Shown: in pieces, positions 1 to 64,000 of the stretch | Layout of the letters: every line of letters starts with the position of its first letter | Position numbering within the stretch: the stretch's first letter is position 1 | Source: Escherichia phage ELT1 | Sequence record: MZ892903.1 | Reading direction: 5' to 3' (one strand) | Length of the DNA stretch: 64,000 nt | Notes under the pieces: model-generated | Told to the model about the DNA's origin: nothing | Databases searched by the model: none | What the model saw: only the letters and a program-made list of their open reading frames with translations | Position numbers and translations under genes: made by a program

Positions 1-1
1 T

Positions 2-127
2 TTAATCTCCGTCACGAACTTCTGCGGCTGTAATGAAATCTTTCTTAGCAATGGTAATTAAAATCGCAGCAGTTTTTTCATTCAGAACATCGTTAGAAGC
101 TTTGATGATGTAAGTTACTTTAGACAT
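2..127 (-). CDS. motA: MotA-like N-terminal fragment, 41 codons, stops 2 nt from window edge
   Basis: ATG 125-127 with GGAG RBS; product MSKVTYIIKASNDVLNEKTAAILITIAKKDFITAAEVR + DGD-stop; N-terminus recalled as T4 MotA, which is ~211 aa. Confidence 0.5.
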   Translation of the reverse strand: MSKVTYIIKASNDVLNEKTAAILITIAKKDFITAAEVRDGD

Positions 128-159
128 TTTAATCTCCGTTTCAGTTCATTTATTTGATA

Positions 160-195
160 GGTCTATAGTATCATGTTTAAAGCAGAAGTAAACAC
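160..195 (-). promoter_or_regulatory. T4-type early promoter
   Basis: revcomp GTTTAC at 188-193, extended -10 (TATAGTATCAT-like) at 164-174; recurrent motif family. Confidence 0.45.
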
Positions 196-232
196 TTTTT
201 TGCACTCTTTTTCAAGAGCTCTAATAAAGTAC

Positions 233-460
233 TTACTTAATGTTCAGATTACGAACTTCGATTTCGTCTTCATGGGCAAAATCAAACTGTTTGAATTCTG
301 TGTCACCTTTAAATTTAAAAATCATTGTGAAGAAAGTCAGAACACCAGGTTTTTCTTCACGAACTCCACAGATATCATATTCAATACCATCTACAACCAG
401 TTTGTTAGCAGTCAGAGCATTTTTAGCTTTAACGATTTCGTTTTCGATTTTAAATTTCAT
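233..460 (-). CDS. hypothetical protein, 75 aa
   Basis: ORF with GGAG RBS, downstream of early promoter at 505-560. Confidence 0.5.
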   Translation of the reverse strand: MKFKIENEIVKAKNALTANKLVVDGIEYDICGVREEKPGVLTFFTMIFKFKGDTEFKQFDFAHEDEIEVRNLNIK

Positions 461-504
461 TTTTTGTATCTCCGGGTCGTTTGTTTCAGTTCATTTATTT
501 GATA

Positions 505-560
505 GTTGTATAGTACCACAGTATGCTTTGGTTGTAAACCGTTTTGTGAAAAAATTTTTG
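505..560 (-). promoter_or_regulatory. T4-type early promoter with A/T-rich upstream element
   Basis: GTTTAC (revcomp) 534-539, -10 GTATAGTACCAC-like 508-519, A/T tract 540-565. Confidence 0.5.
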
Positions 561-565
561 AAATA

Positions 566-592
566 AAAAAGGGGAGCCGAAGCTCCCCAAAA
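566..592 (-). terminator. intrinsic terminator hairpin
   Basis: GGGGAGC-CGAA-GCTCCCC stem-tetraloop flanked by A/T runs, immediately 3' of ORF 594-743. Confidence 0.55.
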
Positions 593-593
593 A

Positions 594-743
594 TTACTGT
601 TCAAACGCGATAACTATCGTGATAACACGCTGAATACCAAAAGCAAGAAGACCTCCTGCTACGGCTGGAACAACACCTACCCCCGCTAGTAAAATGCCGC
701 CAGATACTAATGCTGCGCTTGTAATACCTACGAATGGACTCAT
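594..743 (-). CDS. small hydrophobic protein, 49 aa
   Basis: ATG overlaps gene 52 stop (ATGA); product MSPFVGITSAALVSGGILLAGVGVV... predicted membrane peptide. Confidence 0.4.
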   Translation of the reverse strand: MSPFVGITSAALVSGGILLAGVGVVPAVAGGLLAFGIQRVITIVIAFEQ

Positions 744-2068
744 TTGATTTCCTCTAAATCTTTGGTGTATTCTGTAACTACATCAGTAGTTTTCCAATAT
801 TCGTTTTCTTCTTTTTTGGCTTTAGCTTCTTCAGCAAGTTTCTTTGCTTCGTCGGAAGTCATATGAAAAATGTTCATTCCAACTAGTTTATCAACATAAG
901 AAGAATACATATCAATTTTAGAAAGTTCTTCGGTCAGTTCTTTGCGAGTTTTACCTTGTACAACAATTTCACCTGAAATTACTTTCTTAATGAAATGTGC
1001 CTTGGCAAAAGCTAAACGAAATGCTGATTCAGTTTCTTTGATTTTGTTATCAATTCGTTTTTGGACATAAGTTTTACGAACTTCAACGAAGTCTTTGATT
1101 AAATCAACTACGTTATCGTAAACTTGCAGCTTTCCTTTCTCATTAATAACGGTAATATTTTGGGAACGACGCTCAATCAACCCGAAGTCTTTCATGATTT
1201 TTGCATGGCGTTCTTCTTCATTATCGCTCAAAGAGTATTCTTTGCGGAATTTAATTTTAAAGCCAAAACCATGCTCACCGCAAGCATCATCCCATGTAAT
1301 GAAGCCTTTATCTTCAAGCGGGTCTAAGATTTTACTCACATAAGTTTCACGATCATACTTATATGGAATCTCAGTGATATGCATTTGAGTTCGTGAAGTA
1401 AACTTATATGTTCCACGAATTTCATATTGCCCATCAATTTCAACGACTTCACCACGAAATTCTGGGAATTCTACCTTCGGTTTAGTTACTTTCTTTCCTT
1501 GAAGAGCTTGTAGTACAGCTTTCTTGACAGAAGAAACACTATGAGGAAGAATGTAAGTTGCATAACCAGTTGCAATACCGGAAACACCATTAAGAAGAAC
1601 AGTAGGAATAATAGGCAAATAGAAAGCAGGAGGAATGTGTTCTTTATCTTGATGTACCGGAGCATATTCAGTATCTTTATATACGTTATAGAAATTTTTA
1701 CTTACACGAGCAAAAATATAACGACTTGCTGCTGCCTTTTGGACAGTACGAGAACCAAAGTTTCCTTGACCGTCTAACAGAGGAAAGTTATTATTCCAAG
1801 TATTAGCCATCAAAGCCCCCGCGTCTTGCGCAGAGTTTTCACCATGATGATATCCAAGGTCAGCTACACCACCTGCAATAGAAGCGAGTTTGTGAAACTT
1901 ATCTTTATTTCCTCGCGCCAAATCAAGAGCTCGAGCAATAACAAATCGTTGAACTGGCTTAAATCCATCAATCATATTTGGAATAGCACGATTTTCAACC
2001 GTGTACATAGCATAAGCCAGTGCTTCATTATCAATGATACTTTTTAAATCGCGATTATTCAGTTGCAT
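740..2068 (-). CDS. 52: DNA topoisomerase II medium subunit (GyrA-like), 442 aa
   Basis: 442-aa ORF; sequence and length match recalled T4 gp52. Confidence 0.95.
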   Translation of the reverse strand: MQLNNRDLKSIIDNEALAYAMYTVENRAIPNMIDGFKPVQRFVIARALDLARGNKDKFHKLASIAGGVADLGYHHGENSAQDAGALMANTWNNNFPLLDGQGNFGSRTVQKAAASRYIFARVSKNFYNVYKDTEYAPVHQDKEHIPPAFYLPIIPTVLLNGVSGIATGYATYILPHSVSSVKKAVLQALQGKKVTKPKVEFPEFRGEVVEIDGQYEIRGTYKFTSRTQMHITEIPYKYDRETYVSKILDPLEDKGFITWDDACGEHGFGFKIKFRKEYSLSDNEEERHAKIMKDFGLIERRSQNITVINEKGKLQVYDNVVDLIKDFVEVRKTYVQKRIDNKIKETESAFRLAFAKAHFIKKVISGEIVVQGKTRKELTEELSKIDMYSSYVDKLVGMNIFHMTSDEAKKLAEEAKAKKEENEYWKTTDVVTEYTKDLEEIK

Positions 2069-2072
2069 AAAT

Positions 2073-2213
2073 TTACCATACTAGTGAATGTAGTGCCATA
2101 ATAACATCAGAAATGAAAAGCACGACTTGAATTAATCCGAACATTACTCCATAATATAGTGCTACCAATAAAGCAGCAAGGGCTACCGAGTAGCCCAAGA
2201 TTTTCTTAATCAT
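2073..2213 (-). CDS. small hydrophobic protein, 46 aa
   Basis: ATG overlaps ac stop; product MIKKILGYSVALAALLVALYYGVMFGLIQ... Confidence 0.35.
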   Translation of the reverse strand: MIKKILGYSVALAALLVALYYGVMFGLIQVVLFISDVIMALHSLVW

Positions 2214-2361
2214 TAGATAACAACGCAAATGTTAAATATGCACACATACCCTGGGCTAAAGCTTGTGAAAACACACTGCTAGCATCGATACAGATAGTTA
2301 AAACACATGCTACTATCCAACAAATAAATGAAATAACTCCTAATAATTTTGCGATATTCAT
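2206..2361 (-). CDS. ac: acriflavine-resistance membrane protein, 51 aa
   Basis: product MNIAKLLGVISFICWIVACVLTICIDASSVFSQALAQGMCAYLTFALLSND; position between 52 and stp as in T4. Confidence 0.65.
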   Translation of the reverse strand: MNIAKLLGVISFICWIVACVLTICIDASSVFSQALAQGMCAYLTFALLSND

Positions 2362-2368
2362 ATTTTCC

Positions 2369-2449
2369 TCACTGGCGTCCGAAGACGCCTTTGGTTTTAA
2401 GATTGTTACGATAGAACTGCATCACGTGTTCGTTATGGAAATTGCTCAT
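2369..2449 (-). CDS. stp: Stp peptide (suppressor of pnk; activator of PrrC anticodon nuclease), 26 aa
   Basis: product [26 protein letters not shown] matches recalled T4 Stp; start overlaps ndd stop (TAATG). Confidence 0.8.
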
Positions 2450-2907
2450 TAATATGCCTGCAAAACAAATTTAAAATTATCAGCCAACATACGATTCATT
2501 TCTTCAAGCGTTTGATACTCAGAATGATGATTACGAGTAAACGCTAAAGCTAACTGACCTTTTCCAAATCCCGTCGTCAGAGGTTTCATCTTAGAAGCAG
2601 GTAGATAAAATACCGTGTATGGAACATTGTTATTTGCAATAGTACGCGCAAGCTGAGATCGACGCTGGCGAATATGACTTAAAACCGCGCTGAATCCTTG
2701 CTTAGAACGCTGATTACCTACATAAAATCGTGCAGACACACATGGATTACTAAATGGACGACCATCTAATTTACTCACTAAAAAGTAAAATCCAGGTTTA
2801 GATAAAATATCTTTATGCGGAGTTCCCAAAAACCACTCACCGTTCTTGATTGTACCAATAACAGTTGCGCCTGCATTATTCAGATCAGTAACAGTCATAT
2901 ATTTCAT
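2449..2907 (-). CDS. ndd: Ndd nucleoid disruption protein, ~152 aa
   Basis: ORF 2449-2955 trimmed to [13 protein letters not shown]... start with GAGG RBS; matches recalled T4 Ndd. Confidence 0.85.
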
Positions 2908-2967
2908 ATTAATTTCCTCTAAATTATTTTCTACTCCAAGGCCGCATGAATACACACGGCCATTAAA

Positions 2968-3183
2968 TTACTCGTCGCAGTCGACGCTCAATTCCCAAAA
3001 CTCTTCTACGGTATAAGTTTCAGTATCATTTTCAATACAGAAACGTTCATTACTGTTATTTGCTAAAGTAGCATTAACTGTCGGTTTCTCGTTAGTGCTC
3101 TTAAGAGGTGAAATACGAATTAACTGATCACCGTTATCTAAACAGAAAATTTCACCAACTTTTATATCTTTAAAAATTTTCAT
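2968..3183 (-). CDS. hypothetical protein, 71 aa
   Basis: ORF track; ndd.1-like position. Confidence 0.45.
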   Translation of the reverse strand: MKIFKDIKVGEIFCLDNGDQLIRISPLKSTNEKPTVNATLANNSNERFCIENDTETYTVEEFWELSVDCDE

Positions 3184-3191
3184 AATTCACC

Positions 3192-3302
3192 TCAGGGAGT
3201 ATAAAATCCAAATGCAGTTGTTGACCATCCCATCCAATATAGGAAATTTGCACCAATGTAAAACATAAGAATATAAAACCAAATGTTTAGTAAATTCATC
3301 AT
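3192..3302 (-). CDS. small hydrophobic peptide, 36 aa
   Basis: own translation MMNLLNIWFYILMFYIGANFLYWMGW...; one of a run of tiny membrane ORFs. Confidence 0.3.
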   Translation of the reverse strand: MMNLLNIWFYILMFYIGANFLYWMGWSTTAFGFYTP

Positions 3303-3361
3303 TTTACACCATTCCAAATTGTTTCAACTACGGATTTTAAACCATTTTGATGAATATCAAT

Positions 3362-3496
3362 TCAGACAACTGCCATCAAATAGATTCCAACTACAACTGA
3401 ACCCAAGGCGAAAATCAGCATGAAAATGAATAAAGCCGGAAAAATATTATCGAAAAACCATTCAATAAATGTAAAAGCACTGCGTTTACGCTTCAT
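3362..3496 (-). CDS. small hydrophobic peptide, 44 aa
   Basis: own translation MKRKRSAFTFIEWFFDNIFPALFIFMLIFALGSVVVGIYLMAVV. Confidence 0.3.
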   Translation of the reverse strand: MKRKRSAFTFIEWFFDNIFPALFIFMLIFALGSVVVGIYLMAVV

Positions 3497-3503
3497 ATTT
3501 TCC

Positions 3504-3617
3504 TCACATAAATCCAAAGTAAACGTTTAATACATCAATCATTAAAACGATTGGGAATATACTCAAAACTATTAGTATTATAACTACATTCCATATAGCT
3601 TTAACAATCTTTTTCAT
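3504..3617 (-). CDS. small hydrophobic peptide, 37 aa
   Basis: ORF 3504-3752 trimmed to MKKIVKAIWNVVIILIVLSIF... because upstream part spans a promoter. Confidence 0.3.
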   Translation of the reverse strand: MKKIVKAIWNVVIILIVLSIFPIVLMIDVLNVYFGFM

Positions 3618-3639
3618 TTTCTGTTCCTCCGTAGTTGAT

Positions 3640-3695
3640 AGGGTAATAGTACCACGGAAGAACAGTCTTGTAAACAACTTTTTTAAAAATATTCG
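3640..3695 (-). promoter_or_regulatory. T4-type early promoter
   Basis: GTTTAC (revcomp) 3670-3675, -10 TAATAGTACCAC-like 3644-3655, A/T upstream tract. Confidence 0.45.
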
Positions 3696-3781
3696 TAATA
3701 AATGTGAATACCAACTACTACTGCCGAAACTTGCGCAACCCACCACGCACACGCAATAAGTACAGAATTCAAAATTTTCAT
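3683..3781 (-). CDS. small hydrophobic peptide, 32 aa
   Basis: own translation MKILNSVLIACAWWVAQVSAVVVGIHIYYEYF. Confidence 0.25.
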   Translation of the reverse strand: MKILNSVLIACAWWVAQVSAVVVGIHIYYEYF

Positions 3782-3860
3782 AATAACCTCATCACAAAAG
3801 TAAATGTTAAACAAATTATTGGAATACTAATTAACCAAACAAAACACCACCATAATGAAC

Positions 3861-4124
3861 TCATAGTTCAATCTCAGCGATTTTCATTTCATTACTATTA
3901 ATAGCCTCTTTAAGACTATCTGAAAGAATTACATTCCAGTGGTCATTCATATGACCATTAACTAAGCGTGTAATTTCTTCAGGAGTTGAAAAATAAGGCT
4001 GATCAGACTCCCAATGCGATAATCCTAAGCGAGTATAAATCATACCTTCATCATCGCTAGAATATTCAACTGACACAAACTCATCAGTTATTTTATGTTT
4101 AGCGTAATAAAATTTAAATTTCAT
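3861..4124 (-). CDS. hypothetical protein, 87 aa
   Basis: ORF 3861-4217 trimmed to MKFKFYYAKHK... start with GGAGGAG RBS. Confidence 0.45.
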   Translation of the reverse strand: MKFKFYYAKHKITDEFVSVEYSSDDEGMIYTRLGLSHWESDQPYFSTPEEITRLVNGHMNDHWNVILSDSLKEAINSNEMKIAEIEL

Positions 4125-4144
4125 TTTTACTCCTCCGTAGTTGA

Positions 4145-4200
4145 TAAGGTAATAGTACCACAGTCCTTGTGGTATGTAAACCGTTTTGTGAAATTTTTTT
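4145..4200 (-). promoter_or_regulatory. T4-type early promoter
   Basis: GTTTAC (revcomp) 4176-4181, -10 4150-4161, CCACAGTCCTTGTGG palindrome in spacer. Confidence 0.45.
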
Positions 4201-4756
4201 AAATGGAAAGATACCATCCGTTGTAGTTGCTTTTTCTTACAACCTTACGAAGGTCTTCTCTGTCACCGATGAACTTCGGAGTGTACTGGATGACACCTGG
4301 ATGAATTTCTTTAGTGTTGAATATAATTATACAGTCCGCGACTTGATGATTAAGAATGGGCCCTAGATTTATTCCAGAACCATATGGATACTCTCCGCTG
4401 CATCCTGTTGTTACAGAAATCCAACGCGAGTCAGTTTGATGTGTCTTAACTTCTACACGGAGCCCGCAGTATTTTGGATGTGCTAAAACATCCCATGCAT
4501 ACGTGTACGGATCATCGACATCTTCTTGACCTTTGTTAACATACCCGCTTAGCCAATCTGCTACAAAAAACTCTGCGTACACCGCGATACGGCATCTTTC
4601 AATAACTTCTGCTTTATCCTGGTTCGGGTTTTGTTTTAAAGAGTATCTTGCAGTATCAGCAATTTTGACCTTCATTTCACTAGTCAAGTCACTGTTCGAT
4701 AGGGTAAATGTCGGAATCTGAAATAGTCTCTGTAAACCTGGATTCGTTTTCTGCAT
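4199..4756 (-). CDS. denB: endonuclease IV (DenB), 185 aa
   Basis: 185-aa ORF; sequence and length match recalled T4 DenB. Confidence 0.8.
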   Translation of the reverse strand: MQKTNPGLQRLFQIPTFTLSNSDLTSEMKVKIADTARYSLKQNPNQDKAEVIERCRIAVYAEFFVADWLSGYVNKGQEDVDDPYTYAWDVLAHPKYCGLRVEVKTHQTDSRWISVTTGCSGEYPYGSGINLGPILNHQVADCIIIFNTKEIHPGVIQYTPKFIGDREDLRKVVRKSNYNGWYLSI

Positions 4757-5018
4757 TTAGACTTTCCTTTTTACCACTAAGATAAGCGTTATATACTTTA
4801 AGAGTACCATAATAAATTCGATCATTTTCATCTAAAGAATTATGATCAAGTTCATCGAGATTCTTTTTATCCATGACTATAATATCATTGCAGTAAAGAA
4901 ACCCAAGTTTTTCGTGACCAAACTCAAATTTATTGCAGTACACAATATTAGCGTGATGATTTCCGTGCAGTTTAATCTCTTTTATGTCGGAATCACCGAT
5001 ATTCATACAATAAATCAT
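4689..5018 (-). CDS. hypothetical protein, 109 aa, overlaps denB 5' end
   Basis: ORF track; between rIIB and denB. Confidence 0.4.
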   Translation of the reverse strand: MIYCMNIGDSDIKEIKLHGNHHANIVYCNKFEFGHEKLGFLYCNDIIVMDKKNLDELDHNSLDENDRIYYGTLKVYNAYLSGKKESLNAENESRFTETISDSDIYPIEQ

Positions 5019-5034
5019 AATTTTTCCTTAAAAC

Positions 5035-5055
5035 AAAAGGGCCGAAGCCCTTTAT
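5035..5055 (-). terminator. intrinsic terminator hairpin
   Basis: AAAAGGGCCGAAGCCCTTTATTTT. Confidence 0.5.
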
Positions 5056-5056
5056 T

Positions 5057-5251
5057 TTACTTGAATTGTGCAATTCTTTTCTCTAGACATTCAGCATAAG
5101 ATTTCATTGAGATGAACTGTGAAAGTAGAAGTTCTTGCTCAACTGCACTAACCGTTAGAAACTTTGTGCTTTCTAAAAATTTGCTCAGTGCATTAATTTT
5201 GAGCATTAATTGATCGTATTCTTCTTTTACTCGTGCTTGATAACCTAACAT
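5057..5251 (-). CDS. hypothetical protein, 64 aa
   Basis: ORF track. Confidence 0.4.
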   Translation of the reverse strand: MLGYQARVKEEYDQLMLKINALSKFLESTKFLTVSAVEQELLLSQFISMKSYAECLEKRIAQFK

Positions 5252-5267
5252 AATTTTCCTTAATGTG

Positions 5268-5288
5268 ATAAGGGCCGAAGCCCTTATT
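5268..5288 (-). terminator. terminator-like hairpin 3' of rIIB
   Basis: GGGCCGAAGCCC stem-tetraloop followed by T-run on minus strand. Confidence 0.45.
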
Positions 5289-6222
5289 TAAATTGTTCAG
5301 TAACGTCTTCAACTACTTCGTATTGGCAGGTACGCATTTTAGCATCGTTGTAATCAATCGGAATTGATACTACATCACGCGGATGTACTTTAACTTTTAC
5401 AACTCGGCTGGTTGAACTGCCAAAGTGACGAATATAAGATTTAGAACACACATGCAGACCACGAGAACAAGTTTGTGTATCATCGTCATTCACACGAGTA
5501 CGTGGCATTTTAACTACTTTACCAGGACTGTTATCAAATGTGTTTGAGTGACAGTCAAAGTAATTGCTGCGAACTACTTTCCAAGCATAGAAGTAACCAT
5601 CTTCTGTAATTTCAATATCGTTTGCTACCAAGAAATCAAAGAGTCGAGATACCGCTTTTTGGCTTGGGTTTTCCAGCAGATTTTCCAAGAACGGAAAATA
5701 AAATTCAAAGTTTTCGCCTTTTTCCATCGAATCAAGAATACGATCAACTAAACCAGACCGCAATTCAATATTTTGATAGAACAAGCTTCCACCTTCAATT
5801 CGAACATCACCGGAAATATATTTTTCAACAGCGCGACGAACGTTAATTTTTTGCGCAGCTTCTTCCAGCTTATCCGCTACAAGCAGATTAAGAATTTCCT
5901 GGAAGTTTGAATGAGTATTAGGAGTTGCGTTATAAGTTACACCGTCAACAGTAATTGAAATGAATTTTTTAGATGCATTCCAAATAATGTCAGATTTAGC
6001 AACTGGAGCAATAACTGCATCGCTATTAACTTTAACTGTAATATCACCGCTAATAGTAACTTTAGGGCGTTTAGCTTCTTCAGCATTTTTCAAAACACGA
6101 CGGATTGTGTCAACCGATACATCCTTCCAATAAGCCAATTCCTGTTGGGTGTAATTACCACTTGAATACAGTTTAACAATTTCAGCTTGTTCGTTTTTGG
6201 TCAGGCATTTAATATTGTACAT
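5284..6222 (-). CDS. rIIB: rIIB rapid-lysis/membrane-associated protein, 312 aa
   Basis: 312-aa ORF; matches recalled T4 rIIB; adjacent to rIIA. Confidence 0.9.
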   Translation of the reverse strand: MYNIKCLTKNEQAEIVKLYSSGNYTQQELAYWKDVSVDTIRRVLKNAEEAKRPKVTISGDITVKVNSDAVIAPVAKSDIIWNASKKFISITVDGVTYNATPNTHSNFQEILNLLVADKLEEAAQKINVRRAVEKYISGDVRIEGGSLFYQNIELRSGLVDRILDSMEKGENFEFYFPFLENLLENPSQKAVSRLFDFLVANDIEITEDGYFYAWKVVRSNYFDCHSNTFDNSPGKVVKMPRTRVNDDDTQTCSRGLHVCSKSYIRHFGSSTSRVVKVKVHPRDVVSIPIDYNDAKMRTCQYEVVEDVTEQFK

Positions 6223-6233
6223 AATTTTCCTTA

Positions 6234-8411
6234 TTAGGCCGCAAGGGCCTTCATAGTTTTAGCGATTTGGGAAACTTCATCATCACTTAAAGAGTTGCGA
6301 TAACCGATGAAGTCAGAAACAATACGGAATTTCTTGGTAAACTCAGCAACCATTTTATCACTGTTTTTTGAAGCATTACGTGATAATTCATCAAAGAGAT
6401 TAGTTACTGTCCAGATGTCATGACCGATAGTATCTTTTCCACCATTAAAATATACACCCTGTAATGAACTAACCATATTAGCGAGTCGTGTATATTCTTC
6501 AGAAACTTCATCTACACTGAAGTACTTCATCATAAAATCTAGCTCAGGATACTTGATAATTTTATCAATATATCGTTTAGCTGAACTTGAATAACCTACA
6601 TACTTATCATAATCTACATCATCAAAAGCATCTACATATAAATCACGCAAAGCTTCAAAAATACATTGGCACTGACCGAGTTCTTTTACCTTTTTCTGTA
6701 AAAGCGGACGAATAACATAAAATTCATTAATGCCAATAAGATTAGCCATACGAATCAAAATATTCATAGATGGATGACAAAGAGATGTAGTACCATCCAT
6801 AGAGAAAATATCAGAACGATGCATATACGCTACATAACCAGTAATTTCATCTGCTTCTGACGTAAGTGTAAACAGTTCCTCTTTTTCCCAGCGCCCATCT
6901 TTAATTTCAAACTTAAATGCTGTAGCAGCTTTAGGACGAGGAGCTTTACTTTTTACTGCCTTTGGAATATAACTTTTAACTAAAGCTTCAATTTCTGACA
7001 AATAATGAATGTTAACTTCATCATTTTCAAACATTGCCATAATATCAGGGAGTAAATCAATCTGTGATTCTACTTCCGGATTAATAAACAGAAGACGTTC
7101 GTTATGATGAATATTCAGAGTGTTATTAAATTCACTATCATCTAATGCACGTGCTAATCCACGGACAATATTAACACGATTTTTAATATTATCAATAACG
7201 ATATTAATTTTTGTTGTATTAATACCAAACAGACGATAACTTGACGCAACGGCTGATGTTTCATGACTTTGCTTAATGCGCTTCAGTCGAGGGTCAAGAT
7301 TTACTTCATACACAACTCCTGCATTACATAACTTACTGTCAGGTTCAAACATGCTCTGCATCTTTTTATATGACAGATTTTTAGTCGTGAATTTGACCGA
7401 ATTACTAATCATATAATCTCGAGCAGAATATCCCATCTTCATTAATTCGCGATATGTGTGACGAGGAGATGTAGATTCTTTAAATCGTTTTACATCTTCA
7501 TTAAATGCTTTCTCACTAAGCTCTTTAACTCGTTCAATAATATTTTTACGAGTGCGATCATCTAATGAAAGAGCTTCACGTGATGGAGCAATATCAAGTG
7601 AACCCATTGGAAATTTAATGTAATTCACTTCATTACGAATGCTTAGCCAGTTACGGTCTCTAATAACACCATCGATAGGATAAACAATACCACCATAGAT
7701 AGCATATAATCCACCACGATCTGGCCAGTATCTTTCTGGATTTACGCCGTAATAGTCATCAAAATCCGGAAAATAATCAATTTCGCGGTCAAGACCATTA
7801 ATGATAGCCAAATCTTTGAATGGTCGCATGATATAAGAAACTTCATAAGCAAAGTTTCTAAAGTCTTTTTCTTCAACTGGAACTACGATTTCAATACCAG
7901 TTTTATCATCTGGACCCATTTCTTTTACGAATGTAGGTTTAATCTGTGGTCCATCACCATCCATGTAAGCTACATAACCACGAATTTCACCTTTATGATA
8001 CGAAGTAATACTAAACGTATCAGTATAACTAAACGGAGATTTAGAACCTAAACCAAATCCGCCAATGAAATCGTTAGATTCAGCCTTAGATGAACTGAAG
8101 TATGAATTATACAGCCCAGGAGAATTATCATCACCCTGAATATCAAAATCACTCATACCCGGACCAAAATCTCGACAAACAAATCGTGGATCTAAACGTC
8201 CAGGAACTTGAATGATAAATTTTTCAGGATTTCCATTGAGAGCATGGGCATCAATCATGTTAGTAATCAATTCACGGACTACTGCGCGAATCTTGTTTGT
8301 ATACAAATCAGATGACAGAATTTTAAATACTTTAGGAGATGCTGTGATGCTAAATGCTTTTGATTTAGAACCATTACCAAGAATTGTTTCTTTTTCAGTG
8401 GTGATAATCAT
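6234..8411 (-). CDS. rIIA: rIIA protein, 725 aa
   Basis: 725-aa ORF; matches recalled T4 rIIA. Confidence 0.95.
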
Positions 8412-8421
8412 AATTTCCTCA

Positions 8422-8625
8422 TTAATTCATATTACGCTTAATAACTTCAGCAACTTCTAGTAGTTCATCTTTAGTTGCGGTGTCGGATTGAATTTTATCT
8501 CTAATATCCTTAAAGCGGTTTTTAAACTCTTCGGCTTCTCCCATATCGAAAAAGCGTTGAATGATTCTATATTCTCGATGAACTGCTTTATCAAAAAGTT
8601 CTAAATTTACTTTATATGATTTCAT
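8422..8625 (-). CDS. hypothetical protein, 67 aa (rIIA.1 position)
   Basis: ORF track. Confidence 0.45.
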
Positions 8626-8647
8626 TTCAATATCCTCATTTGCCCAA

Positions 8648-8685
8648 TTAATTATACCACATCCTTGTGGTAAAGTAAACTACTG
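8648..8685 (-). promoter_or_regulatory. T4-type early promoter inside 3' end of gene 60
   Basis: GTTTAC (revcomp) 8675-8680, -10 TTATACCAC 8652-8660, CCACATCCTTGTGG palindrome. Confidence 0.45.
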
Positions 8686-9212
8686 GCTCATCCATTCTTT
8701 ACGAAGGTCAGCGTTATCTCCCATGAGCATTTCAAAAAGCTCTTTCCAATTCTCAGGAAGTTTAACAACATCATAAACTGGGTTCTGAATCATTTCACGG
8801 TATTCAGATTTTTCCAAAGAGCCAAGTCCCTTAATATAACGGATGCTATGTTTAGGTAGAGCATCTTTGGCACTCTCATATTCAGCGACTGTATAAAACC
8901 ATTCTTGTTTTTTACCGACCTGAGCGATGATTACAGGAGTTTTGACAAAGCGAATTCTTCCTTGTTCAAACAGTTCTGGCCAATTACTAAAAAATCCGAG
9001 CAGAGAAGGATAAATAGAACCTAATCCAATAATCTCTTAATTATGAGGTATTTCAATGGATAGCCCGAAGGCTATCCATCGTGATCTGCGTCTGTCATAA
9101 TAGCGACATTCGCATAGTTCATTGAAGAGGATTTAATAGAACGACGAACATTGTTCTGCAATTTATATTTTTTCATATCAACGCTAGAAGAATCAATTTT
9201 TACAAATTTCAT
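8680..9212 (-). CDS. 60: topoisomerase II subunit gp60 with 50-nt translational bypass; coding = complement(join(8683..9024,9075..9212)), 160 aa
   Basis: codons 1-46 MKFVKIDSS...IMTDADHDG end GGA then TAG; translation resumes after landing GGA with LGSIYPSLLGFFSNWPELFEQGRIRF...WMSQ. Confidence 0.9.
9025..9077 (-). other. gene 60 bypass element: take-off GGA, UAG stop, stem-loop, 50-nt coding gap, landing GGA
   Basis: minus strand GGA TAG CCTTCGGGCTATCC...ATTATT GGA TTA; 50 nt from after take-off GGA through landing GGA. Confidence 0.9.
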
Positions 9213-10011
9213 TATACACCTCATAGAACTTTTCATCAGGAATCCAACCGCGTTTAAATTCATTAAATGCTCGGCCGAATAATTTTGAATTCACAGTTAT
9301 ATTATTAACTGATTTCCATTTAGCAACTCCCGTTCGTTTATAATGATCGGGGTCATATTTCGTGACGTACCATTCATATAAATTTGGTATTAATTTTACA
9401 GCCTCTGGATTTGTCGCTGATTTATTATACCATGGTTTCGCTTTTTCAAGTTCAGCTGCTTTTGCAGTAGCAGCAACAGTATTTCCAATACCAACTAATT
9501 TTTCAGCTTTAATGCGTGGATCATTAACATGAAGACGAAAAACTTCGCCTTTTTCATTTTTAAAGCATGTCATGCCTTTAATTCCAGGAAGCTTAACACC
9601 TTTATTAACACCGCACCATTCCTTTGGGTTAAATGATCCTTTAATTAATAAGGCGCATTTACCCGATTTAATACTTCTCATTAAAACTTTATCTTTCATA
9701 AAGTTTTTTGACCATTCAGATACTGCTCTTTGATGGTAAATTCTAGCAATTTCATATAATTTACTAGAACGTAAATATTTTTCAGTGTTTAACATTCTAT
9801 TCATCGCATATGCCATTTCACGATTACGATGAATTTTATATAGTAGAAAATGTGCTAAAAAGTGTTCACGAAAAGTCAGTTTCACCAAATTTTCTTTATC
9901 ATCAGAACCTCCCATTGATCTTGGAAGGATATGGTGAATTTCACCCTTAAATTTAGAAACGCGGGTTTTACCCCGCACTATTAAGTCATTATAGATTTTT
10001 TCGTAATTCAC
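9193..10011 (-). CDS. mobA: HNH homing endonuclease (MobA-like), 272 aa, GTG start
   Basis: HHILPRSMGGSDDKENLVKLTFREHFLAHF HNH motif; lies between 39 and 60, overlapping both. Confidence 0.75.
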   Translation of the reverse strand: MNYEKIYNDLIVRGKTRVSKFKGEIHHILPRSMGGSDDKENLVKLTFREHFLAHFLLYKIHRNREMAYAMNRMLNTEKYLRSSKLYEIARIYHQRAVSEWSKNFMKDKVLMRSIKSGKCALLIKGSFNPKEWCGVNKGVKLPGIKGMTCFKNEKGEVFRLHVNDPRIKAEKLVGIGNTVAATAKAAELEKAKPWYNKSATNPEAVKLIPNLYEWYVTKYDPDHYKRTGVAKWKSVNNITVNSKLFGRAFNEFKRGWIPDEKFYEVYNEICKN

Positions 10012-11539
10012 CTACTGTTATCCATTTACCATTAATCTGTACTTCATCATTTTCATTTACAATAATTGTATCACCATTTAGTTCGAGAGTAAACCACTCA
10101 CCGTCTTCTTTTTCTTCAAACGCCTTTTCACCAAGAACTAATCCAGTGATTGCGCAAATATCAAACAGTTCTTTGTTTTTAAGCATGTCAGCATATGACA
10201 TACCCCAGCTATTAAGAACTTTACCGCGCAATGGATAACCACCATGAAGTTCTTTATCGCGAACATCAATAAGATATCCGATAGCAGAATCACCCTCAGT
10301 CAAGAAAAGAGTAGTGTCAGCATCTTTACCACAAAGATTCGCTTTGATATGTTTATGAACCTTAGCTTTAGAAGCCTTTTTAGCTGCTTTAGTTTCTGCT
10401 GCTTTTTCTGCCGCCAATTTACGAGCCAAAGCAGCTTCAATAATTGGCATTAAAATTGCTTCATTATTTAAAATAGCACGTGAAATCTTTTTAGCATCAA
10501 GCTGAATATGACTACGGATTTCACCAAATGGAGAAGTCAAACGCTCTTTAGTTTGAGAATCAAATCGCATGTTTTTCATATCACGAACAAACATAACGAT
10601 AGTCAAACATTCTTTAACACGTGCTTTAGTTACATCAATTTTGAATTTACGTTTGATTTGCGGAATAAGGTCTTCACAAATATCATCCATAACACAGTCA
10701 ATGTGATGGCCACCATTCTTAGTATGAATGTTATTGACGTATGTTAATTGACGAAAACCATCGGGTGAACGACCGACCGCAATAGAACAGTTTTCTTGTT
10801 CTTGAACGATGGCGTGTTCATCATATTGGCGTGCATATTTCTTAAAATTACCCTGAACCTTTTTACCATTAAAGGTAAATTGAATATCAGGATAAACTAC
10901 TGCAAGTGTCTGGAGACGATCTAGTGTAATGTCAAGATAAACTTGGGACAGCTCATTAGTTTCAAATGACATAAAATCAGGAATGAAAGTAACACGAGTT
11001 CCTTTCCATTTTCCAGGAATAGTTTCCCATGATTTATTTTCCATGCCATTTGAACAACGAACTACAATATTATTTTGACCATCACCAGTTTCACCGACAA
11101 ACATCACAGAAAAAATGTTTGTCAAACTAGAACCAACACCATTCATACCGCCAGTGACGCGTTCTTTATCATCACCGAAGTTACCACCTGCTTTTGGAAT
11201 AGTCCAGGCAGCAACTGGACCAGGAATTTCTTCACCGGTAGGTGTTTTGACCATCGCTTGTGGAATACCGCGACCGTTATCTTCAACTGTTACTTGATTG
11301 TTTTTAATAGTAACATTAATTTTATTTGCGAATTTAAACTTAGTACGAATACCTTCATCTACTGAGTTATCGATAATTTCATCAATAAGCTTAACAAGAC
11401 CAGGTACATACTGAACACTTTCCCATTTACCAAACAGAAAGCGCTCATGCATTTCATTAGCAGAAGAGCCAATATACATGCCGCTACGCTTTTTGATATG
11501 TTCAATATCGCTCAGAATTTTAATTTCATTCTTAATCAT
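9989..11539 (-). CDS. 39: DNA topoisomerase II large subunit (GyrB-like ATPase), 516 aa
   Basis: ORF trimmed to MIKNEIKILSDIEHIKK... ATG with GAGGA RBS; matches recalled T4 gp39. Confidence 0.95.
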   Translation of the reverse strand: MIKNEIKILSDIEHIKKRSGMYIGSSANEMHERFLFGKWESVQYVPGLVKLIDEIIDNSVDEGIRTKFKFANKINVTIKNNQVTVEDNGRGIPQAMVKTPTGEEIPGPVAAWTIPKAGGNFGDDKERVTGGMNGVGSSLTNIFSVMFVGETGDGQNNIVVRCSNGMENKSWETIPGKWKGTRVTFIPDFMSFETNELSQVYLDITLDRLQTLAVVYPDIQFTFNGKKVQGNFKKYARQYDEHAIVQEQENCSIAVGRSPDGFRQLTYVNNIHTKNGGHHIDCVMDDICEDLIPQIKRKFKIDVTKARVKECLTIVMFVRDMKNMRFDSQTKERLTSPFGEIRSHIQLDAKKISRAILNNEAILMPIIEAALARKLAAEKAAETKAAKKASKAKVHKHIKANLCGKDADTTLFLTEGDSAIGYLIDVRDKELHGGYPLRGKVLNSWGMSYADMLKNKELFDICAITGLVLGEKAFEEKEDGEWFTLELNGDTIIVNENDEVQINGKWITVGELRKNL

Positions 11540-11566
11540 CACTTATCCTCGTTTGGTTTCGGGAAT

Positions 11567-11592
11567 ATTATACTCCGGTAATCATAAAGCTA
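11567..11592 (-). promoter_or_regulatory. middle-promoter-like element upstream of gene 39
   Basis: minus strand AGCTTTA (MotA-box-like) about 12 nt upstream of TATAAT. Confidence 0.35.
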
Positions 11593-11608
11593 AAGGCCCG
11601 AAGGCCTT
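11592..11608 (-). terminator. terminator-like hairpin
   Basis: GGCCCGAAGGCC stem-tetraloop then T-run, 3' of ORF 11609-11869. Confidence 0.45.
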
Positions 11609-11869
11609 TTATTTAAAACGAATAGTCGAATCCTTGAAGAATAGTCCAGAACATACTGTTCCTTCTACTTTCTGCCCAGTAGGTCCAATAGCACGAAATC
11701 CAGTATGCTGGAAATCATTTTCAGAGCAACCGAACCAATTATATCCAGTGATTTCAATATTAGTAAAACCGCTTGAAGACAAAACTTTGGTTGCATTATC
11801 AGCATCAGTACATCCTACTAAAGATACTGCTAATACTAATGCTGCGATAGAACGATTAACATATTTCAT
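11609..11869 (-). CDS. predicted lipoprotein, 86 aa
   Basis: signal peptide with lipobox LVGC. Confidence 0.5.
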   Translation of the reverse strand: MKYVNRSIAALVLAVSLVGCTDADNATKVLSSSGFTNIEITGYNWFGCSENDFQHTGFRAIGPTGQKVEGTVCSGLFFKDSTIRFK

Positions 11870-11871
11870 AA

Positions 11872-12048
11872 TTACCCTTTAAGTAAGTCGTAAAATCCAC
11901 CGTTCACATGCTTAGGAGCGGAAACTAACCGAATAGCAATCCGATGACAATCAGGACATACATCAGTATCCCTTTCAGAAATTTTCTTGATTTTTTCGTA
12001 TTCTTTTGCACAGTCTTTGGATTGACATTTATAATCATAAAGAGGCAT
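11872..12048 (-). CDS. zinc-ribbon protein, 58 aa
   Basis: own translation MPLYDYKCQSKDCAKEYEKI...CPDCHRIAI; two CxxC pairs. Confidence 0.45.
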   Translation of the reverse strand: MPLYDYKCQSKDCAKEYEKIKKISERDTDVCPDCHRIAIRLVSAPKHVNGGFYDLLKG

Positions 12049-12050
12049 AA

Positions 12051-12476
12051 TTATTCCTTAAAGTGAGCTTTCAACATCTGATACAAAGACCATGCCTGTT
12101 CATTATTTTCAATAGTAACTTTCATGACAGGAAATTCTGTGAAATCTTCTATTTGTTCTTGCTCTTTCTCTTCCTGCTCTTGCTCTTCAGCTGCCTGGTA
12201 TGGATTTTCAACTTCATCAAAGAATTCAGCTTCGCTAGTAGAAAGCCAAATAAAATCTTCATCCAAAATATCTTTACCGGAGGATAATGCCAATCTTCCA
12301 GTAGATGTCACAATTTTAGTAGGACGACCAAGATAGTCAATATCTATAACTTTAAAAGGTTCCATACCTAAACGTCGTGCATAAATTCCGTTTTCAGTAT
12401 GATATTTAATAAATTTTTCTTGAGCTTGTTTATTTTTGAATTGATACCATTTATTAACTTCAAATTTAATAGCCAT
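12051..12476 (-). CDS. goF: GoF (comC-alpha)-like protein, 141 aa
   Basis: ORF trimmed to [13 protein letters not shown]...; length and position as T4 goF. Confidence 0.55.
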
Positions 12477-12691
12477 TAATAAATTTCCTTCCAATAAGTT
12501 GTGCCATTTTCAGTAATTTCACGAAATACACCATAAATTGGTTGTTTATCACCGACTTTCTCATACACATAAACAGAAGTCAAGTGAGTAAACTTGCTAG
12601 TATGTTCCTTTTGAACTACTACCAAATTTGGATCAAATAATACATCTTCAAATTCATCATTAGTGCAATTCTGAACAATTTTACGTTTCAT
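12476..12691 (-). CDS. cef: Cef-like protein (modifier of suppressor tRNAs), 71 aa
   Basis: 71-aa ORF in T4 cef position. Confidence 0.55.
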
Positions 12692-12799
12692 TACAATTTC
12701 CTCATTAATTAAACATTGGAGCGATGCGTTTCAGAAGAGTATCAGCACCTTTGGCGAATTTCCATTTTATTCTCCAAGTTGTTTTCTGTATCAGTAGTT

Positions 12800-12850
12800 G
12801 ATATTGATATAGTACCATAATCAACTACTGATGTATATAGTTTTATGAAA
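12800..12850 (-). promoter_or_regulatory. promoter-like element with flanking 11-bp inverted repeat
   Basis: -10 ATATAGTACCAT 12807-12818 inside CAGTAGTTGAT...ATCAACTACTG palindrome; -35 degenerate. Confidence 0.3.
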
Positions 12851-12862
12851 AAATTTTAAACT

Positions 12863-13360
12863 TTATGCACAGCGAGCTTTGCTATAGTGTTTAATCCAAC
12901 TTTCAGGAATGACTTTGTATGTTCCTAAAAATACCGCGTTGTACAGCTTAACACCATCTTCTACCCACTGATCGGTAATGTATGCGCACATAGCACGAGT
13001 ACGGCGTTTTTGAACAACCCCTTCCTCATCTTCAGTAAATTCGAATTCATAAGGAGCAATGAACTTAATAGCTTGACCGAGTTTCCACTTAAAGTCTACA
13101 CCTACATGCGAAGTATCAATCGTTTCAATTCCTTTAGCGGGAACAGCTTTCAAAAACGCAGATTCAAGAAATTTCGCGCGAACATAACCAAACTGAGGTT
13201 TAGACTTTCCATCTTTAGGAATGATACGCACTTTTACTTCAGAATCTTCATCTTTAACGCCGTGTTTAAGCTGAATGCTTACAATTTCGACCAATTTTCC
13301 TGCTGCTTTAGAGCGGGATTTATCAGATACACGAGCAATTTCACCAATATTAATAATCAT
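12863..13360 (-). CDS. motB: MotB-like protein, 165 aa
   Basis: length and position as T4 motB; shares C-terminal motif with next ORF. Confidence 0.55.
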   Translation of the reverse strand: MIINIGEIARVSDKSRSKAAGKLVEIVSIQLKHGVKDEDSEVKVRIIPKDGKSKPQFGYVRAKFLESAFLKAVPAKGIETIDTSHVGVDFKWKLGQAIKFIAPYEFEFTEDEEGVVQKRRTRAMCAYITDQWVEDGVKLYNAVFLGTYKVIPESWIKHYSKARCA

Positions 13361-13404
13361 AGTTATCTCTCACTTGTTAAAAAGATTTTATACTCCACAG
13401 GACC

Positions 13405-13440
13405 ATTATACTCTGGTCCCAAGAGTTTGTAAACTATTAA
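13405..13440 (-). promoter_or_regulatory. T4-type early promoter
   Basis: GTTTAC (revcomp) 13429-13434, -10 TATACTCT 13407-13414. Confidence 0.4.
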
Positions 13441-13982
13441 TTCAAAATAGCTACCACCGCACTACGAGGTACTACACTAAAATCTCCTGCATGGACAACG
13501 TTCAGAAGCTCAACACCATCTTCAATCCACTGGTCTGTTACCCAACCACAGATAGGATTATCAAAAGGACGACGGATAGACACAGCAGCACACAACAGGT
13601 CTGTAGGGTCTTGTTCTTCAACTTCTTGGAACAGGATGAACTCATCTTCATAAACCAGGTTTTTCTTTATTTTGTTATTATCTAACCGGCGACCGTGGAT
13701 GACGTAAGATTTGTCAAACCACTCACTTTTGGCAAATTCTTCAACAATAAATTCGCCTTCGCCAAAAACATCAGTCAGAGTTTTATGACCAGAAATCAAG
13801 GCATTAGTTTTAATTTTAGGTTCAACCAGTTTGTAGGTTTTGCCGATTTCAATAGCGGTAGTCATAGTAGGTTCCTTAATTTCCAGTGGTTTAACAGGGC
13901 ATACATAAGTGCTTACAACATCAAAATCAATCAGTTTAGCTACCGGATTCGGTGTGTATTCAGGATTATAATTAAATTTCAT
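13437..13982 (-). CDS. MotB paralog, 181 aa
   Basis: C-terminus VTDQWIEDGVELLNVVH resembles motB ITDQWVEDGVKLYNAVF. Confidence 0.5.
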   Translation of the reverse strand: MKFNYNPEYTPNPVAKLIDFDVVSTYVCPVKPLEIKEPTMTTAIEIGKTYKLVEPKIKTNALISGHKTLTDVFGEGEFIVEEFAKSEWFDKSYVIHGRRLDNNKIKKNLVYEDEFILFQEVEEQDPTDLLCAAVSIRRPFDNPICGWVTDQWIEDGVELLNVVHAGDFSVVPRSAVVAILN

Positions 13983-13984
13983 AA

Positions 13985-14524
13985 TTATCTCATTTCAATA
14001 AAATCTACGAGTTCAGCATGCGATTTGCGGAACATTACTTGGTGCCCACCAATGATAACTTCATCTTCAGGAACTTCGTATACAGCGAGATAAAATCCTT
14101 TAGAAGATAATTCTTCCCGCTCTTCTCGTGTGAACCATCTCATCATATCATATTCGCTAGCGAAAGCAAAATGATAAAGACCTATAAACCACCCTGGAAT
14201 ATGATATTCTACTCCAACATAATCTTTCTTGAACTTAGTATTAATTACTATATTAGCGTTTTTAACTAATAGTTTATCTTCGTGTGGTAAAGGAATTCTT
14301 TTATTATTATCGCTATGATGCATAAAATTAGGTCTGTCATAACCTACGTGTAATAGCCACTCTTCGCTCCATGAATCTATTATACTCCTGTATGGCGTTA
14401 TTTGAACACAAAGATTTCGACGTATTGTTATAGCATCTTCATAATTAAGAATACTAAACGATGATTCAACACGATAAATTTTCATTTTATTATCCTCAGT
14501 AGCTATGATGTTATAATACCACAA
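13985..14524 (-). CDS. hypothetical protein, 179 aa
   Basis: ORF track. Confidence 0.45.
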   Translation of the reverse strand: MWYYNIIATEDNKMKIYRVESSFSILNYEDAITIRRNLCVQITPYRSIIDSWSEEWLLHVGYDRPNFMHHSDNNKRIPLPHEDKLLVKNANIVINTKFKKDYVGVEYHIPGWFIGLYHFAFASEYDMMRWFTREEREELSSKGFYLAVYEVPEDEVIIGGHQVMFRKSHAELVDFIEMR

Positions 14525-14545
14525 CTAACCGAGGAAGTAAACAAT
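14505..14545 (-). promoter_or_regulatory. T4-type early promoter
   Basis: GTTTAC (revcomp) 14537-14542, -10 TTATAATACCAC ~14510-14522. Confidence 0.4.
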
Positions 14546-14548
14546 TTT

Positions 14549-15232
14549 TTATCGTTTTGTTGGAAGAGACAGAGGATCGCACTCTTCCTCTGATGGAGTA
14601 TCTTCAAGACCCATAGCGTATCGCAAAGCATACTTCATCATCAGGATGTCTTTCGCACAGTCATGAATAGAATTATGCGCAACAAATCCATCTAAAGTTC
14701 CCTTTGGAAGGGGGCATGTTGTCATATCACGAACAAGCAGAAGTGCTTCAATTCTGGTACGAATATCACGCTGATTCCAGAATTTACATGGTTCTAACTT
14801 AAATGTGTCAAGCTCATTCTCAGATACACCATTAAGGCGTTGAATATCACGAATGAGATCGACTAAAATTGGAAAATCAAACGACATTCCACGGCACCAG
14901 CCTTGAGATTTCCAAGGATCGATATTATGTGCATTGATGTAATCATTAAATTTTGCAATACCATCGATAGTGCTTACATCTTCATCTGATGGTGCAATAT
15001 TTTTTCTAGCTTCAGGTGATTGATTTTTCCACCATTCGATAGTACTTTTAGTAAAAAGACGATGTCCTTTTTGGCTTTTTAAATCAAACTTGATTTTAAT
15101 GCCGCGTGAAACTAATTCATCAAATGTTTCAATCACTTCTGGGTTAGGGTCAAAGGCAATAACAGCCAAATCAATAACGGCTGCTTTTTCACCACTTCCC
15201 ATTGTTTCAAAATCTATAATAAAATCAAACAT
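14549..15232 (-). CDS. dexA: exonuclease A (DEDD-type 3'-5' exonuclease), 227 aa
   Basis: 227-aa ORF matches recalled T4 DexA. Confidence 0.85.
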   Translation of the reverse strand: MFDFIIDFETMGSGEKAAVIDLAVIAFDPNPEVIETFDELVSRGIKIKFDLKSQKGHRLFTKSTIEWWKNQSPEARKNIAPSDEDVSTIDGIAKFNDYINAHNIDPWKSQGWCRGMSFDFPILVDLIRDIQRLNGVSENELDTFKLEPCKFWNQRDIRTRIEALLLVRDMTTCPLPKGTLDGFVAHNSIHDCAKDILMMKYALRYAMGLEDTPSEEECDPLSLPTKR

Positions 15233-15507
15233 TAAATTTTCCTTGCTAAATCGCGAATTTGACCTACAGTATAGTCTTGAATATAAACTTTATTAATGGG
15301 CTCATCAATAAATTTTGCCACAGATTCAATGTCTTTTTGTATCTCTTCAAGACTGTATACTATCTTTGAAGCTTTTTCGCGAATAGTAATATTTTCAGGA
15401 CCTGGATTTTCTTCAATGACATCTTTAACATTTGTTATAAGAGATTTAAACTGCCACCAACTTAATTCAATCATTAATAACCGCCTTATAAAGATAGCTA
15501 ATTTCAC
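15232..15507 (-). CDS. hypothetical protein, 91 aa
   Basis: ORF track. Confidence 0.45.
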   Translation of the reverse strand: MKLAIFIRRLLMIELSWWQFKSLITNVKDVIEENPGPENITIREKASKIVYSLEEIQKDIESVAKFIDEPINKVYIQDYTVGQIRDLARKI

Positions 15508-15727
15508 CTAAAATATAATCACTGATTGTAACAGTTTTTACTTCACCACAAAAGAATTCTAACGCAATTAAATCTCGTTCAATTTCTTCTAATTGAAGCA
15601 TCAACTTACTAGATTCAGTTTTCACATTTTTGCGATTTTTGCTATAAGCTATTTCATAAATTTCGCTTACTTTATCTTGAAGAAAATAAAACTGATCTTT
15701 AGTTATTTCCACGAATAGCTTCCTCAA
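15467..15727 (-). CDS. hypothetical protein, 86 aa
   Basis: ORF track. Confidence 0.45.
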   Translation of the reverse strand: MRKLFVEITKDQFYFLQDKVSEIYEIAYSKNRKNVKTESSKLMLQLEEIERDLIALEFFCGEVKTVTISDYILGEISYLYKAVIND

Positions 15728-15733
15728 ATTTAA

Positions 15734-17053
15734 TCATACATAAAATACATCATAACGACCACGGGTAACACCAACATAAAGAAGTTGTTGGGCCAATTCA
15801 GCATCTGCATAATGAATACAAGGCGTATAAATGAAAGCACGGTCTACAGACATACCCTGAGCTTTATGGAATGTTGATGCAGGAAGTGCTTTCACTTTAC
15901 TGAACTGTGATTTAGCATCCCAAAAATCACTCCAAGGTGCTTTTCCGCCTTTATTCCAGTTCTTATAAGTTTCTGCCGTTTTACCTAAAAATAGGTTAAA
16001 CTTATATAGCTCTTCATCAGATGAAATTATTTTAATCTTTTCACGATAATATTCATCATCGCCGTAAGTTTCTACTGTTAAATCCCAATGACGAATTAGA
16101 TATTCTCCAGAAACACCACGAGCTTTAACAAATGTTGATGTATACTCTGCTTCTATAATACGAACTAATTGTCCGTTATTAAAAATAATTTCTGACACAG
16201 GCTTTCCATCAATTTTATATGTTTTAATTAATGGTTCCTGCATTACAATAATTTCACCGACAATAAAATCTTTATCAGTTTCAAAAATCTTTTTACGAAT
16301 AATGCTATTTAACTTATCAACAGATTTATTCGTAAATGCCATTACACGATTTTCAAACAAATCATCTAAAGATTTTACGATTGAAAAATAATTTACCATA
16401 AAATCGCGTAAAGCGGTATCACCAGTAAATCCACGTACTCCATGACCGTCAACAATTTTATCATAAATCCACTTACCGTTACGAACATCAGTAGCTACAT
16501 CAATAATAGGAGCATTACTGCGTTTAACTTCAGTAAGTTCACACTGATAAAAATCTTTGTGTGTAAAGAATGGACTGATATAAGCAGTATTTTCTCCTGG
16601 GTCAACAGGTCTAATTTGCTTATTATCGCCTATTCCAATTATAGTACACCATGGCGGGATAGTTGAAAGCAGAATTTTAAATAGCTTTCTATCATACATT
16701 GACACTTCATCGCAGATTAATACCCTGCATTTAGCTAAATCTGGTACTTCCTTCTGTTCAAAAAGAACGTTTTCTTCATATGTTACTGGGTTAATTTTGA
16801 GAATACTGTGAATAGTACTCGCTTCTTTCCCTGATAGTTTTGAAAGAATCTTTTTAGCTGCATGAGTAGGAGCTGCTAAAATAATGCCAGTTTCGCCCGT
16901 AGATATTAAGGCTTCAATGATGAACTTAGTAAGAGTAGTCTTACCGGTACCAGCAGGTCCATTAATAGTTACATGATGTTTCTTTTCTTTGATAGCCCTC
17001 ATAACGATGTTAAAGGCATTTTTCTGGCCTTCGGTCAAATCATCAAATGTCAT
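15734..17053 (-). CDS. dda: Dda SF1 DNA helicase, 439 aa
   Basis: Walker A GPAGTGKT; sequence and length match recalled T4 Dda. Confidence 0.95.
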   Translation of the reverse strand: MTFDDLTEGQKNAFNIVMRAIKEKKHHVTINGPAGTGKTTLTKFIIEALISTGETGIILAAPTHAAKKILSKLSGKEASTIHSILKINPVTYEENVLFEQKEVPDLAKCRVLICDEVSMYDRKLFKILLSTIPPWCTIIGIGDNKQIRPVDPGENTAYISPFFTHKDFYQCELTEVKRSNAPIIDVATDVRNGKWIYDKIVDGHGVRGFTGDTALRDFMVNYFSIVKSLDDLFENRVMAFTNKSVDKLNSIIRKKIFETDKDFIVGEIIVMQEPLIKTYKIDGKPVSEIIFNNGQLVRIIEAEYTSTFVKARGVSGEYLIRHWDLTVETYGDDEYYREKIKIISSDEELYKFNLFLGKTAETYKNWNKGGKAPWSDFWDAKSQFSKVKALPASTFHKAQGMSVDRAFIYTPCIHYADAELAQQLLYVGVTRGRYDVFYV

Positions 17054-17361
17054 CGTAAATTCCCTGCAATTGGTATACTAACAATACGCCCAGTATCTAA
17101 AATTCGCCGATATAATCTTTGTGTGTCTACATCAGGCTTAACATGTTTAACTTCTATTTTATTAAACCAAAACTTGCGTGGAGTCTCAACTAGTCTTGGA
17201 ATTCCCATACCTAAAGCTAGTCGATACTGCTCTTTAAGAGTGGTAAATACTTTATCAGCAATCTCCCTTTCAAAAAATACAGCAGGGCGATGTTCATCAA
17301 GCGGAACTGGCGCCGTAAATCCGTCTTTGTCTCGGTAAACTATCGCATATACATAAACCAT
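17050..17361 (-). CDS. hypothetical protein, 103 aa
   Basis: ORF track. Confidence 0.45.
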   Translation of the reverse strand: MVYVYAIVYRDKDGFTAPVPLDEHRPAVFFEREIADKVFTTLKEQYRLALGMGIPRLVETPRKFWFNKIEVKHVKPDVDTQRLYRRILDTGRIVSIPIAGNLR

Positions 17362-17362
17362 A

Positions 17363-18109
17363 TTATCCTCGGATAAGTTTAAAAATTGAACAATTCAGCG
17401 GATATCCTCTTTTCAGTTTGAGTTTATCAATAAATGATAAGTTTTGAAACCGCTCTACACCTTGAATAATTTTATCACACATATCATATTGCATTTCTGC
17501 TTCTGACAACTTTTTCACAGTTTTCCAATCCGAGCCTTTAAGAAGAACGTTCAATTTAACAACTTCAGCGCCTTCTGCTATGCGAGAACCATCAATACGA
17601 GCTTTAAGTGCTATAATCGTTAGCTTAACGTCAGAAGTTTGTTTTGATTTAGAAAGCTGAGAAATGTGTTCAATTCGGTTTTCACGTTTTTTCTGTATAG
17701 CTTTAATTTGATTATAAGTCTTTTTGATTTTAGCCCATTTCTTTTCATCTAAATTTAGTTTATGAACTTTTTTCGCAGATGAACGACCAATTCGCAAAGC
17801 AAATAAATCACGCTTTTCAATCAACTCTTCTAAAGTATAATCAGAACGAAATGTATTATACTTTTTCTTTACTGCAATAACATTCCCTTTAATGTATCCA
17901 ACGTTATTATCAAAACGTTCTAATGATAATTTCTCTCCTTCAATACGATTATCAAAAGGTTCTCCCGAGTAAGCACAAACTTTTTGATCTAAAATGTTCT
18001 TAATGTAATTGAAGTCTAAGTTAAAATCTTTAGAACGTCTTTTTGCAGATGCCTGAGTATGCTCTAGACGACGTGTAATTTTACGAATTTGATTTTTAGA
18101 CAGTTTCAT
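17363..18109 (-). CDS. srd: Srd-like protein, 248 aa
   Basis: length and position between dda and modA as T4 srd. Confidence 0.55.
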   Translation of the reverse strand: MKLSKNQIRKITRRLEHTQASAKRRSKDFNLDFNYIKNILDQKVCAYSGEPFDNRIEGEKLSLERFDNNVGYIKGNVIAVKKKYNTFRSDYTLEELIEKRDLFALRIGRSSAKKVHKLNLDEKKWAKIKKTYNQIKAIQKKRENRIEHISQLSKSKQTSDVKLTIIALKARIDGSRIAEGAEVVKLNVLLKGSDWKTVKKLSEAEMQYDMCDKIIQGVERFQNLSFIDKLKLKRGYPLNCSIFKLIRG

Positions 18110-18234
18110 ATTTTTCTCACATCTTACGGACGATTTAATACTTTATTACTATAACATTTTTACCTTAACTTGTAAACAACTTTATGTAAAAATGCTTTAA
18201 AACTTTCGTGGTATAATGAATCTAAGTCCTTCCA

Positions 18235-18836
18235 TTATAGATTAAATCCTTCAAAATCAAGAGTATAGATAGTGTATGTTGAATACTTTTTATACTCATA
18301 TCTATCCGCAATTCTAAATACACTTCCAGCTGGTATCATTACTTCTTGTTCATCTGAAACTAATTCCATATTACGATAACGATGGCTATCTGGAAACTTA
18401 AAACTCGGACTATATTCTTTACAGCGTAGAGCTTTTATAGCATACTCCTGGAAATTAAACACCATAGGAGCTTTGAATTCAAAAATAACTTGTGTGTTAT
18501 ACTCTAAACCGGAAGCAAAATGTAGAGCTATATTTTTATCATATGAAGCTGATACTACTTTATCAAATGTAATAATATCAATTCCTTGATTTAACACCTG
18601 CTTAGTCTCAGCTGGAACACCTCTCCAAAGAGGTTTATCGTTTGGTTCCAAACGAGATTTGATTATTTCATTTAACCAAGTAGGTCATCTGGTTTATTAG
18701 TAATACAATGAATTAAAAGTTCAATTTCAGATAAATTAAATCCTTCAGAAAGTAATTCTTCACGAATAGAAGCACGCACCGATGCATCCATTGATTTTAT
18801 TTTAAAATCTTTTAGTTGCATTACTGAGTATTTCAT
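18235..18836 (-). pseudogene. modA: modA ADP-ribosyltransferase, split by a -1 frameshift near 18681-18686
   Basis: 5' ORF 18672-18836 MKYSVMQLKDFKIK...NKPDDLLG-stop; 3' ORF 18235-18651 carries ART motifs LWRG, SAS, EQEV; frames join to exactly 200 aa if one base is restored. Confidence 0.55.
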
Positions 18837-19456
18837 TCAACTACCTCAATATCATAAACTTTAAATATTCCAAACGAATCGTGTAATTTTTCTTTTGAAA
18901 TAGAAGTTATTCTATACTTTCCAATTGGAATCATCCATTCTTGTTCACGTACAATCATCATTAAGTTATCAGTACGCTCTGAATCTAGCCCATCAGTATC
19001 TTCATACGTGTACTTGAACTCAGTATTAGGAGAAGAAAGTATAATATCGCTGATATGGTCAGAATAATTAAAAGCTTTATCAGTTTTTAAGCGAAATATT
19101 ATTTCAGTGAAATACTCAACATAAGAAAAACCACATGCTGTGAGTAAACTAGTAGTAAATGAATCTACCCTGTTCGTTGAAAACACTTCTCCAACTTGTA
19201 AATCTTTAATAAGTTCTTCTGTTGATTTTGATATACCACGATATAACTGATATGGTGATTTAGTTAAATGCTTTTTAATGATTTTATTCAATTGCCGATG
19301 AAGAGCTTCATTCTTTTTAGCTTCCATACATTGCCAAAGAACAGACTGCTCAAAGTCAGTAAATTTTTCACAGACTTTTTTATACATATCATATTGAAAA
19401 TCAACGCTTTCAGCTTTTATAGATAACTGTTCAACATCTGCAAGATTAATAATCAT
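18833..19456 (-). CDS. modB: ModB ADP-ribosyltransferase, 207 aa
   Basis: ORF trimmed to MIINLADVEQ...; ART motifs LYRG, STN, EQEW. Confidence 0.7.
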   Translation of the reverse strand: MIINLADVEQLSIKAESVDFQYDMYKKVCEKFTDFEQSVLWQCMEAKKNEALHRQLNKIIKKHLTKSPYQLYRGISKSTEELIKDLQVGEVFSTNRVDSFTTSLLTACGFSYVEYFTEIIFRLKTDKAFNYSDHISDIILSSPNTEFKYTYEDTDGLDSERTDNLMMIVREQEWMIPIGKYRITSISKEKLHDSFGIFKVYDIEVVE

Positions 19457-19523
19457 GATAGCCTCCATATACTTCAGAAGCTATCATATCATCGTTAGAA
19501 AGGAAAGTAAACAACTTTTTGAA

Positions 19524-19706
19524 TTATTTTGCCCAGGGAGCCCAAGGCGGAGGGTCAAGATGGTATGAAGCTAGTTCTTCTAGAAGAGCATCTGGGGCTT
19601 CAATTCCATAATTCTGTAATACTATACGGTACTCTTTCTTATAATCACTAGAATCATTCTGGTTATTCGTAGAATGATTATCTTCTAACATCTCAAATAA
19701 ATCCAT
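19524..19706 (-). CDS. hypothetical protein, 60 aa
   Basis: ORF track. Confidence 0.4.
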   Translation of the reverse strand: MDLFEMLEDNHSTNNQNDSSDYKKEYRIVLQNYGIEAPDALLEELASYHLDPPPWAPWAK

Positions 19707-19714
19707 ATTAATTC

Positions 19715-20185
19715 CTAGCGATAAAAACCAAAATGACGATTAGCTTCAGCAATCTTTCTTTCTTCTTCGGACATTCTCCAGCGTAGTCCAACATCAAAAT
19801 GAGCCCAGACCATCCTAACAAATGCATTTATATCTTTAATATCTTCAATAATGAATGTTTTACTTTTAAAAGGCTGACTCGCTAATTTAACTTTATCATC
19901 TTCAAACAGGTCAAAAAGACCATATTCATGAGCTCTTTTATAGCCTTTAATAGTTAAAGCTTCAGAAGAAGAAAACGGTGAATCAGTATTCTGCAAAATA
20001 TCTTCAGTATGCTTTATAATTAGAATAATATTTTCTGGATATTTTCTTTCTTTTATATCTTTAATTAAAATATCCGGATTTTCTGCTAAAGGAATAATTA
20101 ATGAGCAATTTTTGTCAAGAGTATTTACTGATTTACCTTCTTTAGACATAAATTCTATTGAATAATGTTTTGCTACTTCAATCAT
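19715..20185 (-). CDS. hypothetical protein, 156 aa
   Basis: ORF track. Confidence 0.45.
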
Positions 20186-20330
20186 GCGATTTCCTCTTGC
20201 CTACTAATGGGCCGTCAGGAATTTTGTTTTCCTGGATATATTTCTCATTTTCTTCCATCATTTTACTACCGATTTTAAGAAGCAAATCCAATGCTTCATT
20301 TGCTTTAGCCTTGGCCTCTTCTAACGTCAT
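20178..20330 (-). CDS. hypothetical protein, 50 aa
   Basis: own translation [30 protein letters not shown]... Confidence 0.3.
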
Positions 20331-20338
20331 ATCTCTGT

Positions 20339-20542
20339 TCACGATTTATCCCCATAGATGTCTCTCATCAATTTAAGCGCTGAGCGTTCTAATTTCTTTT
20401 CTTTCTCAGCACTAATCATTGATTTCATCCATTCTTCTGATTCGTTCTGCATTTCTTTATTTGCTTGTTCAACCCAGCCATCATCAATATACATTGAGTT
20501 TGGTCTATTGAACCATTCAAACATTTTCTTCAGAACTTTCAT
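20339..20542 (-). CDS. hypothetical protein, 67 aa
   Basis: ORF track. Confidence 0.4.
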
Positions 20543-21014
20543 TTGTTTTACCTAAAACAACAGTAGGAGCATCATCAAATTCATGAATTTTTAGCAAATT
20601 TGGATGTAAACTATTCCATACAGAAGAAATAAAGTATGATAACGCATCTTCACTCGCAATTATAAATTTGTTTCCTTTGTCTATTTTCCAGTTATATACT
20701 GAATCGTACGAATAAAAAGATAAAGGCTTATCATTATATTGTTCTGCGCTAACATTAATGTATTCGGATTTAGTAAATGCTTCAATTGCTCTAAATGGAA
20801 TATTTGGTACAGTTTCAATAATTCCGATCTTTTTAAGTTTTATTTCAGCATCTTCTGGAACTGGCATTGAAACAAAATTTTCTACGAGATACATTGGGTC
20901 ACAATAACCCTTATCAATCATTACTGCTACGGTAATTGGAACGTCTTTAGCAAACGACATACTATTACTACTAATATACATTTCAAACAAAATCGCTTCC
21001 ATAATTTTCCTCAA
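20517..21014 (-). CDS. hypothetical protein, 165 aa
   Basis: ORF track. Confidence 0.45.
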
Positions 21015-21352
21015 TCACAAGATGTAGATGAACAACTAGAATCACAAGAACTTCCACACGAATCGCCCGTCCATACATGAACAGGAACATTAGTGTCATA
21101 TGAATCAGAACTAGACTGTGTATTCTGTGTATTAGATGATGCAGTAGGTGTTGACCAGCGCCAAGGATTTTTATAATATTCTTGGGCTTCTTCATAAGTC
21201 ATAGTAACTGCTTCTACTGTTCCATCTCCCATATAAACATATTCAACTACAGTTAAAGGAAGGTAGTCGTTTGAAATAGGAACTACACCTTCTCCAGGAG
21301 CTGTAGAGAAAAAATCCGTAAAGAAACTTTTAAACCAATTAAAGATAAACAT
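21011..21352 (-). CDS. hypothetical protein, 113 aa, hydrophobic N-terminus and Cys/Ser-rich tail
   Basis: C-terminus [18 protein letters not shown]. Confidence 0.45.
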
Positions 21353-21557
21353 TACAAAAAGCCTCTCTTAAATTCAACTTGCTTTTCGCCATAATCATAT
21401 CGAATCTCTGCATTAAATTCGACAGAACCATCTGCGTACATCATAAATGAATGCACAACAACTTCTGTAGACCATGGCTGTAGTTCATATTTTTCATTAC
21501 GTGTCGTGAAATGATAATATCTAAATCTTCATTCGGTTTAATCCAACGATTTAACAT
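21352..21557 (-). pseudogene. small gene in two frames (apparent -1 frameshift), ~68 codons if repaired
   Basis: ATG 21555-21557 with GAGGAG RBS gives 38 aa MLNRWIKPNEDLDIIISRH...; overlapping frame continues ...EKYELQPWSTEVVVHSFMMYADGSVEF... with no start. Confidence 0.3.
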
Positions 21558-21583
21558 AGCGCTCTCCTCTATAAGATAATTCT

Positions 21584-21614
21584 ATTATACCATACTCATT
21601 TTGGAAAGTAAACC
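21584..21614 (-). promoter_or_regulatory. T4-type early promoter
   Basis: GTTTAC (revcomp) 21608-21613, -10 TATTATACCAT 21584-21594. Confidence 0.45.
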
Positions 21615-21627
21615 ATTTAAATGAAAA

Positions 21628-21650
21628 AAGGACTCCCGAAGGAGTCCTTG
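21628..21650 (-). terminator. intrinsic terminator 3' of soc
   Basis: GGACTCC-CGAA-GGAGTCC flanked by A/T runs. Confidence 0.55.
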
Positions 21651-21655
21651 AATTA

Positions 21656-21901
21656 TTAACCACCAGTTACTTTCCACAAATCTTCGTTTGCAGCAATCCA
21701 TTCAGTACGCTGATTTTCTTCATATACAGTAGTATATGCTGCTTTTTCTGAAGGGAACGTCTGGTAATGAGCACCAGAAATTTTGTGAACGTCAGAATAA
21801 AGAGGGAAAGCTACTGAAATTTCCTTTCCTTCAATTTTCTTATTTCCATCTAATTTCTGCTCAAATGTTTTGATATTAACATAACCGCGAGTACTAGCCA
21901 T
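21656..21901 (-). CDS. soc: small outer capsid protein Soc, 81 aa
   Basis: matches recalled T4 Soc; AAGGAG RBS. Confidence 0.9.
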   Translation of the reverse strand: MASTRGYVNIKTFEQKLDGNKKIEGKEISVAFPLYSDVHKISGAHYQTFPSEKAAYTTVYEENQRTEWIAANEDLWKVTGG

Positions 21902-21931
21902 GTAATTCTCCTTTTATTTAAATTACATGAT

Positions 21932-21939
21932 TATTTATA
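21932..21939 (-). promoter_or_regulatory. late promoter TATAAATA upstream of soc
   Basis: exact TATAAATA on minus strand ~30 nt upstream of soc ATG. Confidence 0.5.
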
Positions 21940-21969
21940 ATAAATTCTCGCGGCTTTTAAGACGAGCTG

Positions 21970-22488
21970 TTAATAACCTCGGTCTTGACGAGCGAAATTT
22001 TCAGCATTTTTCAGATAATAAAGTTTAAAGATTTCTTCAGCCGTAAGACCGAGGCCTTGGAACATGTTCAGAACGAAATGAAGAATATCAATCATTTCGA
22101 ATTTAATTTCCAACTGGTCTTGTGGAGACAAATCAGTAATCAGAGTTTCACGTCGTTCACCATGTTGAGCTTTCCAAGGCTTCCATACAGCAGATGCATC
22201 TTTTTCACCATTGCTCATACCACCAAGAGAAGTCAGAAGTTCGCGGAATTCATCATCAATATAGTCTTTCTGATTGCGCAGCCAATCAACAACTTCACCT
22301 GCGGTAGCCAAATCATCAGGATGACGGTTATATTCAGGTTTATCTTTAGCTAAACGAATCTGCAGAGATTTCTGCATGTCAAGCATTACCTGCAGCGGGT
22401 CTTTTTCATCACCAAGAATATCCCAGTATTCATTTTGAGCTTTATCCGCGCCTTCAATCAGTTGACTACATTCGTTGAAATGTGGCAT
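21970..22488 (-). CDS. 56: dCTPase/dUTPase (MazG-like), 172 aa
   Basis: matches recalled T4 gp56. Confidence 0.85.
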   Translation of the reverse strand: MPHFNECSQLIEGADKAQNEYWDILGDEKDPLQVMLDMQKSLQIRLAKDKPEYNRHPDDLATAGEVVDWLRNQKDYIDDEFRELLTSLGGMSNGEKDASAVWKPWKAQHGERRETLITDLSPQDQLEIKFEMIDILHFVLNMFQGLGLTAEEIFKLYYLKNAENFARQDRGY

Positions 22489-22489
22489 G

Positions 22490-23140
22490 TTATTTTTCCT
22501 TTCTTATGAAGTTTTCTATCATATGTCTATAGCAGATATTAGGATAACCTGCCTTGACAGCTATTTTATTAAATTTTGTGCGCTTAGGTCTATTATTATA
22601 AACCCATAATTCATAAAGCGCATCATAACTATTCCATATTTCCCCTCGCCTAGGATTTGGTAAACCATATCGAGGCGAATTTTTACCGCTAAATCTTCCT
22701 TTTCGGGCTTTACTCATATTAGCCTTGGCTTCATCGGATATAATTTTACCTTTATGAGCTAGACGCATTTTGGCTTTAGTTTCTTCTGGAGTCTTTTTGC
22801 CTTTAATCCATGACGGCTTGCCATATCTAGGATTATTTTCACCCGAGAAAAGAACAGAGTTTTGGATTTTAAGGGTTTCTATTAATCTACTTGTTAATTT
22901 AACACCTTTATTATATCGCATTAAATTTACAGCATAATGCAATCCTCTCACATCTGGATATATTTTAGTTAATAATCTATGAGCTATAAAATGCTCACGC
23001 GCAGTTAACTCAACAAGATTGTTTTTGTCATCTGCTCCTCCCATACATCTAGGAATTATATGATGGCGTTCTTTATATCCATCAAGATGCCGGCATTTAG
23101 CTTTTGTAATTAAAGCCGAGTAAATTTTTTGGTAATTCAC
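22490..23140 (-). CDS. HNH homing endonuclease, 216 aa, GTG start
   Basis: N-terminus MNYQKIY... and HHIIPRCMGGADDKNNLVELTAREHFIAH; free-standing between 56 and dam. Confidence 0.75.
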   Translation of the reverse strand: MNYQKIYSALITKAKCRHLDGYKERHHIIPRCMGGADDKNNLVELTAREHFIAHRLLTKIYPDVRGLHYAVNLMRYNKGVKLTSRLIETLKIQNSVLFSGENNPRYGKPSWIKGKKTPEETKAKMRLAHKGKIISDEAKANMSKARKGRFSGKNSPRYGLPNPRRGEIWNSYDALYELWVYNNRPKRTKFNKIAVKAGYPNICYRHMIENFIRKEK

Positions 23141-23199
23141 ATATATCCTTTCAATTCATTAATAAGTTAAATAATTATATCATTTGAATATGTAAGCAA

Positions 23200-23988
<789 letters not shown>

Positions 23989-24089
23989 TCATTTATTGCA
24001 GCAAAAATGAATTATACAGTTCTTCATCATATGTATTTGATAGTAATACTAATACGTTTTGCGATAAATATTAATTTAAAGGAGGACAT

Positions 24090-24290
24090 ATGGTACAAAA
24101 ATTAATGGCACTTGTTAATGCCATCAAAGGTAATAAAAAGCGTATAGCTTTTACTATTTCTGCTACGGTAGGAATTTTACTCTGGAACTTTATTTTATCA
24201 CCTGTTGCTATTGCTCATGGCGTTAGTATTCCAGTAGTTACTCTTGATACATTCGTAGATTTAGCATTTGCTTTAGTTGGGTTAATTTAA
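24090..24290 (+). CDS. small membrane protein, 66 aa, plus strand
   Basis: strong RBS AAGGAGG 6 nt before ATG; hydrophobic product; only convincing plus-strand gene, convergent with gene 61. Confidence 0.5.
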   Translation: MVQKLMALVNAIKGNKKRIAFTISATVGILLWNFILSPVAIAHGVSIPVVTLDTFVDLAFALVGLI

Positions 24291-25315
24291 ATCTTAGCAT
24301 ATTTAGATAACCGCATTTTAGCCATCAACCCCTGTGCAATATTATTTTTCATATATTCCATAATTTGTTCAGGGGTTGCACCTTCCTTTCTAATCATATC
24401 ATTAACATCTTTTGATTTCCAGGGAGATTTATCCCAAAACATAACCCTTTCTCCTGCATCAACTAATTTAGTCATTCGTTTGATAGTGTCAGGATGACGA
24501 GGTTCATTATCTAAAACCCACACTCGTCTATCTTTAAATGGAACAACTTCTAGGTCTAATTGACCACCCGTAATAGCTATACCATTTTCAATAAAAAGTG
24601 AATCTATAGGTCCTTCTAGAACATATACATCACCATCTTTAACCCGTTCGACTCCATAGATTTTTGTTGCCTCAGGATAAGCTTTGATGGTGATATATTT
24701 TTGAGGAGCATCTTTCTTTAATGCACGTCCTTGAAAAGACTCAGCTTTTCCATTAGCATTATAAATTGGAATAACAAGACGAGGCTCAGAAATTTCCTTT
24801 TTATATGTTCCCGGTGCTATGCTATTAACCAATTTAGGCCATTCAGTTGTAAACCAAAGATATTTCCATTTATCCTTTGGAATACAACGAGCTTTTACAT
24901 ATTTTATAATTGGATGGTCTTCCGCCAGTTTATCTAATCTAACACATGACGGAAGAGATTTAATTATTTTCTTCTCAGGTTGTTTAGGAAGTTCTTTAGG
25001 TTTTTCTACTGGACGACTTTTACCTTTTTCTTTTCTTATTTCAAAGATATACTCACGATATAAATCGGGTTCAAACTCCTTTAAATATATTCCGATTGGT
25101 GCATGATAGTTACAGTTATAACAATGAATATTTCCTTCATTATTATCACCATAATACCATCCACGGGCTTTATTTTGGTCGGTTTTTGAATCTCCACACA
25201 CTGGGCATCTAAACCGCAATTTAAAAGTTGAACTATTATTTACTTGTGTGAATTTAGGTAAATGAGCTAATGCACGGTATGCAAACTCATTATCAATCCA
25301 AGGTATTGATGACAT
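24287..25315 (-). CDS. 61: DNA primase, 342 aa
   Basis: zinc-finger CPVCGDSK...CYNC; matches recalled T4 gp61. Confidence 0.95.
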   Translation of the reverse strand: MSSIPWIDNEFAYRALAHLPKFTQVNNSSTFKLRFRCPVCGDSKTDQNKARGWYYGDNNEGNIHCYNCNYHAPIGIYLKEFEPDLYREYIFEIRKEKGKSRPVEKPKELPKQPEKKIIKSLPSCVRLDKLAEDHPIIKYVKARCIPKDKWKYLWFTTEWPKLVNSIAPGTYKKEISEPRLVIPIYNANGKAESFQGRALKKDAPQKYITIKAYPEATKIYGVERVKDGDVYVLEGPIDSLFIENGIAITGGQLDLEVVPFKDRRVWVLDNEPRHPDTIKRMTKLVDAGERVMFWDKSPWKSKDVNDMIRKEGATPEQIMEYMKNNIAQGLMAKMRLSKYAKI

Positions 25316-25317
25316 TT

Positions 25318-25482
25318 TTACTCTTCTTTTTCTTTAGATTCCTCTTTTTTCTTTTTAGGAATCTGTTCAGGACCTTTATTTACTACAGCACCTGATGTTG
25401 TTCCAGTAGAGATATTTTCAGGATTACCACCTGAATCTCCAGCGACCATATCTTCTTTGATAAATTCTTTAAATGTTTTCAT
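25318..25482 (-). CDS. hypothetical protein, 54 aa
   Basis: own translation MKTFKEFIKEDMVAGDSGGNPENISTG...; GAGG RBS. Confidence 0.4.
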   Translation of the reverse strand: MKTFKEFIKEDMVAGDSGGNPENISTGTTSGAVVNKGPEQIPKKKKEESKEKEE

Positions 25483-25483
25483 A

Positions 25484-26110
25484 TTAACCTCTATTCATAA
25501 AAGCATTAAAAATTTGGTCATCAATAGAAACATTTACTTTAGACTGTTTTTCGGATGGTAATTCATATCCACATATTACAATTTTGTGATCAATATCAAA
25601 ATACACAGAAGCAATATGATTAATGCTGTTTTCAGTAAAGTCTAAATCAACATCAATATCTTTTTGACCAAAGCCCAAAGGATAAATAATGCGAGTAATT
25701 CGATTATCTTTAACAAAGATTCCACCGACATACTCTGTACTGCGTTTAAAGTCTACACGCCGACGAAATGAAAAATATTCAGGCTCTTTATGAGCTCGGC
25801 TTATAGGGCACAACGAATAACTAGAATAAGAGATGTCAAATCCTACGCCTTCAATATGAACTAAATTGTCATGATTAAACCAATTATAATCATATGCCAA
25901 GTCCATTAGATTGTCATATGTGAAAGGCACCGGATTAACATCATTGGTCACAAGCATATAATTAGCAACTGCTATAATTTCATTATTTTTAACGAATACA
26001 AACCGTGATTGATGCGAATGGCCTGGACCTGCGTTTTCACGATTAATGATATAACACTGGGCACCTTTATATTTGTACGTGTCTTTACACTTGTGCATTT
26101 GATAAAGCAT
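25484..26110 (-). CDS. hypothetical protein, 208 aa
   Basis: ORF track. Confidence 0.5.
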   Translation of the reverse strand: MLYQMHKCKDTYKYKGAQCYIINRENAGPGHSHQSRFVFVKNNEIIAVANYMLVTNDVNPVPFTYDNLMDLAYDYNWFNHDNLVHIEGVGFDISYSSYSLCPISRAHKEPEYFSFRRRVDFKRSTEYVGGIFVKDNRITRIIYPLGFGQKDIDVDLDFTENSINHIASVYFDIDHKIVICGYELPSEKQSKVNVSIDDQIFNAFMNRG

Positions 26111-26403
26111 TATTCACCTACCACTTCAGCGATGATATTTTTATTATTAAAGTTTTTATCGCAATACAGAACATAATTATACTGCATTACACCACCAGAC
26201 TTAAGTTGTTTTTGCACTTCAGCTTTCATTTCAGGACGATCGCGCTCAACGATATTCATAATATCTGCTTCAATCTGAGTTTCAACCTCAGTCTGATCTG
26301 CAGTCATAGACCATTCACACAAATCTTTATCATATCCTGCCATAGCAGGCTGAGCAGCACAAGAAGCCAAAGTAAAAATTGTAGCAAAAATAAATTTTTT
26401 CAT
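26110..26403 (-). CDS. sp: Spackle-like periplasmic protein, 97 aa
   Basis: signal peptide MKKFIFATIFTLASCAAQPAMA; length and position as T4 sp. Confidence 0.7.
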   Translation of the reverse strand: MKKFIFATIFTLASCAAQPAMAGYDKDLCEWSMTADQTEVETQIEADIMNIVERDRPEMKAEVQKQLKSGGVMQYNYVLYCDKNFNNKNIIAEVVGE

Positions 26404-26463
26404 GATAATCTCCTCAGTAGTTTATGTTTATATAGTATCTCAATTTCCAACAAAAGTAAACAG

Positions 26464-26721
26464 CTATTTTAAAACTTCTGCGTAATCACATGTTACAAAC
26501 TGTTTCTCTAGCTTAACGATTTTACGAAAATACCTTTTATACTGACGAATCTGCCTCTTCGTAGGACGTACAGCAAACTTAATAAATTCCACTCGACCAA
26601 ATGGAGGACTTTCTTCTGCTGGAATATCTAACACCAATTCCCACGTATCTGCAATAAGTGCTTTGAATTGAGTATTTTTCCTGACGTTATACGGAGTAGG
26701 TTTAAATAAAACAATATGCAT
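26464..26721 (-). CDS. hypothetical protein, ~85 aa
   Basis: ORF 26464-26763 trimmed to an internal Met to avoid overlap with dmd. Confidence 0.4.
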   Translation of the reverse strand: MHIVLFKPTPYNVRKNTQFKALIADTWELVLDIPAEESPPFGRVEFIKFAVRPTKRQIRQYKRYFRKIVKLEKQFVTCDYAEVLK

Positions 26722-26722
26722 A

Positions 26723-26905
26723 TTATCCTCGGCAATCCACTTCGCACACTTTCTTGTCATCAATGAAAGCTTTAACTAATGCTTTATTAACTTCAGCATA
26801 TTGAGTAGTAGCCCATTGAACGTCATCTTTCATCATTGTGATTTCTTTAATAAACATGCTTTCATTCTTAAACCATCCCATAAAAACTACCTTTACCAAT
26901 TCCAT
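26723..26905 (-). CDS. dmd: Dmd-like protein (discriminator of mRNA degradation), 60 aa
   Basis: 60-aa ORF MELVKVVFMGWFKNESMF...; length and position as T4 dmd. Confidence 0.65.
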   Translation of the reverse strand: MELVKVVFMGWFKNESMFIKEITMMKDDVQWATTQYAEVNKALVKAFIDDKKVCEVDCRG

Positions 26906-26929
26906 AACAATCTCCTCATTTAACCAACA

Positions 26930-26966
26930 AGACTACTATACCATAGTCTTGTCAGCTTGTAAACTA
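26930..26966 (-). promoter_or_regulatory. T4-type early promoter
   Basis: -10 CTACTATACCAT 26933-26944 and GTTTAC-like -35 near 26959-26964. Confidence 0.4.
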
Positions 26967-28391
26967 AAATTTTAATTCGTTTGCTAAAGCATCTAACTGG
27001 GCTCGAGTAGATTCATTTCTTTGATAGCGATTCTGTTCAGCCTGAATCTGCTGTGAACCTGCTACTTCGTTAACTTCAGTTGGAGTAGAATCTTGTTCAA
27101 TTTCTACCCATTTCTGATTTCCTTTTTGAACACCCATCAAAAACTTATTCCATTTATTCTTATCACCGTATCGTGATTTGATTTGCTTAATGAGTTGTTG
27201 TTCAGCAGCTGCTAACTCCTCGGTTTCAATGACCGCAAGCATAAAATCGGCTGTTGCTGGAAGACCGGCGGATTCTGCAATATCGCTCATGTTAACATCA
27301 GAAGAATCCCAAGCTTGTTTACCAACCTGTGCTGCAGTCCAAAGAACAGTTTCGGTTTCAACAGCCAGAGCACGCAATTCCTCTGCAATGGCTTTAACAG
27401 TTGTGTAACTATTTTCTGAGTAAACTCTGATGCGGCAAGATTTACAAATACCTAGATAGTCAACAATAATGATTGTTGGAACAAAATTCTTCTTGAGCTT
27501 TAATTCGTTTAAAAGTGATCGAAATGTATTAGCGTCTGCTCCACCAGTAGGATATTGCTTAACGATTAAACGACCGAGAGTAGATTTCTCACGCCATTTT
27601 TCCATTTTTCCTTTATATTCAGCGTAAGAAATATGCCCATCATCAATGTCATCAAGAGAAACGTCAAGCATATTAGCATCAATACGTTTAGCACAGACTT
27701 CTTCTGCCATTTCCATGGAAATGTAAAGAACATTATGTCCGAGCTGCAAATAATCTGCTGCCAATGAACACAGACCTAATGACTTACCAACGTTAACACC
27801 AGCCATTAAAACGTTCAGTGTTCCAGTTTCAGCTCCGCCTTTAGTAATTTTATTTAGAATTTTGAGTTTAAATGGAACCTTACGAGCTTTATTCATATAA
27901 GATAGCCAACGTGCTTCATAGTCATCCATCCAATCATGACCAACGTAACTATCAAATGAAATTGATAATGCTTGGCGCATGATGTCAGGAATAGCACCAA
28001 CATCCGGCATTTTCTTATTTCGTTTTTCCGGAGGAAGCTCAGCATTAGTTTGAATTTCAATTATTTTAGACGTAGCATTAAACATCGCCCTTTGCTGAAC
28101 ATATTTTTCTGTTTCTTTTACTAACCAGCTGTGGTCTTCCGGAGAATCAGCCAGTTTTGAAATAAGTGTTTTTACACCAGAATATTCTGTTTCAGTAAAT
28201 GAACTATTTTCTAATGCAACATTTAACGCATTAATAGATGGAACACTATGATACTCATTGACATGAGATTTAATTAATTTGAATGTATTTTTAGCTGGAC
28301 CACTTTCAAAATATTCTGAATCCATATATGGCCAAACTTTTGAAAAATAAGCTTGATCAAATATGAGATGGGAAAGAATAATTTCTACCAC
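26964..28391 (-). CDS. 41: replicative DNA helicase (DnaB-like), 475 aa
   Basis: Walker A GVNVGKS; matches recalled T4 gp41. Confidence 0.95.
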   Translation of the reverse strand: MVEIILSHLIFDQAYFSKVWPYMDSEYFESGPAKNTFKLIKSHVNEYHSVPSINALNVALENSSFTETEYSGVKTLISKLADSPEDHSWLVKETEKYVQQRAMFNATSKIIEIQTNAELPPEKRNKKMPDVGAIPDIMRQALSISFDSYVGHDWMDDYEARWLSYMNKARKVPFKLKILNKITKGGAETGTLNVLMAGVNVGKSLGLCSLAADYLQLGHNVLYISMEMAEEVCAKRIDANMLDVSLDDIDDGHISYAEYKGKMEKWREKSTLGRLIVKQYPTGGADANTFRSLLNELKLKKNFVPTIIIVDYLGICKSCRIRVYSENSYTTVKAIAEELRALAVETETVLWTAAQVGKQAWDSSDVNMSDIAESAGLPATADFMLAVIETEELAAAEQQLIKQIKSRYGDKNKWNKFLMGVQKGNQKWVEIEQDSTPTEVNEVAGSQQIQAEQNRYQRNESTRAQLDALANELKF

Positions 28392-28400
28392 ACTTACTCC

Positions 28401-28763
28401 TTAAAAGAATTTAAACTTTTTCTTTGACCTTTTATTGAATGCATCTTGTAGTTGCATTGTAATACATTTTTCTACATGAGGAGCTAACTCAGCTTTTCTT
28501 TCTTGGTCAAGAACAGCAAAGTCCATTACAACCTTTCCATCAACCCAATCTAATTTTGTCACATACACAATGTGTGTAGAACCATCTTCTAGTTTAATGA
28601 CAATCTCCTGGATAACATTTTCCATGGCAGATTTAATTATCTTAAGAGACTCATTAAAAAGACGTTCTTTTCTTTCTTCTTCCCCCTCCGAAGAGGGGGA
28701 TTCATCGATAATTTCTAGATCTAAGTCTAAATCATCTTTATTCATTAAATTCTTCCATATCAC
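28401..28763 (-). CDS. 40: gp40-like head vertex assembly protein, 120 aa
   Basis: length and position between uvsX and 41. Confidence 0.6.
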   Translation of the reverse strand: MIWKNLMNKDDLDLDLEIIDESPSSEGEEERKERLFNESLKIIKSAMENVIQEIVIKLEDGSTHIVYVTKLDWVDGKVVMDFAVLDQERKAELAPHVEKCITMQLQDAFNKRSKKKFKFF

Positions 28764-29385
28764 TTAACTGCTCGAGGTCAGTTTCTAAATCAGCAGCTGA
28801 TTTACTTTTACTTTCTGGAGATTTAAATTTTTCAACCTTTGAGTTAATCAATTCATCAACTTCAGCTTCAACAATTTCATTACTATCAATAGCACCTAAC
28901 TGATAAGCACGTTTAATAGCATCTCGGAATGGTTGATGCTTAAATAAAGGACCCCAGAATGTAGTGCAGTTGGTATCTTTTGCACGCCAAGATTTTTCTT
29001 CGCGAATCATCTCGCCGGTTTCTTCATCAAGAAATTCACGAGCATACCAGCCATTTTTTGGTTTTACTACAAATCCTAATTCTAGAGCCATATCTAACAA
29101 TCCAGAATAAGGATCGATACCACCGTCAAATTTAACATCAATAAAGAATTTACTTTTTTCTTTAACGGTACGAGATTTTTCTACATTTAGAACAAATTGA
29201 TACCCCTGAAGATCAGAACCATCTTTAATCTGACGCTTACCGATAATGAATACAGTATCAGCCGAATACATTACGCCTGTATTGTGTGTAACGATACCAT
29301 TTTCTAAAACATAATGCTCTACGTCAGCAACAGACAAATCATAGACTTCTTTTTTACCAACAGATTTAACAGATTTAATTTTCAT
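28738..29385 (-). CDS. uvsX: UvsX C-terminal piece: 35-aa C-intein fused to ~180-aa UvsX C-extein
   Basis: MKIKSVKSVGKKEVYDLSVADVEHYVLENGIVTHN then TGVMYSADTVFIIGKRQIKDG... (UvsX C-terminal half); own ATG with AAGG RBS. Confidence 0.85.
   Translation of the reverse strand: MKIKSVKSVGKKEVYDLSVADVEHYVLENGIVTHNTGVMYSADTVFIIGKRQIKDGSDLQGYQFVLNVEKSRTVKEKSKFFIDVKFDGGIDPYSGLLDMALELGFVVKPKNGWYAREFLDEETGEMIREEKSWRAKDTNCTTFWGPLFKHQPFRDAIKRAYQLGAIDSNEIVEAEVDELINSKVEKFKSPESKSKSAADLETDLEQLSDMEEFNE
29281..29385 (-). mobile_element. split intein C-fragment, 35 aa
   Basis: intein blocks F/G VYDLSV...H.Y..NGIVTHN followed by +1 Thr. Confidence 0.8.
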
Positions 29386-29417
29386 ACTTTACCTTGTGTT
29401 TCGTAGTAGCTAGTTTC

Positions 29418-29442
29418 AATATACATATTTCATGAAAGCATA
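29418..29442 (-). promoter_or_regulatory. middle-promoter-like element upstream of UvsX C-piece
   Basis: minus strand ATGCTTTCA (MotA-box-like), 12 nt, then TATATT. Confidence 0.35.
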
Positions 29443-29527
29443 ATCTTGATTGTCGCGTTCATTCCAAATTCTTTTACCATATCTTCGAATGTAGTGCGAA
29501 CCCGTAAAGAACTCGCATTGGAATGCC

Positions 29528-30250
29528 TTAACCACGTGCATCTACTGCATAAGCCCATCCTTTTGTGTTAGCTTTAATTTTGTTGATAATTGTGTTAGGA
29601 TTAATTCCCAGCGCTCTTGCAGCAGGTCTGACGCCCCGGTATTCAATACCGTTTATGATAACGCCTTTTTGTCTAGGATGAGAATGCTTTAATCTTTTCT
29701 TTGCTTTTTCTGATATTTCATTAATTGTTTCTTTGGTGTGTTTCTTACCATAGAACCCATTGTTTTCTCCTGTAATACCTTCTGATATGTGCTTACGGTG
29801 TTCATCAGAAGATTTCACGCCTTTTGTGACGCCAACATACACACCAGATTTAACAAGCGGATGGTTTCTTTCAAGACGAATACATTTACCTGTTATATGA
29901 TGCTTGTATGATGCAAAATCAGCATTAGCATATGAATTATGTCCACAAGCATAATCCAAATTAAAATAATCTGGATTTGTTTTAACGTTTACTTGTTTCT
30001 GATAGAAATTTTCGCGCTCTAGCAGTTTAGCATGTTTAATATCATCATATTGCTCCAGTATTTCAACAGTAACATTATTGATAAAATCATGATATCCGGG
30101 ATATCTCGATGAGCCATAGTACTCGCGACCACGGGCGTCAATAATCTTACCGTCTACATAAGAAGCATTTGTCTTGCTTCCTATGTAGTAATACGGCGGA
30201 GTGCCGTTTTTAATTCTATCGTTGAACACAATTTTATAGACAAAATTCAT
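29528..30250 (-). CDS. free-standing GIY-YIG homing endonuclease (Seg-like), 240 aa
   Basis: N-terminal FVYKIVF...YYYIGSK, NUMOD-like NGFYGKKHT, C-terminal helix-turn-helix-like tail; sits between the two uvsX pieces. Confidence 0.7.
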   Translation of the reverse strand: MNFVYKIVFNDRIKNGTPPYYYIGSKTNASYVDGKIIDARGREYYGSSRYPGYHDFINNVTVEILEQYDDIKHAKLLERENFYQKQVNVKTNPDYFNLDYACGHNSYANADFASYKHHITGKCIRLERNHPLVKSGVYVGVTKGVKSSDEHRKHISEGITGENNGFYGKKHTKETINEISEKAKKRLKHSHPRQKGVIINGIEYRGVRPAARALGINPNTIINKIKANTKGWAYAVDARG

Positions 30251-30253
30251 ATG

Positions 30254-30286
30254 GGTACCTCAAAAATATACATTAGTCCGGTACCC
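30254..30286 (-). promoter_or_regulatory. hairpin sequestering the RBS of the endonuclease gene
   Basis: inverted repeat GGGTACC (30254-30260) / GGTACCC (30280-30286); 3' arm covers GAGG just upstream of ATG 30248-30250. Confidence 0.45.
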
Positions 30287-30293
30287 ATATTTA

Positions 30294-31223
30294 TTACCTT
30301 ACAACACAATCCATTCCAGCTACTAAATCTTTAGCTTCAACCCAAGTTGGAATGTCTTTAACCATTACCAGGAACTTGTGGGTATCTGAAGTAGTTACTT
30401 TATAACCGTCTTCGAATTCAATTTCGAAACATTCAGGAGTACCTTCAGCCAGAGTTTCTGGGTCCCAAACATAAGTTACTTCATTATCACCGACCATGGT
30501 TTTAACACGTTCACCTGGACGAATATCTTCAACTGCTTTAGTAGAACCATCGGACATCTGGATTTTAGTACCAGCAATAACACAACCACCTGTCATCACG
30601 GTTTTACTAAACAGTTCAATTGTTTCAATTGTATGGTTAACCGCAACACACGGAATGTTTTTAATACTAAAATAAGGAGTAACAATACGGAATAATGACT
30701 TCAGTGATTTAGCACGAGTCATATCTGCCACAGATTTTTCATTCAAGGCATCTTCCGTTTCTTTCTTAGAAGCCATATTACCAATTGAGTCAATGAATAC
30801 AATAACTTTTTCACCACGCTCAATAGCTTCAAGCTGATTCACCATATCAATTTTCAGCTGTTCAACTGACTGAATTGGTGTATGAATTACTCGTTCCGGG
30901 TCAACTCCCATGGATCGCAAATAAGCTGGAGTAATACCAAATTCGCTATCATAGAATAGACAAACCGCGTCAGGATATTTGTTCAAATACGCCGCAACCA
31001 TAGTCAAAGACATATTTGATTTAAAGTGTTTAGAAGGACCTGCAAAAATGGTTAAACCAGACTGCATACCACCATCAATCGCACCAGAAATAGCGATATT
31101 AAGCATTGGGATTTTTGTACGGATTACATCCTTTTCATTAAAGAATTTAGATGTAGTCAGTTCAGCAGTCATTTTAGAAGTGGAAGCTTTAATTAAACGG
31201 GATTTTAAATCTGCAATAGACAT
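30294..31223 (-). CDS. uvsX: UvsX N-terminal piece: ~213-aa N-extein fused to 96-aa N-intein
   Basis: MSIADLKSRLIKAS..., Walker A GPSKHFKS, ...KTVMTGG then CVIAGTKIQ...TTSDTHKF...MDCVVR-stop. Confidence 0.85.
   Translation of the reverse strand: MSIADLKSRLIKASTSKMTAELTTSKFFNEKDVIRTKIPMLNIAISGAIDGGMQSGLTIFAGPSKHFKSNMSLTMVAAYLNKYPDAVCLFYDSEFGITPAYLRSMGVDPERVIHTPIQSVEQLKIDMVNQLEAIERGEKVIVFIDSIGNMASKKETEDALNEKSVADMTRAKSLKSLFRIVTPYFSIKNIPCVAVNHTIETIELFSKTVMTGGCVIAGTKIQMSDGSTKAVEDIRPGERVKTMVGDNEVTYVWDPETLAEGTPECFEIEFEDGYKVTTSDTHKFLVMVKDIPTWVEAKDLVAGMDCVVR
30297..30584 (-). mobile_element. split intein N-fragment, 96 aa
   Basis: intein block A CVIAGTKI and block B TTSDTHKFLV; ends at in-frame TAA. 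Confidence 0.8.
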
Positions 31224-31300
31224 TCATTTTTTCCATAGGCATCATTATATTTTCCTCACTGGTTAAAGATAGAGTAATTATAACACAATAAATTTAGGCA

Positions 31301-32143
31301 TTAATCAACTGCTATTGGATGAATAGCATTAAACTTATGAAATGCTTCTGATTTTTCTTTACGCGAAACACACATGCGAAGAACCTTTAGTGGTTCATCT
31401 TCTTCACCCAACGATTTTCGTTTTTCAATATTTGAAGTTTTCCAACGAGCTTGCTCTGGAAACTCTCTATTGATTTGCTCAAGCGCTCTATTATGTTTAG
31501 AATTACTACGAATTGAACTACATCCACCGGGAGCGTGTGATTTTCCAGATACAACTAGATATTTGAACAAGGCCAAATGCGGATAACCTTGATTAATTAA
31601 ATTGAGAAATGCATACATATCTTCGCATAAATCAATTTTTCCATACCCAATTTGTTCTGTCGTAAGTTTTCCGAGGTCATACCATGTATTCGTGAATCCA
31701 TATGAGTTTTCACGATAATTACCCCAAGATGAAGTAATTTTAAAAATTGGTAGACGAGCATGGCCATGATAATACCCACAATCCATGGCATCTTCAACGT
31801 ATTGAATCAATTCATAGAACTGTTCACGAGTTAATTGATTAATTTTATCTACACGCCGTTTATCGTCTCTCTTTCGTATTGAACTCATACGAATAGTAGT
31901 ATCATCATCAATCATCCAGATTCGTTGACCTGCATACATATCAGTAATTGCTTTACGAGTACCGGCAATTCCATTAACATCATCAGGAATAGTTACAATT
32001 TTAGCTCTAGACCCATAAGCATCATAATAAGCTTTTTCTTCGTGTTCACGCACTACAATATGGGGTTCATAATCAGTCGGAAACATATTAAGGGCAGAAA
32101 CTGCCCCTACACGCTGATAACTTGGAATTACGAATTGAATCAT
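31301..32143 (-). CDS. putative glycosyltransferase (GT-A-like, DxD), 280 aa, in the position of T4 b-gt
   Basis: WMIDDD motif; unlike the recalled 351-aa T4 beta-glucosyltransferase. Confidence 0.55.
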   Translation of the reverse strand: MIQFVIPSYQRVGAVSALNMFPTDYEPHIVVREHEEKAYYDAYGSRAKIVTIPDDVNGIAGTRKAITDMYAGQRIWMIDDDTTIRMSSIRKRDDKRRVDKINQLTREQFYELIQYVEDAMDCGYYHGHARLPIFKITSSWGNYRENSYGFTNTWYDLGKLTTEQIGYGKIDLCEDMYAFLNLINQGYPHLALFKYLVVSGKSHAPGGCSSIRSNSKHNRALEQINREFPEQARWKTSNIEKRKSLGEEDEPLKVLRMCVSRKEKSEAFHKFNAIHPIAVD

Positions 32144-32781
32144 TTAAGTGCCTTACATTTGTCAAAATGGTATCTTGTCATATTTGGCCCACGTCCTTTT
32201 AGTCCGCAATGCGGACATATTTTTTCTATCAAATTATGAGGTTTTCCTTTACGATTTTTAGACATCGTTTCTTTAATTATTTTAGCTTTTTCTACGCCAA
32301 AAATTTCTTCATAAGTTTTACCAGAATTTTCCTTGGCTCGATTTATAATTCCATATGCCTGCTCATTTTTACCATACATTGGATTACCTTCGCCTTTCAT
32401 TCTTTTAGAATGATCAGGACGCTTGATTCCACGAAAGGCATTTCCGCACTTATATCTTTCTTCTGGAGATAGTTTTTTACCGTACATTCCATTTAATTTG
32501 CCTGGAAAACTTCCTCCCCATGCTTCATTCTTTAAATTATATGAATCCGGACAATTAGCAGCATCTAAACAAGTTAAAATAATTTCTTCAACCTGTCTAA
32601 ACATTGGTCCTTCATATAATATTTCTTTATTAAAGGATTTTATTCCATATTTCTTTTTAGCATGTTGCCAAACTACACCCGAACCATCATAATTCGGGTT
32701 GTGACCATCATGACTTCCTATATACCACTTTTTAGTTTTAGGATGTTTATACTTATAAACATGTGGCACATTTACTTCCAT
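32140..32781 (-). CDS. GIY-YIG homing endonuclease (Seg-like), 213 aa
   Basis: HVYKYKHPKTKKWYIGS, NUMOD-like NGMYGKK and NPMYGKN, C-terminal CPHCG zinc finger. Confidence 0.65.
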   Translation of the reverse strand: MEVNVPHVYKYKHPKTKKWYIGSHDGHNPNYDGSGVVWQHAKKKYGIKSFNKEILYEGPMFRQVEEIILTCLDAANCPDSYNLKNEAWGGSFPGKLNGMYGKKLSPEERYKCGNAFRGIKRPDHSKRMKGEGNPMYGKNEQAYGIINRAKENSGKTYEEIFGVEKAKIIKETMSKNRKGKPHNLIEKICPHCGLKGRGPNMTRYHFDKCKALK

Positions 32782-33512
32782 TTTCCAGTATAATCCTTTT
32801 TAGCAATATGAGTCTCACCGGTGTTCCACCAATGGTCAACTAAATAAAACTGATTTTCGTACACATGAAGACTTCCAACGTTCCATATAATAGAACCTGC
32901 TTTATATTGCCGCGATGGGTCGCCTGCATTCAAATCAGATACTAATTTATCTAGTACGTATTTTTGCCAAGCATAATCATTACGATAGCCTGCCCAGCAA
33001 TCATTGCTTCTCATGCTAACAACCGCATTGACTTTCTTATCACGAATCAGGTACTGTACTGTATTAGTACACATGAAATCTGACATACCATCTTTATTGT
33101 AGTCAAATTGCATGGATGGACGAGTATAAATCATGATACCACGTCGAGAATCAGGATTTTGACCAAGTTCAGCTAAACACATATCATACTGGGCATAGTT
33201 ATCTTCTGACCAGATAGCCCAACCATAATTCGAGTTAATTTCACCTTTAGAAGATGCTACCTGCTGCCAAATCTTCGGTGTTTCACCTGGAATATCTTTA
33301 ACAAACAGACTTTGAGACTTATACCATTCAAGTTCACGCTGAATGTATTCATCATTAAGAGCGCCAAAAATAAACGGTTCATCTGCTACAAATGATGCGC
33401 CAATAATTTCAATAGTTTTAACGCCAGTTTTATCAACTACGAAATCTTTTTCCTTTAATGCAAGCCCCAAATGAAGACGGATTTCTTCAACTGTCATAGA
33501 GTCACTAATCAT
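32772..33512 (-). CDS. 42: dCMP hydroxymethylase, 246 aa
   Basis: matches recalled T4 gp42. Confidence 0.95.
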   Translation of the reverse strand: MISDSMTVEEIRLHLGLALKEKDFVVDKTGVKTIEIIGASFVADEPFIFGALNDEYIQRELEWYKSQSLFVKDIPGETPKIWQQVASSKGEINSNYGWAIWSEDNYAQYDMCLAELGQNPDSRRGIMIYTRPSMQFDYNKDGMSDFMCTNTVQYLIRDKKVNAVVSMRSNDCWAGYRNDYAWQKYVLDKLVSDLNAGDPSRQYKAGSIIWNVGSLHVYENQFYLVDHWWNTGETHIAKKDYTGKWK

Positions 33513-33519
33513 TTAAACC

Positions 33520-33669
33520 TCAATTGATACATTCATATTTAACTTGTAACAGTAATAAACCCCAACCTAAAATAATAGTTGGAATCATAAGAGGAACCGT
33601 TACACTATAGTATATACTTATTATAACCATCAAGATTAAAAGCAATGCTGTTATAATTTTGCTTTTCAT
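33520..33669 (-). CDS. small hydrophobic protein, 49 aa
   Basis: own translation MKSKIITALLLILMVIISIYYSV...; ATG overlaps imm stop. Confidence 0.35.
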   Translation of the reverse strand: MKSKIITALLLILMVIISIYYSVTVPLMIPTIILGWGLLLLQVKYECIN

Positions 33670-33917
33670 TCCTTCTCTCTGATGATAATTACCTGATTTG
33701 GCTGCGCAGACTTTTTAGTTTCACCCGCAATTGACCAAATAAATGTAATAAACCAACCAATAATTGACCAGTTAAACAGTAAAGATGTGAAAAAGATTCC
33801 TACTGTCGATTTTGACCCACGCATCAAGGCGATAAACCACGGAAGCATGTATATAATAATAGCCAACACGCCTGAAACTAAAACCATAAAAATTGAACCT
33901 GCTACTAAAGTTTCCAT
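33666..33917 (-). CDS. imm: Imm superinfection immunity membrane protein, 83 aa
   Basis: matches recalled T4 Imm. Confidence 0.8.
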   Translation of the reverse strand: METLVAGSIFMVLVSGVLAIIIYMLPWFIALMRGSKSTVGIFFTSLLFNWSIIGWFITFIWSIAGETKKSAQPNQVIIIREKE

Positions 33918-33924
33918 GTTTTCC

Positions 33925-34305
33925 TCACTTAGTCAAATTTTTTACACATGAATTATAAGAATTCACTACATACTCCATCGGAGCATTTTTACCTGTACGC
34001 CATTGGTAATTATTAGCCCAATTTGCCCAAAGTTCTGCACAGTAGTTTTCAATTTTTTCTTCGCGTGTAATTACATCCGAATTACGATATGCTTGAGCAG
34101 ATTCATCTGGACGAATAGCTTCGTCAAAATTCGCCTGCATTTGTTCTACTGTCTGTTTTGGAGCTTCTTTATAACACTTGACATTAGGATTATAAAATTT
34201 GCTTGAACAGTTTACAATTTTTCCTACATCAGACTGATTTACTACCGGTCCTTGAGCTACACAACCAGTAAGACCTAATGCAATAACCAAAATAGCGATT
34301 TTCAT
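33925..34305 (-). CDS. predicted lipoprotein, 126 aa
   Basis: signal peptide with lipobox LTGC. Confidence 0.5.
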   Translation of the reverse strand: MKIAILVIALGLTGCVAQGPVVNQSDVGKIVNCSSKFYNPNVKCYKEAPKQTVEQMQANFDEAIRPDESAQAYRNSDVITREEKIENYCAELWANWANNYQWRTGKNAPMEYVVNSYNSCVKNLTK

Positions 34306-34315
34306 AATAATTTCC

Positions 34316-34573
34316 TCAAATACAAGTAGTAATTACTCCAGTAGTGCTTACACAGATATTACCTAATTGAACACCCAGCGTTCCATTAGTATTCATATGA
34401 AGATTATCATCAATTTTTGTTGATACTTTACCATTCATGTGAATAACAGTATTAGATTCAATCACATTCTGAGTGTCATTTTCAATATCAATAAATGGAA
34501 CAGCTGCTAATGCAACTAGAACAACTGCTAATGCAACTAAACACGCTGCTAAACAACCATAAACAATTTTCAT
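34316..34573 (-). CDS. small membrane protein, 85 aa
   Basis: ORF 34316-34762 trimmed to MKIVYGCLAACLVALAVV... because the upstream part spans a promoter. Confidence 0.45.
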   Translation of the reverse strand: MKIVYGCLAACLVALAVVLVALAAVPFIDIENDTQNVIESNTVIHMNGKVSTKIDDNLHMNTNGTLGVQLGNICVSTTGVITTCI

Positions 34574-34599
34574 TTTATTCTCCAAATCCGTATCAGTTG

Positions 34600-34660
34600 A
34601 TAGTTGTATAGTACCATGGAAGAACAGGGATGTAAACGGTTTTGTGAAAAAATTTTTAAT
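34600..34660 (-). promoter_or_regulatory. T4-type early promoter with A/T-rich upstream element
   Basis: GTTTAC (revcomp) 34632-34637, -10 GTATAGTACCAT 34607-34618. Confidence 0.5.
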
Positions 34661-34719
34661 GAATTCCAGAGGTCCAGAATCATCTATTTTTCCTAAGTAT
34701 AGATTTATATTACTTGTAT

Positions 34720-34745
34720 GAAAAAGGGACCCGGAGGTCCCTAGA
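34720..34745 (-). terminator. intrinsic terminator 3' of gene 43
   Basis: GGGACC-CGGA-GGTCCC flanked by A/T runs. Confidence 0.55.
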
Positions 34746-34754
34746 TTTATTCTA

Positions 34755-37451
34755 TCAGCCAAACAGGAAGTCTAACGAAGCTTTTTCTTCATAGTCCATG
34801 CCAGCCGATTCACACATACCTGCAAGCGGTTTAACAAACGATTTTTGGAACAAAGTTGAATGGTCAATCCAAGATAGTACATCAGAACGAATTTCTTTTG
34901 GAAGTTCTGTACCCGATGGCCAAGCAATGCACTTGTCACCAAATGGATTTCCTTCACGTAATGGAAGAACCATTACTTTATTTCCATCCAAAATTGGAGC
35001 TACACCTAGACCACTAACAGCTCGACGATAAGTTAGCACACCGCGAATATGGAATGGGCATTTAAACCCTGGCCAACCTTTATCATCATATTTCGCTATA
35101 TCGTTCGCGGTTTTTACTTCAGCAATAACTTTATAGTCAAGTTGACGATATTCTTTCTCGAAGTTCTTGTAGTATTCTTGGACGGACTCTTCACCTTCCT
35201 GAAGAATACGACGAATACTTTCTTCGAGAGCTTCTTGTACTGCTTTTGGTGTTGAACTCTGCTGAGTTTCCATACCCATGATTTTTAAATGCGGTTCAGC
35301 AAATCGCTTATCTTCCATATCATAAACGTTCAGAGCATAACGCTTTTTCGCTTTCCAAAATCCACCAACACCCTTTGAACCAAGTGGAGGGCAAGAAATA
35401 GCTTCACGGTCCATATGCATCAGATGCTCGCGGTTATTCATATAATCACATAACTCACGATATGCAACATCAATCATAGGTTCCATCTTTTTCTTACCGA
35501 ACTGATTCATAAATTCAACCAAATCGTTCTGCTCTTTGAATCGGTCAAGACCAACTTTTTCAATAACTTTATCTACACAAACATATACCGAATCAGTATC
35601 ACCTGCTGCAATGAAATCTTCGCCATTAGTTCCGCATACTTTATTCAGATATTCATTAATTTTACGAGCAATCCACTGAATACCAACTTGGCCGAAAATT
35701 GTGATAGCAGTAGCATTTCGCAAATCATAGTAACGGAAATGAATATTACCAAGAGCACCGTAAAGACTGTTAATGAGAATTTTACGGTTCAGCTGATTTG
35801 TGTTAGCAAGTGTAGCAGCTTTTTCACATTCCTCAATCAGACTATTGAGAACAGATTCGGTGTAATTCGATAGTTCATTTAAGAAATCATCACTGAACTT
35901 AACATATCGTTCAACTTCTGGTTTAGTTGAACAAGACCCTGCGCCTTTCATAATAATCTTTTTAATAGCTTCGGCATTCATTTCTTCAGCGAACATTTTC
36001 TTTTTCCAATCTTTACGCTGGAAAAATACTTTAGCGATTTCCTTTGGAATGATACCTTCTTGATGCTTATCATACATCCATCCATTCGGAGAACAAGAAT
36101 ATTCATCACTCGGTTTAGGAGCTGTTCCTGCAATATATTCATGAATTGGATGAACTTTAAACTGCCCACGAATAGTCTCAGGACTAATGTTAACCTGACG
36201 AATAATGCTAGGATACAGAGACGTCAAGTCAAAACTCATAATATATCGACGAGCAATTGGTTTAGGTTCAAACACAAATGCACCCGGAAAACTTTGTTTA
36301 ACGTGCGAACCCTGTTGAGGAATAACCTTATGTTCACCTTTCAATGAGTTAAAAATAATAGCATCCCAAGTTTTAATAGGACTCATTACACCAGAAAAAG
36401 GCATTTTAGCGTAATAAGACATACTTAAAACTAGATCGATAAACCCGCGAATTTTATCAATTGCTTGAACTGATTCTACGTCAATGATGTTATAACTAAT
36501 GTATCGTTGATGATTAGTCTCACGAAGTTTATTAATAGGACCGTCGTATGGTAATTTACCTTTTTTGGTTTCATGTTGAGCAACTGATTCCAAAGAGAAT
36601 GACGGCAAATTAGTAAAAGCAAATTTCTTGTACAAATCTAAATAATCAAGAATAGATACACCATCAATAGAATAAATTTCTTTGCTGCCGTACATATTTT
36701 GAATTAGTTTAGATTTTACTCGACCGATTGGAGAGAAGCGTTTCATACTACGTTCACCGAGAACCATTTTAACGCGATTCATGATATACGGAACGTCAAA
36801 TCCCTCAATATTCCAACCAGTAAAAATAGCAGGTCGTTTCTGTTCCCAGAGATTGATATATTCCATGAGCATATCACGCTCATTATCGAATGGCATATAA
36901 ATTACTCGGTCAAGAATTTCTTGAGGAACTTCATCACCACCTTCACAGTCAAGCTTAGCAGCTAACTTTGCATCCCATTTTGATACTGAACCATACATTG
37001 AATTCAAAAGGTCGAAAACATAAAAACGATCGTCAATTGAATCATAATGAGTGATAGCATCAATTTCATATTCTGCTTTCATTGGGTCAGGAAATTTATC
37101 GCCAGTAACCTCAATGTCACAGTTAGCTACACGAACAAATTTTCGGTCATAAACAATTTCTGAACCATACGTATCACTGATATAAGCGAGTTTAAAATCG
37201 TTCATACCAAGAGCTTCGAGACCGATGTCTTCCATTCGCTTCATCCAATCTCGTGCATCTTTCATTGATGGAAATTTTTGAGGAGCGCAATTTTTACCAT
37301 AGATGTCTTTATATTTTGACTCTTCCTTACAATGCCTAAACATAGTCGGAAGATATTCTACTTCACGAGTACGTTCCTTTCCGTTTTCATCAATATAACG
37401 CTCAACAATGTTATTTCCGACTGTTTCAATAGAGATATAAAATTCTTTCAT
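34755..37451 (-). CDS. 43: DNA polymerase (family B), 898 aa
   Basis: exonuclease and polymerase motifs; matches recalled T4 gp43. Confidence 0.97.
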   Translation of the reverse strand: MKEFYISIETVGNNIVERYIDENGKERTREVEYLPTMFRHCKEESKYKDIYGKNCAPQKFPSMKDARDWMKRMEDIGLEALGMNDFKLAYISDTYGSEIVYDRKFVRVANCDIEVTGDKFPDPMKAEYEIDAITHYDSIDDRFYVFDLLNSMYGSVSKWDAKLAAKLDCEGGDEVPQEILDRVIYMPFDNERDMLMEYINLWEQKRPAIFTGWNIEGFDVPYIMNRVKMVLGERSMKRFSPIGRVKSKLIQNMYGSKEIYSIDGVSILDYLDLYKKFAFTNLPSFSLESVAQHETKKGKLPYDGPINKLRETNHQRYISYNIIDVESVQAIDKIRGFIDLVLSMSYYAKMPFSGVMSPIKTWDAIIFNSLKGEHKVIPQQGSHVKQSFPGAFVFEPKPIARRYIMSFDLTSLYPSIIRQVNISPETIRGQFKVHPIHEYIAGTAPKPSDEYSCSPNGWMYDKHQEGIIPKEIAKVFFQRKDWKKKMFAEEMNAEAIKKIIMKGAGSCSTKPEVERYVKFSDDFLNELSNYTESVLNSLIEECEKAATLANTNQLNRKILINSLYGALGNIHFRYYDLRNATAITIFGQVGIQWIARKINEYLNKVCGTNGEDFIAAGDTDSVYVCVDKVIEKVGLDRFKEQNDLVEFMNQFGKKKMEPMIDVAYRELCDYMNNREHLMHMDREAISCPPLGSKGVGGFWKAKKRYALNVYDMEDKRFAEPHLKIMGMETQQSSTPKAVQEALEESIRRILQEGEESVQEYYKNFEKEYRQLDYKVIAEVKTANDIAKYDDKGWPGFKCPFHIRGVLTYRRAVSGLGVAPILDGNKVMVLPLREGNPFGDKCIAWPSGTELPKEIRSDVLSWIDHSTLFQKSFVKPLAGMCESAGMDYEEKASLDFLFG

Positions 37452-37509
37452 AGATATTCCTTAGTTTATAGCCCGAGTTATTAGGCTCTTGATATATTAT
37501 ACTCCAATT

Positions 37510-37528
37510 AAGGGGCCGAAGCCCCTTG
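37510..37528 (-). terminator. terminator-like hairpin 3' of regA
   Basis: GGGGCCGAAGCCCC. Confidence 0.5.
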
Positions 37529-37529
37529 C

Positions 37530-37898
37530 TTAATTACCAATCGTATATTTAGGAACGAGTTTCCATTCATGTTTTTGTTTAAAAGAAATAACTCGGAAGT
37601 TATTAGTTAAATCTTTCATAAAAGTTCTTTGACCAGGGACGATTTCAATCAGTCCCCAATCTTCTAACAGCCATGCAATCGAATCACGACGAACTTCATC
37701 TTCTTCTGTCATTTCAACTTGGCGACCATCCATACGAAGCATTTCTTTAAAATGAACGATATAGTATAGTCCTTTTTTCTGAAGAATATGACAGGACTGA
37801 TACAGAACTTTATCTTTATTATTAGCAATTCCCATACGAGTCAAAGTTTCTTTTACTTTCAGAAAATCTTCAGGTTTTTTAAGAGTAATTTCAATCAT
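37530..37898 (-). CDS. regA: RegA translational repressor, 122 aa
   Basis: matches recalled T4 RegA. Confidence 0.9.
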   Translation of the reverse strand: MIEITLKKPEDFLKVKETLTRMGIANNKDKVLYQSCHILQKKGLYYIVHFKEMLRMDGRQVEMTEEDEVRRDSIAWLLEDWGLIEIVPGQRTFMKDLTNNFRVISFKQKHEWKLVPKYTIGN

Positions 37899-37899
37899 T

Positions 37900-38463
37900 T
37901 TACCATTCCAATGCTAGTTTTTTGAGTTGTTTCTGTTCTTTTACGTTCTTAGTCACTTCTTTCAAAAAATCATCCGTGACTAAACCTTTTAGTTCTTTTA
38001 ATACTAAAGGAAGTTTTCCATTTTTAGTAAGAATTGATTTATAGTTAATTGCATCATTTGTATTAACTTGATACCGTTTAGCAAGTAACTTAATAATCAA
38101 TACTTCGGTGGAATCTTCAACCAGTTTTGCCCATTTACCATATCTTTTACCACGAGGAACTGCAGCCATCAGATAATTAAAATGAGCTTCATCACTTAAT
38201 CCAGAACCGATTAAATTCATAGCATATACAGCTGGCATGCACTCTGGAAATTGTGATAATGCATTCTCAACCATGTATTTTGAATAATCTTTTTGAGCAA
38301 TAGAGCATTTAGTTTTATTATTAATAGCTCCAATTATTTCAAAAAATTCATTTTCAGCTTTTTCTTTAAAAGAATCAGCAGCGGATTGGACAGCTGTCCA
38401 ATCTTTTGAATACCAAGCAACTTGATGCTCGTTTAATTGAATATCATCTTCAAATAAGCTCAT
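37900..38463 (-). CDS. 62: clamp loader small subunit, 187 aa
   Basis: ORF trimmed to [18 protein letters not shown]...; matches recalled T4 gp62. Confidence 0.9.
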
Positions 38464-38464
38464 A

Positions 38465-39424
38465 TCACTTCCACTGCATTTCACATGCTAACTGAATGAA
38501 AAGATATGCTAAATGTAATTCAGTATTAGCCGCAATTCCATGATACTGGTTATTTTCACCAACAATTTCATACATACGAATAATACTTTGCGGAGTTACG
38601 CGTGTATAGATTTCTTCGGCAAGTTTACCTACGAACCACGAATAATCAGCTGCATATTTTGGTGCTAAAGCTCTGAGCTGTTTAACATCTTTATTTTTGA
38701 GAGACTCAAGAACATCATCAATAGCACCACGATCGTTAGTAACCAGTGATAAAATACCAGCATCCAAAACACCTTTAGATGAATAACTATCGAGCTCGCC
38801 AATAGTTTTACGAAAATCAGGAAAATTCTTTTTAACCAAAGCTGCTACAACTTTCATATCAGCTATAGCAATTCCTTCACGCTTGCAGATTTCAGTCAAT
38901 CGACGAATCATCTGCTTCATCATTTCAATTTTATCTTCATCGGTCGGTTGACCGAATGTAATAACTCGGCAGCGTGACTGAAGTGGTTTAATAATACCAT
39001 CAATATTGTTAGCAGTAATAATAATACTACAGTTTGAACTATAAGCTTCCATAAAGGAACGAAGATGTCGCTGAGACTCTGCTAACCCTGAACGGTCAAA
39101 TTCATCAATAACGATTACTTTTTGACGACCATCAAATGAAGCTGCACTAGCAAAATTGGTCAAAGGACCGCGAACGAAATCAATTTTACAATCTGACCCA
39201 TTCACAAACATCATATCAGCATTTACATCATGACACAATGCTTTTGCTACAGTTGTTTTACCTGTTCCTGGAGAAGGAGAATGAAGAATAATATGTGGAA
39301 TCTTACCTTTACTTGTAATAGATTTAAAGGTTTCTTTATCAAAGGCGGGAAGAATACATTCATCGATAGTAGATGGACGATATTTCTGTTCAAGAATGTG
39401 TTCTTTTTCATTTACTGTAATCAT
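38465..39424 (-). CDS. 44: clamp loader ATPase subunit (AAA+), 319 aa
   Basis: ORF trimmed to [11 protein letters not shown]...; Walker A GTGKTT; matches recalled T4 gp44. Confidence 0.95.
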
Positions 39425-39455
39425 AATTTCCTCATTCAAGTTTTAGTGTAAATTA

Positions 39456-39475
39456 TAAAGGGCCGAAGCCCTTTA
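39456..39475 (-). terminator. terminator-like hairpin 3' of gene 45
   Basis: AAAGGGCCGAAGCCCTTT. Confidence 0.5.
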
Positions 39476-40162
39476 TTAAAAATCGTGGGTAGAATCAGCT
39501 TCAAGAGCTACTACATAATTCGCATGTTCACCTTCAAATTTAGCAGCACCTTGTTTACCTTTTGCCCAGAGCAGAAGTTTATAATTTCCTGGTTGCATTT
39601 TCATATTTGCCATATTGATAATGAAATTAAATGTATTTTCACCATCATAATCACCAAGAGTCAAAGAATATTTAACACGAGTCAAAGCAGAATCTTCTAC
39701 TTTATTAAAACCGTTAATTACGATTTTACCTTCTTTTACCGTGATAGCAATTGTATCAATCTGCAGACCACGAGATACACGCAACAGTTGTTGAAGGTCT
39801 TCAGCTTTAATTTCAGTAACAACAGATGCTACCGGGAATGGAATTGGTTTATTAGGAGCAACTACTGTACTCGGATCGGCTGCTGGCCAAAAAATTGTTG
39901 AACGAGCATCAGCAATTTTAATATTTCCATCTTCTGACTGGGAAATTTCTGCATCATCATTAACTAGAGACAGAATACCGAGAAAACCGTTCAAATCGTA
40001 AATTGCTACATCAAAATCAATAACGTCAGAAATATTTGCTTCCGCATAAGTTGTACCATTAACTGCGCGAGTCATAATAAATTGACCGGATTTAAGCATA
40101 ATACCGGAGTTAATAGTAGCGAAATTTTTCAAAATATTCAGTGTATCTTTAGACAGTTTCAT
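39476..40162 (-). CDS. 45: sliding clamp, 228 aa
   Basis: matches recalled T4 gp45. Confidence 0.95.
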   Translation of the reverse strand: MKLSKDTLNILKNFATINSGIMLKSGQFIMTRAVNGTTYAEANISDVIDFDVAIYDLNGFLGILSLVNDDAEISQSEDGNIKIADARSTIFWPAADPSTVVAPNKPIPFPVASVVTEIKAEDLQQLLRVSRGLQIDTIAITVKEGKIVINGFNKVEDSALTRVKYSLTLGDYDGENTFNFIINMANMKMQPGNYKLLLWAKGKQGAAKFEGEHANYVVALEADSTHDF

Positions 40163-40217
40163 GTAATTTCCTTCAATTCAAATGAGATTTAATTTTATAA
40201 CTAATTTAATAAAGCAA

Positions 40218-40607
40218 TTAACGATTAAAATCAGCCGCAATTGTTTCGGCAACAATTTGAGCAGCAACAATTAGACGTTCATCTGCATTACCGCAATAAT
40301 CATCTTCAAGGCGTTCACCACATGAAGTCATAATAAATTTAGCACCGGCGTTTAGGGATTCTGTAGTATGTTTGCGCATTAGTTCAATCCATTTATTACT
40401 TACTTCACGATCGATAGCTTCATAATACGCATGACGAGCAGGTGCAGATTTAATTTTATTCTGAATAACTTCCATTGCGTTATCAGAAAGAGACAAAACC
40501 CATGCTCGACGAATTTTATTTTGGTTTTGTGGATTTGATTCAGAACGCACGTGTTTTGGCTGAATATCTTTTGCATCAACAGTATAATTCACAGTAATTT
40601 TAGTCAT
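40218..40607 (-). CDS. rpbA: RpbA-like RNA polymerase-binding protein, 129 aa
   Basis: length and position between 45 and 46. Confidence 0.6.
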
Positions 40608-40616
40608 AATACACCT

Positions 40617-40805
40617 TTAGTCATAATAATCAGTAACAGTCCAAGCTTCATTTCTATTGGACATTATTTTTGTATATTCTGATTTAAATGCATTCCTAAG
40701 CATAGATTCAGTAACTATATGCTCTTCATTAGAAAAATTATTTCTCAGAATATATCGTTTTATTTCAGGAATAGTTAATAGATGCTGTCCAGTTGAATAT
40801 TCCAT
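40617..40805 (-). CDS. hypothetical protein, 62 aa
   Basis: ORF track. Confidence 0.45.
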   Translation of the reverse strand: MEYSTGQHLLTIPEIKRYILRNNFSNEEHIVTESMLRNAFKSEYTKIMSNRNEAWTVTDYYD

Positions 40806-40860
40806 GTTTTTCCTCCATAGAGATTATACTCTAATAAATTAAAGCATAATCTCTTATAAA

Positions 40861-42543
40861 TTAAACCATTACAGTAAATCGACCGACTTTCTTCATTTGA
40901 AGATGCTGACCATATTCTTGTGGGTCATGGTCTTTATGCGAAATTATAAAAACATTAGTGTTTTTCATTGAATTTATAATATTAGCTACACCTTTAATAC
41001 CTTCGGCATCAAATGACCCATCAAACACTTCATCAAGAATTAATGTACTAATACTAACACCAGATACGATAGAAGCAATATCACGCCAAGTAAATAAAAG
41101 AGCAATATCAATTCTTGCCTTTTCACCTTCACTAAATGAAGCATAACTAAAATCTTCACGACCACGGGATTTAATTGTCTCATTAAATTCTTCATCTAAT
41201 GTAAACACATAATCCGCTTCCATTATTTTAAGATAATGGTTAATCTGCTTATTAAATAATGGAATGTACTTTTTAATAATAGCACCTTTAATACCAGAAT
41301 CTTTGAGCATATCAGTCAAAATTCCTCGGTGGTATTTTTCCATTACTAAATTAGTTTTTGTCTTAACAATTTTATCAAGTTCTTCTTGAAGCAGTGCTAT
41401 TTCATCAGCATGGTCAATAAACTCAGAAGATGCTTTTTCTATAGCCGCTTTAACCTTTTTAGCTTTATCTACTGCTGCGATCAGAGATTGCTTTTTATTG
41501 CGAATATCATTTGCCAACGACTGTTGGGTTTTAATATTATCTCGGTATTCATCAACAAGAACTTTTAAATTATCACGATGTGTTGAAAGCTGTTCAAACG
41601 AATGCGTACATTCAGAAACTTTATCTTTAATTTTAGAAACAACTTTATCACCGGAACTTAATTGTGACAAACAGGTTGGACATAATCCACCTTCGTGATA
41701 CATATTAATGACTTTATTATACGAGTCAATTTTTGATTTAATTAAAACTGCTTCTTGACCGATTTTATTAAATGCATCAGTCGGGTCTTCATCTAAAACA
41801 ATATTAACTAATCTTTCGTTAGCTTCTTCTATTTCCGATTTTAGCGTTCTAGCTTCTTTTGCCAAATCATCATACATATTTTGAAGACGAGTAAGATTGT
41901 CACCAGACAATTTTTTCTGGCGTTCAACATTATCGTTATATATTTTAATTTGTTGGATAATACTATCTTTTTTAACATCAAGCACTTGGTTTTGTGAGTT
42001 TAATTCACGTATTAGTGCTTTATTAAGCTTATCCATTTCAGCTAATGTTCCTACCTCAAGCAGGTCTTCCACAAGCTTTCTTCGCGCAGGGGTCGACAAA
42101 CCCATGAAAGGGGTATACCCTGCTGTACCAAGGACAACAATCTGCTTGAAACTGACATATGACATTCCGATAAGCTGTTCAAATTCTGCTTGGAAATCTT
42201 TACTGCTGGCAGATTCATTAAGACGTGTACCGTTAACGGTGATTTCAAAAACGTTCGGTTTTTGTCCTCTTTTGATATAGTACTTTTTCTCATCATATTC
42301 CATCCACAGTTCAACTAAAAGTTCTTTCTTATTTGTGCTGTTTATTAATTGACCTTTCTTTACATCGCGAAATGGCTTGCCAAAAAGCCCAAATGTGATG
42401 GCTTCTAACATAGTAGACTTACCACCGCCATTTCGTCCAGTAATAAGAGTTTTTTGAACCTTATCTAATTGAATGTCAACTCCATTTTGACCAACTGACA
42501 TTATATTTTTATATTTTACTCTATTAAGTTTAAAATTCTTCAC
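40861..42543 (-). CDS. 46: recombination nuclease subunit (Rad50/SbcC-like), 560 aa
   Basis: Walker A GRNGGGKST, coiled-coil middle; matches recalled T4 gp46. Confidence 0.95.
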   Translation of the reverse strand: MKNFKLNRVKYKNIMSVGQNGVDIQLDKVQKTLITGRNGGGKSTMLEAITFGLFGKPFRDVKKGQLINSTNKKELLVELWMEYDEKKYYIKRGQKPNVFEITVNGTRLNESASSKDFQAEFEQLIGMSYVSFKQIVVLGTAGYTPFMGLSTPARRKLVEDLLEVGTLAEMDKLNKALIRELNSQNQVLDVKKDSIIQQIKIYNDNVERQKKLSGDNLTRLQNMYDDLAKEARTLKSEIEEANERLVNIVLDEDPTDAFNKIGQEAVLIKSKIDSYNKVINMYHEGGLCPTCLSQLSSGDKVVSKIKDKVSECTHSFEQLSTHRDNLKVLVDEYRDNIKTQQSLANDIRNKKQSLIAAVDKAKKVKAAIEKASSEFIDHADEIALLQEELDKIVKTKTNLVMEKYHRGILTDMLKDSGIKGAIIKKYIPLFNKQINHYLKIMEADYVFTLDEEFNETIKSRGREDFSYASFSEGEKARIDIALLFTWRDIASIVSGVSISTLILDEVFDGSFDAEGIKGVANIINSMKNTNVFIISHKDHDPQEYGQHLQMKKVGRFTVMV

Positions 42544-42803
42544 AAAAGATTCCTTTTAATGTATCTTTTAGACCATTCTATCATATCATCATAATCTAAA
42601 AAGTATTCATCAAATTCAGCCATGCAAACAACACCTTGTGCTGTTTTTGATGTAATATAAATTATTCCAACATATCTAGAATCTTCTTCGATATAATCAA
42701 TATTTGCTATGAATTCATCATTAATGTCAAATGTCGAAAACTTCACAGTATGCATCCTTAATACAAGATACAGCCATATCTTGTAATGATTTAGGTGTGT
42801 CAT
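42540..42803 (-). CDS. hypothetical protein, 87 aa
   Basis: ORF track; begins inside another frame of the upstream region. Confidence 0.45.
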   Translation of the reverse strand: MTHLNHYKIWLYLVLRMHTVKFSTFDINDEFIANIDYIEEDSRYVGIIYITSKTAQGVVCMAEFDEYFLDYDDMIEWSKRYIKRNLL

Positions 42804-42989
42804 TATCTAAAATGTTGAAGTTAAAAGATACAGCCCAGTCAGTGCAGACTGTGACCTTTTTAATACAATTATCTTCAACCTCTAGTGGTTCAAACCAGTA
42901 TTCAATAATTTCTTTATGCCCATATCATCTTTTACTTCACATTCAAAATGCTGACTCATCATAACATTTTTAAATTCATCAAAAGTCAT
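42721..42989 (-). pseudogene. small gene between 47 and 46 read in successive frames (apparent frameshifts)
   Basis: ATG 42987-42989 gives 35 aa MTFDEFKNVMMSQHFECEVKDDMG...; -1 frame continues HKEIIEYWFEPLEVEDNCIKK...AYCEVFDI with no start; GACATTTGACATT direct repeat at the next frame change. Confidence 0.3.
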
Positions 42990-44005
42990 TGTGTTGCCTC
43001 TACATATAGCTGGTTTGCATATTGAATAAGTGCTTCACGGTCAGAATCAGTGATGTCTGGAATTGCATTAATGTATTCTTCCATCAACGTCTGAAGAGAT
43101 TGAACTTCAACTTCTTCACTGTCATCTGACTCGACAGAGTTATCAATCTTTGACACAACTCGTAATGAATGCACAACTTTTTCTAGTTCAGATTCGAACT
43201 TCGTCAGATTTTTGTCTACTTCAGTTACTATAACACGTACTGATAGATTTGTAAAATCTTTATAGTCAATTTTTCCTTTAAATGGATAATGAATTCTACG
43301 ATGCCAAGTAGTATTGTTTGGAATAAATTCCATTCGTTCTGTTTCTGTATCAAACATCCAGAACCCACGAGGGTCATTCTCGTCACCTGCAGTTAGTGTC
43401 CATGGTGTCCCAATATATCTGACGTTAGCAGCCTCAGAGATAGTATGGAAGTGACCAGACCACACTTCTTTATAAGTCTTAAGGAAATCAGGTTCAAGAC
43501 CGTGAGATTTCATTCCTTTATAAAAATAAAATCCATTCAGTTCCCAGTGACCAACACAAAAAGAAGCAGATGAAGTTTTGATGTGCTCAAGAATTTCACC
43601 AGTATTTTCTTCGCACATCCAAGGAATTAAATCAATCAAACATCCGTCAAAATCTACTGTAGTAGGCTTATCATATACTTTAACATTAGGATATTTAGCC
43701 AAAAGCTCAGTAGAGGCATTTGGAGTTAAAGTATTTTTAAAGTGCATATCATGGTTTCCTACAACAGTATGTAGGGTAATACCAGCATCATCAAGCATTT
43801 GAACTATTTCACGAGCGAACTCCATAGTTTTATGCGTGATTGCTTTTCGCACATCAAAAATATCGCCATATTGAATCCAGGTAGTAATTCCATTTTTCTT
43901 AGAATATTCTATTGCTTGTTTAATTCCATCCAACTGAATGGATTGAACCCACTCATCATCGGCTTTAACGCCTAAATGCCAATCACCTAAATTTAAAATT
44001 TTCAT
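42986..44005 (-). CDS. 47: recombination nuclease subunit (Mre11/SbcD-like), 339 aa
   Basis: phosphoesterase motifs GDWHLG and GNHD; matches recalled T4 gp47. Confidence 0.95.
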   Translation of the reverse strand: MKILNLGDWHLGVKADDEWVQSIQLDGIKQAIEYSKKNGITTWIQYGDIFDVRKAITHKTMEFAREIVQMLDDAGITLHTVVGNHDMHFKNTLTPNASTELLAKYPNVKVYDKPTTVDFDGCLIDLIPWMCEENTGEILEHIKTSSASFCVGHWELNGFYFYKGMKSHGLEPDFLKTYKEVWSGHFHTISEAANVRYIGTPWTLTAGDENDPRGFWMFDTETERMEFIPNNTTWHRRIHYPFKGKIDYKDFTNLSVRVIVTEVDKNLTKFESELEKVVHSLRVVSKIDNSVESDDSEEVEVQSLQTLMEEYINAIPDITDSDREALIQYANQLYVEATQ

Positions 44006-44142
44006 ATATCAAGAACCGTCATTGAAATGCAAAATAAAATTATTGAAATAAACCCATCTGGTGTGCTAAAGAATCCAATCCAACACGCTCTAGTGAAAAG
44101 ATAAAACGCGAGAAAAAGTATCACATATCCAAGAAATATCAT
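44002..44142 (-). CDS. small hydrophobic protein, 46 aa
   Basis: own translation MIFLGYVILFLAFYLFTRACWIGFF...; stop overlaps gene 47 ATG. Confidence 0.35.
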   Translation of the reverse strand: MIFLGYVILFLAFYLFTRACWIGFFSTPDGFISIILFCISMTVLDI

Positions 44143-44164
44143 TATATCAAACTCCGCATAAAGC

Positions 44165-44185
44165 TAAAGGGCCGAAGCCCTTTAT
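44165..44185 (-). terminator. terminator-like hairpin 3' of a-gt
   Basis: AAAGGGCCGAAGCCCTTTATTTT. Confidence 0.5.
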
Positions 44186-45384
44186 TTTGTAATAATGTCA
44201 AACTGTTCTTTAAAGCAGAAGCTTGAATCTTGATGCTGATACAAAAATTCATAAGCTTTTTCACGTTCGCGGTCATAAAGAGTTCGGTCAGATGACAGTT
44301 CTTTAATACGTTCAAATGTTGATTCCATGTCATTTTCATCAAACCAAATGATACCGCTATCATGCGAGGTCAAAGGAGTATTATCAACACGGAATTTTAA
44401 ATTATCACCCGTTGATTTCCAAAATACCGGAATTGTACCGCAAGCACCTAATTCAAGATGAGTATATTCGAGTGAGCGTTGTAAGTATTTCTGGTTAAGT
44501 TTACTCAACTGATATCCAAAGCCAGATTTACTCATTCGTTCAAGCATTTCACTATTAATATAACAATCTAGGATTTGTGCCGGTTGATTCGGCGTGAGAT
44601 TCATTTTATCAATCTCACGATTACCATAATATTCATACGGAATACCTTTTTCCTTAATTGCAATAAAAGCAGGGGAACGTTCAAGACCTTCCATTACAGT
44701 GGATTTACCAGCAGGTTTTAAGAATTTTTCGTGAAAATCAAACATCTGATAAAAACCTTTCCATGTAGTCGTACGACCAATCCAACGGTTGATGTTCATG
44801 TTAATTTCAGAAACATCTTTCCAATAAGTTGACCGAACCTTCGCAATATCCATAGGAGGCTGAAAATTATATACTGTTGGTGCTTCTTCAATATCATCAA
44901 ACAGAGAAACAGTTTCTGGATACCATTCTTTCATCAGAACTTTATTAAAATCACCATTATCAGAATGGCTAAAAATAACATCAGCTCGACGAACAGTTTC
45001 TTCTAATCCCAAATTTCGACGCAAAGAAAGCACAGAATGATCATGCTGATAAACTACAACACGAATAGAAGGTTTAATATTATCTAAAAGTTTTTTATAG
45101 TTATTAATCGTAGCTTCTTGAACGGAAGTAGCAGGAACAGAATTAATAATTAGAATATCACAATCATTTACCAGCTTAAGTGCTTTATCGTATTCTTTAG
45201 CTAAAATAACTGGAATTGAAAATGATTTGTGGTCATGAGAACTTGTACGAGTAAATGATTTATCTTTAGCATAAACCAAAGTTACTTCATGACCATTTTT
45301 AATAAACCAATCACGCTGCTCAAGAGAAAATTTAGTTACACCGCAACCTTCAAGGCCCCGAGCCAGAAAAATGCATACTTTCAT
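44182..45384 (-). CDS. a-gt: DNA alpha-glucosyltransferase, 400 aa
   Basis: matches recalled T4 alpha-glucosyltransferase in sequence and length. Confidence 0.9.
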   Translation of the reverse strand: MKVCIFLARGLEGCGVTKFSLEQRDWFIKNGHEVTLVYAKDKSFTRTSSHDHKSFSIPVILAKEYDKALKLVNDCDILIINSVPATSVQEATINNYKKLLDNIKPSIRVVVYQHDHSVLSLRRNLGLEETVRRADVIFSHSDNGDFNKVLMKEWYPETVSLFDDIEEAPTVYNFQPPMDIAKVRSTYWKDVSEINMNINRWIGRTTTWKGFYQMFDFHEKFLKPAGKSTVMEGLERSPAFIAIKEKGIPYEYYGNREIDKMNLTPNQPAQILDCYINSEMLERMSKSGFGYQLSKLNQKYLQRSLEYTHLELGACGTIPVFWKSTGDNLKFRVDNTPLTSHDSGIIWFDENDMESTFERIKELSSDRTLYDREREKAYEFLYQHQDSSFCFKEQFDIITK

Positions 45385-45434
45385 TTAATATCCTCTTTGT
45401 TTTGGTTTATTTTATCAAAAAAATTATAAAGCAA

Positions 45435-45455
45435 TATAGGAGCCGAAGCTCCTAT
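45435..45455 (-). terminator. terminator-like hairpin
   Basis: ATAGGAGC-CGAA-GCTCCTAT. Confidence 0.45.
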
Positions 45456-45628
45456 CCGCATAATACGCCATACAAAGGCTCGTTAGAGCTTCTAAATTTT
45501 TATGCGCTTATATGTTATAGTTCCTTCTGCTTTAGCTTTATCGTAAGACTCTTTAAAGCGTCTCATCATTTCTACTTTAGAGGAACGAATTTTATTATAA
45601 TCTATTTCAGAAGTCTGGTGTTCATCTT

Positions 45629-45835
45629 TCATAACTGCCACCATTTTTTGACTTGATAAGAATCAACCCACACTTTCATATTAGGGTCTGCTCTTACAAT
45701 AGGAGGATTAACTTCTTTAATTGAACTATCATGGTATTCTTTTTCAGAAATTTTCACGCAAAGATGACCGTTCAAAGATTCAGTAAATCCTGCATTAATT
45801 TTAAGACGCTTGAATTTTACGTGTGTAAGCATCAA
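45629..45835 (-). CDS. hypothetical protein, 68 aa
   Basis: ORF track. Confidence 0.4.
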   Translation of the reverse strand: MMLTHVKFKRLKINAGFTESLNGHLCVKISEKEYHDSSIKEVNPPIVRADPNMKVWVDSYQVKKWWQL

Positions 45836-46118
45836 TCATATCCTCAATCTGCGATCTAGTAGTCTTCCAAAGAATACTGATGAGTTCATCGTTATATGGC
45901 TGTTTTAGAATATCCCGACTTTTCTTGATAGCATATTCGTATTGAGCAAAATTATTATTTTCAGCTGCGATCTGAGCGTGCTTATAAAGACGATTCAGTT
46001 CGCGTTTGTTTTTAGACAATAACTTATTTGCTTTTCTTTCTGCTTCAAGACGGTTCTTTTCTTCAATAGAAGAAATAAGCTTTTCCACTTCATCATTAAT
46101 TTCGGGTTTATCAGTCAT
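45801..46118 (-). CDS. hypothetical protein, 105 aa
   Basis: ORF track. Confidence 0.45.
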   Translation of the reverse strand: MTDKPEINDEVEKLISSIEEKNRLEAERKANKLLSKNKRELNRLYKHAQIAAENNNFAQYEYAIKKSRDILKQPYNDELISILWKTTRSQIEDMIDAYTRKIQAS

Positions 46119-46119
46119 A

Positions 46120-46338
46120 TTATTTCTCTAATATAAAATAAAAATCATCATCTGTTAAATGATACCGATAGTTTAATTCTACACCATTAGATTTAAAAGC
46201 GGTATCATACGGATTTTCTGGATCAATATCAATGTCAAGAGCTAAAACTTCCCTGAGATACATTTTAAGTAAATAGGGAATAGCTTCAACTTCAGGTATT
46301 TCTTCCAAGAATCCGGAGAGGTTAATCGTTAGCCTCAT
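46120..46338 (-). CDS. hypothetical protein, 72 aa
   Basis: ORF track. Confidence 0.45.
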
Positions 46339-46879
46339 ATAAAAAATCCAAACTAGGAGAATCGTCTACAACACTTTTCTTTTCAGCCCCCGGTGTTCTA
46401 TAGGTTGATTCTTCGTAATGCGTCATTTTATCATAGATGTCTTGAATAAAAGTTTCATCTACTAACGCAACCATATCGTCGTCACGGCTGTCATAGACAT
46501 TGTGAACGAAGTAACTATATTTCTTTGCAACTTCCTTACGTTCTTTTTTAATACGTTGGACGAATGCATTAAAACAAGCTTGAGTTATATATGCATGTGG
46601 GTTTTTATATTTCGTTTCATCAAAATTATGAAGCCCCTTAATAGAAGCTTCTATACCATCTGCAATCATTTCTTGTTTCCAGGATTGGGTGTATCCTGAA
46701 AAGTTGAAACGTTTAGATAAGCCTTCTGCAATAAGCATAATGGCTAATCCGATAGTATCATTCTGACGAACTACTTTATTTGGGTCTTTATTATTTGCTA
46801 ATTCTGTTTTCCAATCAATAATAGCTTGTAAAAGCTCTTTATTGTTTACGTAATTATATTTAGGCTTAGTTTCTGACAT
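46322..46879 (-). CDS. 55: late-transcription sigma factor, 185 aa
   Basis: ORF trimmed to [23 protein letters not shown]...; matches recalled T4 gp55. Confidence 0.9.
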
Positions 46880-46957
46880 TTTCACCTCTTAGCTCAATTC
46901 ATAGATCTATTATATCATAATATTTGAAGATCTATCTTAAAGCATAGAGGATATCAG

Positions 46958-47227
46958 TTATCTAAGTAAGCAGTATGCTTGGAACACTTTTTCCATCATC
47001 TTTTTAAATTCATGAATATCTATATAATGACTAGTTAGATCAGCATGATATAAAAAGTCTAAAAACTTTTCATGTGTACTAACATATTCACTTCCATTTA
47101 ATTCAGAAACATGGCTTTCCCAATATCCAACACCAGTCTTATTTGGGAAAAATGAAATTTTCATGTATTGGTCAACATAGAAAATGCCATAATTTTCAAT
47201 AGTAATAGAAATATTAATAAATTTCAT
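46958..47227 (-). CDS. hypothetical protein, 89 aa
   Basis: ORF track. Confidence 0.45.
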   Translation of the reverse strand: MKFINISITIENYGIFYVDQYMKISFFPNKTGVGYWESHVSELNGSEYVSTHEKFLDFLYHADLTSHYIDIHEFKKMMEKVFQAYCLLR

Positions 47228-47439
47228 ACATTCATCAACTTAGCCGCTTCGAGAGCTGCATCTAGTGAATCAAATTGGTCAACATATTCAATCAATTCGC
47301 CGTAATTGGCATATAACCACCATTGGCTAAATTCATACTCAAGGATGAATCCATTTCCTTCAATTTGAGTTAAACCATTGCCGTTTGTATTTACTTCATA
47401 TCCGGCAAGACGCAAATCGTTAATAAGAGCTTCGTTCAT
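47224..47439 (-). CDS. hypothetical protein, 71 aa
   Basis: ORF track. Confidence 0.45.
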   Translation of the reverse strand: MNEALINDLRLAGYEVNTNGNGLTQIEGNGFILEYEFSQWWLYANYGELIEYVDQFDSLDAALEAAKLMNV

Positions 47440-47441
47440 AA

Positions 47442-47768
47442 TTATACCTTAGTAATTTTCAGGTCTGCAAATTTTTTCTTGCGTTGATTTTTCATACGAC
47501 GAATAGTTTTATCAGAAATTTCATGCTTTTGATAAGCTTTAGATTCTACACCAAAAGCTTTAACATCAAATTCTGACAAGATATATTGAACCAACAATTC
47601 ACGGACAGTATTGCGTCCAATCTTCTGATCATTCTGTTTCATCGTCTGATGAAGCTCTTTTTCCCATTTATCCAAAATTTGAGGAGTTACAATATCGCCT
47701 TTTTCTAGCAAAGAAACTACTTTATCATATGCGTAAGAATTAATGGCGTTTTTAATTTGAATAGTCAT
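47442..47768 (-). CDS. hypothetical protein, 108 aa
   Basis: ORF track. Confidence 0.45.
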   Translation of the reverse strand: MTIQIKNAINSYAYDKVVSLLEKGDIVTPQILDKWEKELHQTMKQNDQKIGRNTVRELLVQYILSEFDVKAFGVESKAYQKHEISDKTIRRMKNQRKKKFADLKITKV

Positions 47769-47804
47769 ACATTATCCTCAATTACATTAAAATTTTATTA
47801 TCCA

Positions 47805-47822
47805 AAAAGGGCCGAAGCCCTT
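47805..47822 (-). terminator. terminator-like hairpin
   Basis: AAAGGGCCGAAGCCCTT. Confidence 0.45.
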
Positions 47823-48021
47823 AGCTAAACTTTTTGGCACCCTTCCAGCCTTCGTACATCATTGCGACTGACAATGACAAAGCTCCTTCACATGCTGCAT
47901 ACTTATTATTCCAGAACCAATTTAGAAAAACTTCATCCTCAATACCATTGTGTTTCATGTTCTGGAAAAATTTGGCGCGTTCTTCAGCAATTCGCTGCGA
48001 TAATTTAGATTCAGGATTCAT
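47821..48021 (-). CDS. hypothetical protein, 66 aa
   Basis: ORF track. Confidence 0.4.
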   Translation of the reverse strand: MNPESKLSQRIAEERAKFFQNMKHNGIEDEVFLNWFWNNKYAACEGALSLSVAMMYEGWKGAKKFS

Positions 48022-48237
48022 TTAAATTTCCCAATTACCATTTTCATCAATAAATTTAATCCAGTCATTGACTGACCACTTAGTTGTATCGCCTTTTGGA
48101 GTAACATTTAAAGTGTATAACCCTTGCTTAAAAAGCATTCGTTTGATATTCATATTTTCCTCAGCTATAACGATAACACTCGTTTGATTTACGTTTAGCA
48201 ACTCGTTGAGAAGTATTATAATCAAAATCGTCATCAA
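48022..48237 (-). CDS. hypothetical protein (71-aa ORF; true start may be an internal Met)
   Basis: ORF track; overlaps the next ORF unless started at MNIKRMLF... Confidence 0.35.
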   Translation of the reverse strand: MMTILIIILLNELLNVNQTSVIVIAEENMNIKRMLFKQGLYTLNVTPKGDTTKWSVNDWIKFIDENGNWEI

Positions 48238-48454
48238 TGTAAACTGATTTTTTCAACTTTCTTACTTCACTGCGCAATTGACGATTTAACTCATCTTTAA
48301 CTTCTGAATCAATGCCTTTCATTCTACGCCATTTATCTGAGCGAAAAATGTTTTCAACCATATCTTTATGACTTACCCCATCAGGAGCTTTACGCTTTCC
48401 GAAATAGTCATAATCACGCACTTTTAAGTCTTTACGACGATACGTTTTACCCAT
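48161..48454 (-). CDS. hypothetical basic protein, ~97 aa
   Basis: ORF 48161-48499 trimmed to MGKTYRRKDLKVRDYDYFGKRK... Confidence 0.4.
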   Translation of the reverse strand: MGKTYRRKDLKVRDYDYFGKRKAPDGVSHKDMVENIFRSDKWRRMKGIDSEVKDELNRQLRSEVRKLKKSVYIDDDFDYNTSQRVAKRKSNECYRYS

Positions 48455-48629
48455 AGAGTTTAATTTCCTTAGCAACTGAACTAAATACAGCACGGTCACA
48501 AATCATGTGTTTATGTAACTTAAGTATAAGATAATAAACATCATAACCATTTACGTAAGTAACGCGAACAGCATTACCATTAATAAGATAATACTGTCCC
48601 TTTTTAATTTCTTTATCAATCATAACCAT
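48447..48629 (-). CDS. hypothetical protein, 60 aa
   Basis: ORF track. Confidence 0.4.
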   Translation of the reverse strand: MVMIDKEIKKGQYYLINGNAVRVTYVNGYDVYYLILKLHKHMICDRAVFSSVAKEIKLYG

Positions 48630-48659
48630 ATCAATTCCTCAAAGGCAATTCATGTGTTA

Positions 48660-48695
48660 ATAATACCACGGTTTGAACTTGTTGTAAACAACTTT
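48660..48695 (-). promoter_or_regulatory. T4-type early promoter
   Basis: GTTTAC (revcomp) 48684-48689, -10 TAATACCAC 48661-48669. Confidence 0.45.
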
Positions 48696-48765
48696 GTGAA
48701 AATATTTTAGGGAATGATAAGAAAGGAACGATAGCTTAGAATGGTAATATACAGAATGTAAGAAA

Positions 48766-48785
48766 GAAAGGCCCAGAGGGCCTAT
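48766..48785 (-). terminator. terminator-like hairpin 3' of nrdH
   Basis: AGGCCC-AGA-GGGCCT. Confidence 0.45.
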
Positions 48786-48786
48786 C

Positions 48787-49110
48787 TTAGTCTTCTATGA
48801 TATCTCTATCATATCCAAGTGAAATGAGGGTTTCTTTGAAGTGTTTAATGTTCTTTTGTCTGGAATCATTAATGAAAATGACTGGATAACGAATGTTAAG
48901 AGATGTGAATCCGGCGCGTTTAGCAAGAGATACAATCAGTGGACGATCATACTCAATCTTACCATTATTTGTAAGAACTTTATAGAAAGTAAAAGGAGCA
49001 TTGAGCTCCTTTAGAAGTTTTGTAACTGATTGACATCCAGGACAACGACCTACTTCATCTGGAATTCCATAGACTTCAATCTTATTCTTTAAGTTCGAGT
49101 TTTGTTCCAC
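48787..49110 (-). CDS. nrdH: NrdH glutaredoxin-like protein, ~107 aa, start uncertain (GTG proposed)
   Basis: CPGC active-site motif; 150-aa ORF overlaps upstream gene, so trimmed to GTG with AAGGA RBS. Confidence 0.55.
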   Translation of the reverse strand: MEQNSNLKNKIEVYGIPDEVGRCPGCQSVTKLLKELNAPFTFYKVLTNNGKIEYDRPLIVSLAKRAGFTSLNIRYPVIFINDSRQKNIKHFKETLISLGYDRDIIED

Positions 49111-49393
49111 GAGAAATAATTCCTTGATAAGCCCAGTATGGCGGGTTAACAGAATCCTCACCAGAGTTTTCTTCAGGAAAATAAACCTGGATAACGAAGC
49201 CGGATTCATCAAAGGTAAAATAAACCGTAGGCAGTTCACCTAACAAATCGGCACGAGCGTTGATTTCTTCGAGGTCTTGTTCACGTCCAGCCCAGAAGCT
49301 TGGGTTCAGACTACATTCATAGAAATAATAGTCATTACCGAACATATCAAAACCATTCCAACTCTCTACTACATACCGCTCAAAACTAATCAT
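49082..49393 (-). CDS. hypothetical protein, 103 aa
   Basis: ORF track. Confidence 0.45.
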   Translation of the reverse strand: MISFERYVVESWNGFDMFGNDYYFYECSLNPSFWAGREQDLEEINARADLLGELPTVYFTFDESGFVIQVYFPEENSGEDSVNPPYWAYQGIISRGTKLELKE

Positions 49394-49395
49394 AA

Positions 49396-49611
49396 TTAAG
49401 CCTTTTTATCAAGAACAGCATTCAGCTTGTTAGTAATTTTATCCAGACGCTCATTGAACTCACTAGAAGATAAACCTTTTTCTGGAGAAATTAAGCTAAT
49501 CACGAAAAATACAACAATAAAAGGAATAAGGAAAATAGCTCCAACTGCCATAAACAGAAAGAATGTTACAGTTGTAAGAAAATCAGCTAAACCTTTACGA
49601 AATTTATACAT
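49396..49611 (-). CDS. hypothetical membrane protein, 71 aa
   Basis: hydrophobic stretch TVTFFLFMAVGAIFLIPFIVVFFVISLI. Confidence 0.45.
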   Translation of the reverse strand: MYKFRKGLADFLTTVTFFLFMAVGAIFLIPFIVVFFVISLISPEKGLSSSEFNERLDKITNKLNAVLDKKA

Positions 49612-49726
49612 ATTTTATCCTTAATTAATTAACCAAGCATTGATAAGTACTAAACTATACTGCGAATAAAATTCTGGACCAAAATGAAAAATCATATCAT
49701 TTATAGTATCAATAATATAATTCAGT

Positions 49727-50197
49727 TTAATCATGTTTCCACACCCCATCGGTATTTGACCAAAGTCGCTGATTATCTGATCCTCGCCACAGCTTTTTGG
49801 TCGGAAGATTTTTCTCATACTTCCCATCAATAATAACATCAACATATTTAAGCATTTCTAGTTGTTTAATATCTTCAAACTTATATCCTGTCCACAACCA
49901 GATATCTTTCTCCGGAAATCTTGCTTTAACCCAAGAAACTAAATTTGAAATCTCTTCTCGGTTCTGTGGATAAAGTGGGTCACCACCGGTTAAGGTAAGG
50001 CCTTGGATATACGATTTGCTTAAATGGGACGCAAGTTCTTTAACGGTATTCATAGTGAATAACTGTCCGTTACGAGCATTCCAAGTACTACGATTATAAC
50101 AACCTTCGCATTTATGCAAACATCCAGTGACGAAGAGAACGACCCTGCATCCAGGACCATTAACAAAGCAGCACGGGTATATTCTATCATAATTCAT
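49727..50197 (-). CDS. nrdG: anaerobic ribonucleotide reductase activating protein (radical SAM), 156 aa
   Basis: ORF trimmed to MNYDRIYPCCFVNGPGCRVV...; cysteine cluster CLHKCEGC. Confidence 0.85.
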   Translation of the reverse strand: MNYDRIYPCCFVNGPGCRVVLFVTGCLHKCEGCYNRSTWNARNGQLFTMNTVKELASHLSKSYIQGLTLTGGDPLYPQNREEISNLVSWVKARFPEKDIWLWTGYKFEDIKQLEMLKYVDVIIDGKYEKNLPTKKLWRGSDNQRLWSNTDGVWKHD

Positions 50198-50819
50198 CTT
50201 TATATTTCCAAGTATATCCCTTATGAATAGATTGAATTCCTTTGCAACATTTATAAACAGCAGAATGAAAAAATCCTGCATTTCTTATTTCAGTTGCTCC
50301 AGTTAGTTCTATTGTATTTCCGTCTGGTGAATAGCCAATAACCGTTTTGGTGTTAAAGCGATTTCTAGAACTATTTTTGATATGCTCTTTATGACTAGTA
50401 GACAAAGTTCTTCCTGTTAGCCCATCAGATATCCTTTTTCCAAAATCATCAGGAAGAGTTACTTTAGACCTAGCTATGCTCATTAGCTTCTTAGTTTTAT
50501 CGCTTCTTTTTGTGCCACGCTGATTTTCAAATTTCTTAGCTTTTGCATACGCGTATTGTGAAGAAGTAACTTTTCTATGCTTACTATTACTCATTATCCA
50601 ATATGCATCATACATCTTTCCACCACATATTTTAGCCAATAAATGGTGAGCAGTATAGTGGGCCTTATAAGTTAAAAATACTAAGTTGTCTAAATCATCT
50701 GAACCACCCATGCTTCTTGGAATTATATGATGAAGTTCATACCCGGCTTTAGTTTGACGGGGCTTAGATGGGTGTTCAGCAGAATTAACTAGATTTGAAT
50801 AGATTCTGTCATAATTCAT
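50187..50819 (-). CDS. HNH homing endonuclease, 210 aa
   Basis: MNYDRIYSNL... and HHIIPRSMGGSDDLDNLVFLTYKAHYTAHH; free-standing between nrdG and nrdD. Confidence 0.75.
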   Translation of the reverse strand: MNYDRIYSNLVNSAEHPSKPRQTKAGYELHHIIPRSMGGSDDLDNLVFLTYKAHYTAHHLLAKICGGKMYDAYWIMSNSKHRKVTSSQYAYAKAKKFENQRGTKRSDKTKKLMSIARSKVTLPDDFGKRISDGLTGRTLSTSHKEHIKNSSRNRFNTKTVIGYSPDGNTIELTGATEIRNAGFFHSAVYKCCKGIQSIHKGYTWKYKDEL

Positions 50820-50831
50820 TGGTGTTTAACC

Positions 50832-52111
50832 CTATGCATGTTTTACTCGTTTTACCATTTCTTTCATTTTACCTAAATTCCATGGGACAACGCTAGGAGT
50901 TCCAAGATATCCGCATGTTCTTCTTATGGTGTTCATCTTTTTAGGATCAGTTTCTCCACAAATAGAACAAACAAATCCGTTTTCAGTAGGAGTCATTTCA
51001 TGGGTACTTCCACATGTAAAACATTTATCTACTGGCATGTTAACACCAAAATAATCTAAATGTTGCGCAGCATAATCCCATACGGCCTCAAGACCTTTTA
51101 AGTTATTTTTCATATCAGGAAGCTCAACATAAGAAATGTGACCACCTGTCGCAATGAAATGATATGGCGCTTCACGAGAAATCTTTTCAAACGGAGTAAT
51201 ATTTTCTTCTACTGAAACATGGAAACTGTTAGTGTACCAGCCTTTATCAGTAACATCTTTTACACTTCCATATTTTTCTGTATCGAGTTTACAGAAGCGA
51301 TAACAAAGGTTTTCAGCAGGAGTCGAATATAAACTAAAAGCAAATCCGGTTCTTTCAGTCCACTGTTTAAGATGGGCATTCATTTTAGTTAAAATTTCTT
51401 GTCCAATATCACGACCGACAAGAATATTCAATTCATGAATACCAATGTATCCTAAAGACACTGAACTTCTACCGTTTTTAAATAACTCAATTATGTCGTC
51501 ATCAGGTTTAAGACGAACCCCGAATGCACCTTCTTGGTAAAGAATAGGAGCAACAGTCGCTTTAACTCCTTTTAAGGAACTAATTCTACACATCAAAGCT
51601 TCAAAACACAAATCCATTCGTTCATTGAATAATTCAACAAATTTCTGTTCATTGAACTGTGTTCCAATATAAGAATCTAATGCGATACGAGGAAGATTCA
51701 GTGTTACAACACCAAGATTATTACGTCCATCAAGAATTTCATTACCAGTCGAATCTTTCCATACACTCAAGAAACTACGGCAACCCATTGGAGAAACAGG
51801 AACAGATGAACCAGTGATAGCTTTATTGTTCTTAGCTGAAATAATATCAGGATACATTCTTTTGCTTGCGCACTCTAGAGCAAGCTGCTTAATATCATAG
51901 TTCGGATCGTCTTTATAAAGATTAACACCTTCTTCAACGAACATAACAAGCTTAGGGAAAATAGGAGTTATCCCATCACGACCAAGACCTTTAATACGAT
52001 TTTTCAGAATTGCTTTCTGAATCATTCGTTCAGTCCAGTCAGTTCCCGTACCAAATGTAATTGTTACAAAAGGCGTTTGTCCATTAGAGCTGAAAAGTGT
52101 ATTTACTTCAT
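50832..52111 (-). CDS. nrdD: anaerobic ribonucleotide reductase NrdD, exon 2 (426 codons incl. split Tyr)
   Basis: glycyl-radical C-terminus and zinc ribbon CFTCGSTH...CSICGE; exon 1 + exon 2 = 605 aa as recalled for T4 NrdD. Confidence 0.85.
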
Positions 52112-53156
52112 CATTATATTCAGCATGAGTCGCAAATTCATGCCCGTTTATATGAAACAACAAAATTTGGATAGTCCATAGATATGCAACGTTCTTTTAT
52201 AGTGCTAGGATGAAAATTTAGCGCTTTAGCTGCTTCTATATAAGACGTATACTTAATACCGTCAACAACCACATATTCAGGAACTTTATGAATAGTAGTC
52301 TTAATACTCAAAACAAGAGGATGAGTTTCGACTTCACTTTCAGTGCAATTTAAATATTCCGCTGCTTTTTTAAAACTTCTAAAAGTTTTATTTTTAAGCT
52401 TTATCGATACTTGTTTTTTACTTTTTCGACTATTGACATTATTTTGCACATGTTCCTTAGATCTTCCGTTTTTAGCATAATATTCAGCTACAGAAGATTT
52501 TATATTGTTTTTATGAGATTCGGATAACACTTTACCCTTATGAGCATCTCTTAATTTTTGAATATGTTCTTCAGTATCCGGATGCTTATAAAACTTTTTA
52601 CCGCCTATGGATTTATTTAAACATTTTTTGCTATAAAAATATTTACGTATGACCTCTTCTTCATGTTTTAATGCATCTTTATAACTATCAAATGTTTTTA
52701 AAATTATCCATTTAGTAGGTGTATCAGTTTTTAAGCGTTCATTTATATACTTAGATGACGTTGTGTAAGTTTTCCAGTTTGTGGGCTTGTTTTTAATTGT
52801 TCTAAATTTTTTATAACCGATATAAATGTCGCCATTAGAAAACTTAACTAAGTATGTAAATGCGTCTTTATCTTTTATTTTAGTACAACGTCTTTTTATC
52901 CATTTCATTGTTTCACCTCGTATTCATAAGATAATCTTATTTATACAAGATGACTGCTGCATGTCGCCATGCAGATTAGACTATATCTTCATCTTTCGAT
53001 GCCGGCCGTTTCGAATAGCATTAGCTTCTATTCTACACCGCTACATTCATCACGGTTAGTCGTTAGGCATTTAGTTCAAAAGAACATTTAGCACGGGATT
53101 GTCTACTAGAGAGGTTCCCCGTTTAGACCGGTTTTACATGAGCCTGAATTAAATTA
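52112..53156 (-). mobile_element. group I self-splicing intron in nrdD carrying the I-TevII ORF
   Basis: ~1.0-kb non-coding interruption of nrdD with internal GIY-YIG ORF; junction placed by homology (AFQAYE|YEVNTLF vs E. coli AFQALEYEVNTL); last intron base is G. Confidence 0.65.
52138..52908 (-). CDS. intron-encoded GIY-YIG homing endonuclease I-TevII, 256 aa
   Basis: YLVKFSNGDIYIGYKK motif; GAGGTGA RBS; inside nrdD intron. Confidence 0.85.
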   Translation of the reverse strand: MKWIKRRCTKIKDKDAFTYLVKFSNGDIYIGYKKFRTIKNKPTNWKTYTTSSKYINERLKTDTPTKWIILKTFDSYKDALKHEEEVIRKYFYSKKCLNKSIGGKKFYKHPDTEEHIQKLRDAHKGKVLSESHKNNIKSSVAEYYAKNGRSKEHVQNNVNSRKSKKQVSIKLKNKTFRSFKKAAEYLNCTESEVETHPLVLSIKTTIHKVPEYVVVDGIKYTSYIEAAKALNFHPSTIKERCISMDYPNFVVSYKRA

Positions 53157-53694
53157 ACTCATACGCCTGGAATGCATCGTATACGTCTTTTTCTGTTTTA
53201 GATTGGGCATAATTCAACGCATCAGCGATTTGCCATTTTTCTGCATCCTCAATATGTTTTGCATAGGTGCGTTTAACATAAGGAGAAAGTACTTTATCTA
53301 CATTCGCAAAAGTCGTTCCGCCATATTGATGGGAAGCAACCTGCGCAGTAATTTGTGCCATAATTGCAGTAGCAACACCGATTGATTTAGGAGTTTCAAT
53401 CTGTGCATTACCAAGCTTAAATCCGTTCTCAAGCATTCCTTTTAAATCTACTAAACAGCAATTAGTAAATGGAAGAGCAGGGGAATAATCAATATCGTGC
53501 ACGTGAATAATTCCGCTTTCATGCGCTTTCATAATAAAAGACGGGACCATATTTTTGGCAATGTGTTTAGACACAATACCGGCCATAAGGTCCCGTTGAG
53601 TTGGAAAAACACGAGAATCTTTATTAGCATTCTCGTTTAAAAGGTCTTTATTAGTTTTATGAATCAATCCTTCAATTTCTTTTTCAATTGTCAT
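53157..53694 (-). CDS. nrdD: anaerobic ribonucleotide reductase NrdD, exon 1 (179 codons + first base of split Tyr)
   Basis: MTIEKEIEGLIHK...DVYDAFQAYE; ORF runs into intron and stops after ELI. Confidence 0.85.
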
Positions 53695-54164
53695 TTTAAA
53701 CTCTTTCTAAGCTGCTTCTTAAATGAAGCTATTAATTGTGTTTTGGTGTCAGATTCATTATATTCAAATCCTCTTTGAAGCATCTCAGCCATCATTTCCT
53801 CTTTTCCTAAACGAGAAAATTCCTTTGATTTATCTCCAACGAAGTTAGGGTGAATATTATTTTGGGTGTAATCGGATTTTAAATAAGTAAGTAAATTTTC
53901 TAACCATTCAAGATAATCAACACCTTGTCCCTTTAAGCCAGAACGATTAAATTTGTGCTTCATTTGACCTTCTGCAGCATTGCAGAGATTACAAAGCAAT
54001 CCACGTATCTTTCCTGCTTTTGGTCCATTTAATTCATGGTCATGGTCGAGGTGATTAGCTTGAACATCAGGATTTAGTTCTCGTTGGCAAATTAAGCATT
54101 TACCGTTTTGTGCATTATAAAATTTTTGTTTTTCTTCTTTGTATAATTTGCCAGTCAATAACAT
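53691..54164 (-). CDS. 49: endonuclease VII (Holliday-junction resolvase), 157 aa
   Basis: zinc-binding CLIC...C; matches recalled T4 gp49. Confidence 0.85.
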   Translation of the reverse strand: MLLTGKLYKEEKQKFYNAQNGKCLICQRELNPDVQANHLDHDHELNGPKAGKIRGLLCNLCNAAEGQMKHKFNRSGLKGQGVDYLEWLENLLTYLKSDYTQNNIHPNFVGDKSKEFSRLGKEEMMAEMLQRGFEYNESDTKTQLIASFKKQLRKSLK

Positions 54165-54213
54165 AATAAAACCCTTACCTTAAATAGATAAGGGTATTTA
54201 TTATTTTCAAGTA

Positions 54214-54678
54214 TTAAAACGCTCGGTCAGAAAAAGAAATTTGAGTTTCAAGCCATTCAATATATTCTGCCGCGGCTTGCATCAAATTTCCTTCATAACC
54301 ATCGTTATTTTCTTGTGCAGCTAATTTAGCTAATGCATATGAAATGCGTTCACCTTGAAAAGCGGCTTTAGGTTTATGAATAGCTTGATCAACTCGTTCT
54401 ACGACTTCTTCAATTTCGCCATTTTCTACTGATTCAGTATTCCACAAGCACCAATACGTAATTGGCTTATCGTAGATGTTAATAATCTTTCCATCAGAAA
54501 GTTCAATTTCAATAATTCCAGTATCAGGTTCTATATCATCTTCACATTCTTTTGCAAGTTCACGAACTTTAAAGACAGTACCTGCACTAAGTTCCGGCCA
54601 GTAATTACACAGCCCTATATCAGCACGATTAATTCTAAACCACTTATCTACTGTAATCATGTCCCATCTCCATATCAA
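54214..54678 (-). CDS. hypothetical protein, 154 aa
   Basis: ORF track. Confidence 0.45.
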   Translation of the reverse strand: MIWRWDMITVDKWFRINRADIGLCNYWPELSAGTVFKVRELAKECEDDIEPDTGIIEIELSDGKIINIYDKPITYWCLWNTESVENGEIEEVVERVDQAIHKPKAAFQGERISYALAKLAAQENNDGYEGNLMQAAAEYIEWLETQISFSDRAF

Positions 54679-54783
54679 TTAAGTCATTTATCGTAGGTTC
54701 ATTATATACTGTTTCTTCATCAGTGTAAACCGGTTCTTCCGGCTCTGGCTCTACAGTTTCCCATCTAGCCGCCCACCAGGGTT

Positions 54784-55104
54784 TTATAGCGTAATCCATT
54801 CTCGTATTGTCTGGGTTACTACACGTTCACGGGGCTCGACTAATTCAACAGTCGGAACTGCATAATACCAGTCAGAATGGTAAGAACCTGAACGGCATTC
54901 ATTTACGGAAACATGTACATTATGTTTTGGGCTAAAATAAACACACTGCCGATATTGGCATTTGCCATCTTGTACCCAGTCTTCTATTTCGATAGGTTTA
55001 AGATAATCCGAAAAATCGAAATCATAATTTTCTGAAAATGCATCATGGTCTTCGATGATTTCACTCAGAACTGCATCAACATCTAATTTATTTTCAATAT
55101 TCAT
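54784..55104 (-). CDS. hypothetical protein, 106 aa
   Basis: ORF track. Confidence 0.45.
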   Translation of the reverse strand: MNIENKLDVDAVLSEIIEDHDAFSENYDFDFSDYLKPIEIEDWVQDGKCQYRQCVYFSPKHNVHVSVNECRSGSYHSDWYYAVPTVELVEPRERVVTQTIREWITL

Positions 55105-55114
55105 TTTTCACCAA

Positions 55115-55324
55115 TTAATTTCGCAATTTATTAAGTTCTTCATAATCAATCCAGGATTCTAATCCTGATGGCAAATCAGATTCAATTTCCCAAAGAAGTT
55201 CTTCAATTTTATGAAGACGATCTAATTCTTCAGCTGGAATAGTAACCATTGATGGAGTTCTTGATACACTAATATCGTAAATCATATTTACCCCAGTTTG
55301 ACCATGCAATCGCCGTATTTCCAC
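55115..55324 (-). CDS. hypothetical protein, 69 aa
   Basis: ORF track. Confidence 0.4.
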   Translation of the reverse strand: MEIRRLHGQTGVNMIYDISVSRTPSMVTIPAEELDRLHKIEELLWEIESDLPSGLESWIDYEELNKLRN

Positions 55325-55503
55325 TTAGAAATAGACTTTTCGCCATTAGAATAATAAACTTCGAGTTTAGCACGGTTATTTTTAATTTGAATAATCTTTG
55401 CTGTCATCAAAGTTCCATATCCATAGTAAACTGCAACTTCATCACCTACATATACCGCGCTTCCACGATAATCATGGATATAATCAGTTCCTTCGAGCAT
55501 CAT
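55288..55503 (-). CDS. hypothetical protein, 71 aa
   Basis: ORF track. Confidence 0.4.
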   Translation of the reverse strand: MMLEGTDYIHDYRGSAVYVGDEVAVYYGYGTLMTAKIIQIKNNRAKLEVYYSNGEKSISKWKYGDCMVKLG

Positions 55504-55763
55504 TTAAAGTATTCCCGCAATTGGTCAAATCCACCAATATGACTTCCATCAGGAGCAAATACCTGAGGCATTGTCAAGCCGATTTGAGTATCACGACCTA
55601 GTTTAGTCAGAAGCTCAGCAATTTTCTCATCATCAAAAACACCTTTTTCCGGCATAATGTTGATAAATTCAAACGGCTGTTTCTTCACAGTCAAGAGACG
55701 TTTTGCATTATCGCAATACACGCATTTGTGGATGTTGCTATCATAACCATATACTTTAAACAT
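55500..55763 (-). CDS. nrdC: NrdC thioredoxin/glutaredoxin, 87 aa
   Basis: active site CVYC; length as recalled for T4 NrdC. Confidence 0.8.
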   Translation of the reverse strand: MFKVYGYDSNIHKCVYCDNAKRLLTVKKQPFEFINIMPEKGVFDDEKIAELLTKLGRDTQIGLTMPQVFAPDGSHIGGFDQLREYFK

Positions 55764-55764
55764 A

Positions 55765-56007
55765 TTATTCCTTAATTCCTAGTACTTGTTTAAAAGTCTC
55801 GTCGTAATCAAGACTTTGGCCCGTTTGTTCTTTATGTTTGTATATAATATCACTTACTTCTGATAGCATATTTTTATATGAACGAGTTAAAGCAGATTTA
55901 AACACGCTGTATCTATCAGGAAATTTACCATGTTCATTATAATACGCTATTGCTAATTCACGGACTGCCTTTTCAGCAGTCTCCATATATTCTTTACGCT
56001 TGGCCAT
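55765..56007 (-). CDS. hypothetical protein, ~80 aa
   Basis: ORF 55765-56148 trimmed to [13 protein letters not shown]... Confidence 0.4.
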
Positions 56008-56308
56008 TTTCTTCTCGGTCAAATCGGTGTTTACAATGACGACATTTATAACGAAGATTACTAGTCTGCCAATGGACCAATTGCACCTGTTCAGTTCCAC
56101 ATTCAGGGCAATTAGGAACGTTTTTAGAAGCCCTTTCACGACGTTCAACCATAACCATTACAGAATCCCAATTAACAGGAGGGCTATAATCATCACAACC
56201 ATGAATCTTTCCACGCATTTCCAGATCGTCTTCTTCACCAGCCATAATAATTTTAATTAGACTAGAATTACTTGAAGCTGCAATGTCTTCTAATAGACGC
56301 TTTTTCAT
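55994..56308 (-). CDS. zinc-ribbon protein, 104 aa
   Basis: CPECG...CRHC. Confidence 0.45.
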
Positions 56309-56655
56309 TTCAATACCTCAATAGCATTGCGTAAACCATTTGCTTTTGCATTAAGAGCTTTTAACAATTTGGTGTGTTCTGCAATTTGGGCTTCAACTTC
56401 AATCAAACGAGCATTGAGATATTCGCGTTCTTCACTCAGATTATCAGCCTTTTCTGCTTTAGGTTCTTTTACAACTTGCTTATATGTATTAGGGTTCTTC
56501 AGTTTAATTAGAATGCGTGAACTGTACAGCATTGAACCATTATCTTCGGTTTCGTCATACATTTCCACTACGTCCATCATCTCCACCATCGTGCAGAGTT
56601 TATAAGACAACGAACGAATAATTTTGTTGTGCTTATTAATTTCTCTAGCTGTCAT
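56305..56655 (-). CDS. hypothetical protein, 116 aa
   Basis: ORF track. Confidence 0.45.
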   Translation of the reverse strand: MTAREINKHNKIIRSLSYKLCTMVEMMDVVEMYDETEDNGSMLYSSRILIKLKNPNTYKQVVKEPKAEKADNLSEEREYLNARLIEVEAQIAEHTKLLKALNAKANGLRNAIEVLK

Positions 56656-56695
56656 GGTGCCGAGATTACGTGAGTAATAATAAGGAACCTGGATA

Positions 56696-57235
56696 TTAAT
56701 TAATTAATACTGATGAACCACCTGGCTTGTGTGTTACTTCATCAGCAATAACCCAATCCTTAACATGAACTGTATTTGTACGGTCATCGCCCGCGGTAAA
56801 TAGTTTACGAGCATGCTTAAAAAGCATATTCACTTGGTCATTGAATTGACAAGCGAATTTATCAGCAAATTTAGTTTCGGGAATGGTAGATAACCAATCA
56901 GCCAAATGGGTCTTTTTAACATCGTTAACAATAGTAAATTCAACCAAATCGGTTATAGATGTCGCAGTTTTAATGAATCTCGGCTTCATAAAGTTTTTAA
57001 TGTTATCGCGAGCTACAGTAGAAGATAACATACGAGAACGTTTAAACCATTCAAGTAAATTGCCTAACGAATGAGAATAAGCGTTCTGAGTATCTTTACA
57101 GATATGATTTTCCTGGCCAACATACTGAAGGAAATCACGAAGAATATTATTGATTACTGCTCTGTGTCCTATCTGATAATCACGATGTTTAGTAATAAGA
57201 CTGTCAAAATAATCAATATAATGTTTACGAGTCAT
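56696..57235 (-). CDS. hypothetical protein, ~179 aa
   Basis: ORF 56696-57265 trimmed to MTRKHYIDYF... Confidence 0.45.
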   Translation of the reverse strand: MTRKHYIDYFDSLITKHRDYQIGHRAVINNILRDFLQYVGQENHICKDTQNAYSHSLGNLLEWFKRSRMLSSTVARDNIKNFMKPRFIKTATSITDLVEFTIVNDVKKTHLADWLSTIPETKFADKFACQFNDQVNMLFKHARKLFTAGDDRTNTVHVKDWVIADEVTHKPGGSSVLIN

Positions 57236-57261
57236 ATTAATCTCCTCAGTAGAAAGTAAGA

Positions 57262-57296
57262 ACATTATACCACATCCTTGTGGCGAAGTAAACTAG
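57262..57296 (-). promoter_or_regulatory. T4-type early promoter
   Basis: GTTTAC (revcomp) 57289-57294, -10 ATTATACCAC 57265-57274, CCACATCCTTGTGG palindrome. Confidence 0.45.
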
Positions 57297-58312
57297 TTTA
57301 GTGCATTGTTTAGTTTAGAACGTTGCTTCGTGAGATTTTTGACTTTTTCTTGAGCTTTTTCTAGCATCTTTTCAGCTTCTAACACTTCATTAGTTGCTTT
57401 AACGAGTTCATCATCTACTGCCTTGATAGACTTCTCAATCGCATCCGCGTGCCATTTTTCAACAGGTTTAAGACTCGGATTTTCAACAGGAAGAAAACTC
57501 ACTTTATTAAGTTTACATGCATCTATATTGCTTGAGCTATACATCCAAAATTTAGGATCGTTTGATAAGTAATTGGATAAATTTAAATTTAAGGTATCTT
57601 GCACTTCTTGCTTTTTCTCTTGCGGGACTTCGTCCTTTCTCAAAAAATCGTATTTAAATGAAACGATCATATCAAGTTCATATGTTGTTGTGTCTAATTT
57701 AAATCGCTCAAAACGAGGTAAAATCTTAGATTGAACAGCAGAAACAACATCCATATACTTAAATGCTTCTGTCAACTGCGATTTAAGGCATTCGCAAATT
57801 GAAAGAGAATTTTTTGTATTAGGTTTAAAGCTAATTCGTGCAGTTCTATTATTTTCTTTTAATGGTCTTACTTCCATCTGAAGAGTATAACCATCAAATT
57901 TCAGGTTCTTTAAGTTAATGTCAGAACCTTTTAATCGACTAGCCGTCGACAAAATTTGCTTTAATTGTTTACGGAATAGAGCAATAAATCTCCATTCAAT
58001 ACGATAATGATTTGGATTGAAAAATCCAGATGATAAATCGACCTTACTCTGACCAACGCCTTGAGCAAATAGAGGATTTTTATAATCAATGGTTTTACAG
58101 AAATCGGTGAGCTGCTCACGAGCCGTCATTTGTGTAATATACCCCGCTTTACTAAAATGACGTAACCATTCACTGCTATTTAGATATTTAAAGTGATGAA
58201 TAGCACGATTAACTTTATCAGGGTCTAAATTATTTTCACACAAAAATGTCATAACATTACGAGTATCGCTGGCAGTACGAACCATATCTTCAATTTGAGA
58301 ACGAGTTTTCAT
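57293..58312 (-). CDS. hypothetical protein, 339 aa, coiled-coil C-terminus
   Basis: ORF track; C-terminal ...ELVKATNEVLEAEKMLEKAQEKVKNLTKQRSKL. Confidence 0.5.
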   Translation of the reverse strand: MKTRSQIEDMVRTASDTRNVMTFLCENNLDPDKVNRAIHHFKYLNSSEWLRHFSKAGYITQMTAREQLTDFCKTIDYKNPLFAQGVGQSKVDLSSGFFNPNHYRIEWRFIALFRKQLKQILSTASRLKGSDINLKNLKFDGYTLQMEVRPLKENNRTARISFKPNTKNSLSICECLKSQLTEAFKYMDVVSAVQSKILPRFERFKLDTTTYELDMIVSFKYDFLRKDEVPQEKKQEVQDTLNLNLSNYLSNDPKFWMYSSSNIDACKLNKVSFLPVENPSLKPVEKWHADAIEKSIKAVDDELVKATNEVLEAEKMLEKAQEKVKNLTKQRSKLNNALN

Positions 58313-58320
58313 GGTATTCC

Positions 58321-59244
58321 TTAAGATTTAAGTAAATCGACAATTTTAATTAACTTTTCACGCTCAGATTTAGCTTTACTACTCAGTCCAGATAGTCTGA
58401 AAATTTCATCATCATATTGTTGAATAGAAATATTCAGCTCTTCAATCTGTTTATTAAAATAATCAATTTGTTCAGAATGTTTTTCGTTACTACGAACTGG
58501 TACAGGTTTCGTAGGCAATGTAGTTGAACTGGATTCATCCGGGCGATAAATTAAAATACAACTTGAACCAATAGAGCATTTTGCACCAGATGAATATTCT
58601 AATGTTCCAACTTCTTTTAAAACTTCAAAAGCTAAACAGAGATGATGCCCCATATTGACATAATCTGTAGAGCGAGCTCTGATGTAATAATCATCTCCAC
58701 GAATACTAAATTTAAAGAATTTAAGGTCTTCTGTATTATTGGTCTTAAAAATCATTTGTTTATCTAGACCTTTAGCTAATCGAGCACCTAATGCTAATAA
58801 TCGTCGTTGATTTTCCCACAAATCCGCAATCATTTGGTCGAATGATAATTTTGGCATTAGTCGACCATAAAGGTCATATCCTTTATTATAATTGCGAAGA
58901 ATTTCACTCGCGTTAATGCGAGACAACGCTCCAATTTTATTAAGGACTTTCATGATGCGATTAGATAAAAGCATTCCAGACTCGTTTGTTCGTTGTAAAT
59001 GTTTTTCTAATCCAAATCCAATATCAACTTTAAATTTATCTAAAATTTCAGCATGAACATCTTTATCAATAACATTTAAATTTAGTACTGGGTTAAATTT
59101 ATGAAAAAATTTATCTGACTCGTCGCGTTGAAGTACAGTCCATTCATTTGATTTTTTATTAACTAAAGATTTAATTACTGCATTGACATTATTAATTGCT
59201 ACTGACATATTTTCCTCACTCAATTTCAATTTTACTAAATACAC
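58321..59244 (-). CDS. hypothetical protein, 307 aa, coiled-coil C-terminus; likely paralog of 57293-58312
   Basis: similar central pattern (R..L..RL.KG.D) and C-terminal coiled coil. Confidence 0.5.
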   Translation of the reverse strand: MYLVKLKLSEENMSVAINNVNAVIKSLVNKKSNEWTVLQRDESDKFFHKFNPVLNLNVIDKDVHAEILDKFKVDIGFGLEKHLQRTNESGMLLSNRIMKVLNKIGALSRINASEILRNYNKGYDLYGRLMPKLSFDQMIADLWENQRRLLALGARLAKGLDKQMIFKTNNTEDLKFFKFSIRGDDYYIRARSTDYVNMGHHLCLAFEVLKEVGTLEYSSGAKCSIGSSCILIYRPDESSSTTLPTKPVPVRSNEKHSEQIDYFNKQIEELNISIQQYDDEIFRLSGLSSKAKSEREKLIKIVDLLKS

Positions 59245-59623
59245 AGAATATGATGGAACAGACTATATAAGCACCACACACAGATTGAACTAATACCATT
59301 CCAAAGAACCAAACAATATTATCAAACAATGTCTGTTTTACGTCAAAAGGACGTAAACTTACAGTAATATTATCGCCTTTTTCTATTGAAGAATACATCT
59401 CTGGGGAAATATATTCACTAAATCTATAACCGTCTTTGAGTTCATATATAGCAATAAACGATAAACTAGACCCCTTTCCTTGTGTTCCTGTAATAGTATT
59501 AACTACAGTAACATCATAATCTTTATAATGCATATAATCATTAATTGCGTAATAACCATATGCAATTGCTATACATAAACAACATATCAATAAATTCAAT
59601 CTTTTAATTATCAACTGTTTCAT
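59216..59623 (-). CDS. hypothetical membrane protein, 135 aa
   Basis: two hydrophobic segments. Confidence 0.45.
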   Translation of the reverse strand: MKQLIIKRLNLLICCLCIAIAYGYYAINDYMHYKDYDVTVVNTITGTQGKGSSLSFIAIYELKDGYRFSEYISPEMYSSIEKGDNITVSLRPFDVKQTLFDNIVWFFGMVLVQSVCGAYIVCSIIFCVFSKIEIE

Positions 59624-59678
59624 AATAATCTCAATTAAAAGGGCTTAGAACCATTATACCATCCTTGGTATAAAGCAG

Positions 59679-60206
59679 TTATGCGAGTACCGTCTTTAAC
59701 CGTTCTTCAAACTTCCGAAGAGTATTTTGGCGTTCAGCTCTTTGCTTTTTGTAAGTTTCAATACGCTCTGAAATGAGAGTGTATCGTTCATTTACTGATT
59801 CTTTCATAAAATCAGGAATTTCACGAGAAGCTTTAATCTCGTCAAATTTATCAATAACAGCTTGCTCTTCAGCAATTAAGTTATCATACATCAAAATATC
59901 TTTCTTGATGAACTCAATATCTTCTTGAGTTACACGAGATAATTTAGATGCTTTATCCTTTTTGTACTGTTCGTTAGTATCACGAGACCAGTGTAATGTA
60001 CGATTTTTATTCGTATTCTTGTAAATTTCTACAATACCAATCTCATCAATAATAACGATCCAATTCCAACGGGATTTGTAAATTTGTCCTCCATCAACCG
60101 TGATTTCACCTCCGATTGAGATGTCATTAAAGAACTTGCTTTGTGCTTCAGATTTAAATTTACCATCGTTGTAATTTACCAGGTTGAAAATATCTTTAGC
60201 GTTCAT
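59679..60206 (-). CDS. hypothetical protein, 175 aa
   Basis: ORF track. Confidence 0.5.
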   Translation of the reverse strand: MNAKDIFNLVNYNDGKFKSEAQSKFFNDISIGGEITVDGGQIYKSRWNWIVIIDEIGIVEIYKNTNKNRTLHWSRDTNEQYKKDKASKLSRVTQEDIEFIKKDILMYDNLIAEEQAVIDKFDEIKASREIPDFMKESVNERYTLISERIETYKKQRAERQNTLRKFEERLKTVLA

Positions 60207-60227
60207 TTTGTGTTCCTCCGTAGTTGA

Positions 60228-60266
60228 TAGTTGTATAGTACCACAGAGGAACAGTCTTGTAAACCA
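60228..60266 (-). promoter_or_regulatory. T4-type early promoter
   Basis: GTTTAC (revcomp) 60259-60264, -10 GTATAGTACCAC 60233-60244. Confidence 0.45.
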
Positions 60267-60581
60267 CTAAAAGAAACTTCTTTCACAATTTTTTCCACTG
60301 AACCATGCGCTCACTGCTTTCTTAGTCTCAGGAGCAGTGTTATCCATAAACCATTCAAAGGCAGCCTTTTTATGATTCTGGAGGGCTTCTCGGGCTTTAA
60401 TCTGCTCACGGTCTATTAACACTAACATATGAGCCTTTCTTGTCACCAGGGGCTTCTTATGATTTTTTGAATACTCCCAATCATTTGTCCATCGCATCGT
60501 TGTTGCGAATTGAAGTACAGCTTCTTTAATCTTAGTTTCGTAAATTTCACGAGCCTTTGAGTATAACATCATTACCTCCAT
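60267..60581 (-). CDS. hypothetical protein, 104 aa
   Basis: ORF track. Confidence 0.45.
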   Translation of the reverse strand: MEVMMLYSKAREIYETKIKEAVLQFATTMRWTNDWEYSKNHKKPLVTRKAHMLVLIDREQIKAREALQNHKKAAFEWFMDNTAPETKKAVSAWFSGKNCERSFF

Positions 60582-60671
60582 TTACCAGTTTAATTCTAGT
60601 CATCTTTTTAACGGCAGTCCATATAATCTATTTCTGAACTGCCTTTTTGTCTTAGAAGTCCTCTTATGAAT

Positions 60672-61652
60672 TTATTTCAGAAGAGTAACCTCAGCAATTT
60701 CTTGCCAACCGTTTTTGTCGGTCATAATAAAGTCAGCAAGATAAAGTGCAGTACGCAGTGAAACATTACGTAAACGGTTAACATTGACTTTCATCCATGA
60801 TAATGCTTTATAAGTTTCTTCATCAGAAAGACCACGCTTTTGCATCATGTCGGTTGAAAGAATAACATCTTCAACCCTGACCATAATTTCTTCATTAGTG
60901 TGAACACCCAAATCTAAATAAACTGAGCGGGACACTAATGCTTGTAAATGTGGAGCAAGTTTAGTACCACGGTCTAATTCGCGGTCAATGTCAACGTTTG
61001 TGATAAAAACAATCGTTCCTTTAAATTCAAACTCACGCTCAATGCCTTTTTCTTCTAAGTAAGAAGATGCGGTGCTCCAGCAGACTTTACGGGTCTCTCC
61101 GGTGTCCAGAGCAGCTTTCAGAAGATTAAGAATGTCCATATCAGAGAAAACATCCACATCATCAATCAAAAGGACAGAATTCTCTTCACGATTATTCCAG
61201 AGCTGTTCATAAAGACCGATACCAGAGATTTTACCGTTAATGCTTTTATATTCAATGTATCCATTATCATTTGCTTTATTTAAAGCTTTATCTAAAGAAT
61301 ACGTTTTACCAATACCCGCCGCACCAGAGATAATTAATGAACGAATGTTTCCGTTAATAATACCATTCGTCATCATTCCCATAACATTAAATCTTTTATT
61401 AATGCGGGTTTTCATATCTTCATATGATTCTTTAACTTCTTCAACTTTTACACCATCATATGAAATGTCTGATTTGTAAACCCAAACACCGCGACGCTTA
61501 CCGTCAATTTCAACAAAAACTTTACCATCTCCTTGTGCATCTACCGGAGCATTATCTGGGAACCATTCGCCTAAGAGCTCAAAAGTTCCAGAGATTTCTT
61601 TACCGAAGTAGATACCCTTATTGATAGTTACAGTTTTCATTTTATTCTCCAA
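60672..61652 (-). CDS. predicted AAA+/P-loop ATPase, 326 aa
   Basis: Walker A GAAGIGKT, Walker B LLIDDVDVF, sensor-like FITN. Confidence 0.55.
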   Translation of the reverse strand: MENKMKTVTINKGIYFGKEISGTFELLGEWFPDNAPVDAQGDGKVFVEIDGKRRGVWVYKSDISYDGVKVEEVKESYEDMKTRINKRFNVMGMMTNGIINGNIRSLIISGAAGIGKTYSLDKALNKANDNGYIEYKSINGKISGIGLYEQLWNNREENSVLLIDDVDVFSDMDILNLLKAALDTGETRKVCWSTASSYLEEKGIEREFEFKGTIVFITNVDIDRELDRGTKLAPHLQALVSRSVYLDLGVHTNEEIMVRVEDVILSTDMMQKRGLSDEETYKALSWMKVNVNRLRNVSLRTALYLADFIMTDKNGWQEIAEVTLLK

Positions 61653-61669
61653 TTTTACATTTGTTTTGA

Positions 61670-61708
61670 TAGGGTAATAGTATCACACTACTACCCTACT
61701 GTAAACAA
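61670..61708 (-). promoter_or_regulatory. T4-type early promoter with flanking inverted repeat
   Basis: GTTTAC (revcomp) 61701-61706, -10 TAATAGTATCAC 61674-61685, AGGGTA...TACCCT palindrome. Confidence 0.45.
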
Positions 61709-61709
61709 T

Positions 61710-61973
61710 TTATTTTAATGTTTGCCAAATTTTTACTGCTTCGCGACGAGATACTTCTACAGCTCCAAGTTCTACAGCTTTTTGGCGTCGCCGAGCGTGT
61801 AAGTCATAATGTTTAATGCGTTTATCTTGAAACCAAGAACGTTTCATTCCTATTGCTTCTGCCATTTTATGAAGCTCTTCAATATCTCCATCAGTGAACA
61901 TATGACAATTTTTAGTTGGATGACCGCGAAGTTTCCATCCATGATTCATTAAAACATCTACGTAAACTGTCAT
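61710..61973 (-). CDS. hypothetical protein, 87 aa
   Basis: ORF track. Confidence 0.45.
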   Translation of the reverse strand: MTVYVDVLMNHGWKLRGHPTKNCHMFTDGDIEELHKMAEAIGMKRSWFQDKRIKHYDLHARRRQKAVELGAVEVSRREAVKIWQTLK

Positions 61974-62188
61974 TGATTCTTCTCCAAATAAGTTTCGATA
62001 ATTTTCTGAGCGAGATAAACTGCATTATCTTCAGTTGCATCTTCTAAGAAACTTTCAAAACACTCTGAAATTTCTTCTGTGTCAATCAACTTTTTTACTT
62101 CAATTGGTGTAATTTTCATTTTGTTTTTCCGTTTAAGTGTTTGTTTTGATAGTTGTATAGTACCATAAAGCTTTATGCTTGTAAACAA
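61970..62188 (-). CDS. hypothetical protein, 72 aa
   Basis: ORF track. Confidence 0.4.
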   Translation of the reverse strand: MFTSIKLYGTIQLSKQTLKRKNKMKITPIEVKKLIDTEEISECFESFLEDATEDNAVYLAQKIIETYLEKNQ

Positions 62189-62200
62189 CTTTGTGAAAAA
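62150..62200 (-). promoter_or_regulatory. T4-type early promoter with A/T-rich upstream element
   Basis: GTTTAC (revcomp) 62181-62186, -10 GTATAGTACCAT ~62153-62164. Confidence 0.45.
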
Positions 62201-62211
62201 TTTTTGAAATA

Positions 62212-62236
62212 AAAAAGGGAGCCCGAAGGCTCCCTA
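62212..62236 (-). terminator. intrinsic terminator
   Basis: GGGAGCC-CGAA-GGCTCCC flanked by A/T runs. Confidence 0.55.
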
Positions 62237-63247
62237 TCATTTATAATAACTTCGGTGGTTTTCAAGATAGACCTTCTCAAGGAAGTCATCCCAGAAACTC
62301 ATGTCTACTGTTTTAGGCATACCGTTCTTAGAAGCTTCAGTAGATGCTGCTTCTACTTGATCGACCACATCTTCCAAAAACTCTTGAACTGTTTTAAATG
62401 GATGTTTACCCAACTTCACGTCGAGAATAAATGGAGCGTCTTGGAGTGGATAAACCAAGTCACCAGTTTTGTAAATTTCCAATAGTTGAAGTCCACCGCG
62501 ACAAGCATGGCTCAGAGCTTTCCAGTCAATACCTTCATTGGCTTCGGCCTTACGAGCACGTTCACCGTATTCAGCATCTAATTTGTTCAGTGACTGCTTA
62601 AGCTCAATAAGAGAAAGAGTTGTCTGATATTTACGACCCAACACTGTGTAAAACGTCTGTGGGCCTGTTTTCTCATGATTATGGAACACCCATTCACAGA
62701 ATTCGTTTTCTGGAAGACGATGCTTAATATCTTCAACTTTAGTGCGGCGAAGTCTATCAGGGATTCCTTCTTGATAGTCGACCCACTGGTCAGGGATTTG
62801 ATTAACTACTTTCAATACATCGCGTAATGCAGCCAAACGAGAACCCTTGACGCCGTATTTAGAAGCTTGCTTGCGGACATATCCTAAATATGATTTCATG
62901 TTAGTCGTATAAAAACGAGAACGGTTGTCTTGAATAAACTTCCACACATCAGGCAAATCAGATTTAACCACTAGTTCAGGTGGAGTGTGAAGCATATCCA
63001 ATGCTACGGTTTCACCATCTGCTGCTAATTTAAAGAAATATTTAAGACTGTATAGTTCATGGTCAATATCATCTTTGGTGTTTTTAGATGATGTGTTGTT
63101 AGTGTTTTTACTCATATGCTCTTTAACATTTCCGATAAGAATATCACGAGCAGGAGGAACAAAGATTTCTTTAAAATCTACATCAGATTCTGGAGTAGAA
63201 GTTCCATAAAGATGACTACCAAAATAAGACTTAACTACAGTTTTCAT
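62237..63247 (-). CDS. predicted Pol-beta-superfamily nucleotidyltransferase, 336 aa
   Basis: N-terminal GSHLYGTSTPESDVDF (GS...DxD) plus downstream acidic residue; helical C-terminal region. Confidence 0.45.
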   Translation of the reverse strand: MKTVVKSYFGSHLYGTSTPESDVDFKEIFVPPARDILIGNVKEHMSKNTNNTSSKNTKDDIDHELYSLKYFFKLAADGETVALDMLHTPPELVVKSDLPDVWKFIQDNRSRFYTTNMKSYLGYVRKQASKYGVKGSRLAALRDVLKVVNQIPDQWVDYQEGIPDRLRRTKVEDIKHRLPENEFCEWVFHNHEKTGPQTFYTVLGRKYQTTLSLIELKQSLNKLDAEYGERARKAEANEGIDWKALSHACRGGLQLLEIYKTGDLVYPLQDAPFILDVKLGKHPFKTVQEFLEDVVDQVEAASTEASKNGMPKTVDMSFWDDFLEKVYLENHRSYYK

Positions 63248-63431
63248 TATTCCACCTAATCATTTCAAGATATTGAACTAACTTAGCTTTAGATTTATCC
63301 AAATCCTTTTTAGCTGCTTCTATACCGTCGTATGAATATCCTTCACAATGCTCAACTGCCAATTGGTATGAATCTATTTCAACATCACGTGCTAATTTAA
63401 TGATTTTTTCAAACTGTTCACGTGTTAACAT
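63231..63431 (-). CDS. hypothetical protein, 66 aa
   Basis: ORF track. Confidence 0.4.
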   Translation of the reverse strand: MLTREQFEKIIKLARDVEIDSYQLAVEHCEGYSYDGIEAAKKDLDKSKAKLVQYLEMIRWNNENCS

Positions 63432-63433
63432 AC

Positions 63434-63652
63434 TTAAACTCTCGTATTATGATCAATAATTTCATCAAGAAACATATCTAACGCTTCTACAGCATTATCA
63501 ACTTTAGCTTCAAATTCTTCAATACCTGATAAGGCAAAGTTAATGCGTTCCTCATCTGCTTTACGAATTAAAGCTACCAATTCTTTAATCTTATCCGCTT
63601 GTTCGATACTAATCATTATTCCACCACATATGAAAGAGAGAATATTGCACAC
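63434..63652 (-). CDS. hypothetical protein, 72 aa
   Basis: ORF track. Confidence 0.4.
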
Positions 63653-63849
63653 GCCATATGAGTTGCAGCTTCATCACACATATCATAACGTTTCTTAAGA
63701 AGTTCTACAAGTTCTTCACTAGTGACTTCATCCATGTCGACGAAAAAATCACCATTAATGATGACGTAGATATTTCCTTCTTGATTAAGTGCTTCAATTT
63801 TCATGATGTTCTCCTCTTTATCCGATAGTTGTATAGTACCACAGCTCAA
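63616..63849 (-). CDS. hypothetical protein, 77 aa
   Basis: ORF track. Confidence 0.4.
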
Positions 63850-63866
63850 ACGGAAAGTAAACCGGT
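63828..63866 (-). promoter_or_regulatory. T4-type early promoter
   Basis: GTTTAC (revcomp) 63858-63863, -10 GTATAGTACCAC 63830-63842. Confidence 0.45.
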
Positions 63867-63875
63867 AAAATGAAA

Positions 63876-63897
63876 AAAGTCTCCCGAAGGAGACTAA
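63876..63897 (-). terminator. intrinsic terminator
   Basis: AGTCTCC-CGAA-GGAGACT flanked by A/T runs. Confidence 0.5.
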
Positions 63898-63899
63898 TG

Positions 63900-64000
63900 T
63901 TATTCGAGGGAAAGAAGATACTTACTCTGGTAAAACATTCCAGTAATATCATCTATCGTGCTTTGGATGGCTGGAGGCATTTCTTTATAAATGCTGTTAG
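63900..64000 (-). CDS. 3' end of a gene continuing beyond the right edge (partial)
   Basis: open frame ending ...[12 protein letters not shown]-stop at 63900-63902, followed by terminator. Confidence 0.3.

Follow-up and report, generated by a model that had tools for sequence, protein, structure and literature searches.

The DNA analysed here, called the window throughout, is a 64-kb stretch of the genome of Escherichia phage ELT1 (MZ892903.1), a T4-like, unclassified Tequatrovirus whose nearest relatives in the phage collection are 96-98% identical to it. The modA gene occupies positions 18235-18836 on the minus strand, within a block of early genes that all lie on this strand, and the order modA.3, modA.2, modB, modA, srd, dda.1, dda is that of phages T4, HY03, JEP6 and U115. 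The plus strand at the locus carries only short ORFs of at most 52 aa, without support. The features of the locus are listed below in window coordinates; the two promoter-like sites are consensus matches only.

19483-19511, minus strand: sigma-70-like promoter match preceding modB, TTTACT-17-TATGAT plus an extended TG
18833-19456, minus strand: modB, an intact 207-codon paralogous ADP-ribosyltransferase gene, product 94.7% identical to T4 ModB over residues 1-207
18672-18836, minus strand: modA 5' fragment encoding a 54-aa product, from the ORF and comparison with T4; deposited as UAW07317.1
18682-18683, minus strand: bases flanking the lesion, the missing A of His52 (GACC|TACT), from alignments
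18235-18681, minus strand, -1 frame: modA 3' part, codons 53-200 (T53 to L200) plus stop, 148 codons
18148-18176, minus strand: sigma-70-like promoter match between modA and srd, which are 125 nt apart, TTTACA-17-TATAGT plus TG

In contrast to modA, modB is intact in the window. The initial annotation had described modB as intact and downstream of modA; the first part holds, whereas modB is transcriptionally upstream and lies downstream in window coordinates only. Its frame is open as far as an in-frame ATG at 19468, a GGAGG Shine-Dalgarno sequence stands before the ATG at 19456, and its TGA overlaps the modA ATG (ATGA, 18836-18833), which is a classic layout for translational coupling. ModB of T4 (NP_049636.1) is a paralogous ADP-ribosyltransferase and RNAylation enzyme of the same PHROG 832/PF26816 family as ModA, with a ModB-ModA cross-match of 28-29% identity; its targets, ribosomal protein S1 and others, differ from those of ModA (PMC10468400). 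Judged by its match to consensus, the site at 19483-19511 is likely the early promoter of the modB-modA pair. The srd gene is probably independent of read-through from modA because a promoter-like site precedes it. A 14-bp hairpin (TATGATAGCTTC...GGAGGCTATCATG; 19454-19488, minus strand) encloses the modB Shine-Dalgarno sequence and ATG and overlaps the -10 element of the upstream promoter-like site; it could mask the ribosome-binding site of modB.

The modA reading frame and its single-base deletion

T4 ModA (NP_049635.1, UniProt P39421) is an arginine-specific mono-ADP-ribosyltransferase of the R-S-EXE type, a motif defined for this enzyme (PMC10468400), and it ADP-ribosylates Arg265 on both alpha subunits of RNA polymerase (PMC2988021). 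When the ELT1 locus was compared with T4 ModA by tblastn, residues 1-51 were 100% identical and residues 53-200 were 96.6% identical. PHROG 832, 'RNA polymerase ADP-ribosylase', was matched by the C-terminal fragment (E = 1.6e-25) and by the protein with its reading frame repaired (E = 1.4e-33), as well as by ModB, and ModA homologues in a large protein collection are tagged PF26816 (Mod_ADP_RT); no ModA match came from local searches of Pfam, NCBIfam and the PDB sequences. Homology, the R-S-EXE motif and synteny all identify the ELT1 locus as modA. It resembles T4 in its modB-modA-srd arrangement, in the ATGA overlap with modB, in its R72 and E163-x-E165 residues and in its length of 200 codons once repaired. 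Unlike T4 ModA, the ELT1 copy is one base short in codon 52, and its native start yields only residues 1-51 of the protein.

The initial annotation had proposed that a single-base frameshift within 18660-18700 interrupts modA and had called for an alignment to T4 modA. This alignment showed ELT1 to be exactly one base short, in the His52 codon: the A is absent, so that GAC CAT ACT becomes GACC-TACT. Alignment with T4 and U115 places the gap between window positions 18683 and 18682, and HY03 and JEP6 agree, which supports the central reading of the initial annotation. The ELT1 junction reads GACCTACT; unlike ELT1, U115 keeps the A (GACCATACT) and its modA ORF is uninterrupted. The missing A is a lone base with C on one side and T on the other, and therefore lies outside any homopolymer. 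A homopolymer sequencing error, which the initial annotation had offered as one possible cause, was rejected for this reason.

The consequences for the reading frame were also as the initial annotation had described them, with a 54-codon ORF ending in NKPDDLLG followed by an ADP-ribosyltransferase ORF in the -1 frame. The first product (MKYSVMQLKDFKIK...NKPDDLLG-stop) matches T4 ModA fully over codons 1-51, continues out of frame through Leu-Leu-Gly to a TAA and contains none of the catalytic residues. The active-site codons R72, S109 and E163-x-E165 all sit downstream of the frameshift, and the 3' part keeps R72 (LWRG/PLWRG), SAS at 95-97, S109 and E163-Q-E165 (EQEV) unchanged, including the three motifs that had been named for this ORF (LWRG, SAS and EQEV). 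Its stop codon lies at 18237-18235, and at its other end a TGA at 18687-18685, two codons ahead of T53, closes the -1 frame. The 3' part has no ATG ahead of codon 125 and its earliest canonical start is the TTG at 18651; neither the TTG nor any later in-frame start is preceded by a Shine-Dalgarno sequence. Putting the A back restores a protein of exactly 200 aa, the length of T4 ModA and the length predicted in the initial annotation, with 100% amino-acid identity to U115 ModA (UAV88982.1) and 195 of 200 residues identical to T4 ModA (5 differ); at the nucleotide level the 661-nt locus is 98.5% identical to that of U115. The depositors named both halves 'NAD--protein ADP-ribosyltransferase [Escherichia phage ELT1]', the C-terminal half being deposited as UAW07316.1, a protein of 138 aa begun at the TTG at 18651. 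An intact ORF of about 200 codons from the modB-coupled ATG is not present, the frame stopping after 54 codons, and the ELT1 locus is a disrupted modA allele rather than a functional family member, to be filed as a pseudogene or null allele.

We considered whether a functional enzyme might nevertheless arise from the split gene, either by recoding (-1 frameshifting, transcriptional slippage or bypassing of the gene 60 type) or by a restart of translation at the TTG. Translational bypassing is an established feature of gene 60 in T4-like phages, and this gene is itself in the window at 8680-9212; the TTG stands 21 nt past the premature stop; and a GGT-TAA take-off site is matched by a GGT that could serve for landing in frame, 53 nt further on. 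However, the 15-nt window in which the two frames overlap (GAC CTA CTT GGT TAA) has neither an X XXY YYZ heptamer nor a run, and the GGT-to-GGT hop, the only matched pair, would drop residues 52-73 including the catalytic R72. Reinitiation would have to proceed without a Shine-Dalgarno sequence, and the TTG product would lack the first 62 residues. The split layout is moreover absent from the roughly 500 relatives, which all carry a plain ORF. With no slippery site, R72 lost in the hop, no Shine-Dalgarno sequence and no conservation, recoding and reinitiation were rejected as extremely improbable routes to active enzyme. Translation from the modB-coupled ATG stops after 54 residues with every catalytic residue absent, and the remaining 148 codons are stranded in the -1 frame behind the TGA, served by neither an ATG, a Shine-Dalgarno sequence nor a slippery site. 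We infer that this sequence yields no active ModA.

modA alleles in other T4-like phages

A megablast search with the modA locus against 50,697 phage records returned 501 Tequatrovirus and related records, and in the best matches 662 record bases aligned to the 661-base ELT1 query. The privacy of the deletion was assessed with junction-centred queries of 43-44 nt, on which the 28-nt exact word of megablast cannot seed when the record is wild type; inspecting just the leading rows of a megablast with a 101-nt query is an unsafe test of whether an allele is private. The ELT1 modA junction (44-nt query) was found in 0 of the approximately 500 relatives, and a positive-control 44-mer from undisturbed modA sequence 40 nt away was found in 499 records. 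A 26-mer spanning the junction had no exact match in IMG/VR, a collection with few T4-like contigs in which the wild-type 27-mer occurred once. The modA deletion of ELT1 is therefore seen in ELT1 only.

A search with the repaired protein gave a main cluster of 200-aa proteins with 446 members and a truncated cluster with 40 members, one of which is the exact 54-aa ELT1 product, seen on a single contig of 170,727 bp. Disrupted alleles identified in other T4-like genomes and contigs, for the most part long phage contigs, were the following.

P0013 (locus L011, 1501-2104): +1 frameshift 15 nt past the ELT1 site, AAA to AAAA
P0014, with P0005 and P0004 (locus L012, 1501-2108): 5-bp AGTAT tandem duplication, on 8 contigs
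P0002: 157 aa, stop after codon 157 (RYRNM), the longest contig being 166,610 bp
P0017: 53 aa with T53 as the last residue, at the protein level only, the longest contig being 26 kb
P0008: 33-aa internal duplication, in phage vB_EcoM-UFV10

The P0013 allele is carried by 8 contigs, 6 of them of 50-200 kb, and its locus was read from a 21-kb contig (Logan ERR2597371). Contigs with the AGTAT duplication include one of 164,905 bp from a human gut metagenome (ERR321586). The figure of 8 given for each of these two alleles is a count of contigs, which may not be independent of one another. In both loci examined at the DNA level (L011 and L012), modB is intact beside the modA lesion. As in ELT1, the reading frame is lost or an early stop is introduced, and each lesion is different and independent. 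Several distinct lesions in one 603-bp gene, set against 446 distinct intact sequences, fit a dispensable gene that is occasionally lost. That the loss is recurrently selected in T4-like phages, being neither drift nor error, is in our view quite unlikely.

Other disruptions in the window

We compared every annotated T4, HY03 and JEP6 protein of the syntenic region with the window and examined short indels at the nucleotide level. Every large or essential gene is intact, among them rIIA, rIIB, 39, 52, dda, 61, 41, 43 and 44 as well as 62, 45, 46, 47, 55, 49 and the nrdD exons. Frameshifts private to ELT1 were found in modA and in three small accessory genes, mrh.2, 46.2 and nrdC.3.

About 21352-21557, minus strand: mrh.2 (68 codons), A6 shortened to A5 (gene strand), in the plus-strand T-run at 21490-21494
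About 42730-42989, minus strand: gene 46.2 (87 codons), 1-nt deletion ATATTGG to ATA-TGG in a TT pair, at 42922
About 56305-57235, minus strand: nrdC.3 (309 codons), 4-bp tandem duplication (ATTA)2 to (ATTA)3, at 56695-56706

The mrh.2 product is reduced to 38 aa (deposited as ELT1_46, UAW07326.1) and that of gene 46.2 to 35 aa (ELT1_79, UAW07359.1), and neither junction was found in the phage records by the junction test. The 179-aa N-terminal product of nrdC.3, deposited as 'thioredoxin' (UAW07393.1), is ELT1-only in a cluster of 630 members, and apart from the duplication the sequence is identical to the best match among 401 phage records.

This set of lesions bears on whether the deposited sequence is faithful. 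If the missing A reflects an artefact of sequencing, assembly or polishing, modA would be intact in the phage and the A absent from the deposited consensus only. Three of the four private lesions are 1-nt deletions (modA, mrh.2 in A6 and 46.2 in TT), a bias that is a signature of deletion-biased platforms or of incomplete polishing, and the heavy modification of T4-type DNA can upset certain sequencing chemistries and platforms. None of the three deletions is shared by the 380-500 relatives compared, and all four lesions are unique among hundreds of relatives and free of secondary decay, as errors would be; the repaired ModA is 100% identical to a functional allele. ELT1 also modestly exceeds T4, HY03 and JEP6 in private disruptions. 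Annotated genes of the same region are privately disrupted 3 times in T4, once in HY03, 0 times in JEP6 and 4 times in ELT1, a count that includes nrdC.3, which is comparable with JEP6 only. This baseline was restricted to annotated genes, an all-ORF version being noisy from spurious alternative-frame ORFs. Scaled from the references (4 disruptions per 651 private synonymous changes) to the 189 private synonymous changes of ELT1, about 1.2 disruptions are expected against the 4 observed (Poisson P about 0.03).

Against an artefact, the remainder of the window looks natural. In the 58 genes that all four genomes carry intact, the private codon changes of ELT1 comprise 189 synonymous and 35 nonsynonymous, or 16% nonsynonymous, compared with 13-20% for T4, HY03 and JEP6 and about 75% expected from random errors. 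Of 75 homopolymer runs at least 6 bases long, only the mrh.2 run differs privately in length, a number above zero but too small to mark the platform as error-prone, and the modA site lies outside such runs altogether. Because so few runs are altered and private substitutions are 16% nonsynonymous, the assembly does not appear generally error-prone. Private short indels number four in the 57 kb covered by at least 2 references, one of them natural and common to pSe_SNUABM_01, and none was found in essential genes or intergenic DNA. The nrdC.3 lesion, as a 4-bp tandem duplication, also argues against a base-calling origin, and the independent modA frameshifts that recur in multiple other assemblies indicate that real modA nulls exist.

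Several further differences were rejected as private to ELT1. A stop (GGA to TGA) in a gene resembling ndd.2a is a natural allele, phage T2 having the same stop; breaks relative to T4 in a-gt.2, 55.1, 55.3, pin and 39.1 are alleles common to JEP6 or T4; and a T-run variant in denB (about 4194-4200) has a 100% match in pSe_SNUABM_01. The ndd.2a-like gene has 65 codons (3302-3496, minus strand), and the TGA at about 3362-3364 leaves a 44-aa product; in T4 the corresponding gene has a 1-nt deletion near its start that gives the separate ORFs ndd.3 and ndd.2a.

Three other loci of the window are recorded here as observations in their own right. The uvsX region (28738-31223, minus strand) is split into two ORFs, an N-terminal one of 309 aa (30294-31223, about 77% identical to T4) and a C-terminal one of 215 aa (28738-29385, 99% identical), with a 240-aa homing-endonuclease-like ORF (29528-30250) between them; HY03 is annotated alike. 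Gene 60 (8680-9212, minus strand), including the region of the 50-nt bypass gap of T4, aligns ungapped at 97.9% T4 identity, and its bypass-gap sequence is not identical to that of T4. Between genes 39 and 60 lies an intact 240-aa ORF for a mobA-type HNH endonuclease (about 9190-9915, minus strand), in a layout shared with HY03 and JEP6; T4 has a defective remnant with 4 stops in the alignment.

Origin and meaning of the modA deletion

Pseudogenisation and sequencing error, the alternatives raised in the initial annotation, both remain live once error of the homopolymer type is set aside. Our best reading, held with moderate confidence, is a genuine and recent modA null allele in the sequenced phage stock. 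It accords with a modA site that is no homopolymer, with the other modA lesions in T4-like contigs, with the three private disruptions that T4 itself has in this region and with the nrdC.3 duplication, a classical type of mutation that is untypical of base-calling error. The lesions also spare the large or essential genes, which is weak evidence for genuine mutation; four random events would all spare essential genes with a probability of roughly P = 0.3 if about 17 kb are essential. An artefact in the deposited consensus is a close rival, a serious possibility that we rank behind the genuine null allele.

If the allele is genuine, ELT1 would be a modA-null phage that keeps ModB and presumably also carries Alt, which is injected and is encoded outside the window. 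T4 can grow without ModA and the enzyme harms E. coli, so that such a null would be tolerated: producing ModA is highly toxic to the host and early-transcription shut-off is unchanged by deletion of modA (PMC2988021), and the substitution E165A abolishes ModA activity, T4 with modA E165A having been recovered as plaques (PMC11404850). Since the rest of the protein is the same as the functional U115 allele, the lesion would be evolutionarily very recent.

This is known biology, an ordinary loss-of-function allele (or perhaps a sequencing error) of a well-characterised gene with no new mechanism, and dispensable early genes of T4 commonly have null alleles, T4 itself having a defective mobA and a frameshifted ndd.2a/ndd.3. 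The importance of the finding is small and lies mainly in annotation hygiene. A real deletion would call for merging UAW07317.1 and UAW07316.1 into a single pseudogene; an artefact would mean correcting the ELT1 record here and probably at three further sites. Were the loss selected, improbable as we consider this, hosts or conditions would make ModA counter-productive, through its toxicity, through redundancy with Alt or through a defence that senses ADP-ribosylation of the alpha subunit, and ELT1 would be a natural modA knockout useful for probing the role of ModA. The independent disruption of modA in several T4-like genomes agrees with the experimental dispensability of ModA, and its recurrence could inform a systematic survey of the host-takeover genes that phages in nature can do without.

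Follow-up and report, generated by a model that had tools for sequence, protein, structure and literature searches.

What occupies the interval between gene 56 and the DNA methylase gene dam in Escherichia phage ELT1, and how might it have come to reside there? The stretch of sequence record MZ892903.1 analysed here, 64,000 nucleotides in length and referred to below as the window, belongs to a Tequatrovirus (a T4-like phage), and a 24-kb portion of it is approximately 96% identical to its closest relatives in GenBank. Around gene 56, the minus strand carries soc, gene 56, an additional ORF and dam in that order, after which dam.1, on the plus strand, and the primase gene 61 follow (Table 1). 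A preliminary description of the window had reported an HNH endonuclease ORF with a GTG start between 56 and dam, and this ORF, hereafter HNH56, is present at exactly the positions given in the table.

Table 1. Features of the gene 56 region, of HNH56 and of its paralogues in the window (positions refer to the whole stretch)
Feature	Position	Strand	Remarks
HNH56	22490-23140	minus	216 aa; starts with GTG; TAA stop separated from the gene 56 ATG by 1 nt
Gene 56 (dCTPase/dUTPase)	21970-22488	minus	Pfam dUTPase_2; second cistron behind HNH56
dam (D12-class N6-adenine methyltransferase)	23200-23979	minus	Pfam MethyltransfD12, E 1e-50
soc	21656-21901	minus	Pfam Soc, E 1e-54
soc-56 interval, empty	21902-21969		68 bp
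dam.1 (small ORF)	24090-24290	plus	
Primase gene 61	24287-25315		
mobA-like Mob-type HNH paralogue	9193-10011	minus	272 aa; starts with GTG; overlaps the upstream gene by 23 bp
Mob-type HNH paralogue	50187-50819	minus	210 aa; ATG start
HNH catalytic motif (H26 H27 ... N41 ... H50)	22991-23065	minus	plus H54 at 22979-22981
NUMOD3 motif (linker, residues 107-126)	22763-22822	minus	Pfam PF07460, 29.3 bits against a cutoff of 20.4
C-terminal module of ~57 aa (residues 159-216)	22493-22666	minus	presumed DNA-binding/specificity domain
GAAAGGA, left copy	23146-23152	minus	native gene 56 Shine-Dalgarno (SD) sequence, now serving HNH56; left junction of the cassette, where identity to T2 ends
GAAAGGA, right copy	22497-22503	minus	inside the last HNH56 codons (R-K-E); SD for gene 56
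Promoter, T4 middle-type (putative)	23174-23198	minus	a homologous promoter precedes gene 56 in T4 and T2
Allele block travelling with the cassette	22477-22491	minus	UTR ...AAAATAAC plus gene 56 codons 2-4, CCA CAT TTC (MPHF)

The opposite side of gene 56 offers a first point of comparison. The interval between soc and 56, which the preliminary description had taken to be empty, indeed contains no ORF, no GIY-YIG gene and no segF, the gene that T4 carries there. In T2 and T6 this slot is taken by small ORFs of the soc.1/soc.2 type, in phage Kha5h by an HNH gene other than HNH56, and a tblastn search with SegF produced matches only in L047 and L049. As had been proposed, the homing-endonuclease history at gene 56 is unlike that of T4, with segF absent and an HNH gene lying on the other side of gene 56. 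The window also encodes two further HNH ORFs, and the N-terminal signature MNYxKIY...HHIxPR is common to all three, in agreement with the conservation noted earlier; the GTG start of HNH56 recurs in the mobA-like paralogue, as had likewise been noticed, and the remaining paralogue begins with ATG.

The unusual start codon raises the matter of whether HNH56 is a gene at all. Its first possible start is the GTG at 23140-23138, the stop-to-stop frame begins just five codons before this triplet, and the next in-frame ATG (M33) falls within the HNH motif, so that the GTG is the real start. An SD sequence, GAAAGGA, is located 5 nt upstream, the GTG is conserved in both Tequatrovirus and Jiaodavirus copies, and the ORF is intact and full-length in 55 records. 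All three HNH ORFs of the window match PHROG 655, annotated "homing endonuclease" (E 2.3e-60 for HNH56; 3e-57 and 3e-42 for the other two), and HNH56 is therefore not a chance ORF. A non-ATG start and the absence of a significant match in the PDB might suggest a pseudogene, or a spurious frame devoid of function, but the integrity of the ORF across 55 records, the conserved GTG with its SD at 5 nt, the PHROG match (E 2e-60) and a dN/dS of 0.09 (see below) leave that explanation with practically no probability, and conservation at the sequence level already refutes it.

HNH56 displays the modular organization of a homing endonuclease. The catalytic residues H26, H27, N41, H50 and H54 are invariant in an alignment of 49 sequences, comprising HNH56 and 48 homologues. 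In an AF2 model with a mean pLDDT of 79.6 (approximately 90-95 for residues 1-100), the predicted HNH finger consists of strands at residues 24-27 and 42-45 followed by a helix at residues 47-60, with pLDDT above 90, and beyond it the model continues with linker elements that are helical and ends in a small C-terminal domain made up of helices. The NUMOD3 motif in the linker is the sole element of HNH56 recognized by Pfam, and PADLOC places its HEase ("homing endonuclease") match at residues 124-211. The N-terminal ~69% of the protein is common to more than 3000 database proteins, and the C-terminal ~57 residues are present in full length in only five clusters, a pattern of sharing that, as far as sequence comparison goes, would be anticipated if a conserved nuclease had been joined to a binding module specific to its target.

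Comparisons of structure and sequence point toward the Mob family. When the HNH56 model was compared by Foldseek with viral models (BFVD), MobC and MobB of T4 appeared among many "homing endonucleases" with E values near 1e-7; the sequence identity of HNH56 to these two proteins is approximately 33-37% and is confined to the N-terminal part. Sequence and Foldseek searches of the PDB returned only weak, non-significant HNH-domain matches (Cas8-HNH, McrA, IscB), with no structural template for HNH56 and nothing on the C-terminal module, and NCBIfam yielded only sub-threshold matches to IscB/Cas9 HNH motifs. HNH56 resembles I-HmuI and I-TevIII in its predicted extended layout, in which a linker joins an HNH domain to a DNA-binding domain; I-HmuI acts by nicking a single strand (cited in PMC2790892, PMC2988022). 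Those enzymes are encoded within introns, whereas HNH56 lies outside any intron and has no significant homologue in the PDB. At the gathering threshold, Rfam detects no family, and hence no group I intron, anywhere in the window, so that HNH56 is free-standing; an intron-encoded HNH endonuclease was considered and rejected on this ground and because the ORF resides in a 5′ UTR and leaves gene 56 uninterrupted. A literature search revealed no activity or biochemical data for HNH56 or its orthologues. By its motif, modular layout, free-standing position and polymorphic occurrence, HNH56 can be classed as a Mob-type free-standing HNH homing endonuclease.

The polymorphism is evident in the distribution of the gene. 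In a megablast search with the ORF alone, HNH56 was found in 58 phage records at 86-99% nucleotide identity, the carriers being Tequatroviruses of Escherichia, Yersinia, Shigella and Salmonella, Jiaodaviruses of Klebsiella and one Dhakavirus variant. It is absent from T4, T2 and T6, and some 722 T4-like records hold the soc-56-dam region, so that HNH56 is not the usual occupant of this site and the earlier reading stands. A probe spanning the HNH|56 junction aligns across that junction in 55 records, in which HNH56 always lies immediately upstream of gene 56, and among orthologues (216-218 aa) the distance to gene 56 is 1-4 nt. The description of the site as lying between 56 and dam is thus correct for the window and does not hold in general: IME537 alone (GenBank and RefSeq copies of one phage) matches across the dam|HNH junction, G50, Klebsiella 15882-1, Kpn5N and VR5 display the order primase, dam.1, HNH, 56 with no dam, and the constant feature is the position directly upstream of gene 56.

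Among 45 IMG/VR loci retrieved through gp56, the interval between the primase gene and gene 56 is hypervariable, containing dam, ORFs of 186, 94 and 108 aa, and others. An IMG/VR search with the HNH56 protein gave five loci, namely VR5, an apparently misassembled genome (L009/L046) with duplicated fragments of primase and gene 56, and three distant paralogues, and the distribution was therefore derived from the GenBank junction searches. Orthologues in GenBank are variously named homing endonuclease, MobE or HNH endonuclease, and those of G50, IME537, Yersinia phage fPS-2, Kpn5N (gp130) and VR5 ("mobE") occupy the same site upstream of the dCTPase gene; except in IME537, no dam lies upstream of them, whereas the window keeps dam. 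In Klebsiella phage Kpn5N, a homing endonuclease upstream of the dCTPase gene has been described that is absent from the 95%-identical sister phage Kpn6N (PMC9960720). HNH56 is a minority occupant of the gene 56 site, yet one that recurs in Tequatrovirus, Jiaodavirus and Dhakavirus.

Filled and empty sites can be compared base by base, and exact pairs of this kind are known in two genera. The 59-bp spacer between dam and HNH56 belongs to a 200-nt stretch without a single mismatch to the dam-56 region of T2, up to ...ATGAATTGAAAGGA, after which T2 reads AAAATA and the ATG of gene 56, whereas the window reads TATAT and the GTG of HNH56. At the other end, the last HNH56 codons, ...AGAAAGGAAAAATAA, are followed by a single C and the gene 56 ATG. 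The HNH-less phage Kha5h equals the HNH-bearing phage G50 minus 649 bp at a GAAAGGA repeat; of the two 200-nt flanks, one contains 1 mismatch and the other 9. From the T2 and the Kha5h/G50 junctions it follows that the insertion is a cassette of 649 bp in the 5′ UTR of gene 56, placed between SD and ATG and bounded by a 7-bp direct repeat, GAAAGGA. The right copy of the repeat constitutes the right junction, at which HNH-less relatives begin to match exactly.

The position of the cassette has consequences for its expression. The spacer between dam and HNH56 contains a MotA-box-like TGCTTA (23198-23193), a 13-nt gap and a -10 element TATAAT (23179-23174), which we take to be a promoter of the T4 middle class from its resemblance to T4 middle promoters. 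A scan for sigma-70 promoters, which does not cover the T4 middle type, found such sites to be no more numerous than in shuffled sequence. The cassette brings neither a promoter nor an SD of its own; it would be transcribed from the middle-type promoter that serves gene 56 in T4 and T2 and translated from the original SD of that gene at a weak GTG start. Its last codons recreate an SD (GAAAGGAAAAATAAC), such that gene 56 could function as a translationally coupled second cistron (TAA-C-ATG). Conceivably, the cassette may also place approximately 650 bp between the promoter for gene 56 and the oriA primer and the mapped oriA site. Promoterless cassettes like that proposed for HNH56 have been described for several seg and mob genes of T4, and reliance on host promoters lying upstream is common among free-standing endonucleases (PMC2988022).

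A precedent is MobE of T4, which is promoterless and nicks the adjacent conserved gene nrdB, and whose own genome is protected by local polymorphisms (PMC2790892). Like HNH56, MobE combines an N-terminal HNH region bearing MNYxKIY...HHIxPR with a distinct C-terminal region, is co-oriented with its neighbours and lies beside an essential gene of nucleotide metabolism, and the protection proposed for its carriers matches that proposed here. The two genes differ in how translation is arranged. In place of translational overlap, or of the RBS-sequestering hairpin reported for mobE, HNH56 has a GTG start behind the SD of the host gene; a hairpin of the mobE kind was not found at the HNH56 start (fold z = 0.5). 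The insertion site differs as well, as the Mob endonucleases of T4 occupy nrdA/nrdB, 60/39, alpha-gt and other sites (PMC2988022), and HNH56 the 5′ UTR of gene 56.

Between the window and a Jiaodavirus, primase is 57-73% and gene 56 65-81% identical, whereas identity within HNH56 reaches 94-100% over the first 300 nt and 99% over the last 100 nt. Its middle 200 nt behave in the opposite way, being 74-80% identical to the Jiaodavirus copy and 96-97% to the copy of Dhakavirus VR5, the ends of which are only 50-79% identical to the window. These segment identities imply that HNH56 alleles have moved as mosaics between genera to the same site and, judged from the alignments, are mosaics of at least two lineages. 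Comparison of the window with the Klebsiella copy gives a dN/dS of 0.09, with a saturated dS of approximately 2.5 and a dN of 0.08 in the middle segment. Such a ratio is indicative of strong purifying selection and argues for a functional protein.

An alternative is that HNH56 was formerly mobile and has since become immobile or domesticated, its patchy occurrence reflecting ordinary recombination and deletion. The gene might be retained because it supplies the SD for the essential gene 56 or is coupled to it, or because it has acquired a new role, such as the exclusion of competing phages. The gene 56 SD does lie inside the last HNH56 codons, so that imprecise deletions would harm gene 56; embedded host expression signals of this kind favour retention according to a review (PMC2988022), and many HNH-less genomes with the same flank allele would fit loss events. 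Low dN/dS, however, extends over the whole ORF including the C-terminal module, with the catalytic residues invariant, which indicates that the nuclease itself is under selection. Moreover, the three genera share almost identical segments of the gene although its neighbours are only 57-73% identical, and this requires recent horizontal spread to one and the same site. Domestication is accordingly regarded as quite improbable. The preferred reading, for which the observed grounds are family membership, exact junctions, distribution, mosaic transfer across genera and purifying selection, is that the 5′ UTR of gene 56 very probably holds, in HNH56, a cassette for a functional homing endonuclease of the Mob type.

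Where such an enzyme would cut is suggested by a short block of sequence that accompanies it. In all HNH-bearing loci read, gene 56 starts with ATGCCACATTTC (ATG CCA CAT TTC, MPHF) preceded by ...AAAATAAC, whereas the closest HNH-less relatives have ...AAAATA ATG GCT TAC TTT (MAYF), and T4, T2 and T6 encode MAHF. Gene 56 of the window differs from that of phage fFiEco06 by 5 mismatches in the first 12 nt and by 5 in the next 188, and in Jiaodavirus L031/L032 contrast with L033/L034 in the same manner, in the UTR and at +4, +9 and +12. The stretch that different genera have in common ends approximately 12-19 nt upstream of the GTG and approximately 12 nt into gene 56, and a tract this short suggests a break at or next to the SD, the ATG or the first codons. 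Gene 56 is the probable target gene, and its start has about an even chance of being the homing site proper. The brevity of the tract further suggests, by analogy, that HNH56 resembles intron-type HNH enzymes more than it does SegF and SegG, which cut at a distance.

From these patterns we infer a cycle that encompasses the cleavage activity of HNH56, its target and the immunity of its carriers. During mixed infection, a co-infecting relative that lacks HNH56 would have its allele nicked or cut by the N-terminal HNH domain, either directly at the SD, the ATG or the first codons of gene 56 or no more than a few bases away, with the NUMOD3 linker and the C-terminal module guiding the enzyme to the site. 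Recombinational repair from the HNH-bearing genome would then copy the cassette along with a very short flank, comprising the "AC" of the UTR and codons 2-4. Carriers could be protected by the insertion itself, by the flank substitutions or by both. Empty sites include the forms ...GAATTGAAAGGAAAAATA ATGGCTYACTTTAAY... and ...AAAATAAC ATGCCACATTTCAAC..., and of the approximately 77 HNH-less records that match from the SD onward, many carry the MPH allele (Kha5h, KPV15/L032, L016 and L031 among them). In that light, the MPH allele may be the mark of a lineage, or a trace left where the HNH gene was lost, and not a determinant of immunity; its presence without HNH56 could reflect precise loss at GAAAGGA, a resistant allele or the lineage in which the cassette originated. 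In the Dhakavirus variant VR5, the HNH gene adjoins a MAH allele.

It could also be that HNH56 is active and its target lies elsewhere, deeper in gene 56, as it does for SegF, or on the dam.1/primase side, with the MPH allele merely linked to the cassette. SegF, SegG and MobE all cut away from their insertion sites (PMC2988022, PMC2790892), MPH also occurs without HNH56, and gene 56 is itself mosaic between genera, being 90-96% identical to the VR5 copy at 22400-22201 as against approximately 65% for primase. Against this, co-conversion tracts of approximately 12-19 nt and 12 nt are most simply explained by a break beside the insertion point, and a distant target is considered unlikely.

The C-terminal module is not confined to HNH56. 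Over the last 49 residues of the unannotated 283-aa HNH ORF in the soc/56 slot of Kha5h, identity to the C-terminal end of HNH56 amounts to 47% (E 1e-10). Pfam has no family for the module; a local jackhmmer search detected it in a number of further T4-like endonucleases, with weak matches in SegF homologues. An hhalign comparison of the module profile with three SegF sequences gave a probability of 89% (E 2e-6), relating the C-terminal ~55 aa of SegF to the module; BLASTP between HNH56 and SegF is not significant, so that the two C-termini are linked by profile methods only. The hhalign link agrees with the description of SegF as a "hybrid" endonuclease in a review (PMC2988022). SegF of T4, like HNH56, flanks gene 56, which it demonstrably targets (PMC2988022, Table 1). 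It differs in that it is a GIY-YIG rather than an HNH enzyme, lies on the opposite side of the gene and is absent from the window, and a common origin of the module is not in itself evidence of a common DNA specificity.

The remaining peculiarity of the window is the presence of dam, a rare combination found beside HNH56 only here and in IME537. It might be imagined that HNH56 and Dam form a pair akin to a restriction-modification system, since the two genes are adjacent and co-oriented in both phages. Among the 55 records containing the HNH|56 junction, however, dam accompanies HNH56 only in IME537, with no obligate co-occurrence; HNH56 belongs to the Mob/NUMOD3 homing family; and PADLOC assigns dam to an orphan-methyltransferase profile (E 6e-183) and HNH56 to "homing endonuclease". 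This very improbable pairing is effectively refuted by the distribution. A separate idea, that GATC methylation by Dam matters at the putative target, was dropped: at +29 to +32 of gene 56 the window has GATT and IME537, which carries both dam and HNH56, has GATC.

If HNH56 is a homing endonuclease cassette, the rarity of its association with dam finds a possible explanation in the geometry of the locus. The end of dam lies 59 bp from the insertion point and most HNH56 carriers lack dam, so that homing from such donors into a dam-bearing genome should usually remove the methylase gene. The order dam-HNH-56 would require a crossover inside the approximately 14 bp (ATGAATTGAAAGGA) common to backgrounds with and without dam, and so narrow a span would explain, as far as sequence comparison can indicate, why that order is rare.

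HNH56 is real but ordinary, and its orthologues are already known, being annotated in dozens of T4-like genomes and mentioned in print. As a discovery it is small, adding one more uncharacterised Mob-like homing endonuclease. What is new here is the base-exact anatomy of the insertion, the mosaicism across genera, the finding of a short flank block that moves together with the cassette, and the observation that the order retaining dam is rare. The locus provides a clean natural example of a base-defined insertion with a 7-bp repeat, a captured host SD and promoter, and a regenerated SD, and the very short flank block predicts a target at the gene 56 start. A broader interpretation, advanced tentatively and with some doubt, is that gene 56 is contested by nucleases from both sides that reuse one C-terminal module, with HNH56 cutting the start of the gene and its spread from dam-less donors normally erasing dam. 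SegF and the Kha5h-type HNH enzyme may represent the soc/56 side of this contest and HNH56 the 5′ UTR side, and the co-conversion tract would be unusually short, covering the UTR and codons 2-4 and including an Ala2Pro change in an essential enzyme. If this is true, the presence or absence of a DNA methylase in T-even phages would be shaped by a selfish nuclease.

The slot between gene 56 and soc, which holds segF in T4, is occupied in Enterobacteria phage Kha5h (NC_054905.1) by a different gene, an unannotated 283-aa ORF that starts either with a TTG codon or with an ATG 5 codons downstream and fills the seemingly "empty" 860-bp gap. This ORF carries an HNH-like motif (...EAHHILPK...), and its last 49 aa share 47% identity (E 1e-10) with the C-terminus of HNH56, the HNH homing endonuclease encoded upstream of gene 56 in the window. 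A similar ORF is present at locus L009. The window also contains a mobA-like HNH ORF, which overlaps the gene upstream of it by 23 bp; an identical overlap is given for T4 mobA and its upstream gene (PMC2988022).

Coordinates of features in the window and in related loci
Feature	Source	Position	Strand	Remark
mobA-like HNH ORF	window	9193-10011	-	GTG start, like HNH56
dam.1, small 66-aa hydrophobic ORF	window	24090-24290	+	
HNH-like 283-aa ORF	Kha5h (L058)	2709-3560	+ (in locus)	
ORF resembling that of Kha5h	L009	4640-5437		
HNH56 orthologue	Shigella phage SSE1, MK639187.1	97092-97741		BFVD A0A4D6DXE2
181-186-aa ORF beside dam	fFiEco06 (L002)	2229-2789		
181-186-aa ORF beside dam	T2_31 (L060)	2999-3544		
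181-186-aa ORF beside dam	IME537 (L001)	3220-3780		

The HNH56 orthologue of phage SSE1 matches over 650 nt rather than 651 and is annotated as a protein of 390 aa, approximately the sum of the HNH (216 aa) and gp56 (172 aa) products, which suggests that the two ORFs have been fused, either through the loss of 1 nt or through an error in sequencing. In the T4 record, oriA is placed 22 nt inside gene 56, and the RNA initiated at the promoter preceding that gene is described as its primer. In the window, the point corresponding to oriA of T4 is position 22466, separated from the promoter region (23174-23198) by the 649-bp HNH cassette.

Directly upstream of dam, many relatives carry an ORF of 181-186 aa that is absent from T4 and from the corresponding interval of the window (23980-24089). 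Its resemblance to DpnII and other type II restriction enzymes is weak (Pfam DpnII, E 0.0045, under the cutoff; PADLOC REase_II, E 9e-5) and confined to the C-terminal half of these profiles. The ORF may be what is left of a GATC restriction endonuclease next to a GATC methylase. The nearby dam.1, to which no Pfam family is assigned, is oriented opposite to its neighbors in the window; almost every T4-like locus examined, from different genera, retains it between primase and the variable interval.

The 155-kb record IMGVR_UViG_2974741249_000001 (L009/L046) displays fragmented and duplicated primase segments, together with two partial copies of gene 56 flanked by HNH genes of the HNH56 and Kha5h types. 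Two T4-like phages grown in one culture were probably merged into this chimeric assembly, which was left out of the evidence.

Gene 56 of the window (21970-22488) is itself a mosaic between genera, particularly within 22201-22400. Over positions 22400-22201, it is 90-96% identical to the copy in Dhakavirus VR5, versus 64-70% in the adjoining 100-nt blocks and ~65% for the primase. The mosaicism is consistent with repeated gene conversion near homing-endonuclease sites.

Follow-up and report, generated by a model that had tools for sequence, protein, structure and literature searches.

In a genome region whose genes run almost uniformly on one strand, is a short reading frame on the other strand a gene and, if so, when is it expressed and what does it encode? 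The question is raised by positions 24090 to 24290 of a 64,000-nucleotide stretch of Escherichia phage ELT1 (the window), where a sequence-only reading had proposed a lone plus-strand gene for a small membrane protein. The window is a Tequatrovirus (T4-type) segment whose gene order is collinear with that of the T4 GenBank record. Minus-strand open reading frames (ORFs) of at least 60 amino acids make up 90% of its length, and every annotated coding sequence between 1 and 50 kb of T4 lies on the minus strand. Among the other plus-strand ORFs of the window (at least 40 amino acids and mostly outside minus-strand ORFs), none combines a Shine-Dalgarno sequence with a plausible protein sequence, and the description of the gene as lone holds. 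The locus comprises the following features.

23200..23979, minus strand: dam, DNA adenine methyltransferase (D12 methyltransferase, E = 1e-50), the variable upstream neighbour
24063..24070, plus strand: GATAAATA, candidate variant late-promoter box, seen in the sequence 19 nt before the ATG
24079..24085, plus strand: Shine-Dalgarno sequence AAGGAGG, 4 nt (ACAT) before the ATG
24090..24290, plus strand: coding sequence with ATG start, 66 amino acids, predicted small membrane protein of PHROG 2024 and orthologue of RB69ORF029w
24102..24127, minus strand: hairpin of 11 pairs followed by a U-run (T-run in the DNA), inside the 5' end of the plus-strand coding sequence
24287..25315, minus strand: gene 61, DNA primase, the convergent neighbour, whose stop codon overlaps that of the small coding sequence

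Conservation of the reading frame

The 66-amino-acid product of the ORF is MVQKLMALVNAIKGNKKRIAFTISATVGILLWNFILSPVAIAHGVSIPVVTLDTFVDLAFALVGLI, and by alignment the ELT1 protein UAW07331.1 is identical to it. The frame is intact and the product, as had been claimed, is hydrophobic, with a GRAVY of +1.25. It occupies a gap of 307 bp that is AT-rich, and scans for Rfam families and tRNAs found none at the locus. Beyond gene 61 the window carries 61.1, adfA (61.2), sp, dmd and 41. On the other side, the adjoining gene is not always dam; RB69, VR25 and some Tequatrovirus contigs lack it and have gene 56 in its place. Between gene 56 and dam the window also has a gene for a 216-amino-acid HNH/NUMOD3 homing endonuclease (22490..23140, minus strand; PHROG 655, E = 4e-59). 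This is the oriA neighbourhood, and JEP6, T2 and T4 have merely a spacer of about 60 bp there.

Sixty-six open codons within an AT-rich gap of this size are not significant alone; comparative data give them their significance. A 1-kb query around the ORF matched 503 phage records at 90–99% identity (best match JEP6, 98.8%), and tblastn matched 692 phage records, with coverage of at least 80% in 687. The ORF is intact in about 500 Tequatrovirus records, and most records label it 'hypothetical protein'. T4 itself carries it intact at 17738..17938, with three amino acid differences from the window product. No gene is annotated at this position in the curated records of T4 (NC_000866 and AF158101) or in that of T2 (LC348380), yet both phages have the ORF intact; the resulting 'empty' gap in the T4 annotation is 309 bp long. 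One of the two protein versions that we looked up was found solely in Logan read assemblies, and we take the T4 version to be missing from the NCBI and UniRef proteins of the collection searched.

The product matches the PHROG 2024 HMM with E = 4.9e-31 (residues 2–66 against positions 1–65 of the 65-position profile). Syntenic homologues of 57–69 amino acids are present in Mosigvirus, Gaprivervirus, Dhakavirus, Kanagawavirus and Jiaodavirus, and those of VR25, Bp7, PEi20 and LAL003 match PHROG 2024 at 1e-15 to 1e-28.

RB69ORF029w, plus strand: Mosigvirus orthologue, 54% identity, same length
VR25 gp031, plus strand: Gaprivervirus orthologue, 49% identity, with tandem paralogue gp032
Bp7 gp130, plus strand: Dhakavirus orthologue
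PEi20, plus strand: Kanagawavirus orthologue, unannotated
LAL003, plus strand: Jiaodavirus orthologue

Synteny is constant among the genera compared, with the gene always on the plus strand and flanked by gene 56 or dam and by the 3' end of gene 61. The tandem paralogues of VR25 (1495..1692 and 1701..1901, plus strand, in the VR25 locus record) define two types, A and B, that are 23% identical; Dhakavirus has a type B copy alone. The core LWN..P.A..G..LP is common to both types. A profile search of 5.8 billion proteins returned 122 members, and among the matches listed lengths range from 41 to 73 amino acids, most being 61–69. All named sources are T4-like enterobacterial phages or contaminated bacterial assemblies, and none of the 122 members bears a credible functional name. 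In the Mosigvirus-like ECCR664 (about 1458..1650) a one-nucleotide deletion in an A-run (AAAAAG to AAAAG) breaks the frame of the small gene. Either the record contains a sequencing error or this copy is a pseudogene.

Within genera, dN/dS is 0.10–0.40 (Nei-Gojobori). Between genera, synonymous differences are saturated (pS 0.61–0.76) and pN is 0.33–0.36. Differences are distributed over the three codon positions as, for example, 31, 13 and 41, with position 2 the most conserved. Judged by these comparisons, the ORF is a real gene that codes for protein and is conserved in the T-even group. A homologue search in T4-like genomes, which the sequence-only reading had put forward as a check, thus turned up a gene conserved in at least six Tevenvirinae genera and under purifying selection. 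In Nolan et al. (2006), RB69ORF029w is classed as an ORF for which T4 has no orthologue; contrary to that status, an intact, unannotated T4 orthologue exists.

The upstream box and the direction of transcription

A late-promoter-like box had been noted about 20 nt upstream of the ORF, and GATAAATA indeed lies at 24063–24070, 19 nt separating its last base from the ATG. It deviates from the T4 late consensus TATAAATA (-13 to -6) at a single base, the G at -13. Transcription from it is predicted to start near 24076; the predicted late-transcript leader is about 14 nt long, with AAGGAGG unpaired. The ribosome binding site had been described as the strongest seen, with AAGGAGG at a 6-nt spacing. 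The motif stands and is found nowhere else in the 64 kb on either strand. The spacing, the single point of the earlier reading that needs correction, is 4 nt; 6 nt is the spacing of T4 itself.

The upstream sequences from 12 contexts in six genera are unalignable apart from NATAAATA and the Shine-Dalgarno site. The heptamer ATAAATA is found 12–22 nt before the ATG in Tequatrovirus, Mosigvirus, Gaprivervirus, Dhakavirus, Kanagawavirus and Jiaodavirus, and (A)AGGAG(G) is found 4–6 nt before it in all lineages compared. The base at -13 is G in T4, T2 and the window, A in RB69 and one dam-less Tequatrovirus contig, and C in VR25, PEi20 and LAL003. T is present in Bp7 (Dhakavirus) alone, which has a perfect TATAAATA. 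A gap of only 2 nt separates the proximal box of Jiaodavirus from the Shine-Dalgarno sequence, so that transcripts starting there would have a truncated site; a second box is present 21 nt further upstream. Natural indel breakpoints end just upstream of the box, both in the T2-type insertion of a 181-amino-acid ORF and in the loss of dam in L008.

The T2-type ORF (181–186 amino acids) is inserted between dam and the small gene at 1794..2339 (minus strand) of the T2 LC348380 locus and at 841..1401 of L011, and ends just upstream of GATAAATA. It belongs to PHROG 8706, of unknown function, and has a weak, sub-threshold Pfam match to the DpnII (GATC) restriction endonuclease (E = 0.0095); no PDB sequence match to it was found. 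The Pfam match raises the possibility that this ORF is what remains of a GATC restriction-modification pair in which dam was the partner.

Late-promoter motifs are avoided elsewhere in the window. TATAAATA occurs twice against 10.5 copies expected, an approximately 5-fold depletion, VATAAATA occurs five times against 29 expected, and the plus strand has three ATAAATA heptamers in total in 64 kb. Both TATAAATA copies are on the minus strand (21932–21939 and 52938–52945), and the former precedes an 81-amino-acid minus-strand ORF at 21656..21901 that is soc by position. Other plus-strand GATAAATA boxes lie inside early genes of the window (9009..9016 and 25681..25688, for example antisense in adfA (61.2)) and of T4 (2787, 19329, 24367 and 25380). 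Such G(-13) boxes are either tolerated because they are weak or are antisense late promoters. Among the seven plus-strand NATAAATA sites between 1 and 50 kb of T4, the first base is G in five, A in one, C in one and T in none. Since G is thus the commonest form there, the G-variant box of the small gene may be weak or inactive. Departures from the consensus are found in the T4 late region as well, where boxes with A at -13 stand 27–35 nt before genes 15 and inh and 29 nt before gene 49. In the compilation of Geiduschek and Kassavetis, 18 of the 50 T4 late promoters listed deviate from the consensus, and variants are used both in vitro and in vivo (PMC2988020). Nolan et al. report little conservation of T(-13) among T4 relatives (PMC1524935), and list no late promoter at the site upstream of the RB69 copy.

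The strand on which the gene lies is informative about its timing. T4 early and middle transcripts are all of the opposite polarity, counterclockwise (PMC2988020), and the small gene faces the other way from every annotated early gene between 1 and 50 kb of T4, as expected of a gene transcribed only late. A gene on the plus strand can therefore hardly be anything but late. A promoter search and inspection revealed no convincing plus-strand MotA or sigma-70 promoter upstream of the ORF. Because the box and the Shine-Dalgarno sequence are kept, the motif is avoided in the window, and early and middle transcription uses the other strand, we consider the small gene very probably a gp55-dependent late gene, as far as its sequence context can tell. 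The earlier suggestion of a late promoter is strengthened by the footprinting of NATAAATA, by the avoidance of the motif elsewhere and by the polarity of the T4 early and middle transcripts.

At its 3' end the gene converges with primase gene 61, as had been observed from the sequence. The stop codons overlap by 2 nt (TAA at 24288–24290, against 24287–24289 on the minus strand), and they do so in four genera, Tequatrovirus, Mosigvirus, Gaprivervirus and Kanagawavirus. This overlap is a matter of genome compaction and not the function of the locus. The window has no plus-strand terminator-like site after the ORF before approximately 28478, so a late RNA must run antisense into gene 61. Such read-through is not conserved, because other elements intervene in two genera. 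In Jiaodavirus LAL003 a GC-rich hairpin (approximately 1306..1323) that is absent from T4 lies between the small gene and the primase gene; in Dhakavirus Bp7 the same interval holds a homing-endonuclease gene (1372..2127, minus strand) and a GC-rich hairpin. From this distribution, antisense control of gene 61 would be at most a lineage-specific by-product.

The hairpin at 24102..24127 has a predicted free energy of -12.4 kcal/mol (z = -3.6) on the minus strand; read on the plus strand it is weak (-6.8 kcal/mol, z = -0.26) owing to G-U pairs. It might be an intrinsic terminator for gene 61 transcripts, to judge from its sequence. If it does terminate them, their 3' UTR is antisense to the whole small gene. 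The minus-strand hairpin is confined to Tequatrovirus, and we rejected it as a conserved feature of the locus.

The predicted product

The protein is predicted to consist of an amphipathic N-terminal segment (residues 1–18) that carries all five lysine and arginine residues, the sole clear transmembrane segment (residues 19–42), a proline-containing loop (residues 43–51), and an amphipathic helix (residues 52–65) with D53 and D57. Lysine and arginine are confined to residues 1–18, and the C-terminus reads ...DLAFALVGLI. On the Hessa scale (apparent free energy of membrane insertion) residues 19–37 sum to approximately 1 kcal/mol, versus 8–10 for the C-terminal segment. An AF2 model from a 37-sequence alignment has helices at residues 2–12, 16–42 and 52–65, with a mean pLDDT of 76. 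For RB69ORF029w, the supplement of Nolan et al. (2006) reports a single TMHMM transmembrane segment at 21–41 and no signal peptide.

The product is thus predicted to be a single-pass inner-membrane protein, with its N-terminus in the cytoplasm because of the positive-inside rule. In the model, the C-terminal helix may either lie at the periplasmic interface or re-enter the membrane. The earlier description of a small membrane protein agrees with the one clear transmembrane segment, the positive N-terminus, the helical model and the TMHMM result for the RB69 copy, and the topology prediction that had been proposed as a check yields a single transmembrane segment with a cytoplasmic N-terminus.

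W32, N33 and P38 are invariant across the family. A40, G44, L/I47, P48 and G64 come close to invariance, and most members have an acidic residue at position 53. N33, A40 and G44 share one face of the helix (i, i+7, i+11), and the type B paralogues have an extra Asp within the transmembrane segment. This pattern of W32-N33, P38, A40 and G44 suggests tight association of transmembrane helices, either of the protein with itself or with a partner, and it is from the pattern that we infer an action by self- or hetero-association in the membrane.

Searches for relatives of known function returned little. Pfam and NCBIfam, including their holin models, gave no match even at E values up to 1, and PADLOC gave none for three family members. 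A PDB profile search returned YejA alone, with E of about 1. BLASTP gave no alignment with the window's Imm protein at E values up to 100, and there was no Pfam match to Imm. Foldseek against BFVD found no informative fold, and returned family members together with weak matches to two other 63-amino-acid phage proteins, one of them from Enterobacter phage CIP9. A phmmer search over 1.84 billion representatives yielded small phage proteins and long repetitive proteins, and nothing else. We rejected the long repetitive matches as homologues; they are summed matches to short motifs in a eukaryote-like repeat (P0032), SH3b-like repeats (P0036) and PQQ-type propeller repeats, 'LLWNF..SSPAVANG' (P0037). 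Literature searches on T4 Ribo-seq, an unannotated T4 ORF, RB69ORF029w and a late promoter between dam and gene 61 turned up no mention of the gene. With no known relative and with the holin features that we tested absent, the family is best described as an uncharacterised small membrane protein of the T-even group, probably made late.

Competing explanations and comparison with known systems

We think it likely that this is a real gene, expressed late and encoding a membrane protein. The contrary view, that the frame is a chance opening in an unexpressed regulatory spacer (the 3' UTR or terminator of gene 61, or the dam promoter), draws on the missing annotation in the curated T4 and T2 records, the terminator-like minus-strand hairpin within the frame, the minus-strand middle promoter that Nolan et al. 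predict immediately upstream of the RB69 copy, and a chance expectation of a few percent for 66 codons in a 300-bp gap. These points are outweighed by the retention of 57–69 codons in at least six genera at 20–55% amino acid identity with synonymous change saturated, by the significant PHROG matches and best-kept second codon position, and by a Shine-Dalgarno sequence and promoter box that are kept in genera where the hairpin is absent, that is, outside Tequatrovirus. Conservation, selection and the PHROG matches effectively refute a chance ORF, which we reject because of dN/dS, the saturated pS against pN, the codon-position pattern and the retention across genera, and to which we give almost no credence. 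It is also unlikely that the RNA is the important product, with the ORF secondary and the late plus-strand transcript regulating gene 61, and possibly 61.1 and adfA, by antisense pairing or transcription interference. Selection has acted at the protein level (dN/dS below 1, kept length, invariant residues), a strong Shine-Dalgarno sequence is kept everywhere, and the Jiaodavirus and Dhakavirus elements that separate the ORF from the primase gene leave read-through unconserved. What speaks for such an RNA is the overlap of the stops without a plus-strand terminator-like site before approximately 28478, the entry into gene 61 that a late transcript would then have to make in antisense in Tequatrovirus, Mosigvirus, Gaprivervirus and Kanagawavirus, and the documented transcription of both T4 strands at different times (PMC2988020).

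Two further alternatives accept the protein and differ as to its time of expression or its role. Expression early or in the middle period, with the product acting like Imm as a membrane protein of superinfection immunity, would suit an early-region location and the fact that Imm is likewise a small inner-membrane protein. It is very improbable, given that T4 early and middle transcripts run the opposite way (PMC2988020), that no sigma-70 or MotA-type promoter is evident upstream on the plus strand, and that neither sequence similarity to Imm nor a Pfam Imm match is found. A strict lysis function as holin, pinholin or antiholin has somewhat more to recommend it and is still improbable. The size, the hydrophobicity and the probable late expression of the protein suit holins, the 63-amino-acid homologue of phage OE5505 is named 'Holin' in UniRef and BFVD, and the Tequatrovirus copies begin M-V-Q-K-L-M, resembling a dual start. 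However, the OE5505 label appears automatic, the second Met is missing outside Tequatrovirus, and no holin model of Pfam or NCBIfam matches at E values up to 1. The charge lies at the N-terminus and the hydrophobic C-terminus ends in GLI, whereas holins typically have a charged cytoplasmic C-terminal tail. No endolysin or spanin gene adjoins, the neighbours in all genera being dam or gene 56 and gene 61. T4 already has the holin T, the antiholins RI and RIII, and spanins, which also counts against this role.

Under our preferred reading, that of a late membrane protein gene, transcription of the small gene would run clockwise, opposite to that of the entire early region around it, and would begin at the one-base-variant late promoter GATAAATA. 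Use of this promoter would depend on gp55, gp33 and gp45 and would give the short leader with its very strong Shine-Dalgarno sequence, and the proposed late promoter would imply that the protein is made only late in infection. The 66-amino-acid product would then enter the inner membrane through its single transmembrane helix, the basic N-terminus remaining cytoplasmic and the proline-containing loop and acidic amphipathic C-terminal helix lying at the periplasmic face. There it may act through tight helix-helix association with itself or with a partner. The likeliest role is an accessory one in modulating what happens at the envelope late in infection, be it the timing or inhibition of lysis, membrane integrity or late exclusion, but this is a guess that we would expect to prove wrong far more often than right. 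We are more doubtful still of a composite in which a late T4-group inner-membrane protein oligomerises through its Trp-Asn/Pro face, as a viroporin-like protein or a holin-antiholin partner, serves in lysis timing, lysis inhibition or late exclusion, and has an mRNA that is antisense to primase.

T4 is the reference genome of a very large phage family, and its 'empty' gap holds a gene common to six genera or more. No other gene in over 50 kb of early region runs clockwise, and this one lies downstream of a late-promoter box that is conserved. Its inclusion in the T4 gene list would correct the 'no T4 orthologue' status of RB69ORF029w, provide a target for proteomic, Ribo-seq and CRISPRi screens to which it is now invisible, and draw attention to a candidate late membrane protein of possible relevance to lysis and the biology of the envelope. 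Otherwise the gene is ordinary, and represents no new kind of system.

The arrangement resembles T4 late units that depend on gp55, gp33 and gp45. The ATAAATA core lies 19–21 nt before the small-gene start, compared with 12–35 nt in T4 late genes, and as in those units there is no -35 element, the direction is clockwise and the box is kept across genera. In contrast to T4 late units, the -13 base is G here and A or C in other genera, with T in Dhakavirus only, and a single small gene stands alone inside more than 50 kb of early genes, its status as a late unit being read from sequence. Class II holins, pinholins, the T4 antiholin RI and Imm are, like the small protein, small, hydrophobic, phage-encoded proteins of the inner membrane, and holins share the late expression that we propose. 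None of them has sequence or HMM similarity to the small protein, which differs also in its N-terminal charge, its location outside a lysis cassette and its one confident transmembrane segment, against two in Imm and pinholins. Oligomers mediated by a transmembrane Asn and viroporin-like single-pass proteins offer an analogy purely of residue pattern, with no homology. The small protein has an invariant Asn in its transmembrane segment with Trp beside it and the small residues A40 and G44 on the Asn face, and the type B paralogues add a transmembrane Asp. The closest counterpart is RB69ORF029w, or PHROG 2024 as a whole, from which the window ORF differs in no way of kind; the two share their position and strand beside gene 61 and a predicted transmembrane segment, which in the RB69 protein spans residues 21–41.

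Follow-up and report, generated by a model that had tools for sequence, protein, structure and literature searches.

A fractured uvsX gene in Escherichia phage ELT1, with split-intein halves separated by a free-standing GIY-YIG endonuclease gene

In the 64,000-nucleotide stretch of the Escherichia phage ELT1 genome that was analyzed (the window; sequence record MZ892903.1), the place of a contiguous uvsX gene is taken by three minus-strand open reading frames (ORFs), which the ORF listing assigns to three different frames. The N-piece ORF (30294-31223; 309 amino acids [aa]) encodes UvsX residues 1 to 213 followed by a 96-aa N-intein, the second (29528-30250; 240 aa) encodes a predicted Seg-type GIY-YIG/NUMOD3 endonuclease, and the C-piece ORF (28738-29385; 215 aa) encodes a 35-aa C-intein, the +1 Thr, and UvsX residues 214 to 393. 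The N-piece ends in tandem stop codons (30291..30296, minus strand), with TAA at 30294-30296 followed by an in-frame TAA at 30291-30293, a pair that is the same in every Tequatrovirus copy. The N-piece stop lies 43 nt from the endonuclease ATG, and the endonuclease stop lies 142 nt from the C-piece ATG. The latter gap is a non-coding spacer (29386..29527, minus strand) that varies in length among relatives (142, 108, or 38 nt) and has a conserved final ∼35 nt, within which lies the AAGG Shine-Dalgarno sequence of the C-piece (29392-29395). The initial annotation had described this anatomy, including a C-piece ATG and ribosome-binding site of its own, and it proved correct in full detail for the ORFs, frames, stops, and gaps; the ATG stands at the start of the C-intein. 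The stop at 30294-30296 and the intergenic gaps are the same in seven independent genomes, and an assembly artifact is ruled out because six other independently sequenced Tequatrovirus genomes keep three intact ORFs. Proteins identical to those of ELT1 are on record from the phage itself and from many metagenomic contigs.

When the extein parts were aligned with the contiguous UvsX of phage T6 (393 aa), they joined exactly (KTVMTGG213/T214GVMYSAD), with no residues lost or duplicated. The 1,304-nt insert is located precisely at G213/T214, near which the initial annotation had placed the boundary. The N-extein (residues 1 to 213; 30585..31223, minus strand) contains the Walker A motif GPSKHFKS, runs through DNA-binding loop L2, and ends with NHTIETIELFSKTVMTGG; it matched Pfam RecA (1.4e-8) and the PHROG UvsX-like recombinase family (5.9e-79). 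The C-extein (residues 214 to 393 and the stop; 28738..29280, minus strand) begins with the +1 Thr (TGVMYSAD) and matched Pfam T4_UVSX_C (1.9e-39). UvsX G213 aligns with RecA G212, which puts the insertion site between the RecA positions G212 and N213.

The extra 96-aa and 35-aa segments carry C1, TSDTHKF, VYDLSV, and IVTHN/T. The N-intein (IntN; CVIAGTKIQ...TSDTHKF...GMDCVVR; 30297..30584, minus strand) supplies the C1 nucleophile and the S-x-x-H of block B, and the C-intein (IntC; MKIKSVKSVGKKEVYDLSVADVEHYVLENGIVTHN; 29281..29385, minus strand) supplies the Asp of block F and the His-Asn of block G. The class-1 catalytic set is complete (C214, S279-D-T-H282, VYD in IntC, H34-N35, and T+1), and S279-D-T-H282 aligns with TKDH of Npu DnaE. 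Alignment and intein models bear out the initial proposal of two halves that carry blocks A, B, F, and G, followed by Thr+1, but of the intein profiles only that for the C-terminal end exceeded its cut-off. IntC scored 29.9 bits with TIGR01443 (intein_Cterm; cut-off, 15.6), and the C-piece also matched the IntC end of the split DnaE model PRK07373, whereas IntN scored 22.4 bits with TIGR01445 (intein_Nterm; cut-off, 24.5) and matched Pfam Hint, Vint, and Intein_splicing below their gathering cut-offs. The match to PRK09519, a model of intein-containing RecA, was weak. Among solved inteins, the fused halves matched Npu DnaE best (4kl5; 1e-5); they also matched gp41-1 (3e-4) and the Pho RadA intein (phmmer, 1e-3). 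IntN has a net charge of -9, and the N-terminal strand of IntC is basic (+5 within the first 12 aa). M1, H34, N35, and T36 of IntC are invariant among relatives, and conservation of the catalytic splicing residues, with Thr or Ser at +1, extends over about 20 phages and dozens of relatives from metagenomes.

A fold model was made for a contiguous relative, P0011, which is ∼53% identical to ELT1 IntN and 63% identical to ELT1 IntC, rather than for the ELT1 halves themselves. Its core had a pLDDT of 85 to 94, and its top PDB matches were all inteins or BIL domains, led by the gp41-1 intein (TM, 0.88; rmsd, 2.0 Å) and including a significant match to the splicing domain of Mtu RecA (Foldseek E, ∼1e-6). 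The model thus indirectly assigns the ELT1 split intein to the HINT fold, with the gp41-1 split intein as its nearest neighbor.

The endonuclease gene is preceded by an RNA hairpin (30249..30290, minus strand) with an 11-bp stem and a 20-nt loop, formed by the arms ATATGGGTACC and GGTACCCATAT (30290-30280 and 30259-30249) with a minimum free energy of -17.7 kcal/mol. The endonuclease start is buried in the stem, which takes up the AT of the ATG and the GG of the GAGG Shine-Dalgarno sequence (30258-30261). Phage RPN226 has a compensatory G>A/C>T pair in its hairpin, and equivalent hairpins are present in Lion_ER11, UFV01, Pm5461, PspYZU05, EniLVp02, and TG1. The hairpin occluding the ribosome-binding site of the free-standing gene, as first annotated, is therefore not only found but conserved, with covariation. 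Overlapping the N-piece stops and the 5′ arm of the hairpin is AATAAATA (30288..30295, minus strand), which matches the T4-type late promoter TATAAATA at seven of eight positions and on that basis may be used as a late promoter. An exact TATAAATA occurs at the equivalent spot in the TG1 and PspYZU05 hairpins, and the same element was reported in 10 fractured-gene hairpins by Dassa et al. (PMC2677866).

The 240-aa protein (29528..30250, minus strand) has the features of a Seg-type GIY-YIG homing endonuclease, from which its activity and specificity may be predicted. Aligned with T4 SegG and relatives, the protein shows conservation of the core motifs VYK(12)YYIGS, ERENF, and YFN, and NUMOD3 and an HTH-like NUMOD1 at the C terminus follow the nuclease core. 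Identity was 45.7% to T4 SegG over residues 1 to 103 and 69% to the product of the Pm5461 gene in the same position. The protein matched a PHROG homing endonuclease family (1e-25), its NUMOD3 score (37.1 bits) was above 20.4, and its TIGR01453 score (55.0) fell just short of the cut-off of 56.05; the Pfam search reported no match of the ORF to the GIY-YIG model.

Substitutions were counted across seven genomes, with dN/dS calculated by the Nei-Gojobori method. The intein had 15 synonymous changes and 1 non-synonymous change (IntN, 13 and 1; IntC, 2 and 0), the exteins had 90 and 10, and the endonuclease gene had 63 and 36. Values of dN/dS were 0.00 to 0.11 for the intein, 0.02 to 0.19 for the exteins, and 0.07 to 0.25 for the endonuclease. 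As estimated from these counts, purifying selection on the intein halves matches that on the exteins in strength. Block B of RPN226 is crossed by five synonymous changes and the conservative D280N, with SxxH and the flanking residues unchanged.

The distribution of the arrangement is mosaic. It was found in six other Tequatrovirus genomes, compared with about 700 records with a contiguous uvsX, and in about 12 further Straboviridae phages (Bragavirus, Jiangsuvirus, Tegunavirus, Karamvirus, and Shewanella and Vibrio Straboviridae), always in the order N-piece, endonuclease, C-piece. The insert differs from that of pSe_SNUABM_01 at 1 position in ∼1,200 nt, compared with ∼2.2% in the flanks, and from that of HY03 at none, compared with 42/200 in the 5′ part of uvsX; such near identity between phages with different flanks indicates recent homing. 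In comparison with Lion_ER11, the dS of the intein (0.72) is below that of the exteins (1.3 to 1.8). The corresponding T6 DNA, the presumed target, equals the joined ELT1 flanks and is identical over ±29 nt. Contiguous mini-inteins occupy the same UvsX site in P0065, P0070, P0076, and P0089, and the ELT1 break maps to the variable linker of such versions. The allelic intein family comprises contiguous inteins and split inteins, the latter with a GIY-YIG gene, with HNH genes (one or two), or with a decayed endonuclease gene, as in TG1 (split into two ORFs) and VmeM-32 (truncated), where the intein and exteins are spared. In some metagenomic relatives, two split inteins divide UvsX into three pieces, and in some L2 is a micro-extein of 8 to 13 aa flanked by two inteins.

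Fractured genes were described by Dassa et al. (PMC2677866) in ocean metagenomes, at the gp41-1...9, NrdA, NrdJ-1, IMPDH-1, DnaE, ligase, and terminase loci. Their order is identical to that in ELT1, with the host N-part and IntN, a hairpin spacer, a free endonuclease gene, and IntC with the C-part on one strand. Their spacers, which contain a hairpin and an element of the TATAAATA type, measure 27 to 51 nt (43 nt in ELT1), their endonucleases are of the GIY-YIG or other types, and their halves span 88 to 105 and 33 to 54 aa, ranges that include the 96/35-aa split of ELT1 and sustain the initial comparison with natural split inteins. The ELT1 locus differs in that the +1 nucleophile is Thr, in that the endonuclease gene and IntC are 142 nt apart rather than overlapping (they do overlap in the relatives Lion_ER11, TG1, and L003), and in sequence, with about 25% identity between the uvsX intein and gp41-1. 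In that study uvsX appeared merely as a neighbor of fractured gp41, whereas in ELT1 it is the host gene. The ELT1 locus is found in complete genomes of cultured coliphages, in contrast to the short metagenomic assemblies of the earlier loci, on which the fractured-gene model was previously mostly built. A putative split intein in PolB of the Pseudomonas jumbo phage MIJ3 (IntN/HNH/IntC; PMC6892783) is also from a cultured phage, but it differs from the ELT1 case in host gene, in phage lineage, and in the families of both endonuclease and intein.

Ssp and Npu DnaE are likewise natural split class-1 inteins, broken in the same loop, with an acidic IntN and a basic leading IntC strand. However, their halves are encoded far apart in a bacterial host with no endonuclease gene between them, and they have Cys+1 and no penultimate His, unlike the Thr+1 and His-Asn of the phage intein. 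Thr+1 is an uncommon C-extein nucleophile, and slow splicing is therefore possible. The Mtu RecA and Pho RadA inteins also interrupt RecA-family recombinases, but they are contiguous, that of Mtu RecA with a LAGLIDADG domain. The Pho RadA intein is presumably at the P-loop and the Mtu RecA intein around residue 251, both away from the UvsX site.

Taken together, it is very probable that ELT1 uvsX is a fractured gene in which a class-1 mini-intein at G213/T214 was invaded by an endonuclease gene, with trans-splicing and homing as the expected consequences. The mini-intein would have sat in uvsX directly after L2, and a Seg-type GIY-YIG gene would have entered it at the canonical endonuclease-insertion loop, splitting the recombinase into UvsX(1-213)-IntN(96 aa) and IntC(35 aa)-UvsX(214-393). 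Each piece would have its own start site for translation on the uvsX-40-41 message. IntN, which is acidic, and IntC, whose leading strand is basic, would then associate into a HINT fold, in which C1, the block B His, the block F Asp, the terminal His-Asn, and Thr+1 could carry out trans-splicing of the ∼34-kDa and ∼24-kDa precursors to a seamless ∼44-kDa UvsX (KTVMTGG-TGVMYSAD; junction peptide, TVMTGGTGVMYSADTVFIIGK). The endonuclease would be silent on early and middle read-through transcripts, in which the hairpin hides its Shine-Dalgarno sequence and ATG, and would probably be made late, from a transcript initiating inside the hairpin at the TATAAATA-like element. During mixed infection, the endonuclease would cut intein-less uvsX alleles, and repair would copy the whole 1.3-kb intein-plus-endonuclease unit into them, which amounts to homing. 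Production of UvsX by protein trans-splicing is strongly, if indirectly, supported by the selection on the intein, the conservation of its catalytic residues, the HINT-fold model of a relative, and the lack of an intron signal.

The split intein might also go beyond the role of a tolerated parasite, although we regard this as unlikely: it could be a post-translational gate, UvsX becoming active only after both halves accumulate and splice. At the end of L2, splicing could respond to redox state, temperature, or single-stranded DNA, and a gate would couple late endonuclease expression to the start of recombination-dependent replication and of the UvsX-dependent homing of the element itself. A related possibility, likewise regarded as unlikely, is that self-splicing elements land preferentially in the L2 region of UvsX, as the metagenomic relatives with L2 as a micro-extein between two inteins would suggest; the three-piece genes among them would require two orthogonal trans-splicing reactions.

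Also improbable is a two-chain recombinase that works without splicing, its halves paired non-covalently, whether through the attached intein halves or through an interface of the UvsX parts themselves. Fractured genes that work without an intein are documented in Aeh1 nrdA/mobE (PMC2677866, PMC3045599), and intein halves that acted solely as a dimerization module would be under selection as well. In Aeh1 nrdA/mobE, as in gene 43 of Aeromonas phage 25 with its GIY-YIG gene, an essential-function gene of a T4-like phage is likewise split by a free endonuclease gene with a hairpin and late promoter, but there is no intein and the pieces pair non-covalently. In contrast, every splicing residue is kept across the roughly 20 phages and the dozens of relatives known from metagenomes, the changes that cross block B in RPN226 leave the SxxH residues as they were, and a 131-aa HINT domain at the end of L2 would probably block DNA binding and filament formation.

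That a selfish insertion has inactivated uvsX, leaving decaying pseudogenes and a phage that uses host RecA or other pathways, is very improbable. Homing endonuclease insertions can disrupt genes, and T4 uvsX is not strictly essential, so viability of the phage alone is no proof of splicing. However, the extein and intein halves evolve at dN/dS of 0.00 to 0.19 with dS up to >1, about 20 phages of several genera have kept every ORF, start codon, and ribosome-binding site intact, and decay, where seen, is confined to the endonuclease gene. Although T4 is a classic for group I introns with GIY-YIG ORFs and the uvsX of the relative L008 is interrupted by a group I intron about 15 codons farther upstream, removal of the insert as the RNA of a group I or II intron that carries the endonuclease ORF, or a single contiguous intein with a nested endonuclease domain broken into three ORFs by sequencing errors, can practically be dismissed, given that no Rfam family matched across 28600-31400 even at E of ≤1 (the L008 intron scored 102 bits), that the extra residues at both borders continue the extein frames and belong to intein blocks, and that the three frames, tandem stops, spacers, hairpin, and separate ribosome-binding sites are identical in seven genomes.

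The fractured uvsX of ELT1 is a textbook example of an already described class of arrangement (Dassa et al. 2009, PMC2677866); its novelty lies in uvsX as the host gene and in a phage that is amenable to experiments. We found no literature report or database annotation that recognizes a split-intein uvsX, and no report of the fractured-gene layout for uvsX or for lab-grown T-even coliphages. Databases label the pieces "DNA repair protein," "recombinase," or even "portal protein," and because public annotations have missed the fractured gene, uvsX phylogenies and gene counts of these phages are affected. The intein may also provide protein-engineering tools, as a new mesophilic split intein with a Gly-1/Thr+1 junction and, from the three-piece loci, orthogonal partners.

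The lab-grown T-even carriers, including ELT1, HY03, and pSe_SNUABM_01, have E. coli K-12 or B-type strains as hosts, and near-isogenic intein-less phages such as T6 share these hosts, which makes mixed infections and genetics feasible. Endonuclease invasion of a mini-intein, composite homing, and endonuclease decay can now be tested directly, and the several states of the allelic intein family make up an evolutionary series that is unusually complete. T4 SegA cleaves uvsX, which its own gene adjoins (PMC2988022), and uvsX is thus an established homing target; T4 Seg genes, however, lie between genes, whereas the ELT1 endonuclease gene lies inside the intein, and the DNA-binding half of its product is unrelated to that of SegG. 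Since T4-type homing depends on the UvsX recombinase (PMC2988022), the spread of the element relies on the very protein that the element has broken.

The uvsX gene in the window is divided among three minus-strand open reading frames, each in its own frame, and the minus-strand ORF listing placed them where the initial annotation had: the UvsX N-piece (ORF 1, 309 amino acids; 30294-31223), an endonuclease (ORF 2, 240 amino acids; 29528-30250), and the UvsX C-piece (ORF 3, 215 amino acids; 28738-29385). The stop codon read at the end of the N-piece is present, with ORF 1 closed by a tandem TAA TAA, and the gap between ORF 1 and the endonuclease gene is 43 nt, as proposed; the gap between the endonuclease and C-piece ORFs is 142 nt. 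Alignment to the contiguous, 393-amino-acid UvsX of phage T6 confirmed that the two halves of UvsX are separated by extra residues. Residues 1-213 of ORF 1 and the final 180 residues of ORF 3 meet exactly on T6 UvsX (...KTVMTGG/TGVMYSAD...; the slash marks the junction), with none lost or duplicated, which leaves ORF 1 with 96 additional C-terminal residues (IntN) and ORF 3 with 35 additional N-terminal residues (IntC). Relative to T6 DNA, the insert is 1,304 nt (29281-30584). The flanks in the window, once joined, match T6 identically over ±29 nt, and the T6 and T4 uvsX sequence across the insertion site is ...GTGATGACAGGTGGT/ACAGGCGTAATG....

Gene 42, another GIY-YIG gene, and a beta-glucosyl-HMC alpha-glucosyltransferase gene lie upstream of uvsX and genes 40 and 41 lie downstream; the locus is that of uvsX in a T6-like Tequatrovirus. 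In database searches all three proteins were identical to Escherichia phage ELT1 proteins, and the UvsX pieces matched the Pfam families RecA (N-piece) and T4_UVSX_C (C-piece). The second free-standing GIY-YIG-type homing endonuclease gene (32140-32781, minus strand, 213 amino acids; PHROG homing endonuclease, 2e-31) is located between gene 42 and the glucosyltransferase gene and overlaps each by a few nucleotides. Phages HY03, SYGD1, and RPN226 share it with the window; pSe_SNUABM_01, BYEP01, SP21535, and T6 lack it.

The intein blocks that had been recognized in the extra segments are there: C1, the block-B S-D-T-H, which HMMER aligned to T-K-D-H of Npu DnaE, the block-F VYD, and the block-G His-Asn, followed by Thr+1. 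The concatenated IntN and IntC matched solved inteins (Npu DnaE, 1e-5; gp41-1, 3e-4; Pho RadA, 1e-3), and the window sequence scored above the cut-off of the curated intein_Cterm model and slightly below those of the intein_Nterm and Pfam Hint models. IntN has a net charge of -9 and the first 12 residues of IntC one of +5, the acidic IntN/basic IntC polarity described for DnaE-type split inteins (PMC2677866). The fold was modelled on P0011, a relative from metagenomes that is naturally contiguous and shares 53% and 63% identity with the window IntN and IntC, respectively; the window halves were included as alignment rows. The core of the model had a pLDDT of 85-94; its best PDB match was the gp41-1 split intein (E value, 2.6e-9; TM, 0.88; rmsd, 2.0 Å), and its top PDB matches were inteins throughout.

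Trans-splicing would be expected to join the UvsX halves seamlessly, and the tryptic junction peptide of the spliced product is predicted to be TVMTGGTGVMYSADTVFIIGK. Alternatively, the UvsX halves might assemble purely non-covalently, without splicing. This is largely disfavoured by the selection acting on the intein and by its invariant catalytic residues. Among seven Tequatrovirus copies, synonymous and non-synonymous substitutions numbered 13 and 1 in IntN, 2 and 0 in IntC, 90 and 10 in the UvsX exteins, and 63 and 36 in the endonuclease. Block B of RPN226 is crossed by a run of five synonymous changes plus a conservative D280N, and the SxxH residues and those flanking them are unaltered. 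When the window was compared with close and distant carriers (Nei-Gojobori), dN/dS was 0.00-0.11 for the intein, 0.02-0.19 for the exteins, and 0.07-0.25 for the endonuclease, in which dN was much higher. C1, the block-B His, the His-Asn, and Thr/Ser+1 were invariant in every relative examined.

A further alternative, that the uvsX pieces are a pseudogene, is contradicted by the same selection pattern and by the intein's freedom from comparable decay, visible decay among the relatives compared being confined to the endonuclease gene. In Yersinia phage TG1 (L016:2501-3455) that gene is now two overlapping ORFs of 133 (GIY-YIG) and 201 (DNA-binding) amino acids, and in Vibrio phage VmeM-32 (L020:2784-3185) it is reduced to a 133-amino-acid catalytic domain. 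The intein halves of both phages are intact despite the decay of the endonuclease. This pattern of selection and decay is as would be expected if UvsX function needs the catalytic activity of the intein.

The identification of the ORF between the halves as a GIY-YIG endonuclease was upheld by its ~46% identity to T4 SegG across the GIY-YIG domain. It keeps VYK...YYIGS, ERENF, and YFN, scored above the Pfam cut-off for NUMOD3, and fell one bit short of the TIGR01453 cut-off. No Rfam family, group I and group II introns included, matched the window region, and removal of the insert as an intron at the RNA level was therefore rejected.

The hairpin proposed to occlude the start of the endonuclease gene was found in the 43-nt spacer, where an 11-bp stem (30290-30280 paired with 30259-30249) covers the A and T of the ATG as well as half of the GAGG Shine-Dalgarno sequence. 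Its z-score is modest (-2.05 in a 76-nt window); the arguments for the hairpin are its perfectly paired 11-bp stem, the covariation, and the way it lies over the start codon. One G-C pair of the stem is replaced by A-U through a compensatory change in RPN226, Lion_ER11, and UFV01, and more distant loci have other hairpins in the same place. The exact sequence TATAAATA lies within the hairpins of TG1 and PspYZU05, and its window counterpart, AATAAATA, overlaps the stop codons and the 5' arm of the hairpin. A spacer of 27-51 nt, a hairpin, and TATAAATA were reported by Dassa et al. at 15 of 16 loci of fractured genes, in which a free-standing endonuclease gene lies between the halves of a split intein (PMC2677866). 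Under the T4/Aeh1 paradigm, to which those authors tied this, read-through transcripts stay untranslated and late transcripts starting within the hairpin are translated (PMC2677866). By analogy, a late promoter at the window hairpin may control the endonuclease gene.

The C-piece has its own ribosome binding site, as had been suggested, with an AAGG Shine-Dalgarno sequence 6 nt before the ATG that is kept in all copies. The remainder of the endonuclease-to-IntC spacer is dispensable, as the spacer is 142, 108, or 38 nt among copies. Among the window (29386-29527) and its close relatives L010-L013, the spacer varies by a 34-nt indel between CATTC direct repeats (142 versus 108 nt), and the RPN226 spacer is 38 nt. 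A MotA-box-like TGCTTTCA...TATATT in the 142-nt spacer, considered as a private middle promoter for the C-piece, is of doubtful significance and was put aside, because RPN226 lacks this segment and the spacing departs from the consensus. A sigma-70 scan of 28600-31400, which says nothing about T4 middle or late promoters, gave fewer promoter-like sites than shuffled sequences, and a terminator scan of the same interval gave no relevant terminator.

When the region was compared with 50,697 phage records by megablast, 706 were matched, and the whole insert was present in 8 of these, representing six phages (pSe_SNUABM_01, HY03, BYEP01, SP21535, SYGD1, and RPN226); the others have an uninterrupted uvsX. 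The element is in only ~1% of Tequatrovirus records. All three ORFs are intact in each of the six carriers, and a sequencing or assembly artefact is excluded. The ORFs, the T6 alignment, and these six other genomes bear out the observation of a split-intein uvsX with an endonuclease gene, and the sequence comparisons support its interpretation as a split intein. With the 96-amino-acid segment as query, tblastn found 27 records from ~19 distinct phages, in which the segment was always in uvsX and the layout was always N-piece, endonuclease, C-piece. These carriers include phages of Klebsiella, Salmonella, Enterobacter (Karamvirus), Proteus (Bragavirus), Pseudomonas (Jiangsuvirus), Yersinia (Tegunavirus), Shewanella, and Vibrio.

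The insert is much more uniform than the surrounding DNA. Relative to pSe_SNUABM_01, the insert differs at a single position in ~1,200 nt and the flanks at ~44 positions in 2,000 nt (P ~1e-10, Poisson arithmetic). Relative to HY03, there are no differences in the insert or anywhere downstream of it, and the 5' third of uvsX has up to 42 differences in 200 positions, which sets a recombination boundary 100-300 nt 5' of the insertion site. Synonymous divergence between the window and Lion_ER11 is 0.72 for the intein, well under the 1.3-1.8 of the exteins. The uniformity of the insert and its rarity are signatures that point to recent homing with co-conversion, in which the 240-amino-acid protein would cleave the intein-less allele. 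Proteus phage Pm5461 has, in addition, a 'Hef-like' homing endonuclease gene directly after the uvsX C-piece and before gene 40 (L014:3858-5237), giving two endonuclease genes in 3 kb.

UvsX NHT-IETIEMFSKTVMTGG/TGVMYSA was aligned with Escherichia coli RecA by HMMER, and the intein is therefore at the position between RecA G212 and N213. The DNA-binding loop L2 of RecA comprises residues 195-209. The alignment thus puts the UvsX intein directly after loop L2. UvsX His197, in NHT, corresponds to T4 H195, mutation of which impairs single-stranded DNA binding (PMC3016280). The site is conserved and critical for function, as is typical for inteins.

Database searches with IntN returned 423 representatives at an E value of ≤1e-3, which show a single allelic intein family in different states. 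Mini-inteins that are contiguous occur in full-length UvsX at the same ...GG/C site (P0065, P0070, P0076, and P0089), and the break point in the window falls within the variable linker of these contiguous relatives. Other members are split and contain a GIY-YIG gene (as in the window, Pm5461, PspYZU05, and others), HNH genes (L003, L008, and L006, the last with two), or decayed endonuclease genes. These states are the series predicted by Dassa's gene-breaking model. Immediately 3' of the fractured uvsX of L006 (ENA ERZ15610583, a 35.8-kb contig; also in L007), with its two HNH genes between the halves, a small ORF (L006:6001-6486) encodes this intein family once more, in contiguous form and with very short flanks (MSNIKGG/C...THN/SETI-stop).

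In a metagenomic T4-like phage (L003:4346-7747; Logan SRR30164251 and others), as in L004 and L005, UvsX is in three pieces, with a second split intein and its own HNH gene 13 residues upstream; loop L2 (TQEMYSKTVVSGG) is therefore a putative micro-extein between IntC and IntN. The order in L003 is N-piece with IntN(a), HNH gene, IntC(a)-TQEMYSKTVVSGG-IntN(b), HNH/NUMOD3 gene, and IntC(b) with C-piece, and intein (b) belongs to the family of the window intein. As judged from this order, two trans-splicing reactions would be needed around the 13-amino-acid L2 micro-extein. Other intein combinations in the environmental UvsX proteins P0058 and P0061 leave micro-exteins of 8 and 11 amino acids. 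The sites in P0054, P0058, and P0061, in which contiguous and split forms are mixed, are the P-loop (.../TMLMLL...) in P0054, ...ADMG/.../SMFPKTIMSGG, and .../SKTVVSGG. The NHT...GG (L2) region of UvsX thus appears to be a hot spot for inteins. The uvsX gene of L008, which has an HNH endonuclease gene at its split-intein site, also contains a group I intron without an ORF (L008:1485-1727; Rfam RF00028, 101.9 bits, E value 2e-27) at ...AINH/TYETQ..., ~15 codons upstream of that site.

A literature search, with subscription journals and intein databases outside its coverage, found no intein in uvsX or interrupted uvsX, and the carrier-phage genome papers within coverage do not mention a uvsX intein. 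The database names of the three proteins never mention an intein, and none of the public records annotates it; one GenBank note reads "conserved domain HintC". The IntC-UvsX C-piece of SYGD1 (SYGD1_19, L012:3482-4129, MW883059) is mislabelled 'portal protein', and several RefSeq records wrongly name gene 42 (dCMP hydroxymethylase) 'thymidylate synthase'.

The uvsX arrangement has every sequence-level feature of a fractured gene (PMC2677866). Previously described hosts are gp41, NrdA, NrdJ, IMPDH, DnaE, ligase, and terminase (PMC2677866); UvsX appears there solely as a neighbouring gene, whereas here it is the host gene. One cultured example has been described, in a jumbo-phage PolB (PMC6892783). 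The inteins known in RecA and RadA are contiguous, in contrast to the split intein of the window uvsX. The class itself is thus known, and uvsX joins it. The value of the uvsX case lies in a tractable host phage, in a host gene that is the recombinase on which homing depends, and in an unusually complete set of evolutionary intermediates among its relatives.
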